Origin: Gloeobacterales cyanobacterium
Lineage (GTDB): Bacteria; Cyanobacteriota; Cyanobacteriia; Gloeobacterales; PMM-0068
Direction of reading: 5' to 3'
DNA: 64,000 bases
Assembly (NCBI GenBank): GCA_038245785.1
Contig: JBBRSB010000009.1
Span: 1-64,000 of the forward strand
Shown here: positions 1 through 64,000 of the stretch, piece after piece
How positions within the stretch are numbered: the first letter of the stretch is position 1
Layout: every line of letters starts with the position of its first letter
Translations under genes and position numbers: made by a program
Notes under the pieces: model-generated
Database searches by the model: none
Told to the model about the DNA's origin: nothing
Seen by the model: the letters and a program-made list of their open reading frames with translations, nothing else

Positions 1-141
1 ACTGCGCTCGTTCGGTGCCAGAAATTATCCTGACTTAGCTAAAGCAATCGAAGAAGCCTTCGAGAAAGTATCGCTTGATGACATTCGAGGTTGGTTCACT
101 CATTGCTGTTACTGTACCTCAGCAGACTAGGAACCGCTATA
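1..141 (+). mobile_element. Right end of an IS630-family insertion sequence (transposase C-terminus to stop at 128-130, then terminal repeat ending in TA)
   Basis: Frame from base 2 reads LRSFGARNYPDLAKAIEEAFEKVSLDDIRGWFTHCCYCTSAD*, typical of the cyanobacterial IS630 C-terminus; followed by GGAACCGCTATA. Confidence 0.8.
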
Positions 142-167
142 TAGCGGAACAAGTGATAGCTCCAGCG

Positions 168-190
168 GCCTAACTAGTTATTGTACAGAA
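168..190 (-). other. Putative integron attI core site
   Basis: Minus strand reads TTCTGTACAATAACTA-GTTAGGC (GTTRRRY R box at 168-174), upstream of and divergent from an intI-like fragment. Confidence 0.55.
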
Positions 191-216
191 ACTTTCCATA
201 TATTCCCTGAGAATCG

Positions 217-309
217 GGATGATATCCAGAAATATTGGGGCTGAAGTCTTGATTTGACGTTGAATATTGCTGGACATTCTGTTGATTTAGGATGATATTC
301 AGAAATATT
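217..309. repeat. Two 20-bp direct repeats between the attI-like site and the intI remnant
   Basis: GGATGATATCCAGAAATATT (217-236) and GGATGATATTCAGAAATATT (290-309), 19/20 identical. Confidence 0.75.
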
Positions 310-385
310 CTAGATATCACTCCATATCGGCATATTATCCGGAAATGAAACCGTGACTATAGAGCCAGCCTCTGAGAAACTACTA

Positions 386-546
386 GTCCGAATCGAGCAC
401 TACGCTACAAGACCGAAAAAAGCTACGTGAATTGGATTAATTGGTAGGTCTTTCACTCGCACAAGCGACATTTCCAAGAAATGGGTAGCCCCAAAATTGA
501 AGCCTTTTTGACTCACCTCACGGACAAAGCAAGCAATTTTCCATAG
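386..546 (+). pseudogene. intI: Integron integrase N-terminal (SAM-like) domain remnant
   Basis: VRIEHY/frameshift/YKTEKSYVNWINW*VFHSHKRHFQEMGSPKIEAFLTHL matches the IntI N-terminal pattern (HYS.RTE..Y..WI....H..RHP.EMG..E.EAFLTHL); one frameshift, one internal stop, truncated. Confidence 0.75.
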
Positions 547-622
547 GGACTATACTTTAAGCCAGTTCTGGAGAGCACCAAGCTTCTTCGAGTTCCAGAG
601 ATGCGCGATGAGGTGATAGGCA

Positions 623-1516
623 ATGAAGATCACGACAGAACAACGGATAGGCTGGCTTTTTGTATTTCCTTCAGTGGCGCTGCTAGGGCTGGTTTTTGCC
701 TATCCGATTGGGCGGGCTTTTTGGCTGAGTTTGTTCACTAGGAATTTAGGCACAGCCTTAAAGCCGGAGTTTTCTGGACTGGAAAACTACTCCCGAATGC
801 TGATCGACGGTCATTTCTGGCAAAGCTTGGCGAACACTGGGGTCTTCACAGCCGCTTCGGTGACCCTGGAATTTTTGCTGGGCTTGGGCATTGCGCTGGT
901 CTTAAACCAGTCATTCCGAGGCAGAGGGGCACTGCGGGCGATTGCTATTTTGCCCTGGGCCTTACCGACGGCCTTGATGGGCTTGGTCTGGGCCTGGATC
1001 TTCAATGACCAGTATGGCGTCTGGAATGACATCCTCCTGCGTCTGGGATTGATTAAAACTGGGGTGAATTGGCTGGGAGAACCGACCCTGGCCATGCTCT
1101 CGGTGATTGCAGCCGATGTGTGGAAGACTACGCCCTTTGTCAGCATCTTGCTCTTGGCGGGTTTGCAGTCGATCCCAGAAGACCTCTACGAAGCTTACTC
1201 CTTGGATGGAGCGACGGCGTGGCAGAGTTTTCAAAACATCACCTTGCCTATGCTCTTGCCTCAAATTCTGATTGCCCTTCTATTCCGATTTGCCCAGGCT
1301 TTTGGAGCCTTTGACTTGATTCAGGTTTTGACCGCTGGAGGGCCAGCCGGAGCAACTGAAACCGTTTCACTCTATATCTATTCCACGGTAATGCGCTATC
1401 TCGATTTTGGTTATGGGGCCACTTTGGTCGTAGTCACGTTCCTTGGATTAGCAACAGTGGTGGCTTTGGGCAGTTTTTATCTGAAATTTGTACTTGGACA
1501 GGAATTAACAAAATGA
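623..1516 (+). CDS. Carbohydrate ABC transporter permease (MalF/UgpA-like)
   Basis: Multiple TM helices, EAA loop (LYEAYSLDGA). Confidence 0.9.
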   Translation: MKITTEQRIGWLFVFPSVALLGLVFAYPIGRAFWLSLFTRNLGTALKPEFSGLENYSRMLIDGHFWQSLANTGVFTAASVTLEFLLGLGIALVLNQSFRGRGALRAIAILPWALPTALMGLVWAWIFNDQYGVWNDILLRLGLIKTGVNWLGEPTLAMLSVIAADVWKTTPFVSILLLAGLQSIPEDLYEAYSLDGATAWQSFQNITLPMLLPQILIALLFRFAQAFGAFDLIQVLTAGGPAGATETVSLYIYSTVMRYLDFGYGATLVVVTFLGLATVVALGSFYLKFVLGQELTK

Positions 1517-2352
1517 CCAGCGCAGATAGACAAAAGGGAATTGTGCTCACGCTCATGGCACTGCTTATTGCTGCCTTTAGCTTGGGACCTGTACTCTGGC
1601 AGGTGCTCACGTCGATCAAAGTGAATGCCGACATTACAGCGGTCCCGAACGTCTATATTCCTAAGCGATATACGGCGATGCACTATCAAGCCTTGTTCAA
1701 TCAACGACCCTTCCTCAATTACATCATAAACAGTGGGGTGGTTGCGTTTTGCTCTACCGGGCTCTGTCTCGCTTTAGGGACACCAGCAGCCTATGCCTTA
1801 TCTCGTTTGAAAATCTGGGGAGGGCAGGTCATATTAGCAAGCGTTTTGGTCGTCACGCTGTTCCCCTATGTTCTGCTTTTTCTAGGCTTACTGGAACTGG
1901 TTCAGGCCCTGGGTCTGGGCAATAACTATCTCGCTTTGATCATCCCGTACACAGCGATTAACCTACCGCTGACGATTTTGGTAATGCGCAGTTTTTTCCA
2001 GCAACTGCCTAAAGATTTAGAAGATGCGGCCAAAGTTGACGGCTACAGTATCACACAGACCCTAACGCAGATCGTTCTGCCGATTACCGCTCCAGCTCTG
2101 GTGACGACAGGAATCCTGGCCTTCATCTTTTCCTGGAATGAATTTATTTTTGCGCTGACTTTTATCAGTGCTGAACGACTAAAAACACTTCCCGTTGCCG
2201 TGGCCCAAATTGGCGGTGCTTCTGCCTTTGATATCCCCTATGGTCCTTTAGCCGCAGCCACCGTTATTGGTACGCTACCGCTCGTACTACTCGTATTCTT
2301 CTTCCAGCGACGGATTGTTCAAGGGCTAACAGCTGGAGCAGTGAAGGGTTAG
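1513..2352 (+). CDS. Carbohydrate ABC transporter permease (MalG-like)
   Basis: EAA loop (LEDAAKVDG), C-terminal GLTAGAVKG; 4-bp overlap with the upstream permease. Confidence 0.9.
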   Translation: MTSADRQKGIVLTLMALLIAAFSLGPVLWQVLTSIKVNADITAVPNVYIPKRYTAMHYQALFNQRPFLNYIINSGVVAFCSTGLCLALGTPAAYALSRLKIWGGQVILASVLVVTLFPYVLLFLGLLELVQALGLGNNYLALIIPYTAINLPLTILVMRSFFQQLPKDLEDAAKVDGYSITQTLTQIVLPITAPALVTTGILAFIFSWNEFIFALTFISAERLKTLPVAVAQIGGASAFDIPYGPLAAATVIGTLPLVLLVFFFQRRIVQGLTAGAVKG

Positions 2353-2377
2353 CCCAGAGGCATACCAAACCTAGAGC

Positions 2378-4057
2378 CTACTTCAAGACCAAAAAGTCTC
2401 CTAGGGCCAGACCATCCATTTCTGTGGCAAGGAATGTTTCAATCGCTTCTGTCGGCGTATTTACAATCGGCTGGCCTTTGACATTGAAGGACGTATTGAG
2501 GACTACAGGGACACCTGTAAGTTCGTCAAAATGGGAGATCATCTGCCAGTAGCGGGGATTGACGGATTTCTTGACCGTTTGCACCCGCCCAGAGCCATCC
2601 ACGTGGGTGACAGCAGGAATGCCTGCATTCGGACGGACGGGATAAACCTGAGTCATGAAGTCTGCTTGACCACCCTCTGGAATTTCAAAAAACTCTGTAG
2701 CCCTTTCTTCTAAGACCGAGGGAGCAAAGGGGCGGAACATTTCGCGGAATTTGATTTTGGCATTGACAATATCTTTCATCTCAACCCGTCGCGGGTCTGC
2801 CAGGATAGAACGGCTGCCTAAGGCCCGCTGTCCAAATTCCATACGCCCCTGGAACCAACCGATCACCTTCCCATTAGCCAACATCTCAGCCACTTTCTGG
2901 GTAATGTCCGCTTGCCTTTCATATACCAATCCAGCTTTTTTCAGCGCCGCTTCCAGGTCGGCATCACCATAGGCTGGGCCTAAAAGTCCGGTATCGAGAT
3001 AATGACGTTCCCGCGTACCGCCCACTTCCAAATGGGCCAAGTAGGCTGCGCCCAGGGCTACTCCGGCATCGGAAGCACAGGGAGGAACATAGAGACGGTC
3101 TACATAGCCTTCGCGGACCAGTTTGCCATTGGCTACGGAATTCATAGCGACGCCACCCGCCAAGCATAGATTGCGATTGCCCGTCTCTTGAATCAGGCGT
3201 TTGACTAAGTGGAAAATGAGCAACTCTGTCTGGGCTTGCAGCGAAGAGGCAATGTCCCGATAGTGCTGGGGGACCTCTTCATTATTTTTTTCTTTGAGCG
3301 CCGGACCAAAGAGTTCTACAAGGCGGGGGCTATAGCGAGGAGATTTACCGACTTGATAGTTGAAATAGCTGTAGTCAATACCGACGCCCGTATCCGTTGG
3401 GTACATGACCTGGGCAACCTTTTCCAAGTATTGGGGCACGCCATAGGGTGCCAATCCCATCACTTTGTATTCATCGCTAAAAGGTTTAAAGCCAAGATAA
3501 TCCGTAAAGGCGCTATAGACATGACCAATGGAATTTGGCCAGTCAATCGTTCCTAGTTCTCTTAGTCCCTGACCATCACCGATTCCCCACCAAACGCTTT
3601 CCCAGTCGCCCACGCCATCCAGGGTCAGCACTGAGGCCGATTCGAAGGGAGAAGCATAGAACGTGCTGGCCGCATGGCAAAGATGATGATTCAGCCGCAG
3701 CACAGGACCCTTGTAGTCCAGTTCTTCCCGTACCTGTTCCACAATTCGGTTCATGCGGCCTAGCAGTTTGCCCCTAGTTTTCACCAAGGTCACGGATTCA
3801 GGCCAAAACTTGATCATATGGGCAGCTTTTTGCGCCAGTTTTCGCCTTGGGTCAAAGCCAAAGCCCACGGCGCTCAGCTCACTACTTTTGATACCCGTAT
3901 AGTCCAGGCAGTACTGAATCGCCTGCTTCGGGAACGAACTATCAAATTTATTCCGACTGAAGCGCTCTTCCTCAGCGGCCGCAATCACTTTCCCATCCGC
4001 TAAGAGCGCTGCAGCAGCTTCGTGCTGCCCGTGACAGATGATTCCCAGGACGTACAT
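2378..4057 (-). CDS. Carbamoyltransferase (NodU/CmcH/TobZ family)
   Basis: EEERFSR, HHLCHAAS, EYKVMGLAPYG, LAGGVAMN, REMFRPFAP, LNTSFN motifs. Confidence 0.92.
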   Translation of the reverse strand: MYVLGIICHGQHEAAAALLADGKVIAAAEEERFSRNKFDSSFPKQAIQYCLDYTGIKSSELSAVGFGFDPRRKLAQKAAHMIKFWPESVTLVKTRGKLLGRMNRIVEQVREELDYKGPVLRLNHHLCHAASTFYASPFESASVLTLDGVGDWESVWWGIGDGQGLRELGTIDWPNSIGHVYSAFTDYLGFKPFSDEYKVMGLAPYGVPQYLEKVAQVMYPTDTGVGIDYSYFNYQVGKSPRYSPRLVELFGPALKEKNNEEVPQHYRDIASSLQAQTELLIFHLVKRLIQETGNRNLCLAGGVAMNSVANGKLVREGYVDRLYVPPCASDAGVALGAAYLAHLEVGGTRERHYLDTGLLGPAYGDADLEAALKKAGLVYERQADITQKVAEMLANGKVIGWFQGRMEFGQRALGSRSILADPRRVEMKDIVNAKIKFREMFRPFAPSVLEERATEFFEIPEGGQADFMTQVYPVRPNAGIPAVTHVDGSGRVQTVKKSVNPRYWQMISHFDELTGVPVVLNTSFNVKGQPIVNTPTEAIETFLATEMDGLALGDFLVLK

Positions 4058-4224
4058 AGGCTTTAGAATACCATTCTCCCTGAATCATCAGACTCTTCCA
4101 AAGGACTTAATGGGTCCCAAGACTAATGTGGACCCTGTGAGAAGGTCCAGAGTGAATGAGAGAACGCTGCCTGTTCAGGTGCACAAGTAGTTTTGTACTA
4201 AGGTTTAAGCCAATCACAAACAAT

Positions 4225-4823
4225 TCACAGTGAGTCTTCAACAAATTTTCTCATATCCCCAAACAATTCTAAAGCACCATTAATACCGAGAAAAGATGTT
4301 GTAAGAGGCATGCCATCCATATCGATAGTGAAGTTTCTTCCTTTCCAAGATATTGGCAGATTTCTCTTGTTTTTATATTTAATCAATAAATCATGAGAAA
4401 AACAATTTCGTACAATTCTGAAAAAATCATACCAGTCTTGTTTTTCAAATAGTGTTTTGCAGCCAGAGATATCACAGTAATTTTTTACAACCTCAAAAGA
4501 ATCTTTCAGAAGAGTCCTTAAAAGCATTTTGAAAAATTCATCCTGAATTGTTTTTCTTTGATATTCATCAGCACCTCTTAAGGATTTAGAAGCTTCAATT
4601 AAGGGGAAAGGCGCAACTCTTACGGGGAACTGTGCTCCTTGAAAAGATTTAGAGCTTGGGAAGGATGGCTAACAAATGAAAATGAATTTTCCGTTATAAT
4701 ACATACAAGTCTATCTAAGGTTGAATAAGCCTCCTCCTGCATCAATAAACCAAGAGCAGCAATGCCCAACATAAAATTATTTTGGATTATGTCCAGTTCG
4801 TATAGTAATTCTTGCTTGTTCAC
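4225..4823 (-). pseudogene. AT-rich gene with HEPN-like RxxxxH motif, split by a frameshift near 4625-4640
   Basis: ORFs 4620-4823 and 4225-4527 are bridged by an open stretch in the second frame (PVRVAPFPLIEASKSLRGADEYQRKTIQDEFFK-MLLR); RNCFSH motif. Confidence 0.55.
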
Positions 4824-5263
4824 GTTAGTTAAATCTCGCTAGCTGTTGTGCATTTAGTAGGTAGGTTTCCCAAGCAATGGCAAGATCTATAGAGCGCATT
4901 GAAATTGAATATTTATTAAACTGACTTTATTTGGGTATCTTAGGCTGCAATCTTCTGAGAATAGATAGTAAAAAAAGAAGATTTTCTTTACCAGAGAAAT
5001 TGTGGCTTACCGTGAACGACGGATGGGTATTCAAGCAGTTAATTAACTTGGTCAAAGAGTATAAGGAAGTATATGCTGATGTGCAACGGCTATATTGACC
5101 GTTCATTAGCAGCTGCCCGTGCTCATCGGCTACGCGTGCGCCTACGATTGCTGGCCCTTACCCTTAACCATGCTCCTGAAGCTAGCTAATTAGTGATGAG
5201 GTGGAAACAATCTAGAATGAGAAGCAGAGCCGGATTCAAAAGGAATAAACGGTCGATAAAACG

Positions 5264-5653
5264 ATGACTACTCAAATCACGATTACACTATCAGATGACC
5301 TTTATGCGCAGGCTGAACGATTTGCACGACTTGCGAACCGAGACATAGCAAGTGTTCTTGTGAATGCGATCCACTCTTCGATTCCACCGATGAGTGCGAA
5401 AGCAGCGGCTCTTGAACCGATTTCGTCCCTCTCTGATGAAAAAGTTCTTGCCCTAACCGAACTTGAAATGGAACCCGAAGAAGATGTTTATCTGAGTGAA
5501 CTATTGGATAAACAACAGGCAGGAACGTTGGCAGAGGCAGAGCGACACAAACTACAAGCACTGATGCAGACTTACCAGGAAGGACTGCTGCGCAAAGCAA
5601 CCGCTCTAAGTGAAGCCGTTCGTCGTGGATTAACGGAGCCGCTAGGCGAGTGA
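5264..5653 (+). CDS. Putative antitoxin with N-terminal ribbon-helix-helix-like domain
   Basis: QITITLSDDLY beta-strand-helix start, acidic helical C-terminus; GTGA overlap with the HNH gene. Confidence 0.6.
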   Translation: MTTQITITLSDDLYAQAERFARLANRDIASVLVNAIHSSIPPMSAKAAALEPISSLSDEKVLALTELEMEPEEDVYLSELLDKQQAGTLAEAERHKLQALMQTYQEGLLRKATALSEAVRRGLTEPLGE

Positions 5654-6078
5654 GTTCCAGTTATATTCCCGAAGAGATCCGCACAAGAATTCGAGCGCAA
5701 GCAAAAAATCAGTGTGGATATTGTCGGAGCCTTCAGAAATATGTGTTGGGTATTTTAGAGATTGAGCATATTATCCCCAAAGCAGCTGGAGGGATGGATG
5801 ATGAAGAAAATCTTTGGCTTTCTTGCCGACTTTGCAACAGCTATAAAGGCACTCACACTCGCGGGCAAGATCCGGTGAGTGATCGCCGGGTTCGACTCTT
5901 CAATCCTCGCTCACAGAAATGGGGACGACACTTTGCCTGGACAGAGGACGGAGCTTTGATCATCGGGAAAACAGCCTGTGGTCGGACAACGGTGAGCGCG
6001 CTACAACTTAACAATAGTTATGCAATAGCGGTTCGACAGGCTTGGATTTCAGTAGGCTGGCATCCACCTGATGACTAG
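5650..6078 (+). CDS. HNH endonuclease (Zn-binding)
   Basis: CGYC...EHIIP..GG...ENL..SCRLCN. Confidence 0.88.
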   Translation: MSSSYIPEEIRTRIRAQAKNQCGYCRSLQKYVLGILEIEHIIPKAAGGMDDEENLWLSCRLCNSYKGTHTRGQDPVSDRRVRLFNPRSQKWGRHFAWTEDGALIIGKTACGRTTVSALQLNNSYAIAVRQAWISVGWHPPDD

Positions 6079-6089
6079 AAGAAGGTTGC

Positions 6090-6306
6090 AGCAATCGCCT
6101 AAAGGGGCAAGTATCTTGGCTGCCTCCTCCAACATGGCAATCTGAGCCTTCATGCAACCGTAAACCTTTGTTCAAGAAGTTGACTTGCAAGCTGTTGCGC
6201 CCGAACTCGCCCAACGCGAATAGCATCGATCAGACTCAACAGTTCGTAGAATTCTGGGTCATTCTTTACTGCGACTGGGACAGACCTTTATAAAGGCATG
6301 ATTCCA
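6090..6306 (-). pseudogene. Remnant junction of an AbiE-like (type IV TA) pair: antitoxin C-terminus plus start of the nucleotidyltransferase
   Basis: Minus strand reads GIMPL*RSVPVAVKNDPEFYELLSLIDAIRVGRVRAQQLASQLLEQRFTVA*, overlapping (ATGA at 6150-6153) MKAQIAMLEEAAKILAPLG. Confidence 0.55.
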
Positions 6307-6372
6307 TTCTGCATATGCGCATCGCGAATAGCAAATAAAGCGAAGGCTTTCCCTCTATGGCAAACTGTATCC

Positions 6373-6567
6373 ATGACAGAAGCCTCTATTACTGCTGCAG
6401 AAACTCCCTGGTACGTCCATAAACTAGCGGATGAGCATTGCGAAATTTCTTCAGAGCCAGCAAAACCTGGAACGTTGGCGACCTGGGGGCCTTATCCTAG
6501 TCAGGACGAGGCTATTGCTCGTCGGGTTGGTTTGATCCGTGCGGGCAAATGTAAGCCGAAAATTTAA
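6373..6567 (+). CDS. Small conserved cyanobacterial protein
   Basis: WYV..L...HCEI...WGPY.S..EAIARRVGLIRAGKC pattern; ATG at 6373. Confidence 0.7.
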   Translation: MTEASITAAETPWYVHKLADEHCEISSEPAKPGTLATWGPYPSQDEAIARRVGLIRAGKCKPKI

Positions 6568-6589
6568 GGATTAAGGCTGGTACTGCTCT

Positions 6590-8146
6590 ATGAAATCCTT
6601 TGTCGAAGAACTCAATCTCCTGATCCGTGCCCGCTATCCGATTGTCTACGTGCCCACCTCTGAAGAGGAACGGTTGGAGCGAGCGATTGCTGAAGCCAGT
6701 GGGGAGCGCAATTTATACTGCTGGGACTTTGTCGAAGGCTTTCAGGTCGCTGGGATTGACAAAGGAAAAGCAAAGAGTAATCCTCTACAAGCGCTGGAAT
6801 TCATCGAAGAAAACCGGACCGAACGGGGCGCTGTCTATGTGCTTCGGGACTATCACCGCTTCCTAGAAGATATTTCGATTAGCCGCAAGCTCCGCAATCT
6901 AGCCCGTCGGCTACGCTCAGAGCCCAAAACAGTTTTGATTACAGCGCCCAGAATTGCGATTCCTGATGACCTCGCTGAAGAATTGACCGTGCTGGAATTT
7001 TCACTGCCCACCTTTGCCGAGATTCAACAAGAACTAGAGCAACTGCTATCCGGGCAAAACCTGAATCGCAGTACGAAAGAAGAATTAATCAAAGCCTGTC
7101 AGGGACTGACGCTCAACCGCATTCGGCAAGTGCTTGCGAAAACCTTAGTCAAAGAAAATGCTTCCTGGTCTACGGGAGGGCACGGCGCTTCTAACCAAAC
7201 CTTCGCTCAGCTCAGTGAAGACCTGGACCTGATCTTGGAAGAAAAACGCCAAAAAATTCGCCAGACTCAAATTTTAGAATTCTATCCGGCTTCAGAGAAT
7301 ATTTCTGATATCGGTGGATTGGGCGATTTGAAAGAGTGGTTGATACGCAGAGGTGCGGCCTTTGGTGAACAGGCGCGACGCTATGGTTTGCCTGCGCCCC
7401 GTGGCTTACTTTTAGTCGGTATTCAGGGTACGGGAAAATCACTTACCGCCAAAGCGATCGCTCACCACTGGCACTTACCCCTCTTGCGTCTCGATGTTGG
7501 ACGACTGTTTGGAGGATTGGTCGGAGAATCGGAATCGCGCACCCGACAGATGATCCAACTAGCTGAGGCCCTCGCTCCCTGTGTTTTATGGATCGATGAA
7601 GTGGATAAGGCTTTTGGTGGTTCGGGAGGCCAGGGAGATGCGGGCACTTCCCGCCGCGTCTTTGGCGCGTTCTTGACCTGGATGGCAGAAAAGAAAGCAC
7701 CTGTCTTTGTCGTCGCCACCGCCAATGATATTCAGAATTTACCGCCTGAGCTTCTGCGCAAGGGCCGTTTTGATGAAATTTTCTTTATTGATTTGCCCTC
7801 TCAGGAGGAACGGAAAGAAATTTTTGAAGTCCATCTGAATAAACTGAGGCCCACTACCATTCGCCAGTATGATCTCAGCCGCCTAGCCTATGAAGCTCCT
7901 GAGTTTTCTGGAGCTGAGATAGAGCAGTGCTTGATTGAAGCGATGCACGCGGCCTTTAGCCAAAACCGAGATTTTACAGGCGATGATATCCTGCATGCGA
8001 TTAGCCAAATGGTTCCTCTGGCTCGTACGTGCCAAGAACAAATACAACAGCTGCAAAGTTGGGCACGTTCTGGTAAAGCCCGCCTTGCTTCTCGTAGAGT
8101 CGGAGGCCTACTCGATATAGATATGACACGGAGACTCCCCGATTGA
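6590..8146 (+). CDS. ycf46: Ycf46-family AAA+ ATPase
   Basis: Walker A GIQGTGKS, Walker B LWIDE, RKGRFDE; N-terminal LLIRARYP. Confidence 0.88.
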   Translation: MKSFVEELNLLIRARYPIVYVPTSEEERLERAIAEASGERNLYCWDFVEGFQVAGIDKGKAKSNPLQALEFIEENRTERGAVYVLRDYHRFLEDISISRKLRNLARRLRSEPKTVLITAPRIAIPDDLAEELTVLEFSLPTFAEIQQELEQLLSGQNLNRSTKEELIKACQGLTLNRIRQVLAKTLVKENASWSTGGHGASNQTFAQLSEDLDLILEEKRQKIRQTQILEFYPASENISDIGGLGDLKEWLIRRGAAFGEQARRYGLPAPRGLLLVGIQGTGKSLTAKAIAHHWHLPLLRLDVGRLFGGLVGESESRTRQMIQLAEALAPCVLWIDEVDKAFGGSGGQGDAGTSRRVFGAFLTWMAEKKAPVFVVATANDIQNLPPELLRKGRFDEIFFIDLPSQEERKEIFEVHLNKLRPTTIRQYDLSRLAYEAPEFSGAEIEQCLIEAMHAAFSQNRDFTGDDILHAISQMVPLARTCQEQIQQLQSWARSGKARLASRRVGGLLDIDMTRRLPD

Positions 8147-9435
8147 CTTCTCAGCCTAAAACCTTTGCTGCTAAGACCGCTCCTCTTAGCCGTTGGCCCC
8201 AACTCTATGTTCCAACGTTGTATTTTGCTCAAGGATTGCCCTATACCCTTGTAAATCTAGTCTCCGCCGTATTCTTCAAAAATTTAGGCGCCAGTAACGA
8301 GTTTATTGGGCTGACCAGTTTTCTCTCTCTCCCTTGGGTACTGAAGCCGCTCTGGGGACCTTTTATTGATACCTATGGCTCTCGCCGAAACTGGCTTCTA
8401 TGGATGCAGGCAGCATTGGCGATCATCACAGGCTTAGCAGCAGCAGCCATTTCTACGCCCTTAGCCCTGCCCTTAGCGCTGGCCTTTTTTGTAGCGATGG
8501 GACTGGCTTCCGCCACCCACGATACGGCGATGGATGGATACTATCTGGATGCCTTAGACCAAGAGCAACAGGCTTTGTACACCGGAGTCCGGGTTGCTGC
8601 TTATAAAATGGCCGTGCTATTCGGTACGGGGGGCTTGGTCTATTTTGCGGGCGTCCTTGGAGAACAGACTTCTGTTTCTATAGGCTGGGCCATGGTCTTT
8701 GGCGGGACGGCAGTGCTCATGCTTGGTTTATCTGCTTTTCACAGCTGGGGCCTGCCCAGACCAGTGACGAAAAAAGTCACGCCTGGACTGGGAAATTTTA
8801 CAGAAGCCTTTCGGACCTACTTCTCACAGCCTGCAATTTTAGTGATCGTCGCCTACATCGTTACCTTCCGCCTGGGGGACGCTCTCATGCTGAAGATGGC
8901 CCAGCCGTTCTTATTAGATACGCCAGCAAAAGGTGGGCTGGCCATCGCCACTAAAGATATCGGCATTATCTATGGCACCTATGGTGTCGCTTGTCTGCTC
9001 TTGGGCGGGGTGGTTGGGGGATGGTTAGTGTCGCGCTATGGCATCAAAAAGTGCATCTTTCCCACAGCCCTCTTCCAAAACGGCGCAATTTTGCTCTACT
9101 GGTGGCTATCGATTGCCAAGCCGCCTCTGTTGGGTGTGGGCCTTGTCAATGCTGTTGAACAGTTTGCCTATGGTCTAGGGACCGCTGCTTACACCGTATT
9201 TCTGATGCGAACGGTGCGTCCTGATTCTGAGTATAAGGGCGCGCACTATGCGATTGCTACTGGACTGATGGCCTTAGGCCTTTTACTTCCTGGTGCCGTA
9301 AGCGGCTATTTGGAAACTTCTTTGGGCTACAGCAACTTTTTTCTGGTGAGCTTCTTCGTGGCGATTCCTGGCTTGATTACCATTTTCTTTCTTCCTGCTA
9401 GCATTATGGATGAACCGCACAAAAATAAAAGTTAG
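8143..9435 (+). CDS. AmpG-like MFS permease
   Basis: LYFAQGLP, LPWVLKPLWGP..D, SATHD.A.DG motifs. Confidence 0.82.
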   Translation: MTSQPKTFAAKTAPLSRWPQLYVPTLYFAQGLPYTLVNLVSAVFFKNLGASNEFIGLTSFLSLPWVLKPLWGPFIDTYGSRRNWLLWMQAALAIITGLAAAAISTPLALPLALAFFVAMGLASATHDTAMDGYYLDALDQEQQALYTGVRVAAYKMAVLFGTGGLVYFAGVLGEQTSVSIGWAMVFGGTAVLMLGLSAFHSWGLPRPVTKKVTPGLGNFTEAFRTYFSQPAILVIVAYIVTFRLGDALMLKMAQPFLLDTPAKGGLAIATKDIGIIYGTYGVACLLLGGVVGGWLVSRYGIKKCIFPTALFQNGAILLYWWLSIAKPPLLGVGLVNAVEQFAYGLGTAAYTVFLMRTVRPDSEYKGAHYAIATGLMALGLLLPGAVSGYLETSLGYSNFFLVSFFVAIPGLITIFFLPASIMDEPHKNKS

Positions 9436-9465
9436 AGCCTACGTCAAGTCTGTAGGAGGAAAGAC

Positions 9466-10608
9466 TTAGCTCGCCAGGAAAATAAACGCTAAGGAGGGTA
9501 ATACTCCAGCGAGCAAGGGCGCTATTTTCAGAGTTTTGTTTGAGTAACCTGCGATTAGCAATAGGAGAAAGAAAGCATCGATAAAGACCCGGCTATAGGC
9601 CATGAAGTACCAGAGGATAGCATCGCTACTACAGATAAAGACAGCTGCATAGAGACTAGCAGACAGCAGGATAATCTGATTATTTGAAGGCGTGAAAAGG
9701 GCTAAGGCGACCGTCAACACAAAGACAGCTATCAGCAGGATGAACAAATAGGTCTCAAAGAGGTTTTTCGGATTGAGTCCTGCCTGAATAATCACGGTGA
9801 ATTTATGAAAGATGCCCACAAACGGCAAACCAAAATTAGAATCCACCCCAGATTGCCCACGTTGGGCTAGCTTGCTCGCAACATAAAAATTCCAGCCCAG
9901 CGCCGGAAGGACCGCACCAGCCAAGGAGCGAAGCTGCTTCCAATCTCGATCTTTAAAACTACAAATTACCAGCGCCAGCCACCCTAGGAGCATGGTTTCT
10001 CGCGTAAGGCACGCTCCAGCAATAGCAAAACTGGTGTATAGGGACCGCTGATAGCGATAACAGCAAATCGCCAGCACTAGCAATGTACTGCTGAGTAGAT
10101 CTGCGGTGGAAAACCCCAGGGCCATCCAAACTCCAGGGACACAGAGAACCAGGAAACCATGCCACTTAGGTTCATCTGTCTTCTGCAATCCCCAGCTCAC
10201 CGTCCAAACCAATGCAACAACGCACAAATAATTAATGGTCACCATCACATAGGGAATAATCGCCCGGTTCCCCAACCCCAGTACATAACCCAGCAGAGGA
10301 TAAAAAATTCGTCGGTAGCGATAGAGCGGGCTGTCTAGAGCTGCAATCGTTCCTTCATTCTGGAGAAACGGGTCAAAGGATAAAGTCAAAAACTGCTGCC
10401 CGTCGTAGCCGATTTCCCCTGCATGAATCAAGGCCTTATCTGGATCCAGGTAGGGCGACAACGGTAGCACCGAACCAATGCGGAAAAAGCCGGTAATATT
10501 GCCATCGAACTTGAAGAAATAGAAAAAGAGCAGCACCCCCAAAGCCACTACGCCAGCCACGACCGCATTCGTCAAAGGCGTCAGCTCTAATTTTTTATCC
10601 TGCTTCAT
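9466..10608 (-). CDS. Polytopic cell-surface glycopolymer formation protein (AZOBR_p60025-like, GT-C-like)
   Basis: GYDGQ, RYRRIFYP and TRET motifs with many TM segments. Confidence 0.65.
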   Translation of the reverse strand: MKQDKKLELTPLTNAVVAGVVALGVLLFFYFFKFDGNITGFFRIGSVLPLSPYLDPDKALIHAGEIGYDGQQFLTLSFDPFLQNEGTIAALDSPLYRYRRIFYPLLGYVLGLGNRAIIPYVMVTINYLCVVALVWTVSWGLQKTDEPKWHGFLVLCVPGVWMALGFSTADLLSSTLLVLAICCYRYQRSLYTSFAIAGACLTRETMLLGWLALVICSFKDRDWKQLRSLAGAVLPALGWNFYVASKLAQRGQSGVDSNFGLPFVGIFHKFTVIIQAGLNPKNLFETYLFILLIAVFVLTVALALFTPSNNQIILLSASLYAAVFICSSDAILWYFMAYSRVFIDAFFLLLLIAGYSNKTLKIAPLLAGVLPSLAFIFLAS

Positions 10609-10860
10609 ACAACCTCAACCTTGAAGCTAATTTAACTAGTGCTCACATATTTTGATATCAGCAAAATGAAAGGCCCAATCGTAGCAAGCTGCAGGGTGTG
10701 CACAGGCGTTTCTAGACCAATCTTATTGAAAGTTACTAAGGATTTTCTTACCCCATAGCATCTCCAACCTCCATCTGCTGCAAATTAACTGGGGAATTGA
10801 ACCTCCGCCCATTAATCACCGTCCAAACTCCTGAAAGTGATGATTACGGAGTGTGTTTCG

Positions 10861-11160
10861 ATGAAAAAGTTAGTTTACGCTGCGCTTTGTGCCGCAACCC
10901 TCTTGATGCCTGCGGTCGCTTATGCTGGCCCCATTGTTCATCGTCAAGTCCATCAAGAGCACCGGATTTATCAAGGCGTAAAGAATGGCAGTATAAGTAG
11001 TAAAGAATATCGCAATTTACAACGTCGCGAGCAATCGATTGCAGCTCAGCGCTATCGGGATGTGCATGATGGCGGTGGGTTGACCCGTTATGAACGGCAG
11101 CGACTCAATAATCGTTTGAATAATGTTTCTCAGGCAATCTATCGCGATAAACATGACTAG
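10861..11160 (+). CDS. Small secreted Arg/Gln-rich helical repeat protein
   Basis: Signal peptide MKKLV...AYA; two G.[IL][ST]..E...L repeats; C-terminal KHD. Confidence 0.75.
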   Translation: MKKLVYAALCAATLLMPAVAYAGPIVHRQVHQEHRIYQGVKNGSISSKEYRNLQRREQSIAAQRYRDVHDGGGLTRYERQRLNNRLNNVSQAIYRDKHD

Positions 11161-11277
11161 ATTTTAATCTGTTCCTATTCAGCCTACTTACACTAGGACA
11201 AACTTCTGGATTTAAACTTTGCGGCCCATTGCTTTTTGCAATGGGCTTTATGCTGGTGGCAGATAACAGATGCTGTC

Positions 11278-11991
11278 ATGGAAAACTGGCTCGTAGCACT
11301 AGCGCTCAACACCGTGCTTTTAGGGATTGCCTATTTCGCTCCCGTCAAACTGCTCACTCCCGTGGGATTGCTGCATGCTTGGTTTTTGGGGGTGATGATT
11401 TGGGGTATTTTGGGTGCTCCTGGTTACATAGTGGTGTTCTTCTATCTGATCGCTGGCTCAGCGGTGACTAAATTGGGCTATGCCCGTAAGCAAGCCCTGG
11501 GGATTGCAGAAAAACGAGGCGGAGCAAGAGGACCTGCCAATTTATGGGGTTCGGCCCTTACAGGACTGGTCTGTGCTTTTGGCTATTGGTGGCAACCAAA
11601 TCCTCTCTGGCTCGTGGCCTATGTAGCGAGTTTCAGCACCAAACTGTCGGATACCGTAGCCAGTGAAGTCGGTAAGACCTATGGGAAAAGTACTTATCTG
11701 ATCACCACCCTGAAACCTGTTCCTCCAGGAACCGAAGGGGCAGTCAGCCTAGAAGGAACCCTTGCTGGGATTGTAGCCTCTATTGTGATCTCCGTTCTTG
11801 GCTGGGCTCTGGGCCTCATCGCTCCCGTGGGCATTCTCTGGTGCGTGATCGCTGCCTTTGTCGCCACCACGATTGAATCCCTTTTAGGCACTGTCCAAGA
11901 CCAACTAAAACTGACCAATGAAGTCGTGAATGGCATCAATACGGCAATAGGAGCTTTGACTGCTTGGGGATTGGCATTGCTTTTTGGATGA
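11278..11991 (+). CDS. DUF92/TIGR00297 membrane protein (VTE6-like)
   Basis: KLSDTVASEVGK, PPGTEGAVSLEGT motifs. Confidence 0.88.
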   Translation: MENWLVALALNTVLLGIAYFAPVKLLTPVGLLHAWFLGVMIWGILGAPGYIVVFFYLIAGSAVTKLGYARKQALGIAEKRGGARGPANLWGSALTGLVCAFGYWWQPNPLWLVAYVASFSTKLSDTVASEVGKTYGKSTYLITTLKPVPPGTEGAVSLEGTLAGIVASIVISVLGWALGLIAPVGILWCVIAAFVATTIESLLGTVQDQLKLTNEVVNGINTAIGALTAWGLALLFG

Positions 11992-12029
11992 CCCCCCTTC
12001 ATCCCCCCCACCCTCCGGGAAAGCTACTC

Positions 12030-12890
12030 CTAGTGGCCAAGGGGGGAGAGGCCATCTTTAGCTTCATCTTTCTCTTTTGCGAAGGGGGTCTTAGACAACA
12101 ACAAAGCCCCCAAGAAAATAGATACCTGAACTAAGACAATCGTCGGCCCGGAAGAGGTATTGAAAAGACCAGAAAACAGCATACCCAAGATGGCACTGAA
12201 GCAGCCTAAGAGTGTTCCTAGCGTCAGGAAAGAAGTAAACTTGCGGGTCAAAAGCTTGGCGCTGGCAGGAGGAATTACTAGAAAAGCATTCACAAGTAAG
12301 ATGCCAATTGCTTTGATGGCGACGGCAACAACTAAAGAGAGCAAAATCGTAAAGATATAGCGATATAACCGAACAGGAACACCCTGGACGATAGCCATCT
12401 GCTGATTGAGGGTTAAAAGAATTTGTGCTTTTAGGGTGACTAAGAGAAATAGGGCAGAGACAAGAAGGAGGAGCAGGCACTTATAGATATCCCACTCATT
12501 GACAGCAAGAATATCGCCAAACAAAAAGTTAAACAGGCTGCCTCGATAGCCAGATATAAAGCCAATTAAAATAATCCCTACAGCGATAGAGCCTGAGAGC
12601 ATCGTGCTCAGAATAATCTCTGAATTTAGGTCTGATTTCTCGGTGAAGTATTGCAATCCTAGGCCCAAGAGCAGAATACAAGGGGCAATCAGCCAGTCAG
12701 GATTGACACCCAAAAGTACGCCCATGGCGATGCCGACAATGGCAGCATGACCAACAGTGTGACTGAAAAAAGTCAGTTGACGCAAAATTACAAAACTGCC
12801 CAACAAGGCCCCCAAGATCCCCATCAGGCCCCCGGCAATCATGGCCCGTTGCATAAATCCTTGCTGGAGTAGGTCGAGCAGGTTATTCAT
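12030..12890 (-). CDS. znuB: Zn/Mn ABC transporter permease
   Basis: ABC-3 family motifs (FSHTVGH, LFGDIL, SGPTIV). Confidence 0.85.
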   Translation of the reverse strand: MNNLLDLLQQGFMQRAMIAGGLMGILGALLGSFVILRQLTFFSHTVGHAAIVGIAMGVLLGVNPDWLIAPCILLLGLGLQYFTEKSDLNSEIILSTMLSGSIAVGIILIGFISGYRGSLFNFLFGDILAVNEWDIYKCLLLLLVSALFLLVTLKAQILLTLNQQMAIVQGVPVRLYRYIFTILLSLVVAVAIKAIGILLVNAFLVIPPASAKLLTRKFTSFLTLGTLLGCFSAILGMLFSGLFNTSSGPTIVLVQVSIFLGALLLSKTPFAKEKDEAKDGLSPLGH

Positions 12891-12904
12891 TAGAACTCCC
12901 GCAT

Positions 12905-13056
12905 GAATTCCGGAAGCCCCCGTTCGGCTGACGCTCAGGGAAGCCTAAATCCCTCATAGCGTCAGCTACTACGCACGCCCTCCGGCCTACTTGGAGAGTA
13001 TTCTGGGGGACTTTGATGTCAGAACCCCCTAGAATTGGGGGGCAGGGGGGCAGAAG
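12905..13056. repeat. Composite cyanobacterial small dispersed repeat between znuC and znuB
   Basis: GC-run hairpins CCCCCTAGAATTGGGGGGCAGGGGGG and TTCTGGGGGAC, with a nested GTTCGGCTGACGCTCAGGGAAGCC unit. Confidence 0.55.
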
Positions 13057-13064
13057 TTTATCCA

Positions 13065-13817
13065 TTAATGCTGGTGATGATAACGGGTACGGTTGGGACC
13101 ATAGGCCAAAAGCAGGCTCTCATCAGACAGAGCTTCTTCTGGAGTTCCTTGGCAAACCACGCGCTGATTGATACAGACTACACGGTCACAGGAACGGCTG
13201 ACCATATCCAAGTCGTGGGATACCTGGAGAATCGTCCAACCTTCTTGAATCCGTAATTCTTCCAAGAGTTGATAGAAGGATTCTTCAGCTTGGGGGTCCA
13301 GACCTGCGGGCGCTTCATCAAGGATAAGTAGCTTGCGAGGATACACCAAGCAGTAGGCCAAGAGCACACGTTTGGTTTCTCCCCCAGAAAGATTTCCTAG
13401 GGGCTTGTGCGCTAAATGCACGGCGTTAACCCTGACCAGGGCACGTTCTACAGCCTCTTTGTCCTGTTTCGTTTTGTCTATCTGCCACAAGGAGCGCTTG
13501 GGAATCCCCAAAGCGACGAACTCCGCTACCGTAATCGGGAAGGTGCGGTCAAAGGGTAAATTTTGAGGGACATAGCCGATGGCGTGGCGCAGGTCTCCCA
13601 ACTCTTCTAAGGAATGACAAAACAAGCGAACACTACCGGATTCGATCGGTATAAGACCCAACATTGCCTGCACTAGAGTGCTCTTGCCTGCTCCATTGGG
13701 GCCAACAAGCGCAGTAGAAGAACCCTCAGGCAAATTCAGCGAAACATGAGAGAGCGCAATCTGCGTTCCCTGCCGCACCGTAAGGTCTTCCACTTGAACT
13801 AAAGCACTCAAAGCCAT
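13065..13817 (-). CDS. znuC: Zn/Mn ABC transporter ATP-binding protein
   Basis: GPNGAGKS, LSGGE, LDE, SHD; His-rich C-terminus. Confidence 0.88.
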   Translation of the reverse strand: MALSALVQVEDLTVRQGTQIALSHVSLNLPEGSSTALVGPNGAGKSTLVQAMLGLIPIESGSVRLFCHSLEELGDLRHAIGYVPQNLPFDRTFPITVAEFVALGIPKRSLWQIDKTKQDKEAVERALVRVNAVHLAHKPLGNLSGGETKRVLLAYCLVYPRKLLILDEAPAGLDPQAEESFYQLLEELRIQEGWTILQVSHDLDMVSRSCDRVVCINQRVVCQGTPEEALSDESLLLAYGPNRTRYHHQH

Positions 13818-13906
13818 ATACCCCTGTGAAGCTTCTGTTTCATCCAATCTTCAGCTTGAGCAGTTATCCTAGACGGCTATAGGTTAGGCCACAGACGTAA
13901 AAGCTT

Positions 13907-14974
13907 ATGCATAAAAAGGATAATGATTCTCATTCGAGCATACAAGAAAATGTTATCAGTTGCACATCCGCCTTCCGACATACCCTCCTGGATTGGTACA
14001 CCCATACACAACGCCCCTTGCCCTGGCGCATAAATCAGGACCCTTACCGAGTATGGCTTTCAGAAATCATGCTTCAGCAGACTAGGGTAGACCAAGCGAT
14101 TCCTTATTACGAACGATTTCTTATTCAGTTCCCAACGGTGCAGGCTTTAGCTAAGGCCGATGTGCAGGAAGTGCTCAAAGCCTGGGAAGGTCTGGGTTAT
14201 TACAGCCGTGCCCGTAATCTCTATCAAGCCGCTTGCACCATTCATGCTCAAGGTTGGCCCCAGGATTATCAGGGTTGGCGGTCTTTATCAGGGGTGGGAG
14301 AATATACAGCACGGGCTGTGGGTTCTATTGTCTTGGGTTTACCACTGGGGGCGGTGGATGGCAATGTGCGTCGCGTCTATAGCCGTCTGCTAGGAATTGA
14401 AACCTTTCGTCCGCAGGAATTGCAAGCCCTGGCAGATTCCCTTGTAGCTCCCGTGCAGCCAGGTGCTTTTAATCAAGCCCTGATGGACTTAGGCTCTAGC
14501 CTCTGTACACCCCAAAATCCCCGTTGTCTTTTGTGTCCGGTCCGAGATTTTTGCGAAGGATACGCCCAAGGCCGTGTTGACGAATTACCTGCCAAAGTCC
14601 AAAGACCAGCCGTACCCCATCGCCAATTCCTGGTCATCCTCCATGAAACCTCTGCGGGACTCTATATTCGGAAACGCCCGGAGAAGGGACTTTTGGGAGG
14701 ACTCTGGGAACTGCCGAATCTAGAAATCGATCTGACAGCAGGAAGTGAAATTCTCTCTGGGGTGGAAGTGCAGGGCCTGATACCGAAAATCCTACAAACG
14801 AAAGTAGAGCATCGTTACACCCACTTTCAGTCCACACTCTGGGTATATACAGGTCATCTCGGTTCTGGGCTTCAGTCAGCCTGCACCTTGGCATCTTGGA
14901 AAGAACTAGAGCAATATCCCTTCTCTCGTGCCTTTCAGAAGGTTTTTGAACGGTTGAGCCCCCTGACCACTTAG
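13907..14974 (+). CDS. mutY: A/G-specific adenine glycosylase
   Basis: SEIMLQQT, GLGYYSRARNL, VDGNV, C-x6-C-x2-C-x5-C; start uncertain. Confidence 0.92.
   Translation: MHKKDNDSHSSIQENVISCTSAFRHTLLDWYTHTQRPLPWRINQDPYRVWLSEIMLQQTRVDQAIPYYERFLIQFPTVQALAKADVQEVLKAWEGLGYYSRARNLYQAACTIHAQGWPQDYQGWRSLSGVGEYTARAVGSIVLGLPLGAVDGNVRRVYSRLLGIETFRPQELQALADSLVAPVQPGAFNQALMDLGSSLCTPQNPRCLLCPVRDFCEGYAQGRVDELPAKVQRPAVPHRQFLVILHETSAGLYIRKRPEKGLLGGLWELPNLEIDLTAGSEILSGVEVQGLIPKILQTKVEHRYTHFQSTLWVYTGHLGSGLQSACTLASWKELEQYPFSRAFQKVFERLSPLTT
13918..13932. promoter_or_regulatory. Putative Zur (Fur-family) box
   Basis: TGAGAAT-C-ATTATCC on the minus strand, 2 mismatches to TGATAAT-N-ATTATCA, about 100 bp upstream of znuC. 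Confidence 0.6.
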
Positions 14975-15405
14975 CTTCGAATAGTCCAACCCTTTCCTTC
15001 TAGAGTCAGCAACCGCCCGGTGTCTGTAATTTCTAGCTGCACGTGCAGATAACGCTCTGGAAATTCGGGCAAACGTTCGGGCCATTCCAAAAGCACCACC
15101 CAACCGTTTTCCCAATACTCTTCTAGATGTAGTTCTTCTGCCTGAAGGGGGTCTTCCAAACGGTAAAAATCGCCATGCACCAGAGGAATCCGTCCATCCC
15201 GATACTCATTGAGCAAGGTGAAGGTGGGACTAACCACAAGGGAAGTAATGCCTAACCCCCGTGCAAAGCCCTGAGCAAACGTTGTTTTGCCGGCACCTAA
15301 ATCCCCTTCTAGCAGCAAAACCCAACCAGGCTCTGCCGATTGGGCCAGCTTTTGGGCAAATAGCTGGAGGTCTTCAGGACTGGCAAAGTGTTTTTGTTGC
15401 ACCAT
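14971..15405 (-). CDS. tsaE: tRNA t6A biosynthesis ATPase
   Basis: GDLGAGKTT, SPTFTL, H.D.YRL, EW. Confidence 0.93.
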   Translation of the reverse strand: MVQQKHFASPEDLQLFAQKLAQSAEPGWVLLLEGDLGAGKTTFAQGFARGLGITSLVVSPTFTLLNEYRDGRIPLVHGDFYRLEDPLQAEELHLEEYWENGWVVLLEWPERLPEFPERYLHVQLEITDTGRLLTLEGKGWTIRS

Positions 15406-15449
15406 TCAGACACCGACAGAATCCAATCTATTGTTTCACTTAGCAGAAC

Positions 15450-16604
15450 TTAGACACTTAAAGTAAGAACTTCTTTAACCGTGTCTATCCCCACATCGCC
15501 CTTTTCACCCAGTTTCACAGAACCGCGAGCGGCCATATGGTTCGTCACCACGGGGATCGCCGTTTGGTCTAACTTGTACGCTGATAGGCGGGTAGGAACG
15601 CCAACCGACTCAAAAAAGTCCCGTGTCTGGTTAATAGCGTTGCTAATCCGCTCCTCTTCACTGCCCTCCGCTATGTCCCAAACTCTTTCTGCATACTGCA
15701 AAATCTTTTCGCGCTTGGCCCCTTGCCGGACAGACATCATACTCGGCAGAACCACGGCCAATGATTGAGCGTGATCCAATCCGTATAGGGCCGTCAACTC
15801 ATGACCGATGCCATGGGTTGACCAATCTTGAGGCACACCTGCGCCAATCAGACCGTTCAGGGCCATCGTTGCACACCACATGACATTGGCACGAGCTTCA
15901 TAGTCCGAGGGGTTAGCCAGAGTTTTCGGGCCTTCTTCAATCAGGGTTTTAAGAATGCCTTCAGCCATTCTGTCCTGTAACGGAGCTTTGGCGGGATAGG
16001 TCAAATACTGCTCCATCGTATGCGTGAAGGCATCGACAATGCCATTGCCAATTTGTCGTGCGGGTAGGGAAAACGTGGTAGTTGGGTCCAGCACAGAAAA
16101 ACGAGGATAAACGTCTGGACTTGCGGCCGCAAGCTTTTCCTGGGTGGCTGCTTTTGTAATCACAAAGAACGTATTCATTTCGGACCCTGTGGCCGGTAGG
16201 GTCATCACGGCACCTAAGGGCAGTGCGCTATAGATCGGTGCCTGCTTAGAAAGAATGTCCCAGGGGTCTCCCTCAAACAGTACCGCTGCCGCAATAAATT
16301 TTGTTCCATCCAATACGGAACCACCGCCAACGGCCAGGAGGAAGTCGATTTTCTCTGTCCGTGCTATTTCAACGGCCCGCATCAGGGTTTCTAGCTGAGG
16401 ATTGGGTTCAATTCCACCAAATTCATAGACTGTACGTCCAGCCAGTGCTTGCTGCACCTGCTCATAGACGCCATTGGATTTAATACTGCCGCCACCATAG
16501 GTGACCAGAATTTTGGCATTGGCAGGGATTTCCTTAGCAATCCCTGCAATCTGACCTTTTCCGAATAGAATCTTGACCGGGTTCTGAAATTCAAAGTTAT
16601 TCAT
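15450..16604 (-). CDS. Iron-containing alcohol dehydrogenase (YqhD-like)
   Basis: GGGS, TLPATGSE, H.IGHELT, HAQSL motifs. Confidence 0.9.
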   Translation of the reverse strand: MNNFEFQNPVKILFGKGQIAGIAKEIPANAKILVTYGGGSIKSNGVYEQVQQALAGRTVYEFGGIEPNPQLETLMRAVEIARTEKIDFLLAVGGGSVLDGTKFIAAAVLFEGDPWDILSKQAPIYSALPLGAVMTLPATGSEMNTFFVITKAATQEKLAAASPDVYPRFSVLDPTTTFSLPARQIGNGIVDAFTHTMEQYLTYPAKAPLQDRMAEGILKTLIEEGPKTLANPSDYEARANVMWCATMALNGLIGAGVPQDWSTHGIGHELTALYGLDHAQSLAVVLPSMMSVRQGAKREKILQYAERVWDIAEGSEEERISNAINQTRDFFESVGVPTRLSAYKLDQTAIPVVTNHMAARGSVKLGEKGDVGIDTVKEVLTLSV

Positions 16605-17022
16605 GTACATTCCCTATGTTTGCTAGCGTAATCTGCTGGTGTGATTCTTGAAGTCAGAAAGTTGACTCTTTCCAATGGTAACTAGACGTTATTGCAGGAG
16701 CTGCCACCAATGAAATTTGGCTTGCGTGTAGAAAATCAGAACGGCAAGCACAGCTGCTCCCTAGATCAATAGATCATTAGCCCGTCAATTTCAGGTACTT
16801 TGGCCCTAATTGATTCAGATTACTGGAAAATACTTCAATTCCTTGCTCAAAAAAGATTCTTTGAGCGGGGAACAAAGTGTTTGCGCTTTTGTGGAACGTT
16901 GGGTGCAGCCATACTCTTTGCTTTGTTCGTCTTTGAAGCAATATCCATGCGCTTTGTCACGTACATAGGTCATGTTCGTTTTCCTAGGATGTTTGTAGTC
17001 AACTCCTTAGAGGCTCTATCTC

Positions 17023-17361
17023 ATGTCTATCAAATCAATCGCTGCTTTAGGTCTTGTCCTCACCCTTGGTCTTAGCACCGTAGCGAAGGCTGATGTAGTC
17101 CAAACCACCGTTGGCATTCAGCAATCTAGCCAGAAGCAATACGCTACAGGAGCTGGGGCTGAACAGAATGCTGTGAATGTTCAGGGAATGGATCAGTTGT
17201 CTGGAGTGTCCGGTGCTCGTCGCGGTGAGAATGTTCGCCAAACCACTGCTGGAGTTCAGACCAACGACCAAGTTCAAGAGTCCTATGGCCGTCGTGGTCG
17301 TCAGAATGCGGTCAATGTAAATGACCTCGTTCAAGACTCCTTTGTTAACTACGGAAGATAA
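17023..17361 (+). CDS. Secreted Q/N-rich repeat protein A
   Basis: Signal peptide ending AKA; four Q-x5-[QN]-x3-Q-x-[QS] units. Confidence 0.8.
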   Translation: MSIKSIAALGLVLTLGLSTVAKADVVQTTVGIQQSSQKQYATGAGAEQNAVNVQGMDQLSGVSGARRGENVRQTTAGVQTNDQVQESYGRRGRQNAVNVNDLVQDSFVNYGR

Positions 17362-17369
17362 GGGCCGAT

Positions 17370-17702
17370 ATGAAAAATGCTTTTTGGACGCTGATTATTA
17401 GTAGTTTGATCATGCTGCCAGCATCTGCCGGGACTCTGGAAATCAGTCCAGACATTCAGAATGCTATTTCTATCCAAAATGCTCAGCAAATTCAGCTAGG
17501 TTTTGGGGTAGACCGCCAAGAAGCAACCTTGGTGCAGCAGCAGGACCAGACGCAATTTCGCCGTGAACGCCCTCAAGGGTATCAACGGGAAATTCCCTTG
17601 AATGATGATATCCAGGTTAATCCCTCGATTCAGAATGCAATCAGTGTCCAAAATGGCCAACAGATTCAATTAGCGATCCCTAATTTCTGGCGCTCTTGGT
17701 AA
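17370..17702 (+). CDS. Secreted Q/N-rich repeat protein B
   Basis: Signal peptide ending ASA; three Q-x5-Q-x3-Q-x-Q units; 8 bp downstream of gene A. Confidence 0.8.
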   Translation: MKNAFWTLIISSLIMLPASAGTLEISPDIQNAISIQNAQQIQLGFGVDRQEATLVQQQDQTQFRRERPQGYQREIPLNDDIQVNPSIQNAISVQNGQQIQLAIPNFWRSW

Positions 17703-17723
17703 GGCATACCCTGTTCTTCGCTG

Positions 17724-17758
17724 AGTCCTCTCTTTGTGCACAAAGAGAGGACTTTTTT
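17724..17758 (+). terminator. Intrinsic terminator
   Basis: Perfect 30-bp palindrome AGTCCTCTCTTTGTG-CACAAAGAGAGGACT followed by a T run. Confidence 0.85.
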
Positions 17759-17765
17759 ACAGGGT

Positions 17766-18326
17766 TTATGTTTGATTGGAATATAGTCGGTCCAATCTCC
17801 AATTAACCGGATTCATCTGGATATAGCGACGAATATTGTTGAGGGCTTTGTCATTGCGAATGATGTGCTCATAATAATTGCGTTGCCAAACCGTGGTTCC
17901 GGGCGCATCCCGGATAATATGTATGCGTTTCGTTGAAACGGTTTTAAATGCCCCGATAAGACGCCCCAAGGATTTATGTTTTGGCATTTTTTCGGATGGT
18001 GTAACGGCATTTTCGGTATGCGTAGGGGCGATTTGCAAATCGCCCCTACCGGGTTGGTCGGTCAACACCAAAATCCCATGAAAATGGTTGGGCATAACCA
18101 CCCATGTATCCAAATGAACATATGGATATTGTTCAGATAACCATCGATAATTCGCTGCAACAATCATGCTATAGGGATTTAATTGCATCTCCCCATCCAT
18201 AATTTCGCCAAACAGGCATTCCCTTCGATAGGTGCAGAGGGTAATAAAATAAGCCCCTGCTGTAGAATAATCGTGTCCTTTCAGCCGGATAGAACGGCGA
18301 TAGTGTTTTTCAGGGTTATATTTCAT
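17766..18326 (-). CDS. REP-associated tyrosine transposase (RAYT, Y1 HUH)
   Basis: RRSIRL..DYS..GAYF.T.C, MPNHFHGI, WQRNYYEHIIR...YI..NP. Confidence 0.88.
   Translation of the reverse strand: MKYNPEKHYRRSIRLKGHDYSTAGAYFITLCTYRRECLFGEIMDGEMQLNPYSMIVAANYRWLSEQYPYVHLDTWVVMPNHFHGILVLTDQPGRGDLQIAPTHTENAVTPSEKMPKHKSLGRLIGAFKTVSTKRIHIIRDAPGTTVWQRNYYEHIIRNDKALNNIRRYIQMNPVNWRLDRLYSNQT
18022..18049. repeat. GTAG-type REP palindrome inside the RAYT gene
   Basis: GTAGGGGCGATTTG-CAAATCGCCCCTAC, perfect 28-bp palindrome. Confidence 0.8.
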
Positions 18327-18455
18327 GCAAAGCTCAGGAGTAGCCCGATTAAATTAGAGTGCCCTGGAGTTTCTATAAGTCCTTAGCACCTATAAATTGG
18401 GCGTGGATCGGGTAAGCTAGCCCACAGGTGAGACGGCTTCTGGGAGAATAGTGCG

Positions 18456-19463
18456 ATGAGGAAGCTTTACTTCTTGGTCCCTGGCACAGGCAACAAATTT
18501 GCCTGCGGTGGTCTTTGGGCAGAATTAAAAACCTTAGCCCTAGCTCAGCAGGTCTGTCATGCTGAAGTCGTGACCTATCGCCAACGGGAAAAAGATACGC
18601 TCTTTCTTGAAGATTTACTCCAAGGTAAGAATCTGGATGATGTCATTTTTGTAATGAGCTGGGGTTTTGATATCTTTGAACTAGCCGCTAAATTAAAGGG
18701 CTATCAGGCGGTATATCATGCCCATAGTGCGGGATATAAATTTATTCTTCCTGCCAATATTCCAATCATCACGGTTAGCCGCAACACCCTAGGTTATTGG
18801 GGACAGCAATCACCAAACACACTTATTTACTACTTGCCTAACCAAATATCCGATGAGTTTCGCAATTTAAATCTAGCGCGAGATATTGATGTTCTTGTGC
18901 AGGAACGTAAATCTTCTGAATACCTAATGCAAGAGTTGATTCCTGCCTTGAAGAAAAAATGCGAGGTGTTTGTCGTTGATTCCTATGTAGAAGACTTGGC
19001 AGGGCTCTTTAATCGGTCTAAGATTTATCTTTATGATTCGGCTGAATACTGGGCACAACAATCTGTCAGTGAGGGATTTGGTCTGCAGCCGATGGAAGCA
19101 ATGGCCGCTGGTTGCCAGATCTTTTCTAGCGTGAATGGTGGACTGTCTGACTACTTAGACCCCGGATTTAATTGCTATAAGATTTCAGCCTATTCGAAAG
19201 AGTATGATATCCAGCGGATTCTAAAGGTGATTGAGAATGCATCGCCGAGTGCCTTGCCTGAATCCTTTTTTGAAGAATATCGCACGGAAAATATTATTCA
19301 ACGCTTTAAAGTGATTATAGAAGACATTAATGACTTCTTTGACCATGCTAAGAATCATCCCTCAAATATTCAAAGCTTGACAAAAATTCGCCGAGTCAAA
19401 CTACTCTCTAAGAGAATTTCTAATAAGTTAAAAAAGAGATATTTTAGCAGCAAGGACTCATAG
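18456..19463 (+). CDS. Glycosyltransferase (GT-B fold, GT4-like)
   Basis: EGFGLQPMEAMAAG (E-x7-E) motif. Confidence 0.8.
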   Translation: MRKLYFLVPGTGNKFACGGLWAELKTLALAQQVCHAEVVTYRQREKDTLFLEDLLQGKNLDDVIFVMSWGFDIFELAAKLKGYQAVYHAHSAGYKFILPANIPIITVSRNTLGYWGQQSPNTLIYYLPNQISDEFRNLNLARDIDVLVQERKSSEYLMQELIPALKKKCEVFVVDSYVEDLAGLFNRSKIYLYDSAEYWAQQSVSEGFGLQPMEAMAAGCQIFSSVNGGLSDYLDPGFNCYKISAYSKEYDIQRILKVIENASPSALPESFFEEYRTENIIQRFKVIIEDINDFFDHAKNHPSNIQSLTKIRRVKLLSKRISNKLKKRYFSSKDS

Positions 19464-19508
19464 ACCCTTCACCATTGCGTTTGTTTGCACTTGTCGATTA
19501 CTGCACGT

Positions 19509-19535
19509 AAAAAGCCCCTCGTTAAAAGAGGGGCT
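19509..19535 (-). terminator. Intrinsic terminator
   Basis: AGCCCCTC/GAGGGGCT stem with an adjacent A run. Confidence 0.7.
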
Positions 19536-19603
19536 GAAGATTTGATGCCAAGTCCAATGCTTTACTTGAGATTTTTATAGAGTTTGATCTTGATTTTCTA
19601 TAA

Positions 19604-20116
19604 CTAACCATTTGGCTTAATGCTATTCCAGAATTGTGGAAAGACAGAAAATAGATACTGATGCTCACGAAACATGACGTACACCCATCCGCAAAGGATA
19701 GCCACGAAAAAGACCCGCCAAGAATAGCGTCCTGGACGAACACGCGATAAGAATTTATAGAGGCAGTTATCAGGGACTAACTCTTTAAGTTTGTTGTACT
19801 GCTTATATCCAAGACCTTCTTCCAGTTCGACTAGCCTTACTTCAAAATTTTTCTGCCTGTATAGATATATCTCTCCCTGAATCCAGAATACAATCGTGAT
19901 GATTAATCCAATTATAGCTACTGATAGTTTATCAACATCAGTGGCCATTTTTTCTTTGCCATATACAACTTGAAATAAGACTGCAGTACCTGCAGCCAAG
20001 AGGGTAAGCAGAGCCAAAAAGTGCGTATTATAATGTCGTACATTATCACTCAAATCCTTGTACTCTTCGTGAGTACAAGTCTCTTCAGAGGAAGCGTCGG
20101 GAGCAGGAGTCAGCAT
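19604..20116 (-). CDS. Small AT-rich membrane protein (about 3 TM)
   Basis: 170-aa ORF with three hydrophobic segments. Confidence 0.65.
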   Translation of the reverse strand: MLTPAPDASSEETCTHEEYKDLSDNVRHYNTHFLALLTLLAAGTAVLFQVVYGKEKMATDVDKLSVAIIGLIITIVFWIQGEIYLYRQKNFEVRLVELEEGLGYKQYNKLKELVPDNCLYKFLSRVRPGRYSWRVFFVAILCGWVYVMFREHQYLFSVFPQFWNSIKPNG

Positions 20117-20564
20117 ATTTTTCTCAGTAAGCGAACCAGATTTTTTATAGAGCAGGAAGAATTGTTCTATTTATTCTTTATTTCCTGATGAGTCATCAGT
20201 TATTGATCTCTGTTTGCGCATATAAAGGTTTATGCGAGCCGCAGCCTTACCTCCCTCCGTGGTGGGGAGAGCAGGCGTTATCAATCTGCGCGAAGTTTTA
20301 TTTCGCACATTTTTAGGGTTCCCAGAAGCTAATACCGATTTATCAAATGCCTCTCTAGCAAGCCTTAAAAGAATGGTTGTCATTACCCACAAAATTTCCT
20401 CAAGTTCTCTAATAGCAGCCAATTAAAAATCGCCGCAAGTTAGATTTTACCCACGAGATGGGAATACTTTTATGTGTAGGACAAACCTGCGGTCTCAAAA
20501 TCATGACTGCGAATCTCAATATGCGCTGTTAGAGCATCAAAGCACTTATTAATAGAGGACAAAT

Positions 20565-21143
20565 ATGACAATTAGCCTGACTAAAGGAGCGAACATTTCG
20601 CTCAGCAAGCAAGCACCTGGGTTGACTAAGCTCCTCGTGGGGATGGGATGGGACGCCCGCTGCACCGATGGTAATGCCTTCGACTTAGATGCTTCTGCAT
20701 TTGTTCTTGGTGAGGATGGCAAAGTTCTCTCTGACAGACATCTCGTCTTTTATAGCAACCTCGAATCTCCTTGTGCTTCTGTCGTCCACAGCGGTGACAA
20801 CACCACAGGCGCAGGTGACGGAGATGATGAAGCGATTCGTATCCTCCTCTCAAAGCTTTCAGCCGAGGCAAAGAAAGTGGTCTTTACCGTCACTATTCAC
20901 GAAGCACTTGAGCGTAAGCAGAATTTTGGACAAGTTTCCGGCGCTTTCATACGCATTGTGAATGAGGACGGCGGGGCCGAACTGACCCGCTACGACCTCT
21001 CTGAAGACTACTCCACCGAAACCGCGATGATTCTTGGAGAGCTATATCGCAACGCAGAGGAATGGAAGTTTCGTGCGATCGGTTCAGGATTCAAGGAAGG
21101 ACTTGCTAGTCTCTGCCGGAGCATGGGGCTGGCCGTCGCCTAA
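20565..21143 (+). CDS. terD: TerD-family protein
   Basis: [29 protein letters not shown]...EWKF. Confidence 0.92.
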
Positions 21144-21172
21144 CGCCTAAGTACTCTCAAAAGGTTTTTCTC

Positions 21173-22231
21173 ATGTCGACAATCTTGTCTTTTTTCCGCT
21201 GGCCACTTCTTATTTCAGCGGTACTGCTGGTAGGCGTCACAGTTTGGGGTTGGACTGTAGGGCAAGGTTTTACAGCTGGGACATTGGTTGCTATGCTCGC
21301 CGTTTTGGAAGTGAGCCTCTCCTTTGACAATGCTGTCGTCAACGCTAAGGTACTCACACGGATGAATGAGCTTTGGCAAAAGCGCTTTCTCACTTGGGGT
21401 ATTTTTGTTGCTGTCTTTGGCATGCGTCTCGTGTTTCCTCTTGCAGTCGTTGCTATCGGAAGTGGTATCGGCCCAGTTGAGATATTGGACCTCGCGATCT
21501 CCAGGCCAGAGGAGTACGCGCACCACCTGGAATTGGCCCACCCATACATTTCTGTGTTTGGGGGAATGTTTCTCCTCATGGTGTTTCTCAAATTTGCTAT
21601 CGACGAATCAAAAGATCTCCATTGGCTCGGAGCGATTGAGTCCCAGCTTGCTCGCCTTGGCAAGTTAGAGGCTTCCGAGATAGCAATTGCAATGGGGCTT
21701 TTGGTTTTCTGTATCCAACTTGTAGAAGCATCAATGCGTACTGGCCTGCTCCTGGCAGGCATCGGTGGACTGGTTACCTACATCCTTGTCGATGCCATAG
21801 GAAACCTGCTTGATCAAGGGGAGGAGGACTCAGATAGCGGTGGTGCATTGGTTTCCTTTACTGCTAGGGCGGGCTTTGGTGCTTTCCTCTACTTGGAAGT
21901 GCTCGATGCTAGCTTCTCCTTCGATGGCACCATTGGGGCTTTCGCAGTCACTAGTAACATTTTCATCATCACTATCGGACTTGGCATTGGTGCTTTCTTC
22001 ATCCGTTCAATGACCCTCTGGCTATTGCAACAGGGCACTCTTGCTGAGTACATCTTTCTCGAACATGGTGCCCACTGGGCGATTGGGGTGCTCGCGGTGC
22101 TGATGCTCGTTGGAATCGCTCTTCCAATCCCAGAGGCGCTGACTGCCCTTATTGGCTTTTTCTTCATCGGGCTTTCAGTGATTTCCTCGATTCAATATCG
22201 TCGTAAGACAGTGGCTCCTGCTGCTGAATAG
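21173..22231 (+). CDS. DUF475 (TerC-like) membrane protein
   Basis: LEVSLSFDNAVVNA, LEVLDASFSFDG, LEHGAHWAI. Confidence 0.88.
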   Translation: MSTILSFFRWPLLISAVLLVGVTVWGWTVGQGFTAGTLVAMLAVLEVSLSFDNAVVNAKVLTRMNELWQKRFLTWGIFVAVFGMRLVFPLAVVAIGSGIGPVEILDLAISRPEEYAHHLELAHPYISVFGGMFLLMVFLKFAIDESKDLHWLGAIESQLARLGKLEASEIAIAMGLLVFCIQLVEASMRTGLLLAGIGGLVTYILVDAIGNLLDQGEEDSDSGGALVSFTARAGFGAFLYLEVLDASFSFDGTIGAFAVTSNIFIITIGLGIGAFFIRSMTLWLLQQGTLAEYIFLEHGAHWAIGVLAVLMLVGIALPIPEALTALIGFFFIGLSVISSIQYRRKTVAPAAE

Positions 22232-22269
22232 TTACAAGCCAAATCATTCATTATGGAGGATTAAATTAA

Positions 22270-22842
22270 ATGGGTATTACTCTTCAAAAAGGCCAGCGTA
22301 TCAGCTTAGATAAAGTTGCTCCGGGCCTAGAAAAGATTTTCATTGGGCTGGGCTGGGACGTCAGAGCCACCGATGGATCTAACGACTTCGACCTTGATGC
22401 AGCAGCCTTTATGCTAGGTGCAAACGAAAAATTACCGAAAGACGATTTTTTCATTTTCTATAACAACCTCAAGTCTCCTTGCGGCTCAGTTCAGCATACT
22501 GGAGACAACCTTACCGGAGATGGTGAGGGAGATGATGAGGTGATCAAATTAGACCTTACTAAGATTCCAGCCAATATTCAGAAAATTGTGATTACCGTAA
22601 CTATCCATGAAGCAGTTCAGCGTGGGCAAAATTTTGGTCAAGTTACTAATGCTTTCGTACGATTGGTAAACGACAGCACTGGGGCCGAGGTTCTACGTTA
22701 CGACCTTACGGAGGATTACTCCACCGAAACCTGTCTCATTATGGCAGAACTGTATCGCAAAGATGGCGAGTGGCGCTTCAATCCCGTTGCCGCTGGATAT
22801 AAGGACGGCCTCCAAGCACTCGTCAACCGTTACGCAAACTAG
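22270..22842 (+). CDS. terD: TerD-family protein
   Basis: GLGWD, FDLDA, GDNLTGDGEGDDE. Confidence 0.92.
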   Translation: MGITLQKGQRISLDKVAPGLEKIFIGLGWDVRATDGSNDFDLDAAAFMLGANEKLPKDDFFIFYNNLKSPCGSVQHTGDNLTGDGEGDDEVIKLDLTKIPANIQKIVITVTIHEAVQRGQNFGQVTNAFVRLVNDSTGAEVLRYDLTEDYSTETCLIMAELYRKDGEWRFNPVAAGYKDGLQALVNRYAN

Positions 22843-22855
22843 AAAGAGCACACCA

Positions 22856-23467
22856 ATGACTATCAATTTACAAAAAGGGCAACGCATTTCGCTTTCAAAA
22901 GAGGCTCCTGGCCTTAAAAAGATGATGTGTGGGCTAGGTTGGGATGTAGCGAAGCGTTCTGGAGGTGGTATGTTCGGGATGTTTGGGCAGACGCAAGATA
23001 TTGACCTCGATGCCTCTGTCATCCTGCTTGGAGCCAACGGAAAGCTCTACGGACGGGAACTTCCTGACACCCTGGTCTACTTCGGCAATCTCACACACAA
23101 GAGCGGCTCCATTCACCACCATGGCGATAACCTCACCGGAGATGGTGATGGCGACGACGAGTGTATCAGCGTCGATCTCCAGCGAGTCCCGGCCGATGTC
23201 CACAAGCTTGTCTTCACTGTCAATATCTACCAGTGCCGTGATCGGAACCAGAACTTCGGCATGATCTCAAACGCCTTCGTTCGTCTTGTCGATGAATCGA
23301 GTGGTAAAGAGTTAATGCGCTATGACCTCTCTGGTAAAGATTTCAGCAATGCTACGGGCCTTATCCTTGCTGAAATGTACCGCCATGGTGACGAGTGGAA
23401 GGTTGCTGCTATGGGCGAGGCCGTTGTTGTAGATGGTCTCTCCCAATTGGTTAGTAAGTATGTCTGA
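22856..23467 (+). CDS. TerD/TerZ-family protein
   Basis: ATG at 22856; GLGWD, GGGMFGMFG insert, GDNLTGDGDGDDE. Confidence 0.88.
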   Translation: MTINLQKGQRISLSKEAPGLKKMMCGLGWDVAKRSGGGMFGMFGQTQDIDLDASVILLGANGKLYGRELPDTLVYFGNLTHKSGSIHHHGDNLTGDGDGDDECISVDLQRVPADVHKLVFTVNIYQCRDRNQNFGMISNAFVRLVDESSGKELMRYDLSGKDFSNATGLILAEMYRHGDEWKVAAMGEAVVVDGLSQLVSKYV

Positions 23468-23478
23468 GGAAAAAATTC

Positions 23479-24111
23479 ATGGTCATTCAACTTGAAAAGA
23501 CTGGGGATTCTTGTCGGATTAACCTTAGCAAGGAAAAAATTCAGCAGATTCACGTCAACCTTAATTGGAATACGCACTCTTCTGTGACATCTAAGGGGCG
23601 TAACTGGCTGGAAAAATGGATTGCTGCACAGCCTGAGTCTGCCGATCTTGACCTCGGCTGCATGTACGAACTCAATCCAAAGGCAGGCCAATTTGGCTTA
23701 AATGAGAAAGGAGTTATTCAAGCTCTGGGTAATTCTTTTGGCAGCAAGACAAGTCCACCATTTGTGTTTCTTGACAAAGATGATCGCTCAGGGGCCTCAG
23801 CGGATGGAGAAAATCTCTATCTGCTTCGGCCCGAGGTGATCCGTCGCGTGCTTATCTATGCATTTGTCTATGAGGGGGGACAGGACTTCCGCCATTTCGG
23901 AGCATCCTTGAGTATTAGCCTCGGAGGTGTTGAGCAGGTCAATTTACTTTTGGACAATTCTCAGAGTGGTAGTACCTTCTGCGCAGCGGCCATGATCACT
24001 TACAGCGGTGACCAGGTTGAAATCTGTAAGGAGGCCCGCTACTTCAGTGGACACTCCGATTGTGACCGCTACTACGGATTTGGCTTTCAATGGACGGCAG
24101 GCAGAAAGTAG
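23479..24111 (+). CDS. TerA-like Ter-domain protein
   Basis: VNLNW, DLDLGC.YEL, QALG..FG, LDKDDRSG...GEN, C-terminal W.AG.K. Confidence 0.8.
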   Translation: MVIQLEKTGDSCRINLSKEKIQQIHVNLNWNTHSSVTSKGRNWLEKWIAAQPESADLDLGCMYELNPKAGQFGLNEKGVIQALGNSFGSKTSPPFVFLDKDDRSGASADGENLYLLRPEVIRRVLIYAFVYEGGQDFRHFGASLSISLGGVEQVNLLLDNSQSGSTFCAAAMITYSGDQVEICKEARYFSGHSDCDRYYGFGFQWTAGRK

Positions 24112-24785
24112 GCATTACGCTTTCGCGATTCAATCTCTACCGGCCTGCGCGACGGTTGTGTCGTACTTGTTGGAAACGGCAGGCCGCTCACTGGCGACAC
24201 TGTCCCAATTGTGGAGCTCCAAATGCTGTGCTGTCTGCACAGCGGCCACGCCACTGTATCTGGGTAGATATCGACTTTGCGAGCATCGGGCAGTTTGCCC
24301 CCAGTTGTACTGAGATGATTGTGGAACTGCTTGGTGACTCCTGCTCGAAAGTATTCTCGGCCTTTCGCTCTGTTGATGTGTTTCTAACTACTGATTTGAG
24401 TGAAGCAGAACAAAAGGACGAAGAGCAAGAGCACACCCACGCACTGGTTGGCGCAGACGGTGCGCATACCGACTGGTTGGGCATTGCTACCTTCAGTCCT
24501 GGACGGCTGACACGTGCGGCAATTATCCGAATCGACCAGATCTGGCGTTCTTCAAACAATGCTGGCCTAGCCTTACATCAGGTATCAAATCTTCTTGCCA
24601 ACACAATCTCACATGAGATTGGGCATACCCTCGGACTAGATCATTCCACATATCAGAATGATGTAATGCATGACGGCCTTGTCCATGGCATTCACAGCTT
24701 TTGTCCTCCAGCATTTCACCCTTACCAGATTTACGCGATGAATCGGGCTATCTACTTACACAAGAAGGAGCAAGCACACCGATGA
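24090..24785 (+). CDS. Zn-ribbon plus metzincin (matrixin-like) metalloprotease
   Basis: CRTC...CPNCG; HEIGHTLGLDH followed by Met-turn DVM; start uncertain. Confidence 0.75.
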   Translation: MDGRQKVGITLSRFNLYRPARRLCRTCWKRQAAHWRHCPNCGAPNAVLSAQRPRHCIWVDIDFASIGQFAPSCTEMIVELLGDSCSKVFSAFRSVDVFLTTDLSEAEQKDEEQEHTHALVGADGAHTDWLGIATFSPGRLTRAAIIRIDQIWRSSNNAGLALHQVSNLLANTISHEIGHTLGLDHSTYQNDVMHDGLVHGIHSFCPPAFHPYQIYAMNRAIYLHKKEQAHR

Positions 24786-25528
24786 ACCGTCGCTGGACAA
24801 CTAATATGTGGCGAATCTTCATCAAGGCAGTCCAAGATTTGAACGCTAAAATTCCACTTTCGCTTGGACTGTGCGCTCTCAGTTATACGCTTTTTGCATT
24901 ATTTGCCCTGAGTAGAGGTGAAGTTGGAACAGTAGGTTTACTCTTGAGCGGAATTTATTTGTCTTGGTTAGTTTTCTATTTCGAGAAGCTTAAAAATAAG
25001 AATAACGTTATTCCAACTGAGCTTATTTTTGTGAATCTTCCCTTTGTTTTTCTCGGATTCCAACTATACATCACAACACTTCCTTGGGAAGCTAAATTGG
25101 TTACTATCATCTATACCCTTATATCGATCGTTTTTTACTGGAGCATATATTTTTATTTTCGAGAGCCAGGGCGTATCCAGAAGATTTTCAAAGAGCAGGT
25201 AGAGGATCAAGAGAAAAAGCGTATTTCAATGGGAGTATTACTTGCTTTTCTTGACGAATTTCATATCTTTATTTCTTTTGGTAGTGGCTTTGTAATTTTA
25301 GCTAATTTTTTCTATAAATATGGAGTTAATGGCAGTATAAATTACTGGAATAGCCTATATTATATTGCACTTACCTCAAATCTTTTGAGTGGTTTTGATG
25401 TTCCTTCGGATCTACCAATTTCAACTCCTGGAAAGATACTTTGTGGAGCTTCCAGTGTTCTAGGATTAATTTTTGAGACTCTCATCATTACAGCATTCTT
25501 ACGTGCATATCAAAGAGTGATTAAATAA
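24782..25528 (+). CDS. Multi-TM protein with C-terminal ion-channel-like (TM-pore-TM) segment
   Basis: ATGA overlap with the protease; about 6 TM; YWNSLYY..LT....GFD...P.S..GK. Confidence 0.55.
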   Translation: MNRRWTTNMWRIFIKAVQDLNAKIPLSLGLCALSYTLFALFALSRGEVGTVGLLLSGIYLSWLVFYFEKLKNKNNVIPTELIFVNLPFVFLGFQLYITTLPWEAKLVTIIYTLISIVFYWSIYFYFREPGRIQKIFKEQVEDQEKKRISMGVLLAFLDEFHIFISFGSGFVILANFFYKYGVNGSINYWNSLYYIALTSNLLSGFDVPSDLPISTPGKILCGASSVLGLIFETLIITAFLRAYQRVIK

Positions 25529-25830
25529 ATATACTTTATAGAGGGGAAGCTGTAGCTAACAGTACAAAGTATAAAGGAGGTCAGGCTCAAAGAGACTTAT
25601 AGGAGCCTAATCAGGTAGCTGGTAGTTCAAAGCAAAACTCTGTATGCCCGCTAGGCCTGACAGTTCTTTGGAATGGAAAACAAAGCTTTCCTATCTATTA
25701 TTTTAGCCTTTTCATTCCTACAAAACTGGGTTATTAGGTCTTCAAAACGCAAGAGAAAGCTTCAAGAAATGATAGGAAGCTGTATTGTTTGGGAACAATA
25801 CAAATCAACTGAGATAATTCCTTAACTAAA

Positions 25831-25923
25831 TATAGCAATCCGATCTGATTTGTAAGAATTTACTGGGGGTTAAAATCTGATCCCGCCTCAAACTCATCTC
25901 ATGTTTTATCTAGGATTGCTATA
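25831..25923. mobile_element. MITE with IS630-like TA-flanked terminal inverted repeats
   Basis: TATAGCAATCC ... GGATTGCTATA, 93 bp, non-coding. Confidence 0.7.
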
Positions 25924-26037
25924 GCGGCTGTAAATTTAGCTAGACCTAATAAAAGGAGAGGAGAATACATTTATGGGCACTTCGGTGCCACTGATATAAG
26001 AGTTATTCAGTATGCCACAGAGTAACAGGAGAAAATA

Positions 26038-26359
26038 ATGGGAGCAGGTGAAGTGAAACCATTCAAAGTGCCAATTTTAATTCAGCGCCAGAATCAGGTG
26101 GTATTTACGCAATATATGATAAACCGCTGGGGATATGATTGCTTACATTGGGAGATCAAACAACATCCGTCATAGACTCAAAGAGCATTTGAGCGGTCGT
26201 GGCAGCAAATCAATTGATATGTTAGTTGGAAATGGCCATGACTTGTGGTTTTCTTTTGGCCACTCGGATAATCCACCTGGTTCTGAAGCGGCAGAAATAG
26301 CGAGACTTTCTCCTCCTGGAAATAGAAAGCGCGAAGTCAAATATTTAGAAGACTTTTAG
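26038..26359 (+). pseudogene. GIY-YIG nuclease, frameshifted
   Basis: APESGGIYAI (codons from 26085) and YIGRSNNIRHRLKEH (ORF 26135-26359) lie in different frames. Confidence 0.7.
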
Positions 26360-26582
26360 AAGGATTTAGTAACTGACAAAGTGGGCAATACCACCTTGTT
26401 CTTTAGCAAGTTAATGTGGATGTAGTTTTGGATGGTTACGGATATGACTCCACAATCTATACGATCTCAGAGACGCGCATAACCCTATTCCTAGAGATGT
26501 TTTAGTGAAGCATTCCTATAGCAAAAACTATCCCATTAAAAAAACCCCTCTTTCACAGAAGGGCTTTTTGCATTAGAAGAAA

Positions 26583-27647
26583 TTACTTGAGTTCTTTATC
26601 CACGGTACTGGCAGGTACGTGATAGCCCTCTTTGTCACTGAGATGACAGTTGCCCACAATCGATTGCACATAGGACCAGTTGAACTTGGATTCGTGAACA
26701 AATTCAGGCCAGTTTGCTTTGATCGCCTTATGGGCTTGTGGCAAATGGTAGTAGGGAATGGCCGTAGAGAGATGGTGCGGAATGTGGACGCCAATCTTGT
26801 AGCAGACCAGTTCTACCCACCAAGGATATTCGCAGTGAACGGTACCAAACAGTTGAGCTTTGACCGGATTCCAGTCTTGAGCGGGGTAGTAAGGAATATC
26901 AGGATGGTTGTGGTGAATCAGGGTAAAGGTGCTCAACCAGAAGTGAAACACAACCCAGGGCATCAGCCAGTAGCTGATAAAACCCCATAGTCCAGTGAAG
27001 TAGAGCAGTGCCGGGAAGAATAGTGCGCTGAAAGCGAGGACTACTCCAATCGAAAAACGGGCTTCTGGCCATTCTTGAGTGCGGAACTTGTTCTTATCGT
27101 AGTGGAAGAGAAAGAGATGAATCTCTGAAGCAAACCACCAAGCGTAGGAATGGACATGACGATAGAAAAAGCGATCCAAGGGAGACATGGCCATATATTC
27201 TTCTGGCTTTAGCGTCTTCCAACTATTGTCGTTGTCCTGATGGTTCGTCCAGGCATGGTGGCGGTTGTGCATGATCCGCCAGCAATGAAAAGGATAAAGG
27301 GTTGGTAGCAGGAGGGTATGGCCAATAAAATCATTGAGCCATTTGTAGGGAGAGAAAGAGCGATGGCCGCAATCATGGGCTAGTACAAAGTTTCCCCAGA
27401 TGACCGTACCAATCCAGACCCAGAGAAGCGGAGCTGCCCAAACCGGGGCAACCGCAAGTGCTGCATAGGAAATAGCCAAAATGCCTAGATGCAAAGCGAC
27501 AGATGCCAGTCCTCGGACCGTATCTTTTTCAAAGCATTCTCGGGGTATGGTAGCCAGTACGTCTTGATAAGTAATTTCTTGCCCTAAACGGCTTAAAAGC
27601 TCACGATTTTTCGTACGGATATCCGTACGGTCTAGACTCCTGACCAC
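26583..27647 (-). CDS. desA: Delta-12 acyl-lipid desaturase
   Basis: His boxes HDCGH, HNRHH, HIPHH; GTVHCEYP. Confidence 0.8.
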   Translation of the reverse strand: MVRSLDRTDIRTKNRELLSRLGQEITYQDVLATIPRECFEKDTVRGLASVALHLGILAISYAALAVAPVWAAPLLWVWIGTVIWGNFVLAHDCGHRSFSPYKWLNDFIGHTLLLPTLYPFHCWRIMHNRHHAWTNHQDNDNSWKTLKPEEYMAMSPLDRFFYRHVHSYAWWFASEIHLFLFHYDKNKFRTQEWPEARFSIGVVLAFSALFFPALLYFTGLWGFISYWLMPWVVFHFWLSTFTLIHHNHPDIPYYPAQDWNPVKAQLFGTVHCEYPWWVELVCYKIGVHIPHHLSTAIPYYHLPQAHKAIKANWPEFVHESKFNWSYVQSIVGNCHLSDKEGYHVPASTVDKELK

Positions 27648-27769
27648 TATTAAGCACCCCTCTGAAAAGGAATAAGGATTATGATGAATCTCAGTAGATT
27701 CACGAGGCGAAAAGTTACTAAATGTAAACTTTGCTTCACCTATCGTACCAGGAAGAGTACCCCCATTTT

Positions 27770-28063
27770 CTAAACTTTGACCAGCAAAGTATTCCAGAGT
27801 AAAACTGTTCCGATCAGAATGAAGCCTACGCCAGCTCCCACCTTGATATAAACCTCTGGAATATAGCGGCCTACAATCTCACCTGCTAGAACACCGAGTA
27901 GGCTGGTGCAGACCAAGGCCGTGGCCGAACCCAGGAACACAGCCCACGGAGAACGGGCCTGGGCACTCATCATCATCGTTGCCAACTGAGTTTTATCGCC
28001 CAGTTCAGCTAGAAAAATGGACCCAAAAGTTACGGCTACCAATTTCCAATCAAATTCTTGCAT
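27770..28063 (-). CDS. UPF0016/GDT1/TMEM165-family half-size Mn/Ca transporter
   Basis: ELGDKTQ motif, 3 TM. Confidence 0.88.
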   Translation of the reverse strand: MQEFDWKLVAVTFGSIFLAELGDKTQLATMMMSAQARSPWAVFLGSATALVCTSLLGVLAGEIVGRYIPEVYIKVGAGVGFILIGTVLLWNTLLVKV

Positions 28064-28129
28064 GCAACAGATTCTCCCTTTATACGGGCGAGGACGAGAC
28101 TCCACCGCCCTGAATTAAACAGGTACAGT

Positions 28130-28226
28130 GAAAGTCTCGTCCCCAGAAAATCTGTCTCCTAAACCGGGCTTTTAAGCCAGTATGTCGATTTAGAAGGGCC
28201 GCTTATGCGGTAGACTACTCCCTTTC
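28130..28226 (-). ncRNA. yybP-ykoY Mn2+ riboswitch
   Basis: Minus strand GAAAGGGAGTAG...TCGACATACTGGC...GACGAGACTTTC, with a GAAAG/CTTTC P1 stem; upstream of a UPF0016 gene. Confidence 0.85.
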
Positions 28227-28233
28227 TTAGAGT

Positions 28234-28239
28234 ATTATA
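28234..28239 (-). promoter_or_regulatory. -10 element of the riboswitch leader
   Basis: TATAAT ending 7 nt before the aptamer 5' end. Confidence 0.65.
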
Positions 28240-28271
28240 CACGCGTCCATGAAGGTTTGTAAAAACCAAAC

Positions 28272-28297
28272 AAAAAAGGGACTTTAGAAGTCCCCTT
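28272..28297 (-). terminator. Terminator of the str/rpsJ operon
   Basis: GGGACTT/AAGTCCC stem with an A run on the + strand. Confidence 0.75.
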
Positions 28298-28320
28298 AAT
28301 GCGTAACAAGAGTTTTGAAT

Positions 28321-28638
28321 TTATAGCTTGACTTCGATGTCCACTCCAGCAGGCAAATCGAGCTTCATCAAAGCATCGATCGTCTTAGCGGTGGGTTGAT
28401 AGATATCTATAATCCGACGATGGGTGCGGGTTTCAAAATGCTCTCGTGAGTCTTTATCCACGTGGGGTGAGCGCAGGACGCAGTAGCGACGCAGACGCGT
28501 AGGCAAGGGGATAGGGCCCACAGAAGCGGCATTCGTCCGGTTCGCCGTTTCCACGATTTTGTCGCAGGACGTGTCCAACAGAGCATGGTCAAAAGCCTGT
28601 AAGCGAATCCGAATTTTTTGCTGTTGTAGAGTTGCCAT
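28321..28638 (-). CDS. rpsJ: 30S ribosomal protein S10
   Basis: [23 protein letters not shown]. Confidence 0.98.
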
Positions 28639-28728
28639 GGACTGATTCCTTATGGGTCCTTATGGACCAAGCGCGAGATTCAAACAAAACAGGTCAAGGG
28701 AGCATGTTTTAATGCTCCCTTGAAAGAT

Positions 28729-29958
28729 CTATTTAACGATCTTAGAAACGACACCAGCACCAACAGTACGACCGCCTTCACGAATAGCGAAGCGCATGCC
28801 TTGCTCAATCGCGATCGGGTGGATCAATTCAACCGTCATCTTGATACGGTCTCCAGGCATAACCATTTCAATCGAAGCTCCATCATCGCTGGTAAAGCCT
28901 TTAATCGTTCCGGTCACGTCGGTAGTCCGTACGTAGAACTGAGGACGGTAGTTGGTAAAGAATGGGGTGTGGCGACCTCCCTCTTCTTTCGAGAGGATGT
29001 ACACTTCACCTTCAAACTGGGTGTGAGGGGTGATAGAACCGGGCTTGGCCAAAACCATACCCCGCTCAATGTCCTCTTTCTTGATACCGCGCAGTAGTAT
29101 GCCGATGTTATCTCCAGCTGTGCCTTCTTCGAGCGTCTTGGTAAACATCTCTAGACCGGTGACGGTAGCCTTGCGGGTGTCGCGGATGCCAATGATTTCG
29201 ATTTCTTCAGAGATCTTGACCTTGCCACGCTCAATACGACCGGTTGCAACCGTACCCCGACCTGTGATCGAGAAAACGTCTTCTACTGCCATCAAGAAGG
29301 GCTTATCCGTGTCACGTATAGGCGTATCGATGTACGCATCCACAGTATCCATAAGCGTATAGATCTTGTCTACCCACTCATTCTCCCCACGCTTCGTAGT
29401 AGGGTTTTTCACCATGTGTTCCAAAGCCATCAGGGCAGAGCCAATCGTGATCGGCACATCATCCCCAGGGAAATCATAGGAGGTAAGCAGTTCACGAACT
29501 TCTAGTTCAACCAGCTCTAGCAGCTCTTCGTCGTCTACTTGGTCTTGCTTGTTCAAGAAAACAACGAGCTTGGGTACACCAACTTGACGGGCTAAAAGGA
29601 TGTGCTCACGGGTCTGAGGCATGGGGCCATCAGCAGCGGAGCAAACCAGAATCGCTCCATCCATTTGAGCGGCTCCGGTGATCATGTTTTTAACGTAGTC
29701 AGCGTGACCAGGGCAATCCACGTGAGCATAGTGACGTGCTGGAGTCTCATACTCAACGTGAGCTGTATTGATCGTGATACCCCGTGCTTTTTCTTCAGGG
29801 GCAGCATCGATCTCGTCATACTTTTTAGCCTTGGCGCCGCCGGTAGCAGCCAGGGTCATAGTGATTGCTGCAGTCAGGGTGGTTTTGCCATGGTCTACGT
29901 GACCAATGGTACCGATATTGACGTGGGGTTTGGTCCGTTCGAACTTAGCACGAGCCAT
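28729..29958 (-). CDS. tuf: Elongation factor Tu
   Basis: [14 protein letters not shown]. Confidence 0.99.
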
Positions 29959-29979
29959 GGTGTTTATATTCCTCTCTTG

Positions 29980-32103
29980 TTACGCTTTCCCTTGATTTTT
30001 CGCGATGATCTGTTCAGCAATGTTCCGAGGTACCTCTTCATAGGTGCTGAATTCCATAGAGAAGGTACCACGCCCCTGGGTCTTGGAGCGAATATCGGTG
30101 GCATAACCAAACATTTCTGACAGGGGAACTTTAGCTGTCACTTTGGCAAGGCCAGCCTCAGAACCCATCCCTTCAATTTGACCGCGACGAGAGTTCAAGT
30201 CTCCCATCACATCCCCAAGGAAATCCTCAGGGGCTTCCACTTCCACTTTCATCGTCGGTTCCAAAATCACAGGAGCCGCTTGACGCACTGCATCTTTCAA
30301 TGCCTGAGAACCGGCAATCTTGAACGCCATTTCAGAGGAGTCAACTTCGTGGTAGGAGCCATCTACGAGGGTGATTTTCACATCAATGACTGGATAGCCC
30401 GCGATGACACCGCCTTCTAAGGCTTCACGGACTCCATTTTCAACTGCTGGAATGTACTCTCTCGGAATAACCCCACCCACAATTTTGTTCACGAACTGGA
30501 ACCCTGTTCCCACTTCACCAGGGGTTAGATCAATAACGACATGGCCGTACTGTCCCTTACCGCCAGACTGACGAATAAACTTCTTGTCTATATGGGAATC
30601 TTTACGCACCGTCTCTCGGTAGCCCACCTGAGGAGCTCCGACATCCGCTTCTACTTTGAATTCCCGCAGCATCCGGTCTACCAGGATTTCCAAGTGAAGC
30701 TCACCCATCCCGGCAATGATCGTCTGGTTGGTTTCCGGATCAATTTTTACCCGGAAGGTTGGGTCTTCTTCAGATAGCGCTTGTAGCGCCTTGGAGAGCT
30801 TGTCCAAGTCAGCCTTGGTCTTGGGCTCAACGGCCACTTCAATAACAGGTTCAGGAATGAAAAGCGATTCCAAGATGATCGGATTATCTGGATCAGCCAG
30901 GGTATCTCCAGTGGTCGTGTCTTTAAGTCCGACAACGGCTCCTAGATCACCAGCACGCAGTTCGTCTACTTCAATTCGGTCATCAGCTTTCAGAACGACT
31001 AGGCGAGAGATGCGTTCGCGCTTGCCTTTGCCTACGTTAAGCGCATAGGTCCCTTTTTGAAGTATGCCAGAGTAAACCCGGACGAAGGTCAAACGACCGA
31101 CAAAGGGGTCAGACTGAATTTTGAAGGCTAGCGCCGAAAGAGGCGCACTGTCATCAGCCGGACGCTCGATTTCTTCTCCACTAGAAAGCACGCCCTTGAT
31201 CGCTTTCACTTCTAAAGGCGAAGGGAGGTAATCTACGACCGCGTCTAGCAGCGTTTGCACGCCACGGTTCTTAAAGGCAGAACCACAGATTAGCGGAACA
31301 ATCTTGCTGTCAATGACTGCTTGACGCAGCGCCTTCATGATTTCTTCTTCACTGAAGGGCTCTTCTTCCATGTACTTCATCATCAGGTCATCATCGGTTT
31401 CAGCGACTTTTTCCATCAATAAAGCGCGGAATTCTTGAGCCTTCTCTTCATATTCAGCAGGAATCTGTTCATCCCGAATGTCGTTGCCGACATCGTCGTA
31501 ATAGACCTTGGCGCGCATGCTGATTAGGTCAATCACACCGGAGAAATTAGACTCTTCACCGATCGGGATCTGAATCGGAACCGCGTTCGCTCTCAAGCGC
31601 GTGACGGCTTGCTCAAAAACTTTGTAGAAATTAGCGCCTGTGCGGTCCATCTTATTTACAAAGATAAAACGGGGGACTTTGTAACGGTCTGCTTGACGCC
31701 ACACTGTTTCGGTCTGAGGCTGTACACCGCCCACCGAGCAGAGAACGACAATAACGCCGTCAAGTACCCGCATGGAACGCTCAACTTCAATCGTGAAGTC
31801 GACGTGCCCAGGGGTGTCGATAATGTTAATCCGGTGCTCTAAAGCCCCAGGAGCCGCTTTGCTCGGGTCTTTAGGATCTCTATGAGTCCACTGGGAAGAG
31901 ATAGCCGCTGCGGTGATGGTGATGCCACGCTCACGCTCTTGTTCCATCCAGTCAGTCACGGCAGTGCCATCATGGACCTCGCCCAGCTTGTGGACGACAC
32001 CTGAATAAAAAAGAATTCTTTCGGTCGTGGTGGTTTTGCCCGCATCAATGTGCGCAGCGATTCCAATATTCCGTACCCTTTCCAGGGGATAAGCCCGTGC
32101 CAC
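29980..32103 (-). CDS. fusA: Elongation factor G
   Basis: [24 protein letters not shown]. Confidence 0.99.
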
Positions 32104-32169
32104 AACTGCCTCCTTGCGTTAACGCTGGCCCTATAAGTGAAAAATGCAAACTTTCATTACAACTCTAGC

Positions 32170-32667
32170 TTAGTAGTGATAGTGGGCAAATGCCTTGTTT
32201 GCCTCTGCCATCTTATGAGTTTCTTCCCGCTTACGGATGGCATTGCCTGTTTCCTTCGCTGCATCCATGAGTTCATTGGAAAGCTTGTCTACCATAGACT
32301 TGCCTGGACGCTTGCGAGAAGCCGTAATAATCCAACGCAAAGCCAACGCCGTGCCCCGTTCTGAGCGTACTTCCATCGGCACTTGATAGGTAGCGCCCCC
32401 TACCCGACGAGCTTTGACCTCTACCAACGGAGTTGCATTGCGCACTGCGTTGTTGAATACCTCTAGAGGTTCATCGCCTGTACGCTCTTTAATGCGCTCC
32501 AAGGCTCCATAAAAGATGCTCTCTGATACAGACTTTTTGCCATCGAACATGAGTTTCGCTACCATCATGGCCACAAGACGGCTGTTAAATACGCCATCTG
32601 CGGTAGTTGTGCGTTTCTTGTAAGTGGGGCGTAAACCTTTGTCAGTTTTAATGCGACGGCGGGACAT
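32170..32667 (-). CDS. rpsG: 30S ribosomal protein S7
   Basis: [21 protein letters not shown]. Confidence 0.98.
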
Positions 32668-32706
32668 GGTTCTGAACTCTCCTTAGATGAGGCGGCAGGG
32701 AATAAA

Positions 32707-33096
32707 TTACTTCTTGGCTGGAGCTGCTTTAGGGGTTTTGGCCCCGTACTTGGAGCGCCCTTGCTTACGGTCTTTCACCCCTGCAGTGTCCAAGGTCCCA
32801 CGGATAATGTGATAACGCACTCCAGGAAGGTCTTTTACCCTTCCACCCCGAATCATTACGACGGAATGCTCCTGCAGGTTATGGCCAATACCAGGAATAT
32901 AGGCAGTGACTTCAAAACCAGAAGTTAAGCGTACACGGGCTACCTTACGTAGAGCCGAGTTGGGCTTCTTGGGGGTGGTTGTATACACTCTCGTACATAC
33001 ACCACGACGCTGCGGACAAGATTTGAGCGCAGGAGATTTAGTCTTCTTTTTCTGGTTAAAACGCTCATTACGGATGAGCTGCGCAATTGTGGGCAT
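32707..33096 (-). CDS. rpsL: 30S ribosomal protein S12
   Basis: [23 protein letters not shown]. Confidence 0.98.
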
Positions 33097-33255
33097 AGTG
33101 ACGCGATTCTGTATGAGCAACGAGGATTGAAGATATCAATTTATGGGGTACCTTGTCAAGGTAGCTTCTCTAGCGTGAAACGTTCTGTTAAGGGACCCTA
33201 GAAAGCTGCTTAAGCGAATAGTGGGCGTTTTCAGGCATAGATAAAGCTGGATAAC

Positions 33256-33708
33256 ATGACCATTTTTGAGCAATCTATAGAAATTGGAGCCTCTTTTGAG
33301 ATTGTAGACCGCTGCATCACAGAGCAGCCTTTGATGGTTCGCTGGCTCAATCCATTCCTGCGCTGTGAATCGGTTGGGCCCTGGTCGGTGGCAGTGGGGA
33401 GTCGCTTTCGCTTTCTCCTAAGTATTCCCGTGCTTCAGCCTGCTTTGGATTGTGTCGTGAAAGAACGTGGGCCGGGCTTGATGGAATGGGAATTTAAGGG
33501 ATTTTTTGTGGGTACGGACCGCTGGGAATGCTTTCCGCAAGAGGCTGGGACGCTCTTGGTGAATCGTTTTTGCTTTGAGATTCCCAATGTGCTTGTGCAG
33601 ACGGGCTTTAACCTTTTTGCGCAATCCTTGACCCGTCAGGACATGATGGCCCAACTGCAACGGCTGAAGACTGTAGCTGAAAAGTTCTCAAACTCTGAGT
33701 TACTTTAG
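33256..33708 (+). CDS. SRPBCC/polyketide-cyclase-like protein
   Basis: FEQSI.I.A, W.F.GFF.G.DRWEC pattern. Confidence 0.7.
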   Translation: MTIFEQSIEIGASFEIVDRCITEQPLMVRWLNPFLRCESVGPWSVAVGSRFRFLLSIPVLQPALDCVVKERGPGLMEWEFKGFFVGTDRWECFPQEAGTLLVNRFCFEIPNVLVQTGFNLFAQSLTRQDMMAQLQRLKTVAEKFSNSELL

Positions 33709-33734
33709 AGAGGAGACATTCTTAACAAAACGCA

Positions 33735-34274
33735 ATGACTGCTGACCTTGGAAATACGGGACTTTTCAACGAGCGATTTGCCAAAAATTTGATTCCATTG
33801 CCTGGGTTTACGGTTCCGCAGGTAGGGGAGCTAGCTCCTGATTTCACATTGCCTCGTGTCGGGGATACCGCTGTTAAGCTATCGGACTTCTTTGGGCGGC
33901 AGCCTGTTATTTTGGCATTCACCCGCATCTTTACGGAAAAGCTCTTTTGTCCCTTCTGCTATCCCCATATTCAAGACCTGAAGGACCGCTATCAGGAAAT
34001 TCAAGAGGCTGGAGCCGAACTGCTGATGATTAGCAGCACAGACCCAGTGCAAAGCGCTCAGGTTGTGCAAGATTTGGCCTTGCCCTATCCCTTTTTGTAT
34101 GACCCTGCTTGTACTACGTTCCGTATGTATGGCGCTGGACAAGCCTTGGGTGCTCCTTTGCCCGCCCAGTATCTCTTGGATAAGTCTGGCCGCATTGTTG
34201 AGCGGCATCTGTTCTCTTTTGTGGACCATAACGTTGATACCGATGAGATATTAGCGCTCCTGAAGAAGCTGTAA
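33735..34274 (+). CDS. AhpC/TSA (peroxiredoxin-like) protein
   Basis: G..APDF.L, CPFC. Confidence 0.82.
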   Translation: MTADLGNTGLFNERFAKNLIPLPGFTVPQVGELAPDFTLPRVGDTAVKLSDFFGRQPVILAFTRIFTEKLFCPFCYPHIQDLKDRYQEIQEAGAELLMISSTDPVQSAQVVQDLALPYPFLYDPACTTFRMYGAGQALGAPLPAQYLLDKSGRIVERHLFSFVDHNVDTDEILALLKKL

Positions 34275-34277
34275 GTT

Positions 34278-34835
34278 ATGGTCTCGGAACTAGCTACAAT
34301 CCGCCACTGGTTATCTGGCACCTACAGCAACCGCCAACAAGCTATGGCTGAGCCTGTTTGGTTCATCCCGGTCACACTTTGGTATGTACCAGTGGATGGT
34401 TTGTTTTCTGAAGGTGTTGGCTTTTTCACCGAGCAGGTAAGCGAACATACGCCAGCCCAGCCCTATCGCGCACGGGTTCTACAGTTACTGGAAAATCCCC
34501 TGCGCTTTGAAAATTATCGATTGAAAGACCAGGCTGTATGGGCCGGGGCATCAAAGCATCCAGAACGCCTGAGTTCTCTTACCTCAGAGCATCTAGAACT
34601 TCTGCCAGGATGCACCATTTATCTAGAGCGCAAGGACAACTGTTATCTCGGAAAAATGAAAGAAGACCAAGGATGTCGTCTAAGCTCCGACAGTACGAGC
34701 TGTGTCCAGATTGAATTTGAACTAACCGATACGGCCTTCATTACCCTAGACCGAGGCTTTGACCTCGCCACGAATGTTCAGGTTTGGGGTTCTAAAGGGG
34801 GGCCTTATCACTATCTCAAGCAGGTTCTCTCATGA
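34278..34835 (+). CDS. CpcT/CpeT-family chromophore lyase
   Basis: G.YSN..QA...P.WF, PYR.R, LPGC, DRGFD....QVWGS..GPY. Confidence 0.85.
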   Translation: MVSELATIRHWLSGTYSNRQQAMAEPVWFIPVTLWYVPVDGLFSEGVGFFTEQVSEHTPAQPYRARVLQLLENPLRFENYRLKDQAVWAGASKHPERLSSLTSEHLELLPGCTIYLERKDNCYLGKMKEDQGCRLSSDSTSCVQIEFELTDTAFITLDRGFDLATNVQVWGSKGGPYHYLKQVLS

Positions 34836-35638
34836 AGAATCAAATCCAGAGTTTGGCCATGCATTTGGGCCAATGGGAAGGGATGTTCACTGATTTTTCT
34901 TCAGAAGTCAAACTCTTGGGACATAAAAGTAGTGTCATCCTTTTTGAAGAACCCGAGCCTAAAGTGATTCGTCAAACTAATCGCTATCCAGGTTGTGAAG
35001 ATAAAGTCTGGGAATATCGAGACCTCTCTGCAGGCATCCGATTTTTTGAAGATGGTTCATTCTCCAATGGCAGAGTCCAGCTAGCTCCATTTTCAACCTT
35101 TGCTGCAGAACAGGGCTTCTTATACGGGGATCAAAAGGCGAGAATAGTACAACTGTTTGATACTGATGGCAAAGCTACTACAATTACAACGATTCAGGAA
35201 ATGAGAGGAAGAACCTATCAAACTCCAGCTTCTCTAAAAAACCCTTTAGAGCGCCTCTTGGGCACTTGGAAAGGAAAAGCTTTAGTGCTTTCTCCTGATT
35301 GGCCTGAGCCAGAGAAACTGGAAAGTGAACTCATTTTTGAAAAAGATGGAACGCAGATTCATAGACAGTTCAAAATGGGAATGCAGGTTTTTGATTGGAT
35401 AGGAATCCATGAAGATTCTTCTGTGGATTTCAAATCATCTGTGATGGTCTTTTTTCCTGGAAACCTAATGGCTATGAGTCCTCCTGAGTTACCTTTATTA
35501 TCCTCAGATAAATCTTTCTCTATGGAAATAGGCTGGCTTGTAGATCCTCGAACCTGCCTTAGAATGATTCGCTACTATGACCACAAAGGTTCGTGGCAAA
35601 AGGTTGTGCTCATTAAAGAGCAATCTCAGGGGTTCTAG
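34832..35638 (+). CDS. DUF3598-family two-beta-barrel protein
   Basis: G.WEG.F and LLGTWKG repeats; R.YD..G.W. Confidence 0.7.
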   Translation: MKNQIQSLAMHLGQWEGMFTDFSSEVKLLGHKSSVILFEEPEPKVIRQTNRYPGCEDKVWEYRDLSAGIRFFEDGSFSNGRVQLAPFSTFAAEQGFLYGDQKARIVQLFDTDGKATTITTIQEMRGRTYQTPASLKNPLERLLGTWKGKALVLSPDWPEPEKLESELIFEKDGTQIHRQFKMGMQVFDWIGIHEDSSVDFKSSVMVFFPGNLMAMSPPELPLLSSDKSFSMEIGWLVDPRTCLRMIRYYDHKGSWQKVVLIKEQSQGF

Positions 35639-35680
35639 GTTACTCCTTTGCTTAAATAGGAATAGTTGACTGGGTGATTC

Positions 35681-36391
35681 ATGGATGTCCTTGTTGTTGA
35701 AGATGATAGAGAAATTTGTGAAGCCCTCCAGATCGTACTCGCGCCAGAGGGGTTTAACGTGCGGTTTGCCTATAACGGCCTGAGTGCGCTTGCTGCCTTT
35801 GAACAGCAATGTCCTGATGTTATCCTGCTTGATTGGATGCTGCCGGGGTTGGATGGTATTGAAGTCTGCAACCGGATTCGAGCTACGCCTCAAGGGAGTG
35901 CGCCCTATATCTTGATGCTTACGGCCCGTGATCAAGACATAGATAAAGTGATTGGTCTTTCTACAGGGGCTGACGATTATATTGTTAAACCTTTTAGCCC
36001 TATGGAGCTGATTGCTCGGATTCGAGCGGTGGTTCGCCGTTCGCAGCGTCAAGGGAGCGTATCCCCCACGAATATTCTCAAGTCAGAGCACTTCACAGTA
36101 GACCTGGATAGCCACACGGCCCAACAGGATGGCCAGGCATTAAATCTTACAACCCTGGAATTTAGCCTCTTATCCACCTTTATGACGCAGTTAAACCGGG
36201 TATGGACCCGTGAGCAATTGATTGGCCGTCTCTGGGGTGATGACTTCTTTGGGGATGAACGGGCTGTAGATAATCATATTGCTCGATTGCGGAAGAAGAT
36301 AGAAGAGAATCCAGCCCAGCCCCAATATTTAGTGACGGTGGTTGGGGTGGGATACAAGTTTGTGGATACTAAAGCCCATGGGGAAACTTGA
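35681..36391 (+). CDS. OmpR-family response regulator
   Basis: REC domain (VEDD, LDWMLP, KPF) plus wHTH. Confidence 0.92.
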   Translation: MDVLVVEDDREICEALQIVLAPEGFNVRFAYNGLSALAAFEQQCPDVILLDWMLPGLDGIEVCNRIRATPQGSAPYILMLTARDQDIDKVIGLSTGADDYIVKPFSPMELIARIRAVVRRSQRQGSVSPTNILKSEHFTVDLDSHTAQQDGQALNLTTLEFSLLSTFMTQLNRVWTREQLIGRLWGDDFFGDERAVDNHIARLRKKIEENPAQPQYLVTVVGVGYKFVDTKAHGET

Positions 36392-37466
36392 TCTCAGAAC
36401 CCGACTCTTTGTCGCTTTTATGGGCATTATCCTGATTTCTCTGATAGCTGTTTTCGCTGTCGGTTGGGCAATCACCCCTCTATACTTTGAGGCCCATTTG
36501 AAGTCTCTTCACGTGAGCCGACCAGAAGTTCAACTACTCGACAAGGAGCTAAATGAAGGCTTTCAATATGCCTGGATTGTGGGAGCTGGTTGGGCACTGG
36601 CACTGAGTTTGCCCTTAGCCTTGGGTCTGAGCCTTTTCGTAACGCGCCGTATTGTAAAACCGCTGAAGGCTATCCGAGCAGGAACGGCAGAGTTTGCAAA
36701 AGGCGCGTTTCAACGGCGCATTGCCCCTGTAGGAGTTCCTGAATTAGACCAGTTAGTTCGTAGTTTCAATAACTTGGCCGATAGTCTGCAAGGGGTTGAG
36801 CAGCGCCGTCAAGAATTGATTGCGGACCTTGCCCATGAATTGCGCACGCCCTTGACCGTTATCGGGATTTATATGGAAGGACTTGCAGATGGAAGCATAG
36901 CAGGAGAGTCAGAGGTCTATAGCCGCTTAAACCGAGAAACGCAGAAATTAAGAAGATTGGTCCGAGATCTGCAAGAACTCTCACGAGCCGAAGCAGGCTA
37001 TCTACCTCTGGAATTAAAAACGATAGCCCTTAAGCCTCTTTGTCTTGAACTCATCGAAAAATTCAGCGCTCAGATTCAAGAAGATGGGCCTGTTTTAAAG
37101 TTAGAAGTAGGTCAACTCCCCTTAGTCCTCGCCGATCCTGGCCGGGTCGAGCAGATTTTGATCAATCTTCTGAGCAATGCGCTCAGACACACGGACCATG
37201 GGACCATCGAGATTGGTACTATCCGAAAAGGAAATTTTGTTGAACTCTATGTGAAAGATACGGGCACGGGGATGAGCGCAGAAGATATCAAGCACGTATT
37301 TGAGCGGTTTTGGCGGGCAGACCCTTCCCGCAACAAAGCCACGGGAGGTTCAGGTATCGGCTTGACGATCGTCAAAAAGCTGGTGGAAATCCAAGGTGGA
37401 ATCGTCTGGGTGGAGAGCCATTTGGATGAGGGAACGACTTTCCATTTCACGTTACCTTTAGCCTAA
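36378..37466 (+). CDS. HAMP sensor histidine kinase (BaeS-like)
   Basis: 2 TM, HAMP, HELRTPL, N/G1/F/G2 boxes. Confidence 0.92.
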   Translation: MGKLDLRTRLFVAFMGIILISLIAVFAVGWAITPLYFEAHLKSLHVSRPEVQLLDKELNEGFQYAWIVGAGWALALSLPLALGLSLFVTRRIVKPLKAIRAGTAEFAKGAFQRRIAPVGVPELDQLVRSFNNLADSLQGVEQRRQELIADLAHELRTPLTVIGIYMEGLADGSIAGESEVYSRLNRETQKLRRLVRDLQELSRAEAGYLPLELKTIALKPLCLELIEKFSAQIQEDGPVLKLEVGQLPLVLADPGRVEQILINLLSNALRHTDHGTIEIGTIRKGNFVELYVKDTGTGMSAEDIKHVFERFWRADPSRNKATGGSGIGLTIVKKLVEIQGGIVWVESHLDEGTTFHFTLPLA

Positions 37467-37553
37467 CCTTTGGCGTACATACCAATGACATACGAATCCT
37501 ACGGGTTCGGTAACTGTGGGTTTTAGGCTTCATGTTATGCATCCACTATTGGT

Positions 37554-37658
37554 ATGAGTTCAACTATTGTTGAAGTGCTTATCGCCTTGGCGGTAGGTAC
37601 TACATTACTTTTCTTCTTGGGAAAATGGCTTCTAGCTTGTCTTTTCCCGAGTAGCTGA
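37554..37658 (+). CDS. Candidate 34-aa single-TM small protein
   Basis: MSSTIVEVLIALAVGTTLLFFLGKWLLACLFPSS*. Confidence 0.35.
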   Translation: MSSTIVEVLIALAVGTTLLFFLGKWLLACLFPSS

Positions 37659-37826
37659 TAGGGCATGAGAAGAAGTCTTTGAAAAGTTTGATAGAGCCTG
37701 AAACGGACAAGGCATCTTAGCTGGACTGAATTTGAGCTACTGATATGCAATGGATATAAAGCTGACAAACGCCTGGTATGTTTCTCTTTTAACGTTACTA
37801 ATAGACTCTACGGAACAAATTTAACC

Positions 37827-38093
37827 ATGAAAAAAATCGCTAGCTCTTTACTGCTTGCCCTGGCCCTGGCTGCTCCCGTGGTAATGCCCGCTGTCCAGGC
37901 AAAGACTGCTGCCACTCAGTCCAAAGTTGCTCAAGCCACTGACACAAAGCCTAAGAAAATGAAGAAATCTAAGAAATCTGCGATGAAAAAAGATGCCTCT
38001 ATGAAGAAGAGCGATTCTTCAATGAAGAAGGAAGAAGGTTCTATGAAGAAGACAGACGCGCCTGCGACCCCCACAGAACCTGCTAAGAAGTAA
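37827..38093 (+). CDS. Secreted Lys/Met-rich protein with MKK repeats (MXKDX-like)
   Basis: Signal peptide; AMKKDASMKKSDSSMKKEEGSMKK. Confidence 0.75.
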   Translation: MKKIASSLLLALALAAPVVMPAVQAKTAATQSKVAQATDTKPKKMKKSKKSAMKKDASMKKSDSSMKKEEGSMKKTDAPATPTEPAKK

Positions 38094-38129
38094 ACCTCCT
38101 CCTAGCTTCCTAGATATGCAAGTGATACT

Positions 38130-38151
38130 GCCGACGCAAGTCGGCTTTTTT
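38130..38151 (+). terminator. Intrinsic terminator
   Basis: GCCGAC-GCAA-GTCGGC-TTTTTT. Confidence 0.85.
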
Positions 38152-38152
38152 G

Positions 38153-38848
38153 TCACGAGATCGCTTTGGCAATGGCAAAAGCGACAGCAGCTGCCAAACC
38201 TCCGATGAACAAGGTCTGGAGGGCACTTCGTACAGGAGTCGTGCCCGTGAATTGGCCTTTGACATAGCCAAACAGGGCTAGTGCTATCAGGGTGAAGACT
38301 ACAGAAAAAGCTAAAGCTGTTTCTACGTTGGTCGTGAAGAAATAAGGGCTTAGAGGAATTAAGCCTCCGGTAATGTAAGCTCCTGCGATGGTGAGAGCAC
38401 TGGTCAGAGCACGTTTAGGATCGGTTTGTTCAAGACCAAGTTCAAAACGCATCATGAAGTCTATCCACGCTTCTGGACGCTTGCTCAGGGTTTCTACAAT
38501 CGGTTTACTTTGTTCTGCGGTTAAGCCATAGGACTGGAGAATCTGCATGACTTCTGCCACTTCTGCTTGCGGTTTTTCTTGTACTTCTCCTTGCTCCCGC
38601 GCCCGCTCGCTGTCGTAGTGCTCTGCATCACTGCGAGCGGCTAAATAGCCACCCAAACCCATTGCAATAGAACCTGCTGCAATTTCGGCCAATCCAGCCG
38701 TAACGATGACATGAGGGTCTGCAACGGCACCGGATAATCCCGCCGCTAGAGCAAAAGGCACCGTCAACCCATCTGACATGCCGATGACAATATCTCTAAT
38801 GGTCTCACCAGCGGTGAAATGACGCTCAATATGGGCTGTTTGGGGCAT
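38153..38848 (-). CDS. VIT1/CCC1 Fe/Mn transporter
   Basis: IGMSDGLTVPFALAAG, GSIAMGLGGYLA, MMRFELG. Confidence 0.92.
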   Translation of the reverse strand: MPQTAHIERHFTAGETIRDIVIGMSDGLTVPFALAAGLSGAVADPHVIVTAGLAEIAAGSIAMGLGGYLAARSDAEHYDSERAREQGEVQEKPQAEVAEVMQILQSYGLTAEQSKPIVETLSKRPEAWIDFMMRFELGLEQTDPKRALTSALTIAGAYITGGLIPLSPYFFTTNVETALAFSVVFTLIALALFGYVKGQFTGTTPVRSALQTLFIGGLAAAVAFAIAKAIS

Positions 38849-38977
38849 GATAGCCCTCCTTGATTACGCTTATCTTAGCCCAGAGAAAAGAAGATTATTG
38901 ATGCTAAAGAAACTTCCGTGATTGCAAGCCAGAGTACAGTCAAACGACCCCTTAAACTAAGGAGCATATGGAGCTAT

Positions 38978-39478
38978 ATGGAGAAAATAACATTGCAAGA
39001 CCCTGCAAGACCTTTAGGCGTCCAGCTAATTACTTTACAAAAAGGTTTATGGGGTAGTGTGCTTCTTATCGGTGCGATTGTTGTAGCTATTCTACGATTT
39101 GAACACATTGCAGAACCGGTGCAATTCATCCTCAATGAGTTGCGTGTAGATCCTCGTGGCCGTCTATGGAGTTTTTTGGTGGGTTTGGTACCTGCAGTAG
39201 ACCTTCGTCAGTTGACACAATTGAGTGTGTTCCTGTTCGCCTATGCTGTTGTGTCCCTAGTAGAATCCTGGGGGGTTTGGTACCGCAAGCTTTGGGTAGA
39301 AGTTTTCCTGGTGCTTGAGACTGCTGCTTTCTTGCCTTTGGAGATTATTGAACTGATCAAGAAGCTTTCTTTCTTTAAGCTCGGACTATTCGTTATCAAT
39401 CTGTTAATTGTTATATATTTAGCCAGAGAATTTTGGCGCAAATGGCAGGCTGAGCATGTAGAGAAAAAATCGATTTAG
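38978..39478 (+). CDS. DUF2127 membrane protein
   Basis: KG..G, YA...VE..G.W, LPLEI.E, NL.IV.YL. Confidence 0.7.
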   Translation: MEKITLQDPARPLGVQLITLQKGLWGSVLLIGAIVVAILRFEHIAEPVQFILNELRVDPRGRLWSFLVGLVPAVDLRQLTQLSVFLFAYAVVSLVESWGVWYRKLWVEVFLVLETAAFLPLEIIELIKKLSFFKLGLFVINLLIVIYLAREFWRKWQAEHVEKKSI

Positions 39479-39581
39479 TGTTCATACGAAGATATTGACA
39501 GACAAATTCGATATCGTAGACATAAGAATCACATATCCCAAGAATATATTTACAGGTGTTGTCCCTAATAAGGTACGAATA

Positions 39582-39953
39582 ATGAACCTCAAAAAGTTTT
39601 TCCCGACAGCGTTATTAATGTTAGGTATGTTGGTGCCGCTGCCTGTGCTGGCACAACCGACAAAAGCTCCAGAAAAGCCTGCAACGACTTCCCCTGCTCC
39701 GGCCACAAGCCCAGCACCTAAGGGGACAGAGATGAAAAAAGAGCCCAAACAAAAGGGTTCAAAGAAGTCTACTACCTCAGTCGTAGATATCAACAGCGCT
39801 ACTGCACCTGAGCTGCAAACAGTCAAAGGAATCGGAAAAGCAACAGCAAAGAAAATCATTGCTGGACGGCCCTATAGTTCTCCTGAAGATCTAGTAACCA
39901 AAAAAGTGATGAGTCAGAAGCAATTTGATGGTTTGAAGTCTCAACTCAAGTAA
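39582..39953 (+). CDS. Secreted ComEA-like helix-hairpin-helix protein
   Basis: Signal peptide, Pro/Lys linker, VDINSA...L..V.GIG...A.KII..RPY. Confidence 0.82.
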   Translation: MNLKKFFPTALLMLGMLVPLPVLAQPTKAPEKPATTSPAPATSPAPKGTEMKKEPKQKGSKKSTTSVVDINSATAPELQTVKGIGKATAKKIIAGRPYSSPEDLVTKKVMSQKQFDGLKSQLK

Positions 39954-40023
39954 GGAAACTATCTTGCTTGGCATAAAGGGAAGTACGATAAATGTGCTTC
40001 CCTCTATCTTGAATGTGACTTTA

Positions 40024-40632
40024 CTAAGATAGTAGTTTTGTCAGTGCGTCTGGGTGAATTCCCCAATTAAGTAATCCTGCAAGGCCCATAACGACTCCAA
40101 AGGTTATGGGAACTATAGCTACCCCGAACAGCCATTTCTTCTGCGATAAGGAAGTTATAGCTAGCAAAGAGATAGCGATAGAAAGAGCTGCATCAGATAA
40201 GTCAAATTGGTCATCGTGAATATTGAGTTGGTCATAGGTCTTTTGATCACCTTCTGCCACTTTCTTCTGCTCTATTTTCTTCAGGTCTTCACGTTTGGCC
40301 AGTTCTTGATATACTGCTATCTGTTTATCATAAGCATTGTGCATATTAGGCGGTTGAGAAATCTCCTGCAATTTAAGTTGAGTAACGGTAGACCGTGCGA
40401 TCTCCTCACGAAGGTTACGGGCTTGATATAGAGACCAATCATCAATTCTACTTGCTTGTGCTTGTTGCATAGCCTGAACAATGTTGTCATCTTTAACTTT
40501 GCAAACTCCTATGAAAGTTGCGAGTAAAGCTACGGAGATAGCAACATAGGTGTTGATTTGACTCTTTTGCTTATCTTGCTTCGATTCATCAGGATTTTCT
40601 TTTTCAACTATATCCATTGGATCTATGTCCAT
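40024..40632 (-). CDS. DUF4337 membrane protein
   Basis: A...D.W..YQA, N-terminal TM and two C-terminal TMs. Confidence 0.72.
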   Translation of the reverse strand: MDIDPMDIVEKENPDESKQDKQKSQINTYVAISVALLATFIGVCKVKDDNIVQAMQQAQASRIDDWSLYQARNLREEIARSTVTQLKLQEISQPPNMHNAYDKQIAVYQELAKREDLKKIEQKKVAEGDQKTYDQLNIHDDQFDLSDAALSIAISLLAITSLSQKKWLFGVAIVPITFGVVMGLAGLLNWGIHPDALTKLLS

Positions 40633-40706
40633 ACTCTAGCTCCAGGCTTGATAGAGAATACCTCACTCTTAATCTTAGATACTAAAAGTGAGATATATGA
40701 GATTAT

Positions 40707-41402
40707 CTAGTCAATTGTTGCTTCAAAATCCTCAGTGTTAATAACTACAGGTCCGTTAAGTTGAGGATTTTCTTCAAGCAACTGACGCAAAGCATCTATC
40801 CTAACAACAGATTCTTGCCACACTTCTCTTGTCTCTTTATTATGAGCATGCTCTAAAACCGCTTGTCGTTGGTCTAGAAATTCTGATAGCCATTCTGTTT
40901 CATCATCTTCTACATTGGCCTCAACCTTTTTGATGATCGATCCCAAGCTGTCTGGGTCCTCTCCATCGCCATGCTGGATAATAGTGTCATAGATTACCGC
41001 TTTAGATATGGGCAGTTGCAAGCCTAGCTTTTCACAGTAATCCATGGCTGGATTCCAGTAGAGCTTATCTGCAACAGAATGCTGTGCCTGTTGAAATTTA
41101 CTATCCTCACTTGCTTCATTCCAGGCATCTTCAAAGCCCTCTAACTCAGAGGTGTCGTCATCTTCATCTTCAGCAAGTTGATTTAGCGTTTCAAGATAGT
41201 CACTCAAGGCATTACCTGGCTGTCGGGCGTGATATTCCTTGACGACTTCGAATAAATCACCTGTGCCGGTGCAACAACCAAAGAAACCAGCGGTGAAGCC
41301 TCTACCATCATCCAAATCTTCGCAGTAATCATACTTAAGTTCTGTACTGTCATTTTCAAAAACACTGTTGATAGTCAGAATTCGTTTCTTTAAGGCGTCC
41401 AT
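40707..41402 (-). CDS. GH46 chitosanase
   Basis: SVFEN (catalytic Glu), EDLDDGRGFTAG (catalytic Asp), YDT.IQHG.G.D. Confidence 0.85.
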   Translation of the reverse strand: MDALKKRILTINSVFENDSTELKYDYCEDLDDGRGFTAGFFGCCTGTGDLFEVVKEYHARQPGNALSDYLETLNQLAEDEDDDTSELEGFEDAWNEASEDSKFQQAQHSVADKLYWNPAMDYCEKLGLQLPISKAVIYDTIIQHGDGEDPDSLGSIIKKVEANVEDDETEWLSEFLDQRQAVLEHAHNKETREVWQESVVRIDALRQLLEENPQLNGPVVINTEDFEATID

Positions 41403-41430
41403 GATCACAGGCTCCTAAGTATTGATTTGG

Positions 41431-42045
41431 CTAACGAAATCCACGATTCTCTCTAAACACTAATCTTCCATAGCCCACAAACTGTTTAATAGCTTTACTA
41501 CCGGGTGGAAAAGCATTTACCTCAAATAAATAAGTGCCTCCTAGGGAAGGGTTCCGCATCAGCGCAAACTGAACGGTAACAGTCTGGTCCGCTGGGATAG
41601 GTTCTGGAAAATCAATGAGGACCGTCCGGCCATCGATACTAATTTGGGTTGGTAATACCCGTTGTGCTACTTGTGGACGCATGGCATCGGGTTCTGTAGG
41701 GATAAAAGCAGTAATGTTTTCTTGCTTGGGCATATTGACACCGAAAGCACCAAACTCGTTGGGTACGGTAATGCTGACTCTGGCTAGTGATTGAGTAGCG
41801 GCGGCTGGAATCCGAATGGCAAACTGGTAGGCCGATGGGTAGATATTGATCCGGTCATAGGTCGCTTCCGCTCGGGCCAGCTTAAGAGCCGTTGCAAAAG
41901 CAGTGGGAAATTCCGCAGCTATAGCAGTATCTGCTGGTAGTGCATGCGCTGCCAGGGTCAGGGTGGTTCCAAGAAAAATGGCTGAGAGGCCGTACCCTAG
42001 ATCTTTAAAAGCTTTTCTACAGTGGTCTAGACGCTTGTTTTCCAT
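41431..42045 (-). CDS. DUF2808-family secreted protein
   Basis: F.EP.....TV......RNP..GG.YLF.V...P.G.....QF.GYGRL. Confidence 0.78.
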   Translation of the reverse strand: MENKRLDHCRKAFKDLGYGLSAIFLGTTLTLAAHALPADTAIAAEFPTAFATALKLARAEATYDRINIYPSAYQFAIRIPAAATQSLARVSITVPNEFGAFGVNMPKQENITAFIPTEPDAMRPQVAQRVLPTQISIDGRTVLIDFPEPIPADQTVTVQFALMRNPSLGGTYLFEVNAFPPGSKAIKQFVGYGRLVFRENRGFR

Positions 42046-42162
42046 GGGAAATTTCATCCTATTTGCAGGTTTCAAGTTCTTTTATTTTGTTACCTGACAG
42101 GAGATCTGTATCATATTTGCTCTATTGTTTGTACATTAGAAGAATATGTCTGGGCATAGGCC

Positions 42163-42390
42163 ATGGAAATCTTTGGTATTGGTCCTCTTGAATTGATGGT
42201 AATTGGTGTAGTGGCCATGTTAGTTTTCGGGCCTAAGAAATTACCGGAGTTGGGAAAGACTATGGGGCAAGCCACCCGGAGCTTTAAGGTTGCTGCCCAA
42301 GAGTTTCAAAATGAACTCAGCCGCGAAATAGAAAAAGAATCAACACCCCAAAAGCAAGTAGCTCCTTCTTCTAAAGAGTTGGATACTTAA
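42163..42390 (+). CDS. tatA: Twin-arginine translocase TatA
   Basis: FGIG..EL.....FGPKKLPELG. Confidence 0.9.
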   Translation: MEIFGIGPLELMVIGVVAMLVFGPKKLPELGKTMGQATRSFKVAAQEFQNELSREIEKESTPQKQVAPSSKELDT

Positions 42391-42519
42391 TGCCCCAATG
42401 ACCTTCTGTGCGACGGCAACTAAGCAGTCATAGAATGAGGGTTCGCATTAGAAAAGCCCATAACTACCACCAACTAAACAGTAATTATGGGCTTGCTACT
42501 CCATAGACTGCTTATAGCG

Positions 42520-43125
42520 TTAGGTATGATGGTTCTCCCGAATAACCAATCGGCCAAACCCGATAAATTGATTGATAGGATTGGCTCCTGCAGGAGCAGC
42601 ATGCACTTCAAATAAATAGGTGCCCACTTTATCTGGATTGCGCATATAAGGCAACTCTACTGTGACAGCCTGTTGGGGAGAAATAGGCTCCGGAAAATTA
42701 ATGGTAATGGCTCTACCATCAACACTTGCCTAGGTCAGTATCTTACGCTGGGGATATTGGTAACTTTTGGCCTCAGGATCGGTAGGTATGAAAGCAGTAA
42801 CGACTTCTTTGCCAGGCATATTCACCCCGAATGCCCCATAGTTATCAGGAGCTGTGATGGTGAGCCGAGATAGCGGTTGCTTGGCAGCTTCAGGGACCTG
42901 AACGGTAAACTGATAGACCGAGGGATAAGCCTGTACTGAGTCATAAGTGGCTTCTGCTCGTGTCAAAACTACTGCACTTTCAAAAGCAGTGGGTAATGTT
43001 TGGGCTATCGCAGGCATAAGTGCTAATTGAGAACTAAAAACTAAGGCGCTCCCCATTAGGAAGGCGGATGCTCCTGTCTTAAATTGCCTGAAAGTTGCTG
43101 TAGTAGATTGATTATTGATATCCAT
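42520..43125 (-). pseudogene. DUF2808 paralog interrupted by an in-frame TAG
   Basis: After the TAG at 42730-42732 the frame continues ASVDGRAITINFPEP...RNP...YLFEV...QFIGFGRLVIRENHHT* to 42520. Confidence 0.8.
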
Positions 43126-43337
43126 GAAAGACCTTGTGTTGCTACACGTTTAATTATCACGATATAGTTAGGAATACTAGGGAAAACTCTATCCGCAGAT
43201 AGATCTGATTTTAGTGCTAAAGAAAGACATACTATCTACTGAAAGACAGAAAAGAACCGGTTATAGGAATAGAAAAGAGGCTAAGGCTGGGCTGCTAAAG
43301 AAGTGAGACAAAAGGGAACTCTGAACTATGGCGATAG

Positions 43338-43838
43338 ATGCTCCCTCCTCCCTACAAATTTCTGGTAATGATTTCCTCTTCCTGGCTACGTAACATCCTG
43401 CTCATTGCTAGTTTGCTCGTGCAAACCCCAGTCTTAGCCTATCGTCCTCTAACAGGACTCCATGAAGACACAGCAAATGCGCCTGTGGTTACTCGTTCTG
43501 TCTCTGCCAGCCTCGCGGACAAGGATGGGCTGCTGGAATCCAACTGGGACACAACTATTGTTCTAGAGCAGAAAGATGTGCGTGATGTCGAGTGGGTGGA
43601 AGTATCTTTTTCCCTGTTGAGCAGTCAGAGTAGTCCTGTCCGGGTACGCAAAGTAGTTTTAAACAGAGACCATCCCTGGAAACAAGGGGAGCGCTGGGAA
43701 TATCGTCTTCAAGAGACTCATATGGGATGGCCTGGTGACGCAACTTTGGTACGAGTGACAGCAGTAGCATTCACCAATGGGGAATTCTGGACAGAAAGTT
43801 CTCATGATACGTTGCCTTCAAAAGAGCAGAGACCCTAG
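43338..43838 (+). CDS. Hypothetical secreted protein
   Basis: Signal-like N-terminus; V.F.NGE.W C-terminal motif; start uncertain. Confidence 0.55.
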   Translation: MLPPPYKFLVMISSSWLRNILLIASLLVQTPVLAYRPLTGLHEDTANAPVVTRSVSASLADKDGLLESNWDTTIVLEQKDVRDVEWVEVSFSLLSSQSSPVRVRKVVLNRDHPWKQGERWEYRLQETHMGWPGDATLVRVTAVAFTNGEFWTESSHDTLPSKEQRP

Positions 43839-43922
43839 TGCCCAAGAGACGGCCAAAATAGTGGAACAGTCTATATTCCTCCAAACATGTGAGCTATACG
43901 CAGGACTAAGTTTTATTCACAA

Positions 43923-44261
43923 ATGGAAATGATTATGAAAAATCCTAGGCTTGAATCAACGAATAGCTTTTGGAATCTAGCCCGCTTTTGGGGTTGTCTG
44001 CGGTGGAGTGCTTTCGTCCTCGCTTGCCTAGCACTTTTTTTTGGCTGGGCGATTAACTTCATAACTTTCAAATCTTTTGCGAGGTACCGAGAAATCCCCC
44101 AACAAACTGCGCTCTATCTGGGTGTAGCTGGAGTGATTTTCTTCGTACTTGCTCGTGCTTTCCCTGGAGAGAATGCCCGAGCGCTTTGCTGGTTTGGGCT
44201 ATTTGTGGCTTTGGCAGGCATTGCTCTACGTGTTGTCCCCTTTTGGTCAGCTTTTATCTGA
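43923..44261 (+). CDS. Hypothetical 3-TM membrane protein
   Basis: Three hydrophobic segments. Confidence 0.55.
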   Translation: MEMIMKNPRLESTNSFWNLARFWGCLRWSAFVLACLALFFGWAINFITFKSFARYREIPQQTALYLGVAGVIFFVLARAFPGENARALCWFGLFVALAGIALRVVPFWSAFI

Positions 44262-44389
44262 AAGTCTAAACGGTTTAGGAATTCATCAATTTTTGGCGGC
44301 ATCATATTCAGTATTTATCCAAGAAGTTGGACTATTGGAGTATACCCAGTGAGTTAAGATTGAGCTAGACACTTTAAGCAGAGTGCATA

Positions 44390-44734
44390 ATGTCTGAGCA
44401 AGTGCGGTACGTCACCAATGAACAGGGAGAGCAGGTCGGTGTCCTGTTAGATTTAGAGACATACAACGGATTAACCCACGAATCAAGTTTGGATACAGAC
44501 TGCCTAATTGGGTTGAACCAGGCAGAGTTGCAGGCACTTGCCGAAAGTATGCTGGCTCCTGCTGCTCAGGCTCGATTGGATGAACTGCTGGCTGGCCAGG
44601 CTGAAAGCCAACTTAGCGAGGATGAATTAGGTGAACTGGATCGTCTGTTAGACAAGATTGACCATTTGACGCTGCTGAAAACCCGTGCCAGATATACCTT
44701 ACAATCTCTAGAAAATCTGACCCAAGCTTCGTGA
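44390..44734 (+). CDS. Putative antitoxin
   Basis: N-terminal YVTNEQGEQVGVLL beta-hairpin; C-terminus resembles that of 5264-5653; GTGA overlap with the HNH gene. Confidence 0.6.
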   Translation: MSEQVRYVTNEQGEQVGVLLDLETYNGLTHESSLDTDCLIGLNQAELQALAESMLAPAAQARLDELLAGQAESQLSEDELGELDRLLDKIDHLTLLKTRARYTLQSLENLTQAS

Positions 44735-45177
44735 GTGCCTATATCTCCGTCGAATTGCAGCGGCAGGTGCGCGACCGCTTTGCCAATGGTTGTGCCTACT
44801 GTTGTACGGCTGAAGCCTTGACTGTCACAACATTTGAATTTGAACATATCACGCCACGATCGGCTGGCAACGAAACAGTTTTGGAAAACCTTTGTTTGTC
44901 CTGCCCCTCATATAATCGTTATAAGGCTCAACGTCAGACGACTGCCGATCCACTGACTGAGGAAATCGTTTCCCTATTTCATCCCTACATTCAGTTGTGG
45001 ACAGATCATTTTGCCTGGAGTGAGGACGGTACGGAAATCATTGGACTCACGCCCATCGGTCGAGCAACCACTGTGGCTTTGAAAATGAATCGTCCGCAAG
45101 CAACTCGCGTCCGCCGAATGTGGGTCAAGATGGGAGAACACCCGCCTGTATTGAAATCACTGATGGATAGCGATTAG
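44731..45177 (+). CDS. HNH endonuclease (second CxxC reads CPSY)
   Basis: CAYC...EHITP...ENLCLSCPSYN; paralog of 5650-6078. Confidence 0.82.
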   Translation: MSAYISVELQRQVRDRFANGCAYCCTAEALTVTTFEFEHITPRSAGNETVLENLCLSCPSYNRYKAQRQTTADPLTEEIVSLFHPYIQLWTDHFAWSEDGTEIIGLTPIGRATTVALKMNRPQATRVRRMWVKMGEHPPVLKSLMDSD

Positions 45178-45363
45178 CCGTGATAGAAGTTAGCCACAGT
45201 GATTGGGTGGCAAGTTAGTATGACTGATAAAGAGTCTCAAGCCTGTTTTGAAGATTTTTAACAGCTTCCTCTTATGCTATTTAGATTGCATCTATATTTG
45301 TAGTATTGGTTAGATTCGCAAGAAAAATACTCTCTAGCATAAGGTTTTGGAGGATTGATGCTA

Positions 45364-45690
45364 ATGGAAGCTCCAATCGTTGTGCTTGAGTCTGGTGATG
45401 TTTTATCTTTCAGATCTTTAAGCTGTGCTGAACGATATCTTGAATCCATATCTATTAGAAATGATGAGTATATTGCATATGATAGTGATGGCCGATTACT
45501 TCGTCTCATTCCCCACGATCATACAGTCAAGGTTGAACTTGCTGAAGAAGAATCTACCCATGCAAATGAACTAAAAGATGCTTTAGTTAACTTTTTTGCG
45601 GAAATAGATTATGCAACGGAAGATTGGTTGTCGAAAGCTTCTCTTCGAGAACTAGTTCTTAGGGGATTGTCAGATTTTGAGACTAAGTAA
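45364..45690 (+). CDS. Hypothetical acidic AT-rich protein
   Basis: GGAGG RBS; ORF of about 108 aa. Confidence 0.6.
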   Translation: MEAPIVVLESGDVLSFRSLSCAERYLESISIRNDEYIAYDSDGRLLRLIPHDHTVKVELAEEESTHANELKDALVNFFAEIDYATEDWLSKASLRELVLRGLSDFETK

Positions 45691-45878
45691 CATTTTGGTC
45701 TTTTCTATGATCTTGTCCATAATCTTGGCGCAAAGTAAGGAAGAGAGAATCTATATAAGGGCGACGGAATCTTCTGGCTGGGAGTGTCAAGATTCATTAA
45801 TTTGTAGAGCTGTGAGGGCAAAAGCTCAAAGAAACGTCATAAAATCCCAGCTGTTGGGAATGACCAGGAGAATAAATA

Positions 45879-47081
45879 GTGACGCTCCGCGTAGCAGTTG
45901 TCGGTTCTGGCCCTGCGGGGTCCAGTGCAGCGGAAGCTTTGGCAAAAGCAGGACATAAGACCTATTTGCTAGAGCGTAATTTAAAAAACTCCAAGCCCTG
46001 TGGTGGGGCTATTCCCATCTGTATGGTGGAAGAATTCAATCTCCCTCCTGGTATCATCGACCGCCGCGTGCGCAAGATGAACATGATTTCGCCTTCGAAT
46101 ATCGACGTCCCAATCAACCTGGACCATCCCGATGAATTTATTGGCATGGTTCGCAGAGAAGTCTTTGATGCCTATCTGCGGAATCGAGCAGCAGAATTTG
46201 GAGCAGACCTGAGAGAAGTGGTTGTCCTGAGCATCAAAGTCGGGACGCCTAATATCCTTACGGTGCGCAATCCAAAAACAGGCGAAACCTACGAAATCGA
46301 AGCGGACTTGATCATTGGCGCGGACGGATTCCATTCGAAAGTGGCTAAGGCCATTGATGCGGGAGATGTGCCCTATGCCCTGGCCTATCAAGAGCGGATC
46401 AAGCTGCCCCCAGAAAAAATGAAGTACTACGAGGAACGGGCAGAGATGTATCTCGGCCATGATGTTTCTCCTGATTTTTACGCCTGGGTTTTCCCTAAGT
46501 GTGACCATGTAGCGGCTGGGACAGGCACCATGTTTCCCAACAAAGATGGCCTCAAAGGAATGCAGAAAGCGCTGCGGGCGCGGGTGGGTACCAAAATTGA
46601 AGGCGGTGAGCTGATTAAAGTAGAAGCCCATCCCCTGCCCGAATGTCCCCGTCCTCGTCGCGTCGTAGAACGTTGCATGCTGGTTGGCGATGCCGCAGGC
46701 TATGTCACGAAGTCCTCTGGCGAAGGGATTTATTTCGCCGCCAAATCAGGTCGGATGGCCGCAGAACTCGTTGTAGAACTGGCAGAAGGCGGAAAAATTC
46801 CCAATGAAGCTCAGCTTAAAGAATATATTCGACGCTGGGACAAGAATTACGGCCTAACCTACAAGGTCTTGGCTATCTTGCAGAATGTTTTCTACAAGAG
46901 TGACGCTAGCCGGGAAGCGTTTGTCGAGATGTGTGCGGATTATCACGTACAGAAGCTGACTTTTGATAGCTACTTGTACAAAACCGTAGTCCCTGCCAAT
47001 CCCTTTGTACAGATGAAGATCACAGCCAAGACCATTGGCTCTCTGCTTAGAGGCAATGCTCTAGCGCCTACCCGTAGATAG
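45879..47081 (+). CDS. chlP: Geranylgeranyl reductase
   Basis: GSGPAG, KPCGGAIP, GDAAGYVTKSSGEGIYFAA. Confidence 0.96.
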   Translation: MTLRVAVVGSGPAGSSAAEALAKAGHKTYLLERNLKNSKPCGGAIPICMVEEFNLPPGIIDRRVRKMNMISPSNIDVPINLDHPDEFIGMVRREVFDAYLRNRAAEFGADLREVVVLSIKVGTPNILTVRNPKTGETYEIEADLIIGADGFHSKVAKAIDAGDVPYALAYQERIKLPPEKMKYYEERAEMYLGHDVSPDFYAWVFPKCDHVAAGTGTMFPNKDGLKGMQKALRARVGTKIEGGELIKVEAHPLPECPRPRRVVERCMLVGDAAGYVTKSSGEGIYFAAKSGRMAAELVVELAEGGKIPNEAQLKEYIRRWDKNYGLTYKVLAILQNVFYKSDASREAFVEMCADYHVQKLTFDSYLYKTVVPANPFVQMKITAKTIGSLLRGNALAPTRR

Positions 47082-47134
47082 ATTGTCACTACGTTTGCTT
47101 TATTGTTGAGGAGTCCTAATTAAATCCAGAATAA

Positions 47135-47629
47135 ATGCTTGCCACCTACGAGCGATATCTTGACTTGGATCCTGCGACTGCGGAAAAGCTCCTCACCTAT
47201 TCCCTGGCAGACTTCTTGCAGTTACCTGCGGTCAATATTCTGTTAAACAGTTTGAACACTCAGCTATTGCGAGAGACATTGCCCACCGCTGGCCAGGTAC
47301 TGGCGAAGCAATTGCCGCCATTCTATGCCTGGTTGCAGGATGAATTGGGCGTAGAACGAGTGCCAGATAGTCCTGATCAAACTACTAAGTGGGTGGTCGG
47401 CTTTTTGAATAATCAGGAAAGCCTAAACCGCCTGGTGGAACTGCATCGCCCAGTACCGCAGCGAGCCATGGAACAAGCGATTCCGCGCTTGGTGTCAGCC
47501 TTTGATAGCGTTGCTGAAGTGGATGTTCGGCAAGAGTGGCAAAAGGCAGTAGCAGCCTTATGTTTGGTTCTGGCGGTTGCAGCGCAATCTGCCCCGGAGG
47601 TATCAGAACTATTGAGTCCAGCAAAATAG
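47135..47629 (+). CDS. Conserved cyanobacterial hypothetical protein
   Basis: 164-aa ORF, LPPFY.WL and VPDSP patterns. Confidence 0.7.
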   Translation: MLATYERYLDLDPATAEKLLTYSLADFLQLPAVNILLNSLNTQLLRETLPTAGQVLAKQLPPFYAWLQDELGVERVPDSPDQTTKWVVGFLNNQESLNRLVELHRPVPQRAMEQAIPRLVSAFDSVAEVDVRQEWQKAVAALCLVLAVAAQSAPEVSELLSPAK

Positions 47630-47726
47630 GCTGAGTGCAGTTTGGATTAGAAATTGTGGGAGGGAGGATAACAAGGGATACAATACCTCCGTAGAAAGGC
47701 TATCCAAACAACAGGGGTTTGAGTTC

Positions 47727-48788
47727 ATGAATCTCCATGAGTTAGCGAATCAGCTAGGACTACCCTATGAAGGAGATGGAACATGGCTTATTCAAAGCCC
47801 TGCCAGCTTAGAGAAGGCTACCCCTGCGCAAATTAGCTTTATCGAAAATGAAAGGTACTACTCTTTCTTGAAAACTACACAAGCGGGCGTGATTATTGCC
47901 AAACCGGATGTATCAATACCCTGTGGCAATGTTATTCGTACGCCTACGCCCCGTTTAATTTTTGCCCAAGTGCTCAATCTTTTCTATCGCACTCGTTTAC
48001 CCAAACCCGGTATTCATCCTACAGCTGTGCTGGGAACGGATGTTCGCTTGGGGGAACGGGTACATCTAGGAGCACACGTTGTACTAGGAGAAAAGACAAC
48101 AATTGGCGATGATGTCGTAATTTTCCCAAATACTACGGTATATAATCATGTCAGCATCGGGGACAGAACCGTCGTTCACAGCAACTGTTCAATTAATGAC
48201 TATACCCAGATTGGGCAAGACTGCTTTATCCAGCAAGGCGTAGCGATTGGCGGTGAAGGTTTTGGATTTGTGCCTACGCCAGAAGGGACCTGGTACAAAA
48301 TGCCTCAGACGGGCTGGGTTGTGTTGGAAGACAAGGTGGAAATTGGCTGCAATTCAACGGTGGACCGGGCTGCTTTGGGTGAAACCCGTATTGGTAAAGG
48401 TACCAAAATCGATAATCTTGTACAGGTTTCCCATGGATGTACAATTGGCCCCCATTGCGTACTAGCCAGTGGTACAGGAATTGGTGGAGGGACCACTTTA
48501 GAGGGCCATGTGACAATCGGAGCCCAGGTTGGCATTAAAGAACACGTCACGATTGGGAAGGGCGTGATTATGGCAGCCAGAACGGGCATCCATAGCAATG
48601 TGGCCGCTGGAAGCGTGATTGCAGGGCACCCTGAAGTTCCCCTGCGGCTTTGGGCGAAATACTCTGCAGCCTTCAAATACTTGCCTGAAATGCAAAAAAA
48701 TGTCCGAGCCTTGAAGAAGCAAGTTGCTGCTCTTGAGGCCCGGATAAATTTGGATGAATCGATGGATTTAGATAAATCAAAAGCGTGA
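47727..48788 (+). CDS. lpxD: UDP-3-O-acylglucosamine N-acyltransferase
   Basis: Hexapeptide repeats, GFGF, GTKIDNLVQ. Confidence 0.93.
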   Translation: MNLHELANQLGLPYEGDGTWLIQSPASLEKATPAQISFIENERYYSFLKTTQAGVIIAKPDVSIPCGNVIRTPTPRLIFAQVLNLFYRTRLPKPGIHPTAVLGTDVRLGERVHLGAHVVLGEKTTIGDDVVIFPNTTVYNHVSIGDRTVVHSNCSINDYTQIGQDCFIQQGVAIGGEGFGFVPTPEGTWYKMPQTGWVVLEDKVEIGCNSTVDRAALGETRIGKGTKIDNLVQVSHGCTIGPHCVLASGTGIGGGTTLEGHVTIGAQVGIKEHVTIGKGVIMAARTGIHSNVAAGSVIAGHPEVPLRLWAKYSAAFKYLPEMQKNVRALKKQVAALEARINLDESMDLDKSKA

Positions 48789-48814
48789 GAGCACAGCAGA
48801 CTGCGCCCTGAAAC

Positions 48815-50053
48815 TTACTGGATCAGGTCAAACACGGTGAAGAGGGGTAGATACATCGAGAGGAGGATGGTTCCAACCAAGCCGCCAAGAATCGTGATCA
48901 TGATCGGTTCCAACAGACTCGTCAAACCTTTCACCGCCAATTCCACTTCAATTTCATAGAAATCAGCAACCTTAGAGAGCATCGTGTCCAGTTCTCCGGT
49001 TTCTTCTCCAACGCTCATCATCTGAACCGCCATTGAGGGGAAAACTTTCTCTTTGGCAAGAGTTGGAGCAATTTGTCCGCCTTCTCGGATAACGGCACGC
49101 GCTTTGTCTACCGCTTCTGAAATCACCTGATTGCCTGCGGTATCGCGCACAATTTCCATAGAGGTCAGAATCGGAACTCCTGAACGAGTTAGGGCGCCAA
49201 AGGTGCGGCAGAAACGGGCTACTGCTGCTTTCTGAAGCAGATCCCCGAACAAGGGGACATTCAGCTTGAGTTTGTCAATATACAAGCGTCCTCCGGGCGT
49301 GCTGTAGATCTGCTTATAGCCAAAGTAGGTTCCACCCACCAAGGCGATGAGAATCACCCACCCCGTTACACTGCGCAAGGCGTCACTCAAGTTCAAAAGA
49401 AATAGCGTTAGTCCAGGAAGCTCTCCCCCCAGCTGCTTGAAGACTCCTTTGAATACCGGAAGAACAAAGACAATCATCCCTCCTGAGATCAAAACAGCCA
49501 GCAGTAAGACTACGACGGGATAGGTAAGCGCTGACTTGATCTGACGACGCAGACGGTCTTGGTCTTCCAATAGTTTGGATAGCCTTTCCAAAACCTCATC
49601 AAGGACCCCACCAATTTCTCCAGACTGAATCATCGAAGTGTAAAGCTTGTCAAAACAATCAGGATATTTCTTCATCGCATCGGCCAGAGCCGTCCCCTGC
49701 TCTACATCTCGGCGCACCCCACCGATGTATTTCTTCAGTTTGGGGTTCTTCGTTTGGTCTTCGAGCACGGTCAGGGAGCGAATCAACGATACTCCTGCAT
49801 TAACCAGCGTCGAAAACTGACGAGAAAAGATGGACTTGTCGCGAACGGAGATACCCGTTAGCGCCATGCTAATGCCACTGAGGTCAATATTCTTCATCAC
49901 TCCGGCTGCAGTAGCTTGCACTTCTTGAATATTCAAGACATACATACCCTGCTCTCGGAGGCGATTCCGCAAGTCACCGGCCGAGGACGCCTGTACCACC
50001 TGCTCTATAGACTGACCCCTCACATCCCGGACACGGTAACGAAATTGCGGCAT
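48815..50053 (-). CDS. pilC: Type IV pilus platform protein
   Basis: Two T2SSF domains, GEETGEL. Confidence 0.93.
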   Translation of the reverse strand: MPQFRYRVRDVRGQSIEQVVQASSAGDLRNRLREQGMYVLNIQEVQATAAGVMKNIDLSGISMALTGISVRDKSIFSRQFSTLVNAGVSLIRSLTVLEDQTKNPKLKKYIGGVRRDVEQGTALADAMKKYPDCFDKLYTSMIQSGEIGGVLDEVLERLSKLLEDQDRLRRQIKSALTYPVVVLLLAVLISGGMIVFVLPVFKGVFKQLGGELPGLTLFLLNLSDALRSVTGWVILIALVGGTYFGYKQIYSTPGGRLYIDKLKLNVPLFGDLLQKAAVARFCRTFGALTRSGVPILTSMEIVRDTAGNQVISEAVDKARAVIREGGQIAPTLAKEKVFPSMAVQMMSVGEETGELDTMLSKVADFYEIEVELAVKGLTSLLEPIMITILGGLVGTILLSMYLPLFTVFDLIQ

Positions 50054-50106
50054 TGAATCGTGCTCCAACCTTTATGAATAACTACAGAAAATAGGTGCAA
50101 TAGATA

Positions 50107-51261
50107 CTAGCGACGGGGTGGCATCGTGTTTGTCATGGGCGGACGAGAAGCCGTTCCAGGGCCAGCCCCTGCTCCTGGACGAGGCGCTCCACCAATCATG
50201 CGCAGTAATTCATCGGGGCGCGAGGTCTTCATCATTGCATTCTCGAAGCTTATCTTGCCGCCCACATAAAGGTCTCTCAAAACATTCTCCAAGGTTTGCA
50301 TGCCGGTCGCCGCTCCCGTTTGAATTGAGGAGTAAATCTGCGCTGTTTTCCCTTCTCGAATCAAGTTGGCAATAGCTGGGGTGACCACCATGATTTCTTG
50401 GGCAAGACAGCGAGAGCCCACCCCTTTCTCAGGATTGAGACGAGGAATCAAACACTGGGAGAAAACCGCCACTAAAGAGCTAGAAAGCTGGACCCTCACT
50501 TGTTGTTGTTGAATCGGCGGAAACACATCTACCATACGGTCTACGGTTTGAGAAGCGGAACTGGTATGCAACGTTCCAAATACTAAGTGGCCTGTTTCTG
50601 CAGCCGTAATCGCTAACTGAATGGTTTCCAAATCCCGCATTTCCCCAACCAGGATCACATCAGGATCTTCCCGCATAGCTGCTCTCAAGGCATTGGCGAA
50701 ACTCTTGGTATCTTCACCCACCTGGCGCTGGTTAATAAAAGAACGGACGGGTTTGTAGATGTATTCAATCGGGTCTTCAACGGTCAGGATATGCTCTGAA
50801 CGACTGTTGTTAATGTAGTCAACCAGGGAGGCTAGGGTTGTAGACTTTCCAGAGCCTGTTGGTCCTGTCACGAGCACCAAACCTCTGGGTTTATCAGCAA
50901 TCTCCTTCATCACCGAAGGTAAGCCCAATTGCTGCATAGAAGGAATTTTCGAGCTTAAAGCTCTCAGAGCCGCCGCATAGGAGCCCTTGTCTTTGTAGAC
51001 ATTGACCCGAAAACGTCCCAATCCCATCACGCCATAGGAGCAATCCAATTCCCAGTTCTGCTCTAAATACTTCCGCTGGTTGTTGTTCAGCATCGAAAAG
51101 ATAATGCGCTGGGTATCTTCTGGGGTGAGCGATTCTTCGCCTACATAGTTGAGTTTCCCCCCAGCCCGGATGCAGGGAGGGAGCCCCGCTGCGAGATGGA
51201 GGTCAGACCCAGAGCGGTCGATTACCTCTTGCAGTAGGTCTTCCATCATGAAACTAACCAT
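50107..51261 (-). CDS. pilT: Type IV pilus retraction ATPase
   Basis: GPTGSGKSTT, EDPIE, AIANLIRE. Confidence 0.95.
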   Translation of the reverse strand: MVSFMMEDLLQEVIDRSGSDLHLAAGLPPCIRAGGKLNYVGEESLTPEDTQRIIFSMLNNNQRKYLEQNWELDCSYGVMGLGRFRVNVYKDKGSYAAALRALSSKIPSMQQLGLPSVMKEIADKPRGLVLVTGPTGSGKSTTLASLVDYINNSRSEHILTVEDPIEYIYKPVRSFINQRQVGEDTKSFANALRAAMREDPDVILVGEMRDLETIQLAITAAETGHLVFGTLHTSSASQTVDRMVDVFPPIQQQQVRVQLSSSLVAVFSQCLIPRLNPEKGVGSRCLAQEIMVVTPAIANLIREGKTAQIYSSIQTGAATGMQTLENVLRDLYVGGKISFENAMMKTSRPDELLRMIGGAPRPGAGAGPGTASRPPMTNTMPPRR

Positions 51262-51282
51262 TCAGTGCTTCCTCCAGAACGT

Positions 51283-53292
51283 TTAACTAGCAATGCGGGG
51301 GGTAGTGCAATAAGGGCAATCCAGCCATTCCGGCTGGAGAGACGCGAAACAGGTGCGGCAGACCAAAGTTGTGTTGCCTTTCTGTGCGGCTTCCAAACCA
51401 GAATCGGAGAGGGTTACCCGTTCCACTTCTTCAAGGGTCGTGCGGCCTTCGATAACGAGCTGTAGGGAATAGGCTAACAGGGTTTTCATGCCTTCTTCAA
51501 TCGCTACTTCCCGAAGCATGTCCGTGGGCGCTTCTCTATTGATCAGGTCGCGTAGCTTGTCCGAGAGGCGAAGCAGTTCATAGACCCCGATCCGTCCTTT
51601 GTAGCCCACTCCGCTACAGGTATTGCAAACGGGCTGGCCTGCGCGCTTGCATTCATCAATCTCTTGGTTAGAAAGCGATTGAGCCCGGTAAAAGGTTATA
51701 GCCGAGACCCGACTGGTCAGCAAGCCAAAAGCATGAAGTCGATCTTCAGAGGGAGTATAGGGCATGCGGCAATCAGCACATACCTTACGCAAAAGGCGCT
51801 GGGCCAGGATTCCAACCAGCGAGCTGGAGAGCATAAAGGGCTCCACACCCATCTCCGCTAGACGGGCAATCGCTCCTGGTGCATCGTTAGTATGGAGCGT
51901 AGTCAAGACCAGGTGTCCGGTGAGGGCCGCTTCTACCGCTGTCTTAGCCGTCTCCAAGTCCCGCGTCTCTCCCACCAACATAATGTCTGGATCTTGACGA
52001 AGGAAGGCTCTCAGGATTCGGGAAAAGTCCATTCCTTTCTCACGGATGACCTGAACCTGTGTAATTCCAGGAAGCGTATATTCTACGGGGTCTTCTGCAG
52101 TGGTGATGTTGACATCGGGAGTATTGCGTTCAGCTAGAGCCGAATACAAGCTTGTGGTTTTACCAGAACCTGTGGGTCCGGTGACCAAAATCATGCCGTA
52201 GGGTTTGGCAATCATTTCTCGGAAGGAGTCCAGGGTTGCCTGGTCGGTGATCAGTTGGTCAAGACCAAGCTTAGTGTTGGAGTTGTCCAAAATCCGCAAA
52301 ACGATCTTCTCGCCAAATCTAGAAGGCAACGTACTAACCCGAAAATCGATAGACCGTCCTTTATAGTTACGACGAATCCGACCATCTTGCGGCTGGCGAC
52401 GTTCGGCAATATCTAGCTCCGACATAATCTTGAAACGAGAAACTATGGCTGGGATGATCCGCTTAGGCAAGGGGTCAAAGGCTTCCTGGAGGACCCCATC
52501 CCGACGGAAGCGGATCCGCATCGTATCCTCTTGCGGTTCGATATGGATGTCAGAGACACCCTGGTCAATTGCCTTAAGCAAGATGGTGTTGGAAAGCTTG
52601 ATGATCGGGGCATCTTCTGCTGCTCGTGAAAGCTGCCCTAAGTCTGCGCCTTCCTCATCAGAAACTTCTTCCAAGTCGGCCCCTGCGTCCAGAGAATCGT
52701 AGAGCTTGTCCATCTCAGCGCTACCTGTGTCCTCTTCTTCTACAGAGAGGCTTGCAAGCTCTGAAGCTTGCGTATCGAGATAGTTGGAGATTACCCGCTG
52801 ATAATCTTCCGGGGTAATGACAATCCGCTGTAGCGTCAGCCCTTTGGCCCGAAGACGGCGGCTGACATCATCCAATGCCTGGAGGTCTTCCGGGTCTACC
52901 ATTGCTACCACAGCCGTGTTGTCGACCTGGCGAACCGGCACTATCTGATAGCGGGTGCATACCTCTAAGGGCATCAACCCATCTACTAGTTTGACCACTT
53001 GGTCCTTATCCAGCACTTCCCGGTCTACATCAAAAGACTGGACTCCATAGAGGATCTTGAGCTCGAAGAGCTGCTGAACTTTGAACTCTTGTAAGAGTTC
53101 CGGTGAGACCTGCTTGCCCGTGACATCTTTAAGAACGTCTCCAAGAGACCTTTTGGTCCGCCGCTGCTCTTTGATGGCCGTATGGTACTGGTCCTCAGAC
53201 AGCAGTCCCAACTTAATCATTTTCTCGCCAAGCGGCGAAATCGCCTTACGGGTTTGTAAAGCGCGACGGCCTGGGATAGGACTCAAACTCAT
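51283..53292 (-). CDS. pilB: Type IV pilus assembly ATPase with cyanobacterial C-terminal Cys motif
   Basis: GPTGSGKTT, LRQDPD, two Zn motifs. Confidence 0.95.
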   Translation of the reverse strand: MSLSPIPGRRALQTRKAISPLGEKMIKLGLLSEDQYHTAIKEQRRTKRSLGDVLKDVTGKQVSPELLQEFKVQQLFELKILYGVQSFDVDREVLDKDQVVKLVDGLMPLEVCTRYQIVPVRQVDNTAVVAMVDPEDLQALDDVSRRLRAKGLTLQRIVITPEDYQRVISNYLDTQASELASLSVEEEDTGSAEMDKLYDSLDAGADLEEVSDEEGADLGQLSRAAEDAPIIKLSNTILLKAIDQGVSDIHIEPQEDTMRIRFRRDGVLQEAFDPLPKRIIPAIVSRFKIMSELDIAERRQPQDGRIRRNYKGRSIDFRVSTLPSRFGEKIVLRILDNSNTKLGLDQLITDQATLDSFREMIAKPYGMILVTGPTGSGKTTSLYSALAERNTPDVNITTAEDPVEYTLPGITQVQVIREKGMDFSRILRAFLRQDPDIMLVGETRDLETAKTAVEAALTGHLVLTTLHTNDAPGAIARLAEMGVEPFMLSSSLVGILAQRLLRKVCADCRMPYTPSEDRLHAFGLLTSRVSAITFYRAQSLSNQEIDECKRAGQPVCNTCSGVGYKGRIGVYELLRLSDKLRDLINREAPTDMLREVAIEEGMKTLLAYSLQLVIEGRTTLEEVERVTLSDSGLEAAQKGNTTLVCRTCFASLQPEWLDCPYCTTPRIAS

Positions 53293-53591
53293 AAATAGCC
53301 CCTTAGTGACAACGGCAGATCCCCCGCAACGTGGCTAGAGGCTGCACAGCTTAGGTTTATCATTCCCCGTTCTTTCAAAAAGTCTACCGAAGAAGTCCAA
53401 ATAACGAGCAGATTCTCAGCGTAAGCGAGATCAACTTCATGGAATCTTTAAATGCAGCTCACACAACCTTGAAGATTTGCGAACTTCTCTACCCATAGGA
53501 TGACTACATGGTGAAGAAAAGCTGCTATGTCGTCCCTGGAAGACATCAGCTCTTTGTCCACATTATTAAGTCCACAAAGTGAGGAGAGGGA

Positions 53592-54356
53592 ATGTACGCT
53601 CAAGCAGAAAAGTCTAATACCCTAGAACTTTTGCAAGCCTATCGTACGAAGCCCAGTGTGGCTGTCAGAAATCGTCTAGTCCAACAGAATATCGGTTTGG
53701 TGAGAAAAGTAGCTCACCAGGTAAGTCGTCACTGTGCTGAGCCCTATGAGGATTTGGTGCAAGTCGGTTCTATGGGGTTGATTCGGGCTGTAGAGCGTTT
53801 TGATATTGGTCGTGGCCATTCCTTCAGTTCTTTTGCTGTCCCTTATATCCGGGGAGAAATGCAGCACTATTTACGGGACCGTAGCAGCTCGGTACGCATC
53901 CCTCGCCGCTTCCAAGAACTAGCCCGCAAGGGTCGTCGTGTTTCTCAAGAGCTGGGAGAAGATTTGGGCCGTCTTCCTAAAGAATGTGAAGTGGCTGATG
54001 CCTTAGAAATTAGTGTGGAAGAGTGGCATGATGTGCGCCTAGCAAAAGTCAATCGCCTCCCTCTTAGCTTGGATGCTCCTGTAAGTGCTCAGGAAGATGC
54101 GACCTTCTCTTTAGGAGATATTCTTCCGGATTCGAAATACCAGAGTTTCCGGTTAGTTGAAGAAGATCGTTTACGCTTACGGCAAGCCCTTCATGAGTTG
54201 GAAGATCCGACCCGTGACATCCTGGAATTTGTCTTTTTTCAAGACTTAACCCAAACAGAAACAGCACGCAGACTGGGCCTTTCTCCCATGACCGTGTCCC
54301 GGAAGATCAAATCAGGACTGCGCCAGCTCTGGCATATTCTGGATGCCCCTGTCTAG
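53592..54356 (+). CDS. sigF: Group 3 sigma factor SigF
   Basis: EPYEDLVQVG, FAVPYIRGEM.HYLRD; divergent from pilB. Confidence 0.85.
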   Translation: MYAQAEKSNTLELLQAYRTKPSVAVRNRLVQQNIGLVRKVAHQVSRHCAEPYEDLVQVGSMGLIRAVERFDIGRGHSFSSFAVPYIRGEMQHYLRDRSSSVRIPRRFQELARKGRRVSQELGEDLGRLPKECEVADALEISVEEWHDVRLAKVNRLPLSLDAPVSAQEDATFSLGDILPDSKYQSFRLVEEDRLRLRQALHELEDPTRDILEFVFFQDLTQTETARRLGLSPMTVSRKIKSGLRQLWHILDAPV

Positions 54357-54594
54357 TCTCTCTTCATAAAAATTTAAATAGGTCCTGCACGGCTGTGTAG
54401 GGCCTATTTAGTATCTATGTCAGGAGGGTATCAATACTTGATAATTCGAAAGAAATTGTTATCTATATTATGATTGTTAACACAAGTAAGAATCCTTCAG
54501 GCCATTGCCTGTTGGGGATCACTTGAGATAAAGTCCATAGGAAGCACTTAGCATAGTGTATTTAAAGTTAACACCATCATAGATTTGACAAGGA

Positions 54595-55332
54595 GTGGCC
54601 CCCTTGGATAACCGCAAAGAGAAGATCCTAGTGGTGGATGATGAAGCAAGCATCCGCCGCATCTTAGAAACACGCCTATCGATGATCGGCTACAGCGTCA
54701 TTACTGCTGCCGATGGAGAAGAGGCGCTTGAAACTTTCCATAAAGAACGTCCTGACCTCGTGGTCCTTGATGTGATGATGCCAAAGCTAGACGGCTATGG
54801 TGTTTGTCAAGAACTTCGCAAAGAATCTGATGTTCCGATCATCATGCTCACAGCCTTGGGGGATGTGGCCGACCGGATTACAGGTTTAGAGCTGGGAGCC
54901 GATGACTATGTAGTCAAGCCTTTCTCTCCTAAAGAACTGGAGGCGAGGATCCGTTCTGTCTTGAGACGGGTGGACCGGGATGGAGCCAGTGGTATTCCTT
55001 CTTCCGGACTTATCGCCGTTGGGGACCTCAAAATTGACACCAATAAGCGTCAGGTCTACAAGCAGAATGAGCGGGTTCGGTTAACAGGAATGGAGTTTTC
55101 GCTGCTGGAACTTTTGGTCAGCCGTTCAGGGGAAGCTTTCTCTCGCTCAGAAATTCTGCGTGAGGTCTGGGGTTATGAGCCAGAACGCCATGTGGATACT
55201 CGGGTGGTCGATGTGCACATCTCTCGCCTGCGTTCCAAGTTAGAAGAAGACCCCTCTAATCCAGAACTTATTCTGACCGCACGGGGTACGGGTTATTTAT
55301 TCCAGCGCATCACTCCAGAAACTACGGAGTAG
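54595..55332 (+). CDS. rpaB: Response regulator RpaB (Ycf27)
   Basis: DDEASIRRILETRLSMIGY, ELILTARGTGYLFQR. Confidence 0.96.
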   Translation: MAPLDNRKEKILVVDDEASIRRILETRLSMIGYSVITAADGEEALETFHKERPDLVVLDVMMPKLDGYGVCQELRKESDVPIIMLTALGDVADRITGLELGADDYVVKPFSPKELEARIRSVLRRVDRDGASGIPSSGLIAVGDLKIDTNKRQVYKQNERVRLTGMEFSLLELLVSRSGEAFSRSEILREVWGYEPERHVDTRVVDVHISRLRSKLEEDPSNPELILTARGTGYLFQRITPETTE

Positions 55333-56545
55333 GGTCTGTCGGAGTCTGCGGTAGTCTATATGATTTACCACTTGCAGGCACTGCAGGCTTAGCGAGAACT
55401 GGAGCAGGGCTGGGCATAGCTGCGTTAGTTGTATCTGGGCTAGGGCTTTCAGGCGGTGGATTTATAGGAACAGGGCCAGCTTGAATTGGCTCTGAACTTT
55501 TTGTTTCTGGAGCGGATTCGGCGGTAGGCGGTTGTTGCTCGGGTATGGACGGGGGAGCTTCATTGGCCGCTGAAGGTGGGGTGCTAGGCGGCGGCACTTC
55601 TGCCGGGGGGACAGCGACCGGAGGAGTGGCTTCGTTAACAGCCACCTGACTGAGAATAAGGCGCACCAGGGCCTTTTGTTGTTCAAGGTGACCCGAATAG
55701 CTCTTGGGCGCATTGGTGCAGGTGTCAGGGCGGTTATAGCGGTGTTGTACTTCGACATTGAAGTATTGAAGACCTTGCTGATGCGCTATTAGAGAAAGTC
55801 CGCCATTATCTCGTTGGATATTTTCAAAAACGGTATTGACCCCTAGGGCTCTCAATTTTTCAAAGTCTTCTCTGCGGGTAACCAGCACAAAATCATCAGG
55901 GTCCATGCTTGGAGTGCTAAATGGAGGGGCTCCAGCATCCTCGCCATAGGAGCCCCCAGGCGCGTAGCTCTGAATAGTGAAGCTTCCTGGCGTGTTGTTA
56001 TGGAGTGCAATCACTGTTAGGGGCGTTACCTGGGTGCCTATCAAAACGGTGTTGGTGCCGCCAATACCCAAAGCATTTAGGGCTAAAGCCGAAACGGTTC
56101 CAGCCGCACTCACGAACTGAAAAAGGTCCGGTGGACGGGGGCTTTCAGGATGCCGAGTCAAGATTTTATTGATTGAGTAGACTACGCCCCCTGAAGTAAA
56201 CATTTGGTTCGGGTCTAGCCATGTGCCATTCAAAAGTAAGTTGCGGCATGGTCCTGATTTCTGAGCAATCACTCCTGGCTGACGGATCTCTACAATTTTC
56301 CCACCGGTTTCAGGCAATAGCTGATAGGCAGCCTCTCTGGCAATACGTTCATCTTGATGAGGAAGAAAATATAGCAAGTCAGGTCTGGGATTTCCTGGGA
56401 GTTCCGTAACGATGACCTGTACACCATCGATACCTTCCAAGACTTTTTGTGGCAGAGGTTCCGATAGATTTCCTGCAAATACAGGCAAACTCGAACAAAA
56501 GCCTATTCCCAAACATCCCGCTATCAACTTCGTAAATCTGCTCAC
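55322..56545 (-). CDS. Secreted protein with HxxE...H motif and Pro-rich tail
   Basis: Signal peptide; HQDE, ALHNN, NVE; Pro/Ala/Ser-rich C-terminus. Confidence 0.65.
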   Translation of the reverse strand: MSRFTKLIAGCLGIGFCSSLPVFAGNLSEPLPQKVLEGIDGVQVIVTELPGNPRPDLLYFLPHQDERIAREAAYQLLPETGGKIVEIRQPGVIAQKSGPCRNLLLNGTWLDPNQMFTSGGVVYSINKILTRHPESPRPPDLFQFVSAAGTVSALALNALGIGGTNTVLIGTQVTPLTVIALHNNTPGSFTIQSYAPGGSYGEDAGAPPFSTPSMDPDDFVLVTRREDFEKLRALGVNTVFENIQRDNGGLSLIAHQQGLQYFNVEVQHRYNRPDTCTNAPKSYSGHLEQQKALVRLILSQVAVNEATPPVAVPPAEVPPPSTPPSAANEAPPSIPEQQPPTAESAPETKSSEPIQAGPVPINPPPESPSPDTTNAAMPSPAPVLAKPAVPASGKSYRLPQTPTDPTP

Positions 56546-56655
56546 ACGCTAGCCATCCAGTGTTTCATCTAGGTTCTAACAAAATTTAATGGATAATTTT
56601 TATCTTCATAAAAACTTTATGCCTTCTACATATCTTCTTTACGCATCAACTTGCT

Positions 56656-57255
56656 ATGAAGCGCACAATTGCCTTAACTTCACGCGCAGTTTATATGAAA
56701 ACCGTAGTAAATGCTCCAAAAAGACATGTATGGCTGTTTGACCCTCTGAAGAAAGCTTTTTCTCTCTTTGCTTTGGGCGAGAAACCTACAGCACTCCAGT
56801 CTGATGCCAAGAAAGTTGAACTCCTCAATACATTACCCGTACAGAGAGACTCTGGCTTTCAAGTTTTCTGGAAAAATTCTATCTCAGGCCTCTTTAATCC
56901 TGGTTCTGAAGAGTTAATTATTTACTTTTGTGTTTCTCGTTCTGCTAGCCGCGCGCGTAAGACCCAACAACAGATTCAAGCGGAAGGGGGGGCTGCAGAA
57001 ATACTGCGTCTTGTTGGTTGGGATTTAGAAAATCCAGCAGTTGCTGTTGAAGTCGGTGTCATAGGGCCTAGGACTTGGGAATGCAGGCAGCTTAGAATGG
57101 AAGGAGTGCGAGAGCCTTTTGGCTATGTGATTCTTTCTTCGTCCTATGCTCCTGGAATGATCAATTCGTTTAGCATCCGTTATGAAGAACTCTATCGACA
57201 GCCTGTTCGTTTTCTTTTGGATGAACACTCCTCCTGCGTGCGCTTGACAAAGTAA
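56656..57255 (+). CDS. Hypothetical protein
   Basis: 199-aa ORF; no confident motif. Confidence 0.55.
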   Translation: MKRTIALTSRAVYMKTVVNAPKRHVWLFDPLKKAFSLFALGEKPTALQSDAKKVELLNTLPVQRDSGFQVFWKNSISGLFNPGSEELIIYFCVSRSASRARKTQQQIQAEGGAAEILRLVGWDLENPAVAVEVGVIGPRTWECRQLRMEGVREPFGYVILSSSYAPGMINSFSIRYEELYRQPVRFLLDEHSSCVRLTK

Positions 57256-57328
57256 ATTCATAGAATCTTCAGATAGAGCGCCTATGCAAGCAGCACCTTA
57301 GTTAGTGAGTAGGACTCCTCACTCATCC

Positions 57329-57359
57329 AAAACGACCCAATTTCACGGGTCGTTTTTTT
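57329..57359 (+). terminator. Intrinsic terminator
   Basis: AAAACGACCC/GGGTCGTTTT stem plus a T run. Confidence 0.8.
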
Positions 57360-57481
57360 ATGGCCGCCATCAGACCTGTCGCGTAGACAAGCTTCGAAAA
57401 AGATCTTAATACTGTCGTCACATAAAGTTCAAGCGAGCAGGGAATGATAGGTAGCGGACACCTTGAGTCATCTTCTCAATC

Positions 57482-57841
57482 ATGGAAATAGAAATCAGTC
57501 AAAGGCTTGGAAGTAAGGCTGATCAAGCAGCCCATTTAAATGACCAAATACGTCGAGAAGGCCTAAGTGCTCAATGGAGACTAAGTCTAAAGGTGAAGCA
57601 GCTAAGTCTAAAAAACCTTGAAGTAGTAATTCAGAAAGTTCAAGATTATAAAGAGTTTGGCCTTGATACAAATAGGCATGAATCAGGGACCTTTAAGCAT
57701 GAAGAGAAAAACTATTTTTGGATGATTGACTATTATCGTCCCTACACAGGGGCACAAGACCTCAAAAGTGCAGCGCCCCTAGATCCGAGTGATCCAGGAA
57801 CCATGAGAGTATTACGCTTAATGTTGCAGGAAGAGCTATAA
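57482..57841 (+). CDS. DUF3768-family protein
   Basis: LND..R, H..G, W.IDYY, DP.DP..T.RVL.LM..EE. Confidence 0.75.
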   Translation: MEIEISQRLGSKADQAAHLNDQIRREGLSAQWRLSLKVKQLSLKNLEVVIQKVQDYKEFGLDTNRHESGTFKHEEKNYFWMIDYYRPYTGAQDLKSAAPLDPSDPGTMRVLRLMLQEEL

Positions 57842-57897
57842 GGGAAAGACCTTCGATAGAAATCCCGTGCTGTGAAGATTAAAGTTTGGATGAAAAT

Positions 57898-58230
57898 ATG
57901 AGTAACAAAATACAGGTCAAAGAAGCTGGTGAAATCAAACCCGTCGCTACAGGATATGGAGTATGTTTTGCAACTAGTGAAATAGCTGTAAAAAGACACA
58001 AGGTTGGCTATTTTTATCGCGAAAAGCCTAATAGCTATGCTGATAGTGGTTGGCGCTTTTTATCAGGATATGAATCTGCTGAATTCATGGCTAATCCAAA
58101 TAATACTGGCTTATACGATATCAATATCATTGCCAATTGTGATCCAGCTATCATTGCCTATCTTCATAAACCCATAGGATCTGTATTTATTCGTGATTCA
58201 AAGACAGATACTTTTCTGGATATGATATAG
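57898..58230 (+). CDS. DUF2185 (immunity-protein-like) protein
   Basis: VGYFYREKP....DSGWRFLSG.E. Confidence 0.8.
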   Translation: MSNKIQVKEAGEIKPVATGYGVCFATSEIAVKRHKVGYFYREKPNSYADSGWRFLSGYESAEFMANPNNTGLYDINIIANCDPAIIAYLHKPIGSVFIRDSKTDTFLDMI

Positions 58231-58237
58231 ATAGCCG

Positions 58238-59137
58238 CTACAGATGCAGTAAGTAATTCCAAAGAGGCAAGGTCAGTGCTAAAAAGCCGACCCCACCAGC
58301 AATCGAAGTTACGGCTGCCAATCGGTCTTGGTTATAGGTTTCAGCCAGAATGAGTGTGGCAAAGGCCGGAGGCATCGCGGACTGAAGTACAAGTGCGCTG
58401 AGGATTGGCCCTACAAACCCAAAAGCACGAAGCGTCGCCCAAATGGCTAGCGGCACAATGAGCATTTTGATGAAGAGCGCGGGCAGAACTTCTATCAGCG
58501 AACCCCAGGTTTTCACTTGCCCTAGGCGCATTCCTAGCAGTAATAAACTGCCACTAATTGCTGCTTCTCCCACAAATTTTAGGGGGCTAGCTACTGAGGT
58601 AGGCAAGGGCACTTGCAAGGTAAGCAAGGCAAATACAAAAGCGAGGAGTATAGGATTGCTGGCAAGACTGCGCAATAAGCTCTTCCAGCCTATAGGTTGT
58701 CCCTGCCAATATTCAGACAGAACAGGTCCCAGGCCATAGCCTCCCAAAAGCGTTCCAAAGAGGTCATAGACTAGAGCCCAGCCGAAATACTTCACGTCAA
58801 TCAGGGCCAAGATAAGCGGAAATCCGATAAAGCCTGTATTGCCAATTCCTGCGCTAAGCCTGAGCGTTTGAGTCGTTTGCGTAGGGAGTTGGCTCCTGCG
58901 ATACCAAAAAGAAGCTAGGACAAAACCAGAAAGTAGAGCTACCCAGGCAACGACTGCAGCCTGCCAGAGACTGCTAGAAAACTCTGCTCGCCGAATAAAA
59001 CTGAGGACGGCAAGGGGTGTACCGACCCAAAAAAGGAAAGAGGCCAGATATCCTGGCCATCGGGAAGGCAAGATCCGAACCAGTAGAAATCCGGCGGTTC
59101 CCCAAGCCAATAGAGGTGCATAAACCTGAAAAAGCAT
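58238..59137 (-). CDS. AEC-family transporter
   Basis: GNTGFIGFP, SAMPPA. Confidence 0.88.
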   Translation of the reverse strand: MLFQVYAPLLAWGTAGFLLVRILPSRWPGYLASFLFWVGTPLAVLSFIRRAEFSSSLWQAAVVAWVALLSGFVLASFWYRRSQLPTQTTQTLRLSAGIGNTGFIGFPLILALIDVKYFGWALVYDLFGTLLGGYGLGPVLSEYWQGQPIGWKSLLRSLASNPILLAFVFALLTLQVPLPTSVASPLKFVGEAAISGSLLLLGMRLGQVKTWGSLIEVLPALFIKMLIVPLAIWATLRAFGFVGPILSALVLQSAMPPAFATLILAETYNQDRLAAVTSIAGGVGFLALTLPLWNYLLHL

Positions 59138-59191
59138 CGACTAATCTTACGGGCGGCGTGGAAAGATAGACACAGCTTATCGTGGAGTTTT

Positions 59192-59566
59192 ATGAGTCTT
59201 ATTCAAACTATTCGTGGACAGGGAAATAAAGGCCCCTACTCTCAATCCGTTATTTATGAGGGACTCGTTTTCACGGCGGGCCAGGTTCCCGTCATTCCAG
59301 AAACGGGGACGATGATTCAAGGTTCTATTGCTGAGGAGGCGACTCAGGTTCTGACAAATCTCCAACGGGTCCTCACAGAAGCCGGTAGTAGTCTAAGTCG
59401 CGTTTTGAAAGTAACGGTTTATCTTGCCGATATGGAAGACTTTGGGCAGTTTAATCAGGTATACCAGCAGTTTTTTGTAGAGCATTTACCCGCGCGCACC
59501 TGTATTCAGGCAGGCAAGTTACCGTTTGGAGTAAAGGTAGAGGTTGAAGCCGTGGCCGCTCTGTGA
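59192..59566 (+). CDS. RidA/YjgF-family deaminase
   Basis: GPYSQ, AGQ, PARTC, VEVE. Confidence 0.9.
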   Translation: MSLIQTIRGQGNKGPYSQSVIYEGLVFTAGQVPVIPETGTMIQGSIAEEATQVLTNLQRVLTEAGSSLSRVLKVTVYLADMEDFGQFNQVYQQFFVEHLPARTCIQAGKLPFGVKVEVEAVAAL

Positions 59567-59635
59567 TAACTGTAAGGGCGCGGACATTGTGTGATTTATG
59601 CACTTTTTGAGATCACGCCTTCTAGAATTAATTTA

Positions 59636-61531
59636 ATGATTGAACGCTACAGCAAGCTAATTGTCCGTTGGTGGGGGGAATTTGCCCTCCAAGTGAGGCT
59701 CTTGGCGACTGCAGCCCTGGTCGTCTCTTTAGTTATTAGTGCTTTTACCTTCTGGGTCGTCAACTCGATCCAAGAAGATGCTCGCCAGAGTGACCGACGT
59801 TTTGGGGAAGCAGTAGGCCAGCTTCTGGCTGCTAATGCCGCGCCCCTGGTGGGCCGTGGGGATATGACAGGCCTCGCTCAATTTACCCAGCAATTTCTAG
59901 AGGGCGACTCCAACGTTCTTTACATTCTCTATGCCTATCCTAATGGCACGATCTTCTACGGCAGTCCTTTTAATGACCAGAACGCTCCTTCTGCGCCCCC
60001 CAGCGAAAAACTCTCTCGCAAAATCGCGCTCCCTAAGGTACTGCCCGCCAGCCGGGAACATGCCGCTCCCAACGGTCGTGTAACCGATATTTTTTATGCG
60101 ATTCGCTACCAAAACAAGTTGGTGGGTGTAGTTTCTATTGGGATCAATCCCAATGCCACCTTGGTCGGCTCTTCTAACTTAACGAGAGATGTAACCATCG
60201 CGGTATTCGTAGCGGTCTGGATTTTGGCTATTCTTGGAGCCGTGTTCAATGCGCTAACGATTACGCAGCCGATTAAAGAACTGGTGCAAGGAGTCAAAGG
60301 GATTGCCGCTGGCAATTTCAAACAGCGAATTCTCCTTCCTTTTGGTGGTGAGCTTGGTCAGCTAATCAAAAGCTTTAACCTGATGGCAGAACGGCTACAG
60401 AGCTATGAAGAGCAAAATATAGACAAAATCACAGCCGAAAAAGCCAAACTTGAATCCCTTTTGACCACGATTGCAGATGGAGCGGTGCTCCTAGACCGAG
60501 ATCTCAACATTCTTCTGGCCAACCCAGCCGCGCTACATATTTTTAATTGGCCAGAGGATGTGATGGGTTCTTCCGCGCTACAGCGATTACCAAAGGGCCT
60601 AGCTTCAGATTTAACGGAAGCACTTGCAGAAGTGGGTACTGAGGAAGCGGTCACGACAGACGGATCGATGATTCCGGCTTTAGCAGAGTATCGTGCTACG
60701 CTAGACAACCCGAAACGGACGGTCAGAATTTTACTCTCTGCTGTACTGGGCAAAGACGACGTACAAGGCGCCGTCTTGACGGTTCAGGATATCTCCCGTG
60801 AGGTGGAGTTGAATGAAGCTCAAGGGCGCTTCATTAGCAATGTGTCTCATGAATTGCGTACTCCTTTGTTTAATATCAAGTCCTTTATTGAGACCCTGCA
60901 TGAGTATGGAGATGCTCTAGCAGAAGATCAGAAGCAAGAATTTTTAGAAACAGCTATCCGAGAAACGGACCGCCTGACACGGCTTGTGAATGATGTACTG
61001 GACCTTTCTCGACTAGAATCTGGGCGAGAATATTTATTTGATTGGGTAGATGTTTCTCAACTGATTGAACAAACCCTTCGTACTTATCAGCTGAATGCTA
61101 AAGACAAAGGCATTGAACTCCATCAAGACATTGCTCCCGAGGGAACCATGGTCTGGGCCAATTATGATTTGCTGCTCCAGGTCTTCTCCAATTTGATGGG
61201 CAATGCCCTCAAATTCTCCCCAGATGGAGGCCATGTCACCATCAGGACAGAGCTGATTGAAGATGAAGAGGGCTTTGCCAAAATGCGTATCAGTGTGATT
61301 GATACCGGTATGGGCATTCCCTATGAAGACCAAGCCAAGATCTTTGACCGTTTCTACCGTGTCGAGAACCGGGTCCATACCTTAGAAGGGACAGGCCTAG
61401 GACTTTCCATCGTCTTTAACATCATCAGCAAACACAATGCTCATATCCAACTCGCTTCTGAACCTGGCAAGGGTACTACCTTCTGGTTTGACTTGGTCGC
61501 CTTCGATAGCAAGCGTCCATTGGAGTCGTGA
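59636..61531 (+). CDS. nblS: Sensor histidine kinase NblS/Hik33
   Basis: HAMP-PAS-HisKA; SHELRTPLFNIKSFIETL, RVENRVHTLEGTGLGL. Confidence 0.93.
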   Translation: MIERYSKLIVRWWGEFALQVRLLATAALVVSLVISAFTFWVVNSIQEDARQSDRRFGEAVGQLLAANAAPLVGRGDMTGLAQFTQQFLEGDSNVLYILYAYPNGTIFYGSPFNDQNAPSAPPSEKLSRKIALPKVLPASREHAAPNGRVTDIFYAIRYQNKLVGVVSIGINPNATLVGSSNLTRDVTIAVFVAVWILAILGAVFNALTITQPIKELVQGVKGIAAGNFKQRILLPFGGELGQLIKSFNLMAERLQSYEEQNIDKITAEKAKLESLLTTIADGAVLLDRDLNILLANPAALHIFNWPEDVMGSSALQRLPKGLASDLTEALAEVGTEEAVTTDGSMIPALAEYRATLDNPKRTVRILLSAVLGKDDVQGAVLTVQDISREVELNEAQGRFISNVSHELRTPLFNIKSFIETLHEYGDALAEDQKQEFLETAIRETDRLTRLVNDVLDLSRLESGREYLFDWVDVSQLIEQTLRTYQLNAKDKGIELHQDIAPEGTMVWANYDLLLQVFSNLMGNALKFSPDGGHVTIRTELIEDEEGFAKMRISVIDTGMGIPYEDQAKIFDRFYRVENRVHTLEGTGLGLSIVFNIISKHNAHIQLASEPGKGTTFWFDLVAFDSKRPLES

Positions 61532-61584
61532 ACAGACAGCGGATGCCGTAGAATCAATCGGTACCTTTGCCCTCGTGAACCCTC

Positions 61585-62205
61585 ATGCAAGCGCGCACTG
61601 TCGCCCGTGAATTGGTCCTTTTAAGTTTGAGCCAGCTTTCCTCGACCCAAAAGCTAGAACAATTGAGTGTAGAGGAGCTGGTCTTGAAAGCGGTGCGTCT
61701 TCTTACCGAGGAAGCCCACGAAGGCCTCAAAAAAGCTGTTGCTGAGCTCAAACAGAGCAGAGAAAAGCTGCTTACCTCCCAAACTACTGCGCGTACGCTG
61801 GAGACCGCTCGCGAGCAACTGGAGCTTTCCCAGAACTTAGCTCAAAATGCAATTAATCAGGTGGGGGCCGCTATAGAATTCCCAGAATTTCTGCGCTTGG
61901 CAGAACAACAGCAAGTTAGACACTACGCCTTTACGCTGCTGAGGCTCTATACGAACCATGCCAAGGAAATAGACCAACTGCTGATCGAGTCGTTGGAAGG
62001 CTGGAATCTAGAACGCCTGGGCCATGTGGAACGAGACCTCCTACGTTTAGCCGTCACCGAACTTCAGTATGTTTCTGAAGTCCCAGATAAAGTAGCTATT
62101 GATGAAGCGATCGAACTCGCCAAGAAATATGGCTCAGAGCAAGCTCCTGGTTTTATCAATGGGGTATTGCGCCGCGTTATGAACCGCCGTGCTCTGCCGG
62201 AGTAG
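61585..62205 (+). CDS. nusB: Transcription antitermination factor NusB (cyanobacterial long form)
   Basis: ARELVL, AIDEAIELAKKY, FINGVL. Confidence 0.92.
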   Translation: MQARTVARELVLLSLSQLSSTQKLEQLSVEELVLKAVRLLTEEAHEGLKKAVAELKQSREKLLTSQTTARTLETAREQLELSQNLAQNAINQVGAAIEFPEFLRLAEQQQVRHYAFTLLRLYTNHAKEIDQLLIESLEGWNLERLGHVERDLLRLAVTELQYVSEVPDKVAIDEAIELAKKYGSEQAPGFINGVLRRVMNRRALPE

Positions 62206-62284
62206 ATGAATCTCATAGCGTACACGAACCTCCCCGAGAGTCTGCAAGCTAAAATAGTTAAGACAGAGCAAAGGGAAACACACT

Positions 62285-62536
62285 ATGAGCCAATCAATCA
62301 CGCAGGTCAATGCCAAGCTTATAGATTCCCTCGCTCAGATAATCCTGTCGCTCACCCACGAGGAACGGCAGCTTCTTGAACAAAAGATTCATACCCAAGA
62401 ACAAGCCAAAGTTAATTTAGACCAGTTTTTCCAAGAGCTTGACGATGCAGCACCTGATCCAAATCAGCCAACTTTACAAGAGATTAGTGAGCTTGTGAAA
62501 GACGTGCGGAGAGAACTCTGGTCTCATCGCGAATGA
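62285..62536 (+). CDS. Putative antitoxin
   Basis: Small acidic ORF ending EI..LVK.VR; ATGA overlap with the PIN gene. Confidence 0.6.
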   Translation: MSQSITQVNAKLIDSLAQIILSLTHEERQLLEQKIHTQEQAKVNLDQFFQELDDAAPDPNQPTLQEISELVKDVRRELWSHRE

Positions 62537-62945
62537 GGGTTGTTCTAGATATCAATGTTTGGGTCTCCGGGCTTTTATGGGGTGGTGTTCCTGGAAAAGT
62601 ATTGAGGTTGAGCTACGGTCAAAAAATCACCAGCATTGTTTCTAAGGAGCTACTGCTGGAATTAGACAACACACTAAGGCGTGAGAAATTTCAGGAGCGT
62701 CTGCGTCAGCGTAGTTACACCGTCGATGAATTGCTGACTATACAAAAAATTCGTCTAAAGTGGTTACAATCAAACTAATCACAGTTCCTAAATTGCGTGA
62801 CTCTGCAGACATGAAAATTTTGGCAACAGCTGTTGCAGCTCAAGCTGATGTAATTGTGACGAGTGATCATGATTTGTTAGTGCTGTGCTCATTTCAAGGA
62901 GTTGCAATCTTGACACCAGTAGAGTTTTATAATTCTTTAGAATAA
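62533..62945 (+). pseudogene. PIN-domain toxin split by a frameshift near 62740
   Basis: RVVLD.NV.VS in one frame; RD..D.K.L..A....AD..VT.D.DLL in another. Confidence 0.78.
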
Positions 62946-63088
62946 AGATGCAGCATCCCAAAGACTTCCAGATATGAGCTGTTTTGAAAGTACATCCAGA
63001 ATCAGGCTAGAACCAAATTTTACAGGGAGACTGTTTTGAAACTGATCTAGCGTAGAGGTAGGAGATCCGAACCGACGAGGTAAGGACA

Positions 63089-64000
63089 ATGGGTGCGGAC
63101 TTGTTAGTGGTAGGCGGTGGAATCGGTGGGGCTGTTTTGGCAAATTTGCTCGACCGAGGTGGGAAAAAGGTCGTCGTGTTGGAGAAAAGTATCACTCCAC
63201 CGGACTGGGTTCGACCAGAAGTTTTATGGCCAGTGACTGTACAAGTTTTGTTCTCCTTAAGTCCAAGACAAATGTGGGAGAAGGAAGCATTGCTTCCGAT
63301 GGGAGGTGTTAATCTCCATGATGGACGGCGAATTTCCTCCGTCATTACTCCAGAACTGCTGCAAGAGGCTCAAGTCCAGCCTTGGTTCACCAATCCCAAT
63401 CAAACCCGTGAACAGTTGCTGCGTCTCGGTGATTTTGAGTTGCGGCGTGGAGTGGAGGTGATTGCGGTTCTAAAAGAGAAGAACCAGATTGTCGGTGTCC
63501 GAACCCGCGATGTCACTACGGCTGAAGAACGCGAGGTTTTGGCTCATTGTACAGTCGGGGACGATGGTGTCCATTCGGTGGTGAGAAAAGCTTGCGGTAT
63601 CGAAATCAAGACACAGATGTTTCCACTGGATCTTCTTTGTTTCGGATTTGACTGGCCTGCGACACTGCCATCGGCGATCGCCCATGTCTGGCCAAATCTG
63701 AAACGGCTTGATTCAGGAGTCCTTGTCTTAGCCGCCTTCCCTCTCTCTAACGATAAAGGTGCTGGACTGGTTGCTGTGCGACCCCGGATTTTTGACGATC
63801 CTGCTCCGGCGCAGGAAGCGTGGAACCAACTTTGTTTCATAGATCCTGCTATTCAAGATGTCGTTCAGGATCGACAGTTTCCCCATGATTTTGTGCGCAT
63901 TCGTCGTCTGTGGGGCCACGCATCGCATTATGGTGCGGAAGGGGCAATATTAATGGGGGATGCTGCCCACCCAGTCAGTCCAGTTGGGGCGCAAGGGGCA
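63089..64000 (+). CDS. FAD-dependent monooxygenase (runs off the window end)
   Basis: MGADLLVVGGGIGG... and in-frame GDAAHPVSPVGAQG at the window end. Confidence 0.88.
   Translation, partial: MGADLLVVGGGIGGAVLANLLDRGGKKVVVLEKSITPPDWVRPEVLWPVTVQVLFSLSPRQMWEKEALLPMGGVNLHDGRRISSVITPELLQEAQVQPWFTNPNQTREQLLRLGDFELRRGVEVIAVLKEKNQIVGVRTRDVTTAEEREVLAHCTVGDDGVHSVVRKACGIEIKTQMFPLDLLCFGFDWPATLPSAIAHVWPNLKRLDSGVLVLAAFPLSNDKGAGLVAVRPRIFDDPAPAQEAWNQLCFIDPAIQDVVQDRQFPHDFVRIRRLWGHASHYGAEGAILMGDAAHPVSPVGAQGA

Follow-up and report, generated by a model that had tools for sequence, protein, structure and literature searches.

A glutamine-ladder gene pair of a Gloeobacterales cyanobacterium is part of a conserved cassette of predicted exported proteins and a candidate functional amyloid

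Background

Only curli and Fap are well defined as Sec-dependent functional amyloid machines of diderm bacteria, and a review, in the part consulted, describes many appendages of cyanobacteria as uncharacterised in genetic and biochemical terms (PMC4390875). Could two small adjacent genes of a Gloeobacterales cyanobacterium, here called A and B, encode the subunits of a further fibre? Both proteins carry a regular glutamine register, Q-x5-[QN]-x3-Q-x-[QS]. The genes lie in a stretch of 64,000 nucleotides, which was analysed as a whole and is called the window below.

Results

The A-B locus

Gene A encodes 112 amino acids and gene B 110, and 8 bp separate the two. Neither protein contains cysteine, their Q + N content is 20% (A) and 25% (B), and in a crude hydropathy test both N-termini showed a hydrophobic core within residues 1–20, followed by an AxA-type site. 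The hairpin behind B (Table 1) lies in a region of -31.7 kcal/mol (z -6.2), which none of 200 shuffles equalled; it was absent from the output of a simple terminator scan. The original prediction of two open reading frames of about 110 codons with signal-like N-termini, no cysteine and a strong terminator was thereby confirmed. In keeping with its description of the pair as uncharacterised, no Pfam or NCBIfam family was found above cut-off for A, for B, or for any of the other cassette proteins discussed below.

Table 1. Features of the A-B locus and its surroundings, in positions of the window
Feature	Position	Strand	Basis
Promoter-like stretch upstream of A, conserved and copied along with A	16880..17022 (to 17025 in the alignment)	+	putative function
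Gene A, predicted Sec-exported, two 46-residue repeats, each with two Gln-lined strands; proposed main subunit	17023..17361	+	
Predicted Sec signal peptide of A, 23 aa, AxA site	17023..17091	+	direct reading, hydropathy window, conserved cleavage context
A repeat 1, invariant Q5 Q11 Q15 Q17 G21 Q26 Q36 (alignment numbering)	17101..17202	+	
A repeat 2, invariant Q51 Q57 Q61 Q63 G67 Q72 Q82, each at +46 from repeat 1	17239..17340	+	
Gene B, predicted Sec-exported, three full Gln-register strands flanked by invariant prolines	17370..17702	+	
Predicted Sec signal peptide of B, 20 aa	17370..17429	+	direct reading, hydropathy
B strands 1 and 2, invariant Q11 Q17 Q21 Q23 and Q31 Q37 Q41 Q43; sub-threshold RHIM-like tetrad	17457..17555	+	
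B strand 3, invariant Q69 Q75 Q79 Q81, near copy of strand 1	17631..17669	+	
Intrinsic-terminator-like hairpin, 14-bp stem, 4-nt loop, T run (perfect stem 17723..17754)	17723..17758	+	
REP-associated tyrosine transposase (IS200-like)	17766..18326	-	
Small secreted protein with His/Arg/Gln-rich, helical-looking repeats, no family match	10837..11160	+	
Stress gene cluster, TerD-like and TerC-like	20565..24111	+	read from ORF translations

The A-B pair as a truncated copy of a four-gene cassette

A second A-B pair was found in the same genome on contig C90, where it is followed by a third ladder gene, C. The end of this contig overlaps the start of contig C71 by 141 bases, and C71 opens with a further gene, D, followed by another secreted gene that G002 has as well. 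The A-B pair of the window is a truncated second copy of an A-B-C-D cassette that is held whole on C90 and C71. It is therefore not the two-gene system that had been proposed, and the whole cassette also encodes the ladder protein C and a predicted beta-sandwich protein, D. The window copy ends at the hairpin, at the place where the full cassette has C and D. Directly past the hairpin, where C would be, lies the convergent gene for a REP-associated transposase, which may be linked to the truncation. The left flank of the pair is formed by a divergent gene for an iron-containing alcohol dehydrogenase.

The stretch upstream of A could be aligned in all five copies of the genus (the window; L001 2040-2185; L021, L022 and L023), which include both copies of this genome and one solo A, with a mean column identity of 84%. 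Within it a short box recurs at a distance of about 65 bases, and a block close to the start codon is invariant. On this pattern it is likely to be a promoter or regulator site that was duplicated with A. The dN/dS of the window copies, computed over 86 mature codons, was 0.14–0.18 for A (4 comparisons) and 0.10–0.12 for B (3 comparisons); at a dS of about 1–1.4, such purifying values show the window pair to be an old, maintained duplicate.

Among 41 genomes, A was present in 10: the genome of the window, both others of the same genus and all seven of family f3. It was not found in the four genomes of family f2, which belongs to the same order, nor in the 27 other members of the class. B was present in the same 10 genomes, of 14 tested. 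The order A-B-C-D is kept in eight of the nine A-positive relatives (Gloeobacter and kin), with a D that lacks its C-terminal domain in G012; in the ninth (G001) the contig ends at the first codons of D. One relative (G002) holds an extra solo A. The cassette contains no enzyme, transporter or modifier gene. In Gloeobacter violaceus the cassette corresponds to glr1590-glr1593, and by exact look-up the proteins of family f3 match glr1590, glr1591 and glr1593 as well as proteins of Gloeobacterales metagenome-assembled genomes (MAGs).

Some neighbouring genes recur. A secreted protein of 232 amino acids without a Pfam match follows D only in the genus of the window (L079 708-1406, which is G000:C71; L022 6148-6849), and past it the open reading frames read as a BlaI/M56-like pair and then an efflux adaptor gene. 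In six of the seven family f3 genomes (L014-L019) a gene for a secreted type I phosphodiesterase/nucleotide pyrophosphatase of 700 amino acids is present upstream of the cassette.

Part of the G. violaceus locus is contained in three RNA runs of one study. In run X1 a single contig spans A, B and the start of C; the upstream phosphodiesterase gene and most of C and D had no coverage. These contigs, from one study, hint that the G. violaceus cassette may be an active operon.

The glutamine register and the repeats

All seven 13-residue segments quoted in the original prediction are present in A and B. The register occurs four times in mature A, a count that none of 100,000 shuffles reached, and three times in mature B, where 126 of 100,000 shuffles gave at least three. 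Because the register was read off A and B themselves, this test is flattering, and conservation in homologues is the stronger one. A genome-wide count over 56,825 six-frame segments found just 5 that contain the register at least twice, and all 5 are cassette genes.

Fifteen A sequences were aligned, with 31–81% identity to the window protein, and the only columns invariant in all 15 were 12 Gln and 2 Gly. These form two sets spaced exactly 46 residues apart. In each set a first strand carries four Gln of the same parity, and a Gly turn leads to a second strand, whose two Gln are ten positions apart. The four motifs of A are thus two alternating types and not four equal ones. On the first strand the opposite face is conserved as Thr/Val/Ile in the Gloeobacterales set, with Gln and small residues on the Gln face. 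In B, the 12 register Gln are invariant in all 11 sequences, and invariant prolines surround the three strands of four Gln each. Protein C has one arch plus a long charged tail of Arg, Asp and Gly, and its strands are likewise bracketed by invariant prolines.

Conservation of the register in homologues, as had been predicted, was therefore observed for both proteins. That A and B share one and the same register proved right for the strands of B; in A, only the outer Q-x9-Q of motifs 2 and 4 is invariant. The linkers of A contain the expected Gly and are in addition rich in Arg. The aromatic/basic tail of B (FWRSW), which had been singled out as a feature, did not hold up: its Trp residues occur only in the closest copies (3 of 8); beyond these only an overall richness in Arg recurs in the tail, and one orthologue lacks this as well. 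The suggested role of B as nucleator or anchor gained no direct support.

BLASTP gave no alignment between A and B, and their relation is visible only between profiles. Hhalign scored A-B at 90% and A-C at 45–58%, and none of 30 column-shuffled controls reached either score; the comparison of B with C was not significant. At the level of profiles, A is related to B and to C beyond composition; B is a distant paralogue of A and is proposed to be a minor subunit.

Related cassettes in other cyanobacteria

Outside the order, clear orthologues of A, B or C were found in G057 (Leptolyngbya sp. FACHB-261), G061, G134, G217 (a Synechococcus sp. MAG) and G249. When a database was searched with the A profile, 22 clusters were returned, and a related-locus search with a closer alignment gave 15 loci, all from a single pattern. 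In addition, D marks related cassettes in Crocosphaera, Dolichospermum, Aphanizomenon, Nodularia, Snowella and Calothrix. A small signal-bearing Q/N-rich open reading frame lies just upstream in 20 of the 27 loci that were found by D only, compared with 54 of 5,069 background open reading frames; the other 7 loci have no qualifying upstream frame within the 1.5 kb seen.

The A-like genes of other cyanobacteria share the two-repeat Gln/Gly plan and often occur in tandem, in 2, 3 or 4 near-identical copies (L037, L062, L070). Against the A profile the A-like proteins of these wider (crown) cassettes scored 86%, which became 45% after gap trimming and 2.5% against a narrow A alignment. These comparisons make a modest case for a link between the Gloeobacterales cassette and the wider cyanobacterial ones. 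The crown cassettes have no counterpart of B, and their Cys-pair protein has no detectable relation to A, B or C. D is not always present: it is missing in G122, L064 and L069 and truncated in G012.

Two assignments within the crown cassettes were tried and not established: the Cys-pair protein as C (2.9%), and gene X as the N-terminal part of the Gloeobacterales D (hhalign 6%). Other genes accompany D in these cassettes. In L037, L044, L051, L054, L056, L065, L066, L068 and L073 a conserved gene 3' of D encodes a protein that is rich in Q and N at its start and has an amphipathic beta-hairpin as well as a coiled coil. This protein has no family match and no homologue in the genome of the window; speculatively, it might be an outer-membrane anchor or pore. 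In several unicellular cyanobacteria D is followed by a Q-rich protein of about 360–400 amino acids with a PEP-CTERM-like end (L060 1841-2947; L061, L062 and L063), possibly a surface tether. The complete genome G166 contains two identical whole cassettes (L037, L042) and seven A-like matches altogether. One record (L070), titled as a Chromatiaceae MAG, has a cassette of cyanobacterial type in which four A-like genes are identical; this record is possibly a mis-binned contig.

Structure prediction

AlphaFold2, run on A with 11 sequences, placed four long strands at the motif positions with a pLDDT of 41. A fold search with this low-confidence model returned no match to any solved fold, so that the arch model of A presented below is drawn from the sequence pattern. 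Complex prediction with four copies of A gave a median of 0.35, against a mark of 0.42 and controls at 0.00, and weighs neither for nor against an assembly. D was predicted as an all-beta, Ig-like sandwich (pLDDT 88.8) behind a beta-rich N-terminal part. Foldseek with D gave only poor partial matches (TM at most 0.29), and CsgC and CsgH were not among the best 50 matches listed in a wide structural search. Sequence searches of the PDB with the A and D profiles returned nothing significant. In the ESM Atlas the nearest clusters were cyanobacterial proteins of 116 amino acids without a Pfam family, with scores of 0.92 and 0.91 for A and at most 0.80 for B; their automatic names ('hypothetical', 'filamentous hemagglutinin') are leads only.

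Low AlphaFold confidence would also be expected if A, B and C were disordered secreted stress or storage proteins, for instance desiccation protectants or a nitrogen-rich reserve, with a Gln pattern that is purely compositional. The high content of Q, N, G and R and the charged, low-complexity tail of C agree with this. Position-specific invariance, the exact period, the loss of similarity upon column shuffling and the low dN/dS argue against it, and we regard it as very improbable. Somewhat less improbable, though still quite unlikely, is that they are small soluble surface proteins of the beta-solenoid or beta-hairpin type (an adhesin, or a mineral-, ice- or polysaccharide-binding protein), in which the Gln ladders would stabilise the monomer and D would be a carbohydrate-binding partner.

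Discussion

A proposed fibre and its alternatives

Our preferred reading, with a probability of roughly 0.55, is that A and B, which are predicted to be exported by Sec, polymerise into a cross-beta (curli-like) fibre or coat with A as the main subunit, in a system separate from curli and Fap. A cyanobacterial fibre or matrix system, as first proposed, is therefore still the best reading, although one of more than two genes.

After cleavage of the signal, each 46-residue repeat of A would form a long arch of strand, turn and strand. The side chains of the invariant Gln, which all lie on the same face of a given strand, would be packed into the interior of this arch. The two arches of A would stack in register and leave the top and bottom edges open. 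Monomers could then add end to end at these edges, and the Gln columns would become hydrogen-bonded ladders along the fibre; stacked arches with open edges are the reason why A would polymerise in the cross-beta manner. A would be the bulk subunit, because it is the gene that is duplicated or amplified. B, with three strands and fixed prolines at both ends, and C, with one arch and its long charged tail, may be minor components, which would initiate, cap or tether the fibre; D may be a chaperone of the periplasm or a subunit for the tip or for adhesion. The copy in the window would probably just supply extra A and B, with C and D coming from the other locus. The polymer could be sited at the cell surface or in the periplasm; the missing CsgG and CsgF (see below) count against export to the surface by a known route. 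A search for co-conserved export genes had been suggested; no transporter or pore gene was found in the cassette across the relative loci compared.

Both faces of the A strands are conserved, unlike the polar outer face of curli, so that closed oligomers or bundled sheets are possible. This conservation would equally suit a co-assembly in which the four proteins exchange beta-strands and so build a defined hetero-oligomer, or a periplasmic or cell-wall lattice, instead of an open-ended amyloid. The gene order, which is fixed and includes B, C and D once each, points the same way, as do the invariant prolines that bracket the strands of B and C, and periplasmic retention would fit the lack of a known outer-membrane pore in cassette or genome. 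However, A-like genes are amplified independently of the other cassette genes, and selection of A-B or of A alone, without C-D, better suits a bulk polymer than a fixed stoichiometry. We consider such a bounded assembly unlikely, although it is the strongest of the alternatives.

The polymerising fibre can be taken one step further, tentatively and with the odds somewhat against it: the cassette might be a third, independently evolved Sec-dependent functional amyloid of bacteria. In it, the amount of A would be tuned by gene dosage, B and C would serve as nucleator and cap, D would be the system's own Ig-like chaperone or an adhesin at the tip, and export would do without a pore of the CsgG or FapF type. 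This reading would cover a range from the thylakoid-less Gloeobacterales to bloom- and mat-forming cyanobacterial genera. If true, the cassette would supply a protein scaffold to the sheaths, colonies and mats of cyanobacteria, and might account for some of their thin fibres that are still uncharacterised.

No description of the cassette, glr1590-glr1593 included, was found in open-access main texts; supplementary proteomic tables may list the genes. The cassette is real, under selection and undescribed in the literature searched, and it is a promising candidate for a new family of functional amyloids. With its globular marker gene D it provides named targets, namely glr1590-glr1593 and the D-marked cassettes of six other genera. 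A fibre made of these proteins would have a new cross-beta architecture of about 90 residues and would be a candidate structural basis of colony and mat formation, with export that uses no known pore.

Comparison with known amyloid systems

The curlin repeat (Curlin_rpt, PF07012) was found in none of the 15 A and 11 B sequences at E-values up to 10, nor in any of 5 genomes, and the E. coli control was positive. CsgG was found in none of 5 genomes, which included that of the window (98% complete) and the cassette-negative G003, and CsgF in none of 5. Among 5 other cassette genomes CsgG was present in 2, unlinked to D. The cassette resembles curli in its small, Sec-type, Cys-free, Q/N-rich paralogous subunits in tandem, in strand-arc-strand repeats with invariant Gln and Gly, and in a small accessory gene of beta-sandwich type alongside the subunit genes; of the curli accessory proteins CsgC and CsgH, CsgC is a beta-sandwich. 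Curli export depends on CsgE/F/G.

In the sources as far as they were available, both curlin and FapC build their fibre from stacked imperfect repeats with inward Gln/Asn ladders and Gly turns (PMC10192328, PMC12392863, PMC12822426). Curli has a period of about 23 and strands of seven residues, N-x-psi-x-psi-x-Q, in the part of the source consulted (PMC10192328). A, in contrast, has a period of 46 with only two repeats, strands of about 11–15 residues, at most 4 Gln per face, and Gln at the strand start. Curli operons in cyanobacteria are not reported in the portions of the curli literature examined, and these do not assign Fap to cyanobacteria either.

Could A and B nevertheless be highly degenerate curlins, that is, true homologues of CsgA and CsgB, with D as CsgH or CsgC? 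By eye, Q15-Q26 and Q61-Q72 of A match the QX10Q kernel used in curlin mining, as given in the part of that work at hand (PMC10192328). The crown A-like proteins have a Gly turn followed by Asn, as curlins do. Certain curli operons, in the accounts available in part, hold just csgA/B and csgH, and two Gloeobacter A proteins bear the automatic UniRef name 'Curlin-associated protein'. Against this stand the missing Curlin_rpt match, the period of 46 instead of about 23, the lack of CsgG and CsgF, and the absence of the N-x-hydrophobic-x-hydrophobic-x-Q pair around an x-G-x-x arc; where CsgG is present in cassette genomes (2 of 5), it lies more than 3 Mb from the D gene. Degenerate curlins are, in our view, the least probable of the explanations considered.

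A fibre-forming system separate from curli also has to be set beside a cytoplasmic motif. The Pfam RHIM model matched 6 of 11 B sequences weakly (score 12.4 bits, cut-off 20; best E 0.041), and NCBI names the G. violaceus B a 'RIP homotypic interaction motif-containing protein'. The cytoplasm is where RHIM and the amyloid signalling motifs of bacteria work. B shares a RHIM-like tetrad with them, but it carries a signal peptide, and neither an NLR nor an effector gene lies next to it. Automatic names such as 'Curlin-associated protein' and 'RHIM-containing' show that the annotators' models see a likeness; they are not descriptions.

No fapABCDEF operon was found within 5 kb, and no pore or C39 protease gene lies beside the cassette in 10 relative loci. 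PF13557, which we take to be linked to FapF, was found in none of 5 genomes, and no control genome gave a match either. The likeness to Fap, as far as the source could be consulted, lies in few long imperfect repeats with variable linkers, in major and minor subunits encoded in one operon, and in an inner Asn/Gln hydrogen-bond network with Gly turns (PMC12392863). Fap of Pseudomonas (FapC/FapB), in the same partial account, nearly always has three repeats dominated by Asn, arranged in a Greek-key layer, and an operon of six genes, fapABCDEF, with the FapF pore and the FapD protease. The cassette instead has Gln-dominated arches, two in A, one and a half in B and one in C.

EbfG1-4 of Synechococcus elongatus are, in the part of the source at hand, likewise small secreted cyanobacterial proteins encoded in one operon, with a role in the biofilm matrix; EbfG1-3 showed amyloid behaviour in C-DAG (PMC9981879). 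Their leader is described there as double-glycine; they use PteB, a C39 peptidase transporter, and have a hotspot that is a short hexapeptide (PMC9981879). A and B have no adjoining peptidase transporter; they carry Sec-type signals with AxA sites and long Gln-ladder repeats. That A and B are distinct from curli, Fap and EbfG, as originally claimed, agrees with the outcome for the curlin repeat, CsgG and CsgF, the fap operon and the double-glycine leader.
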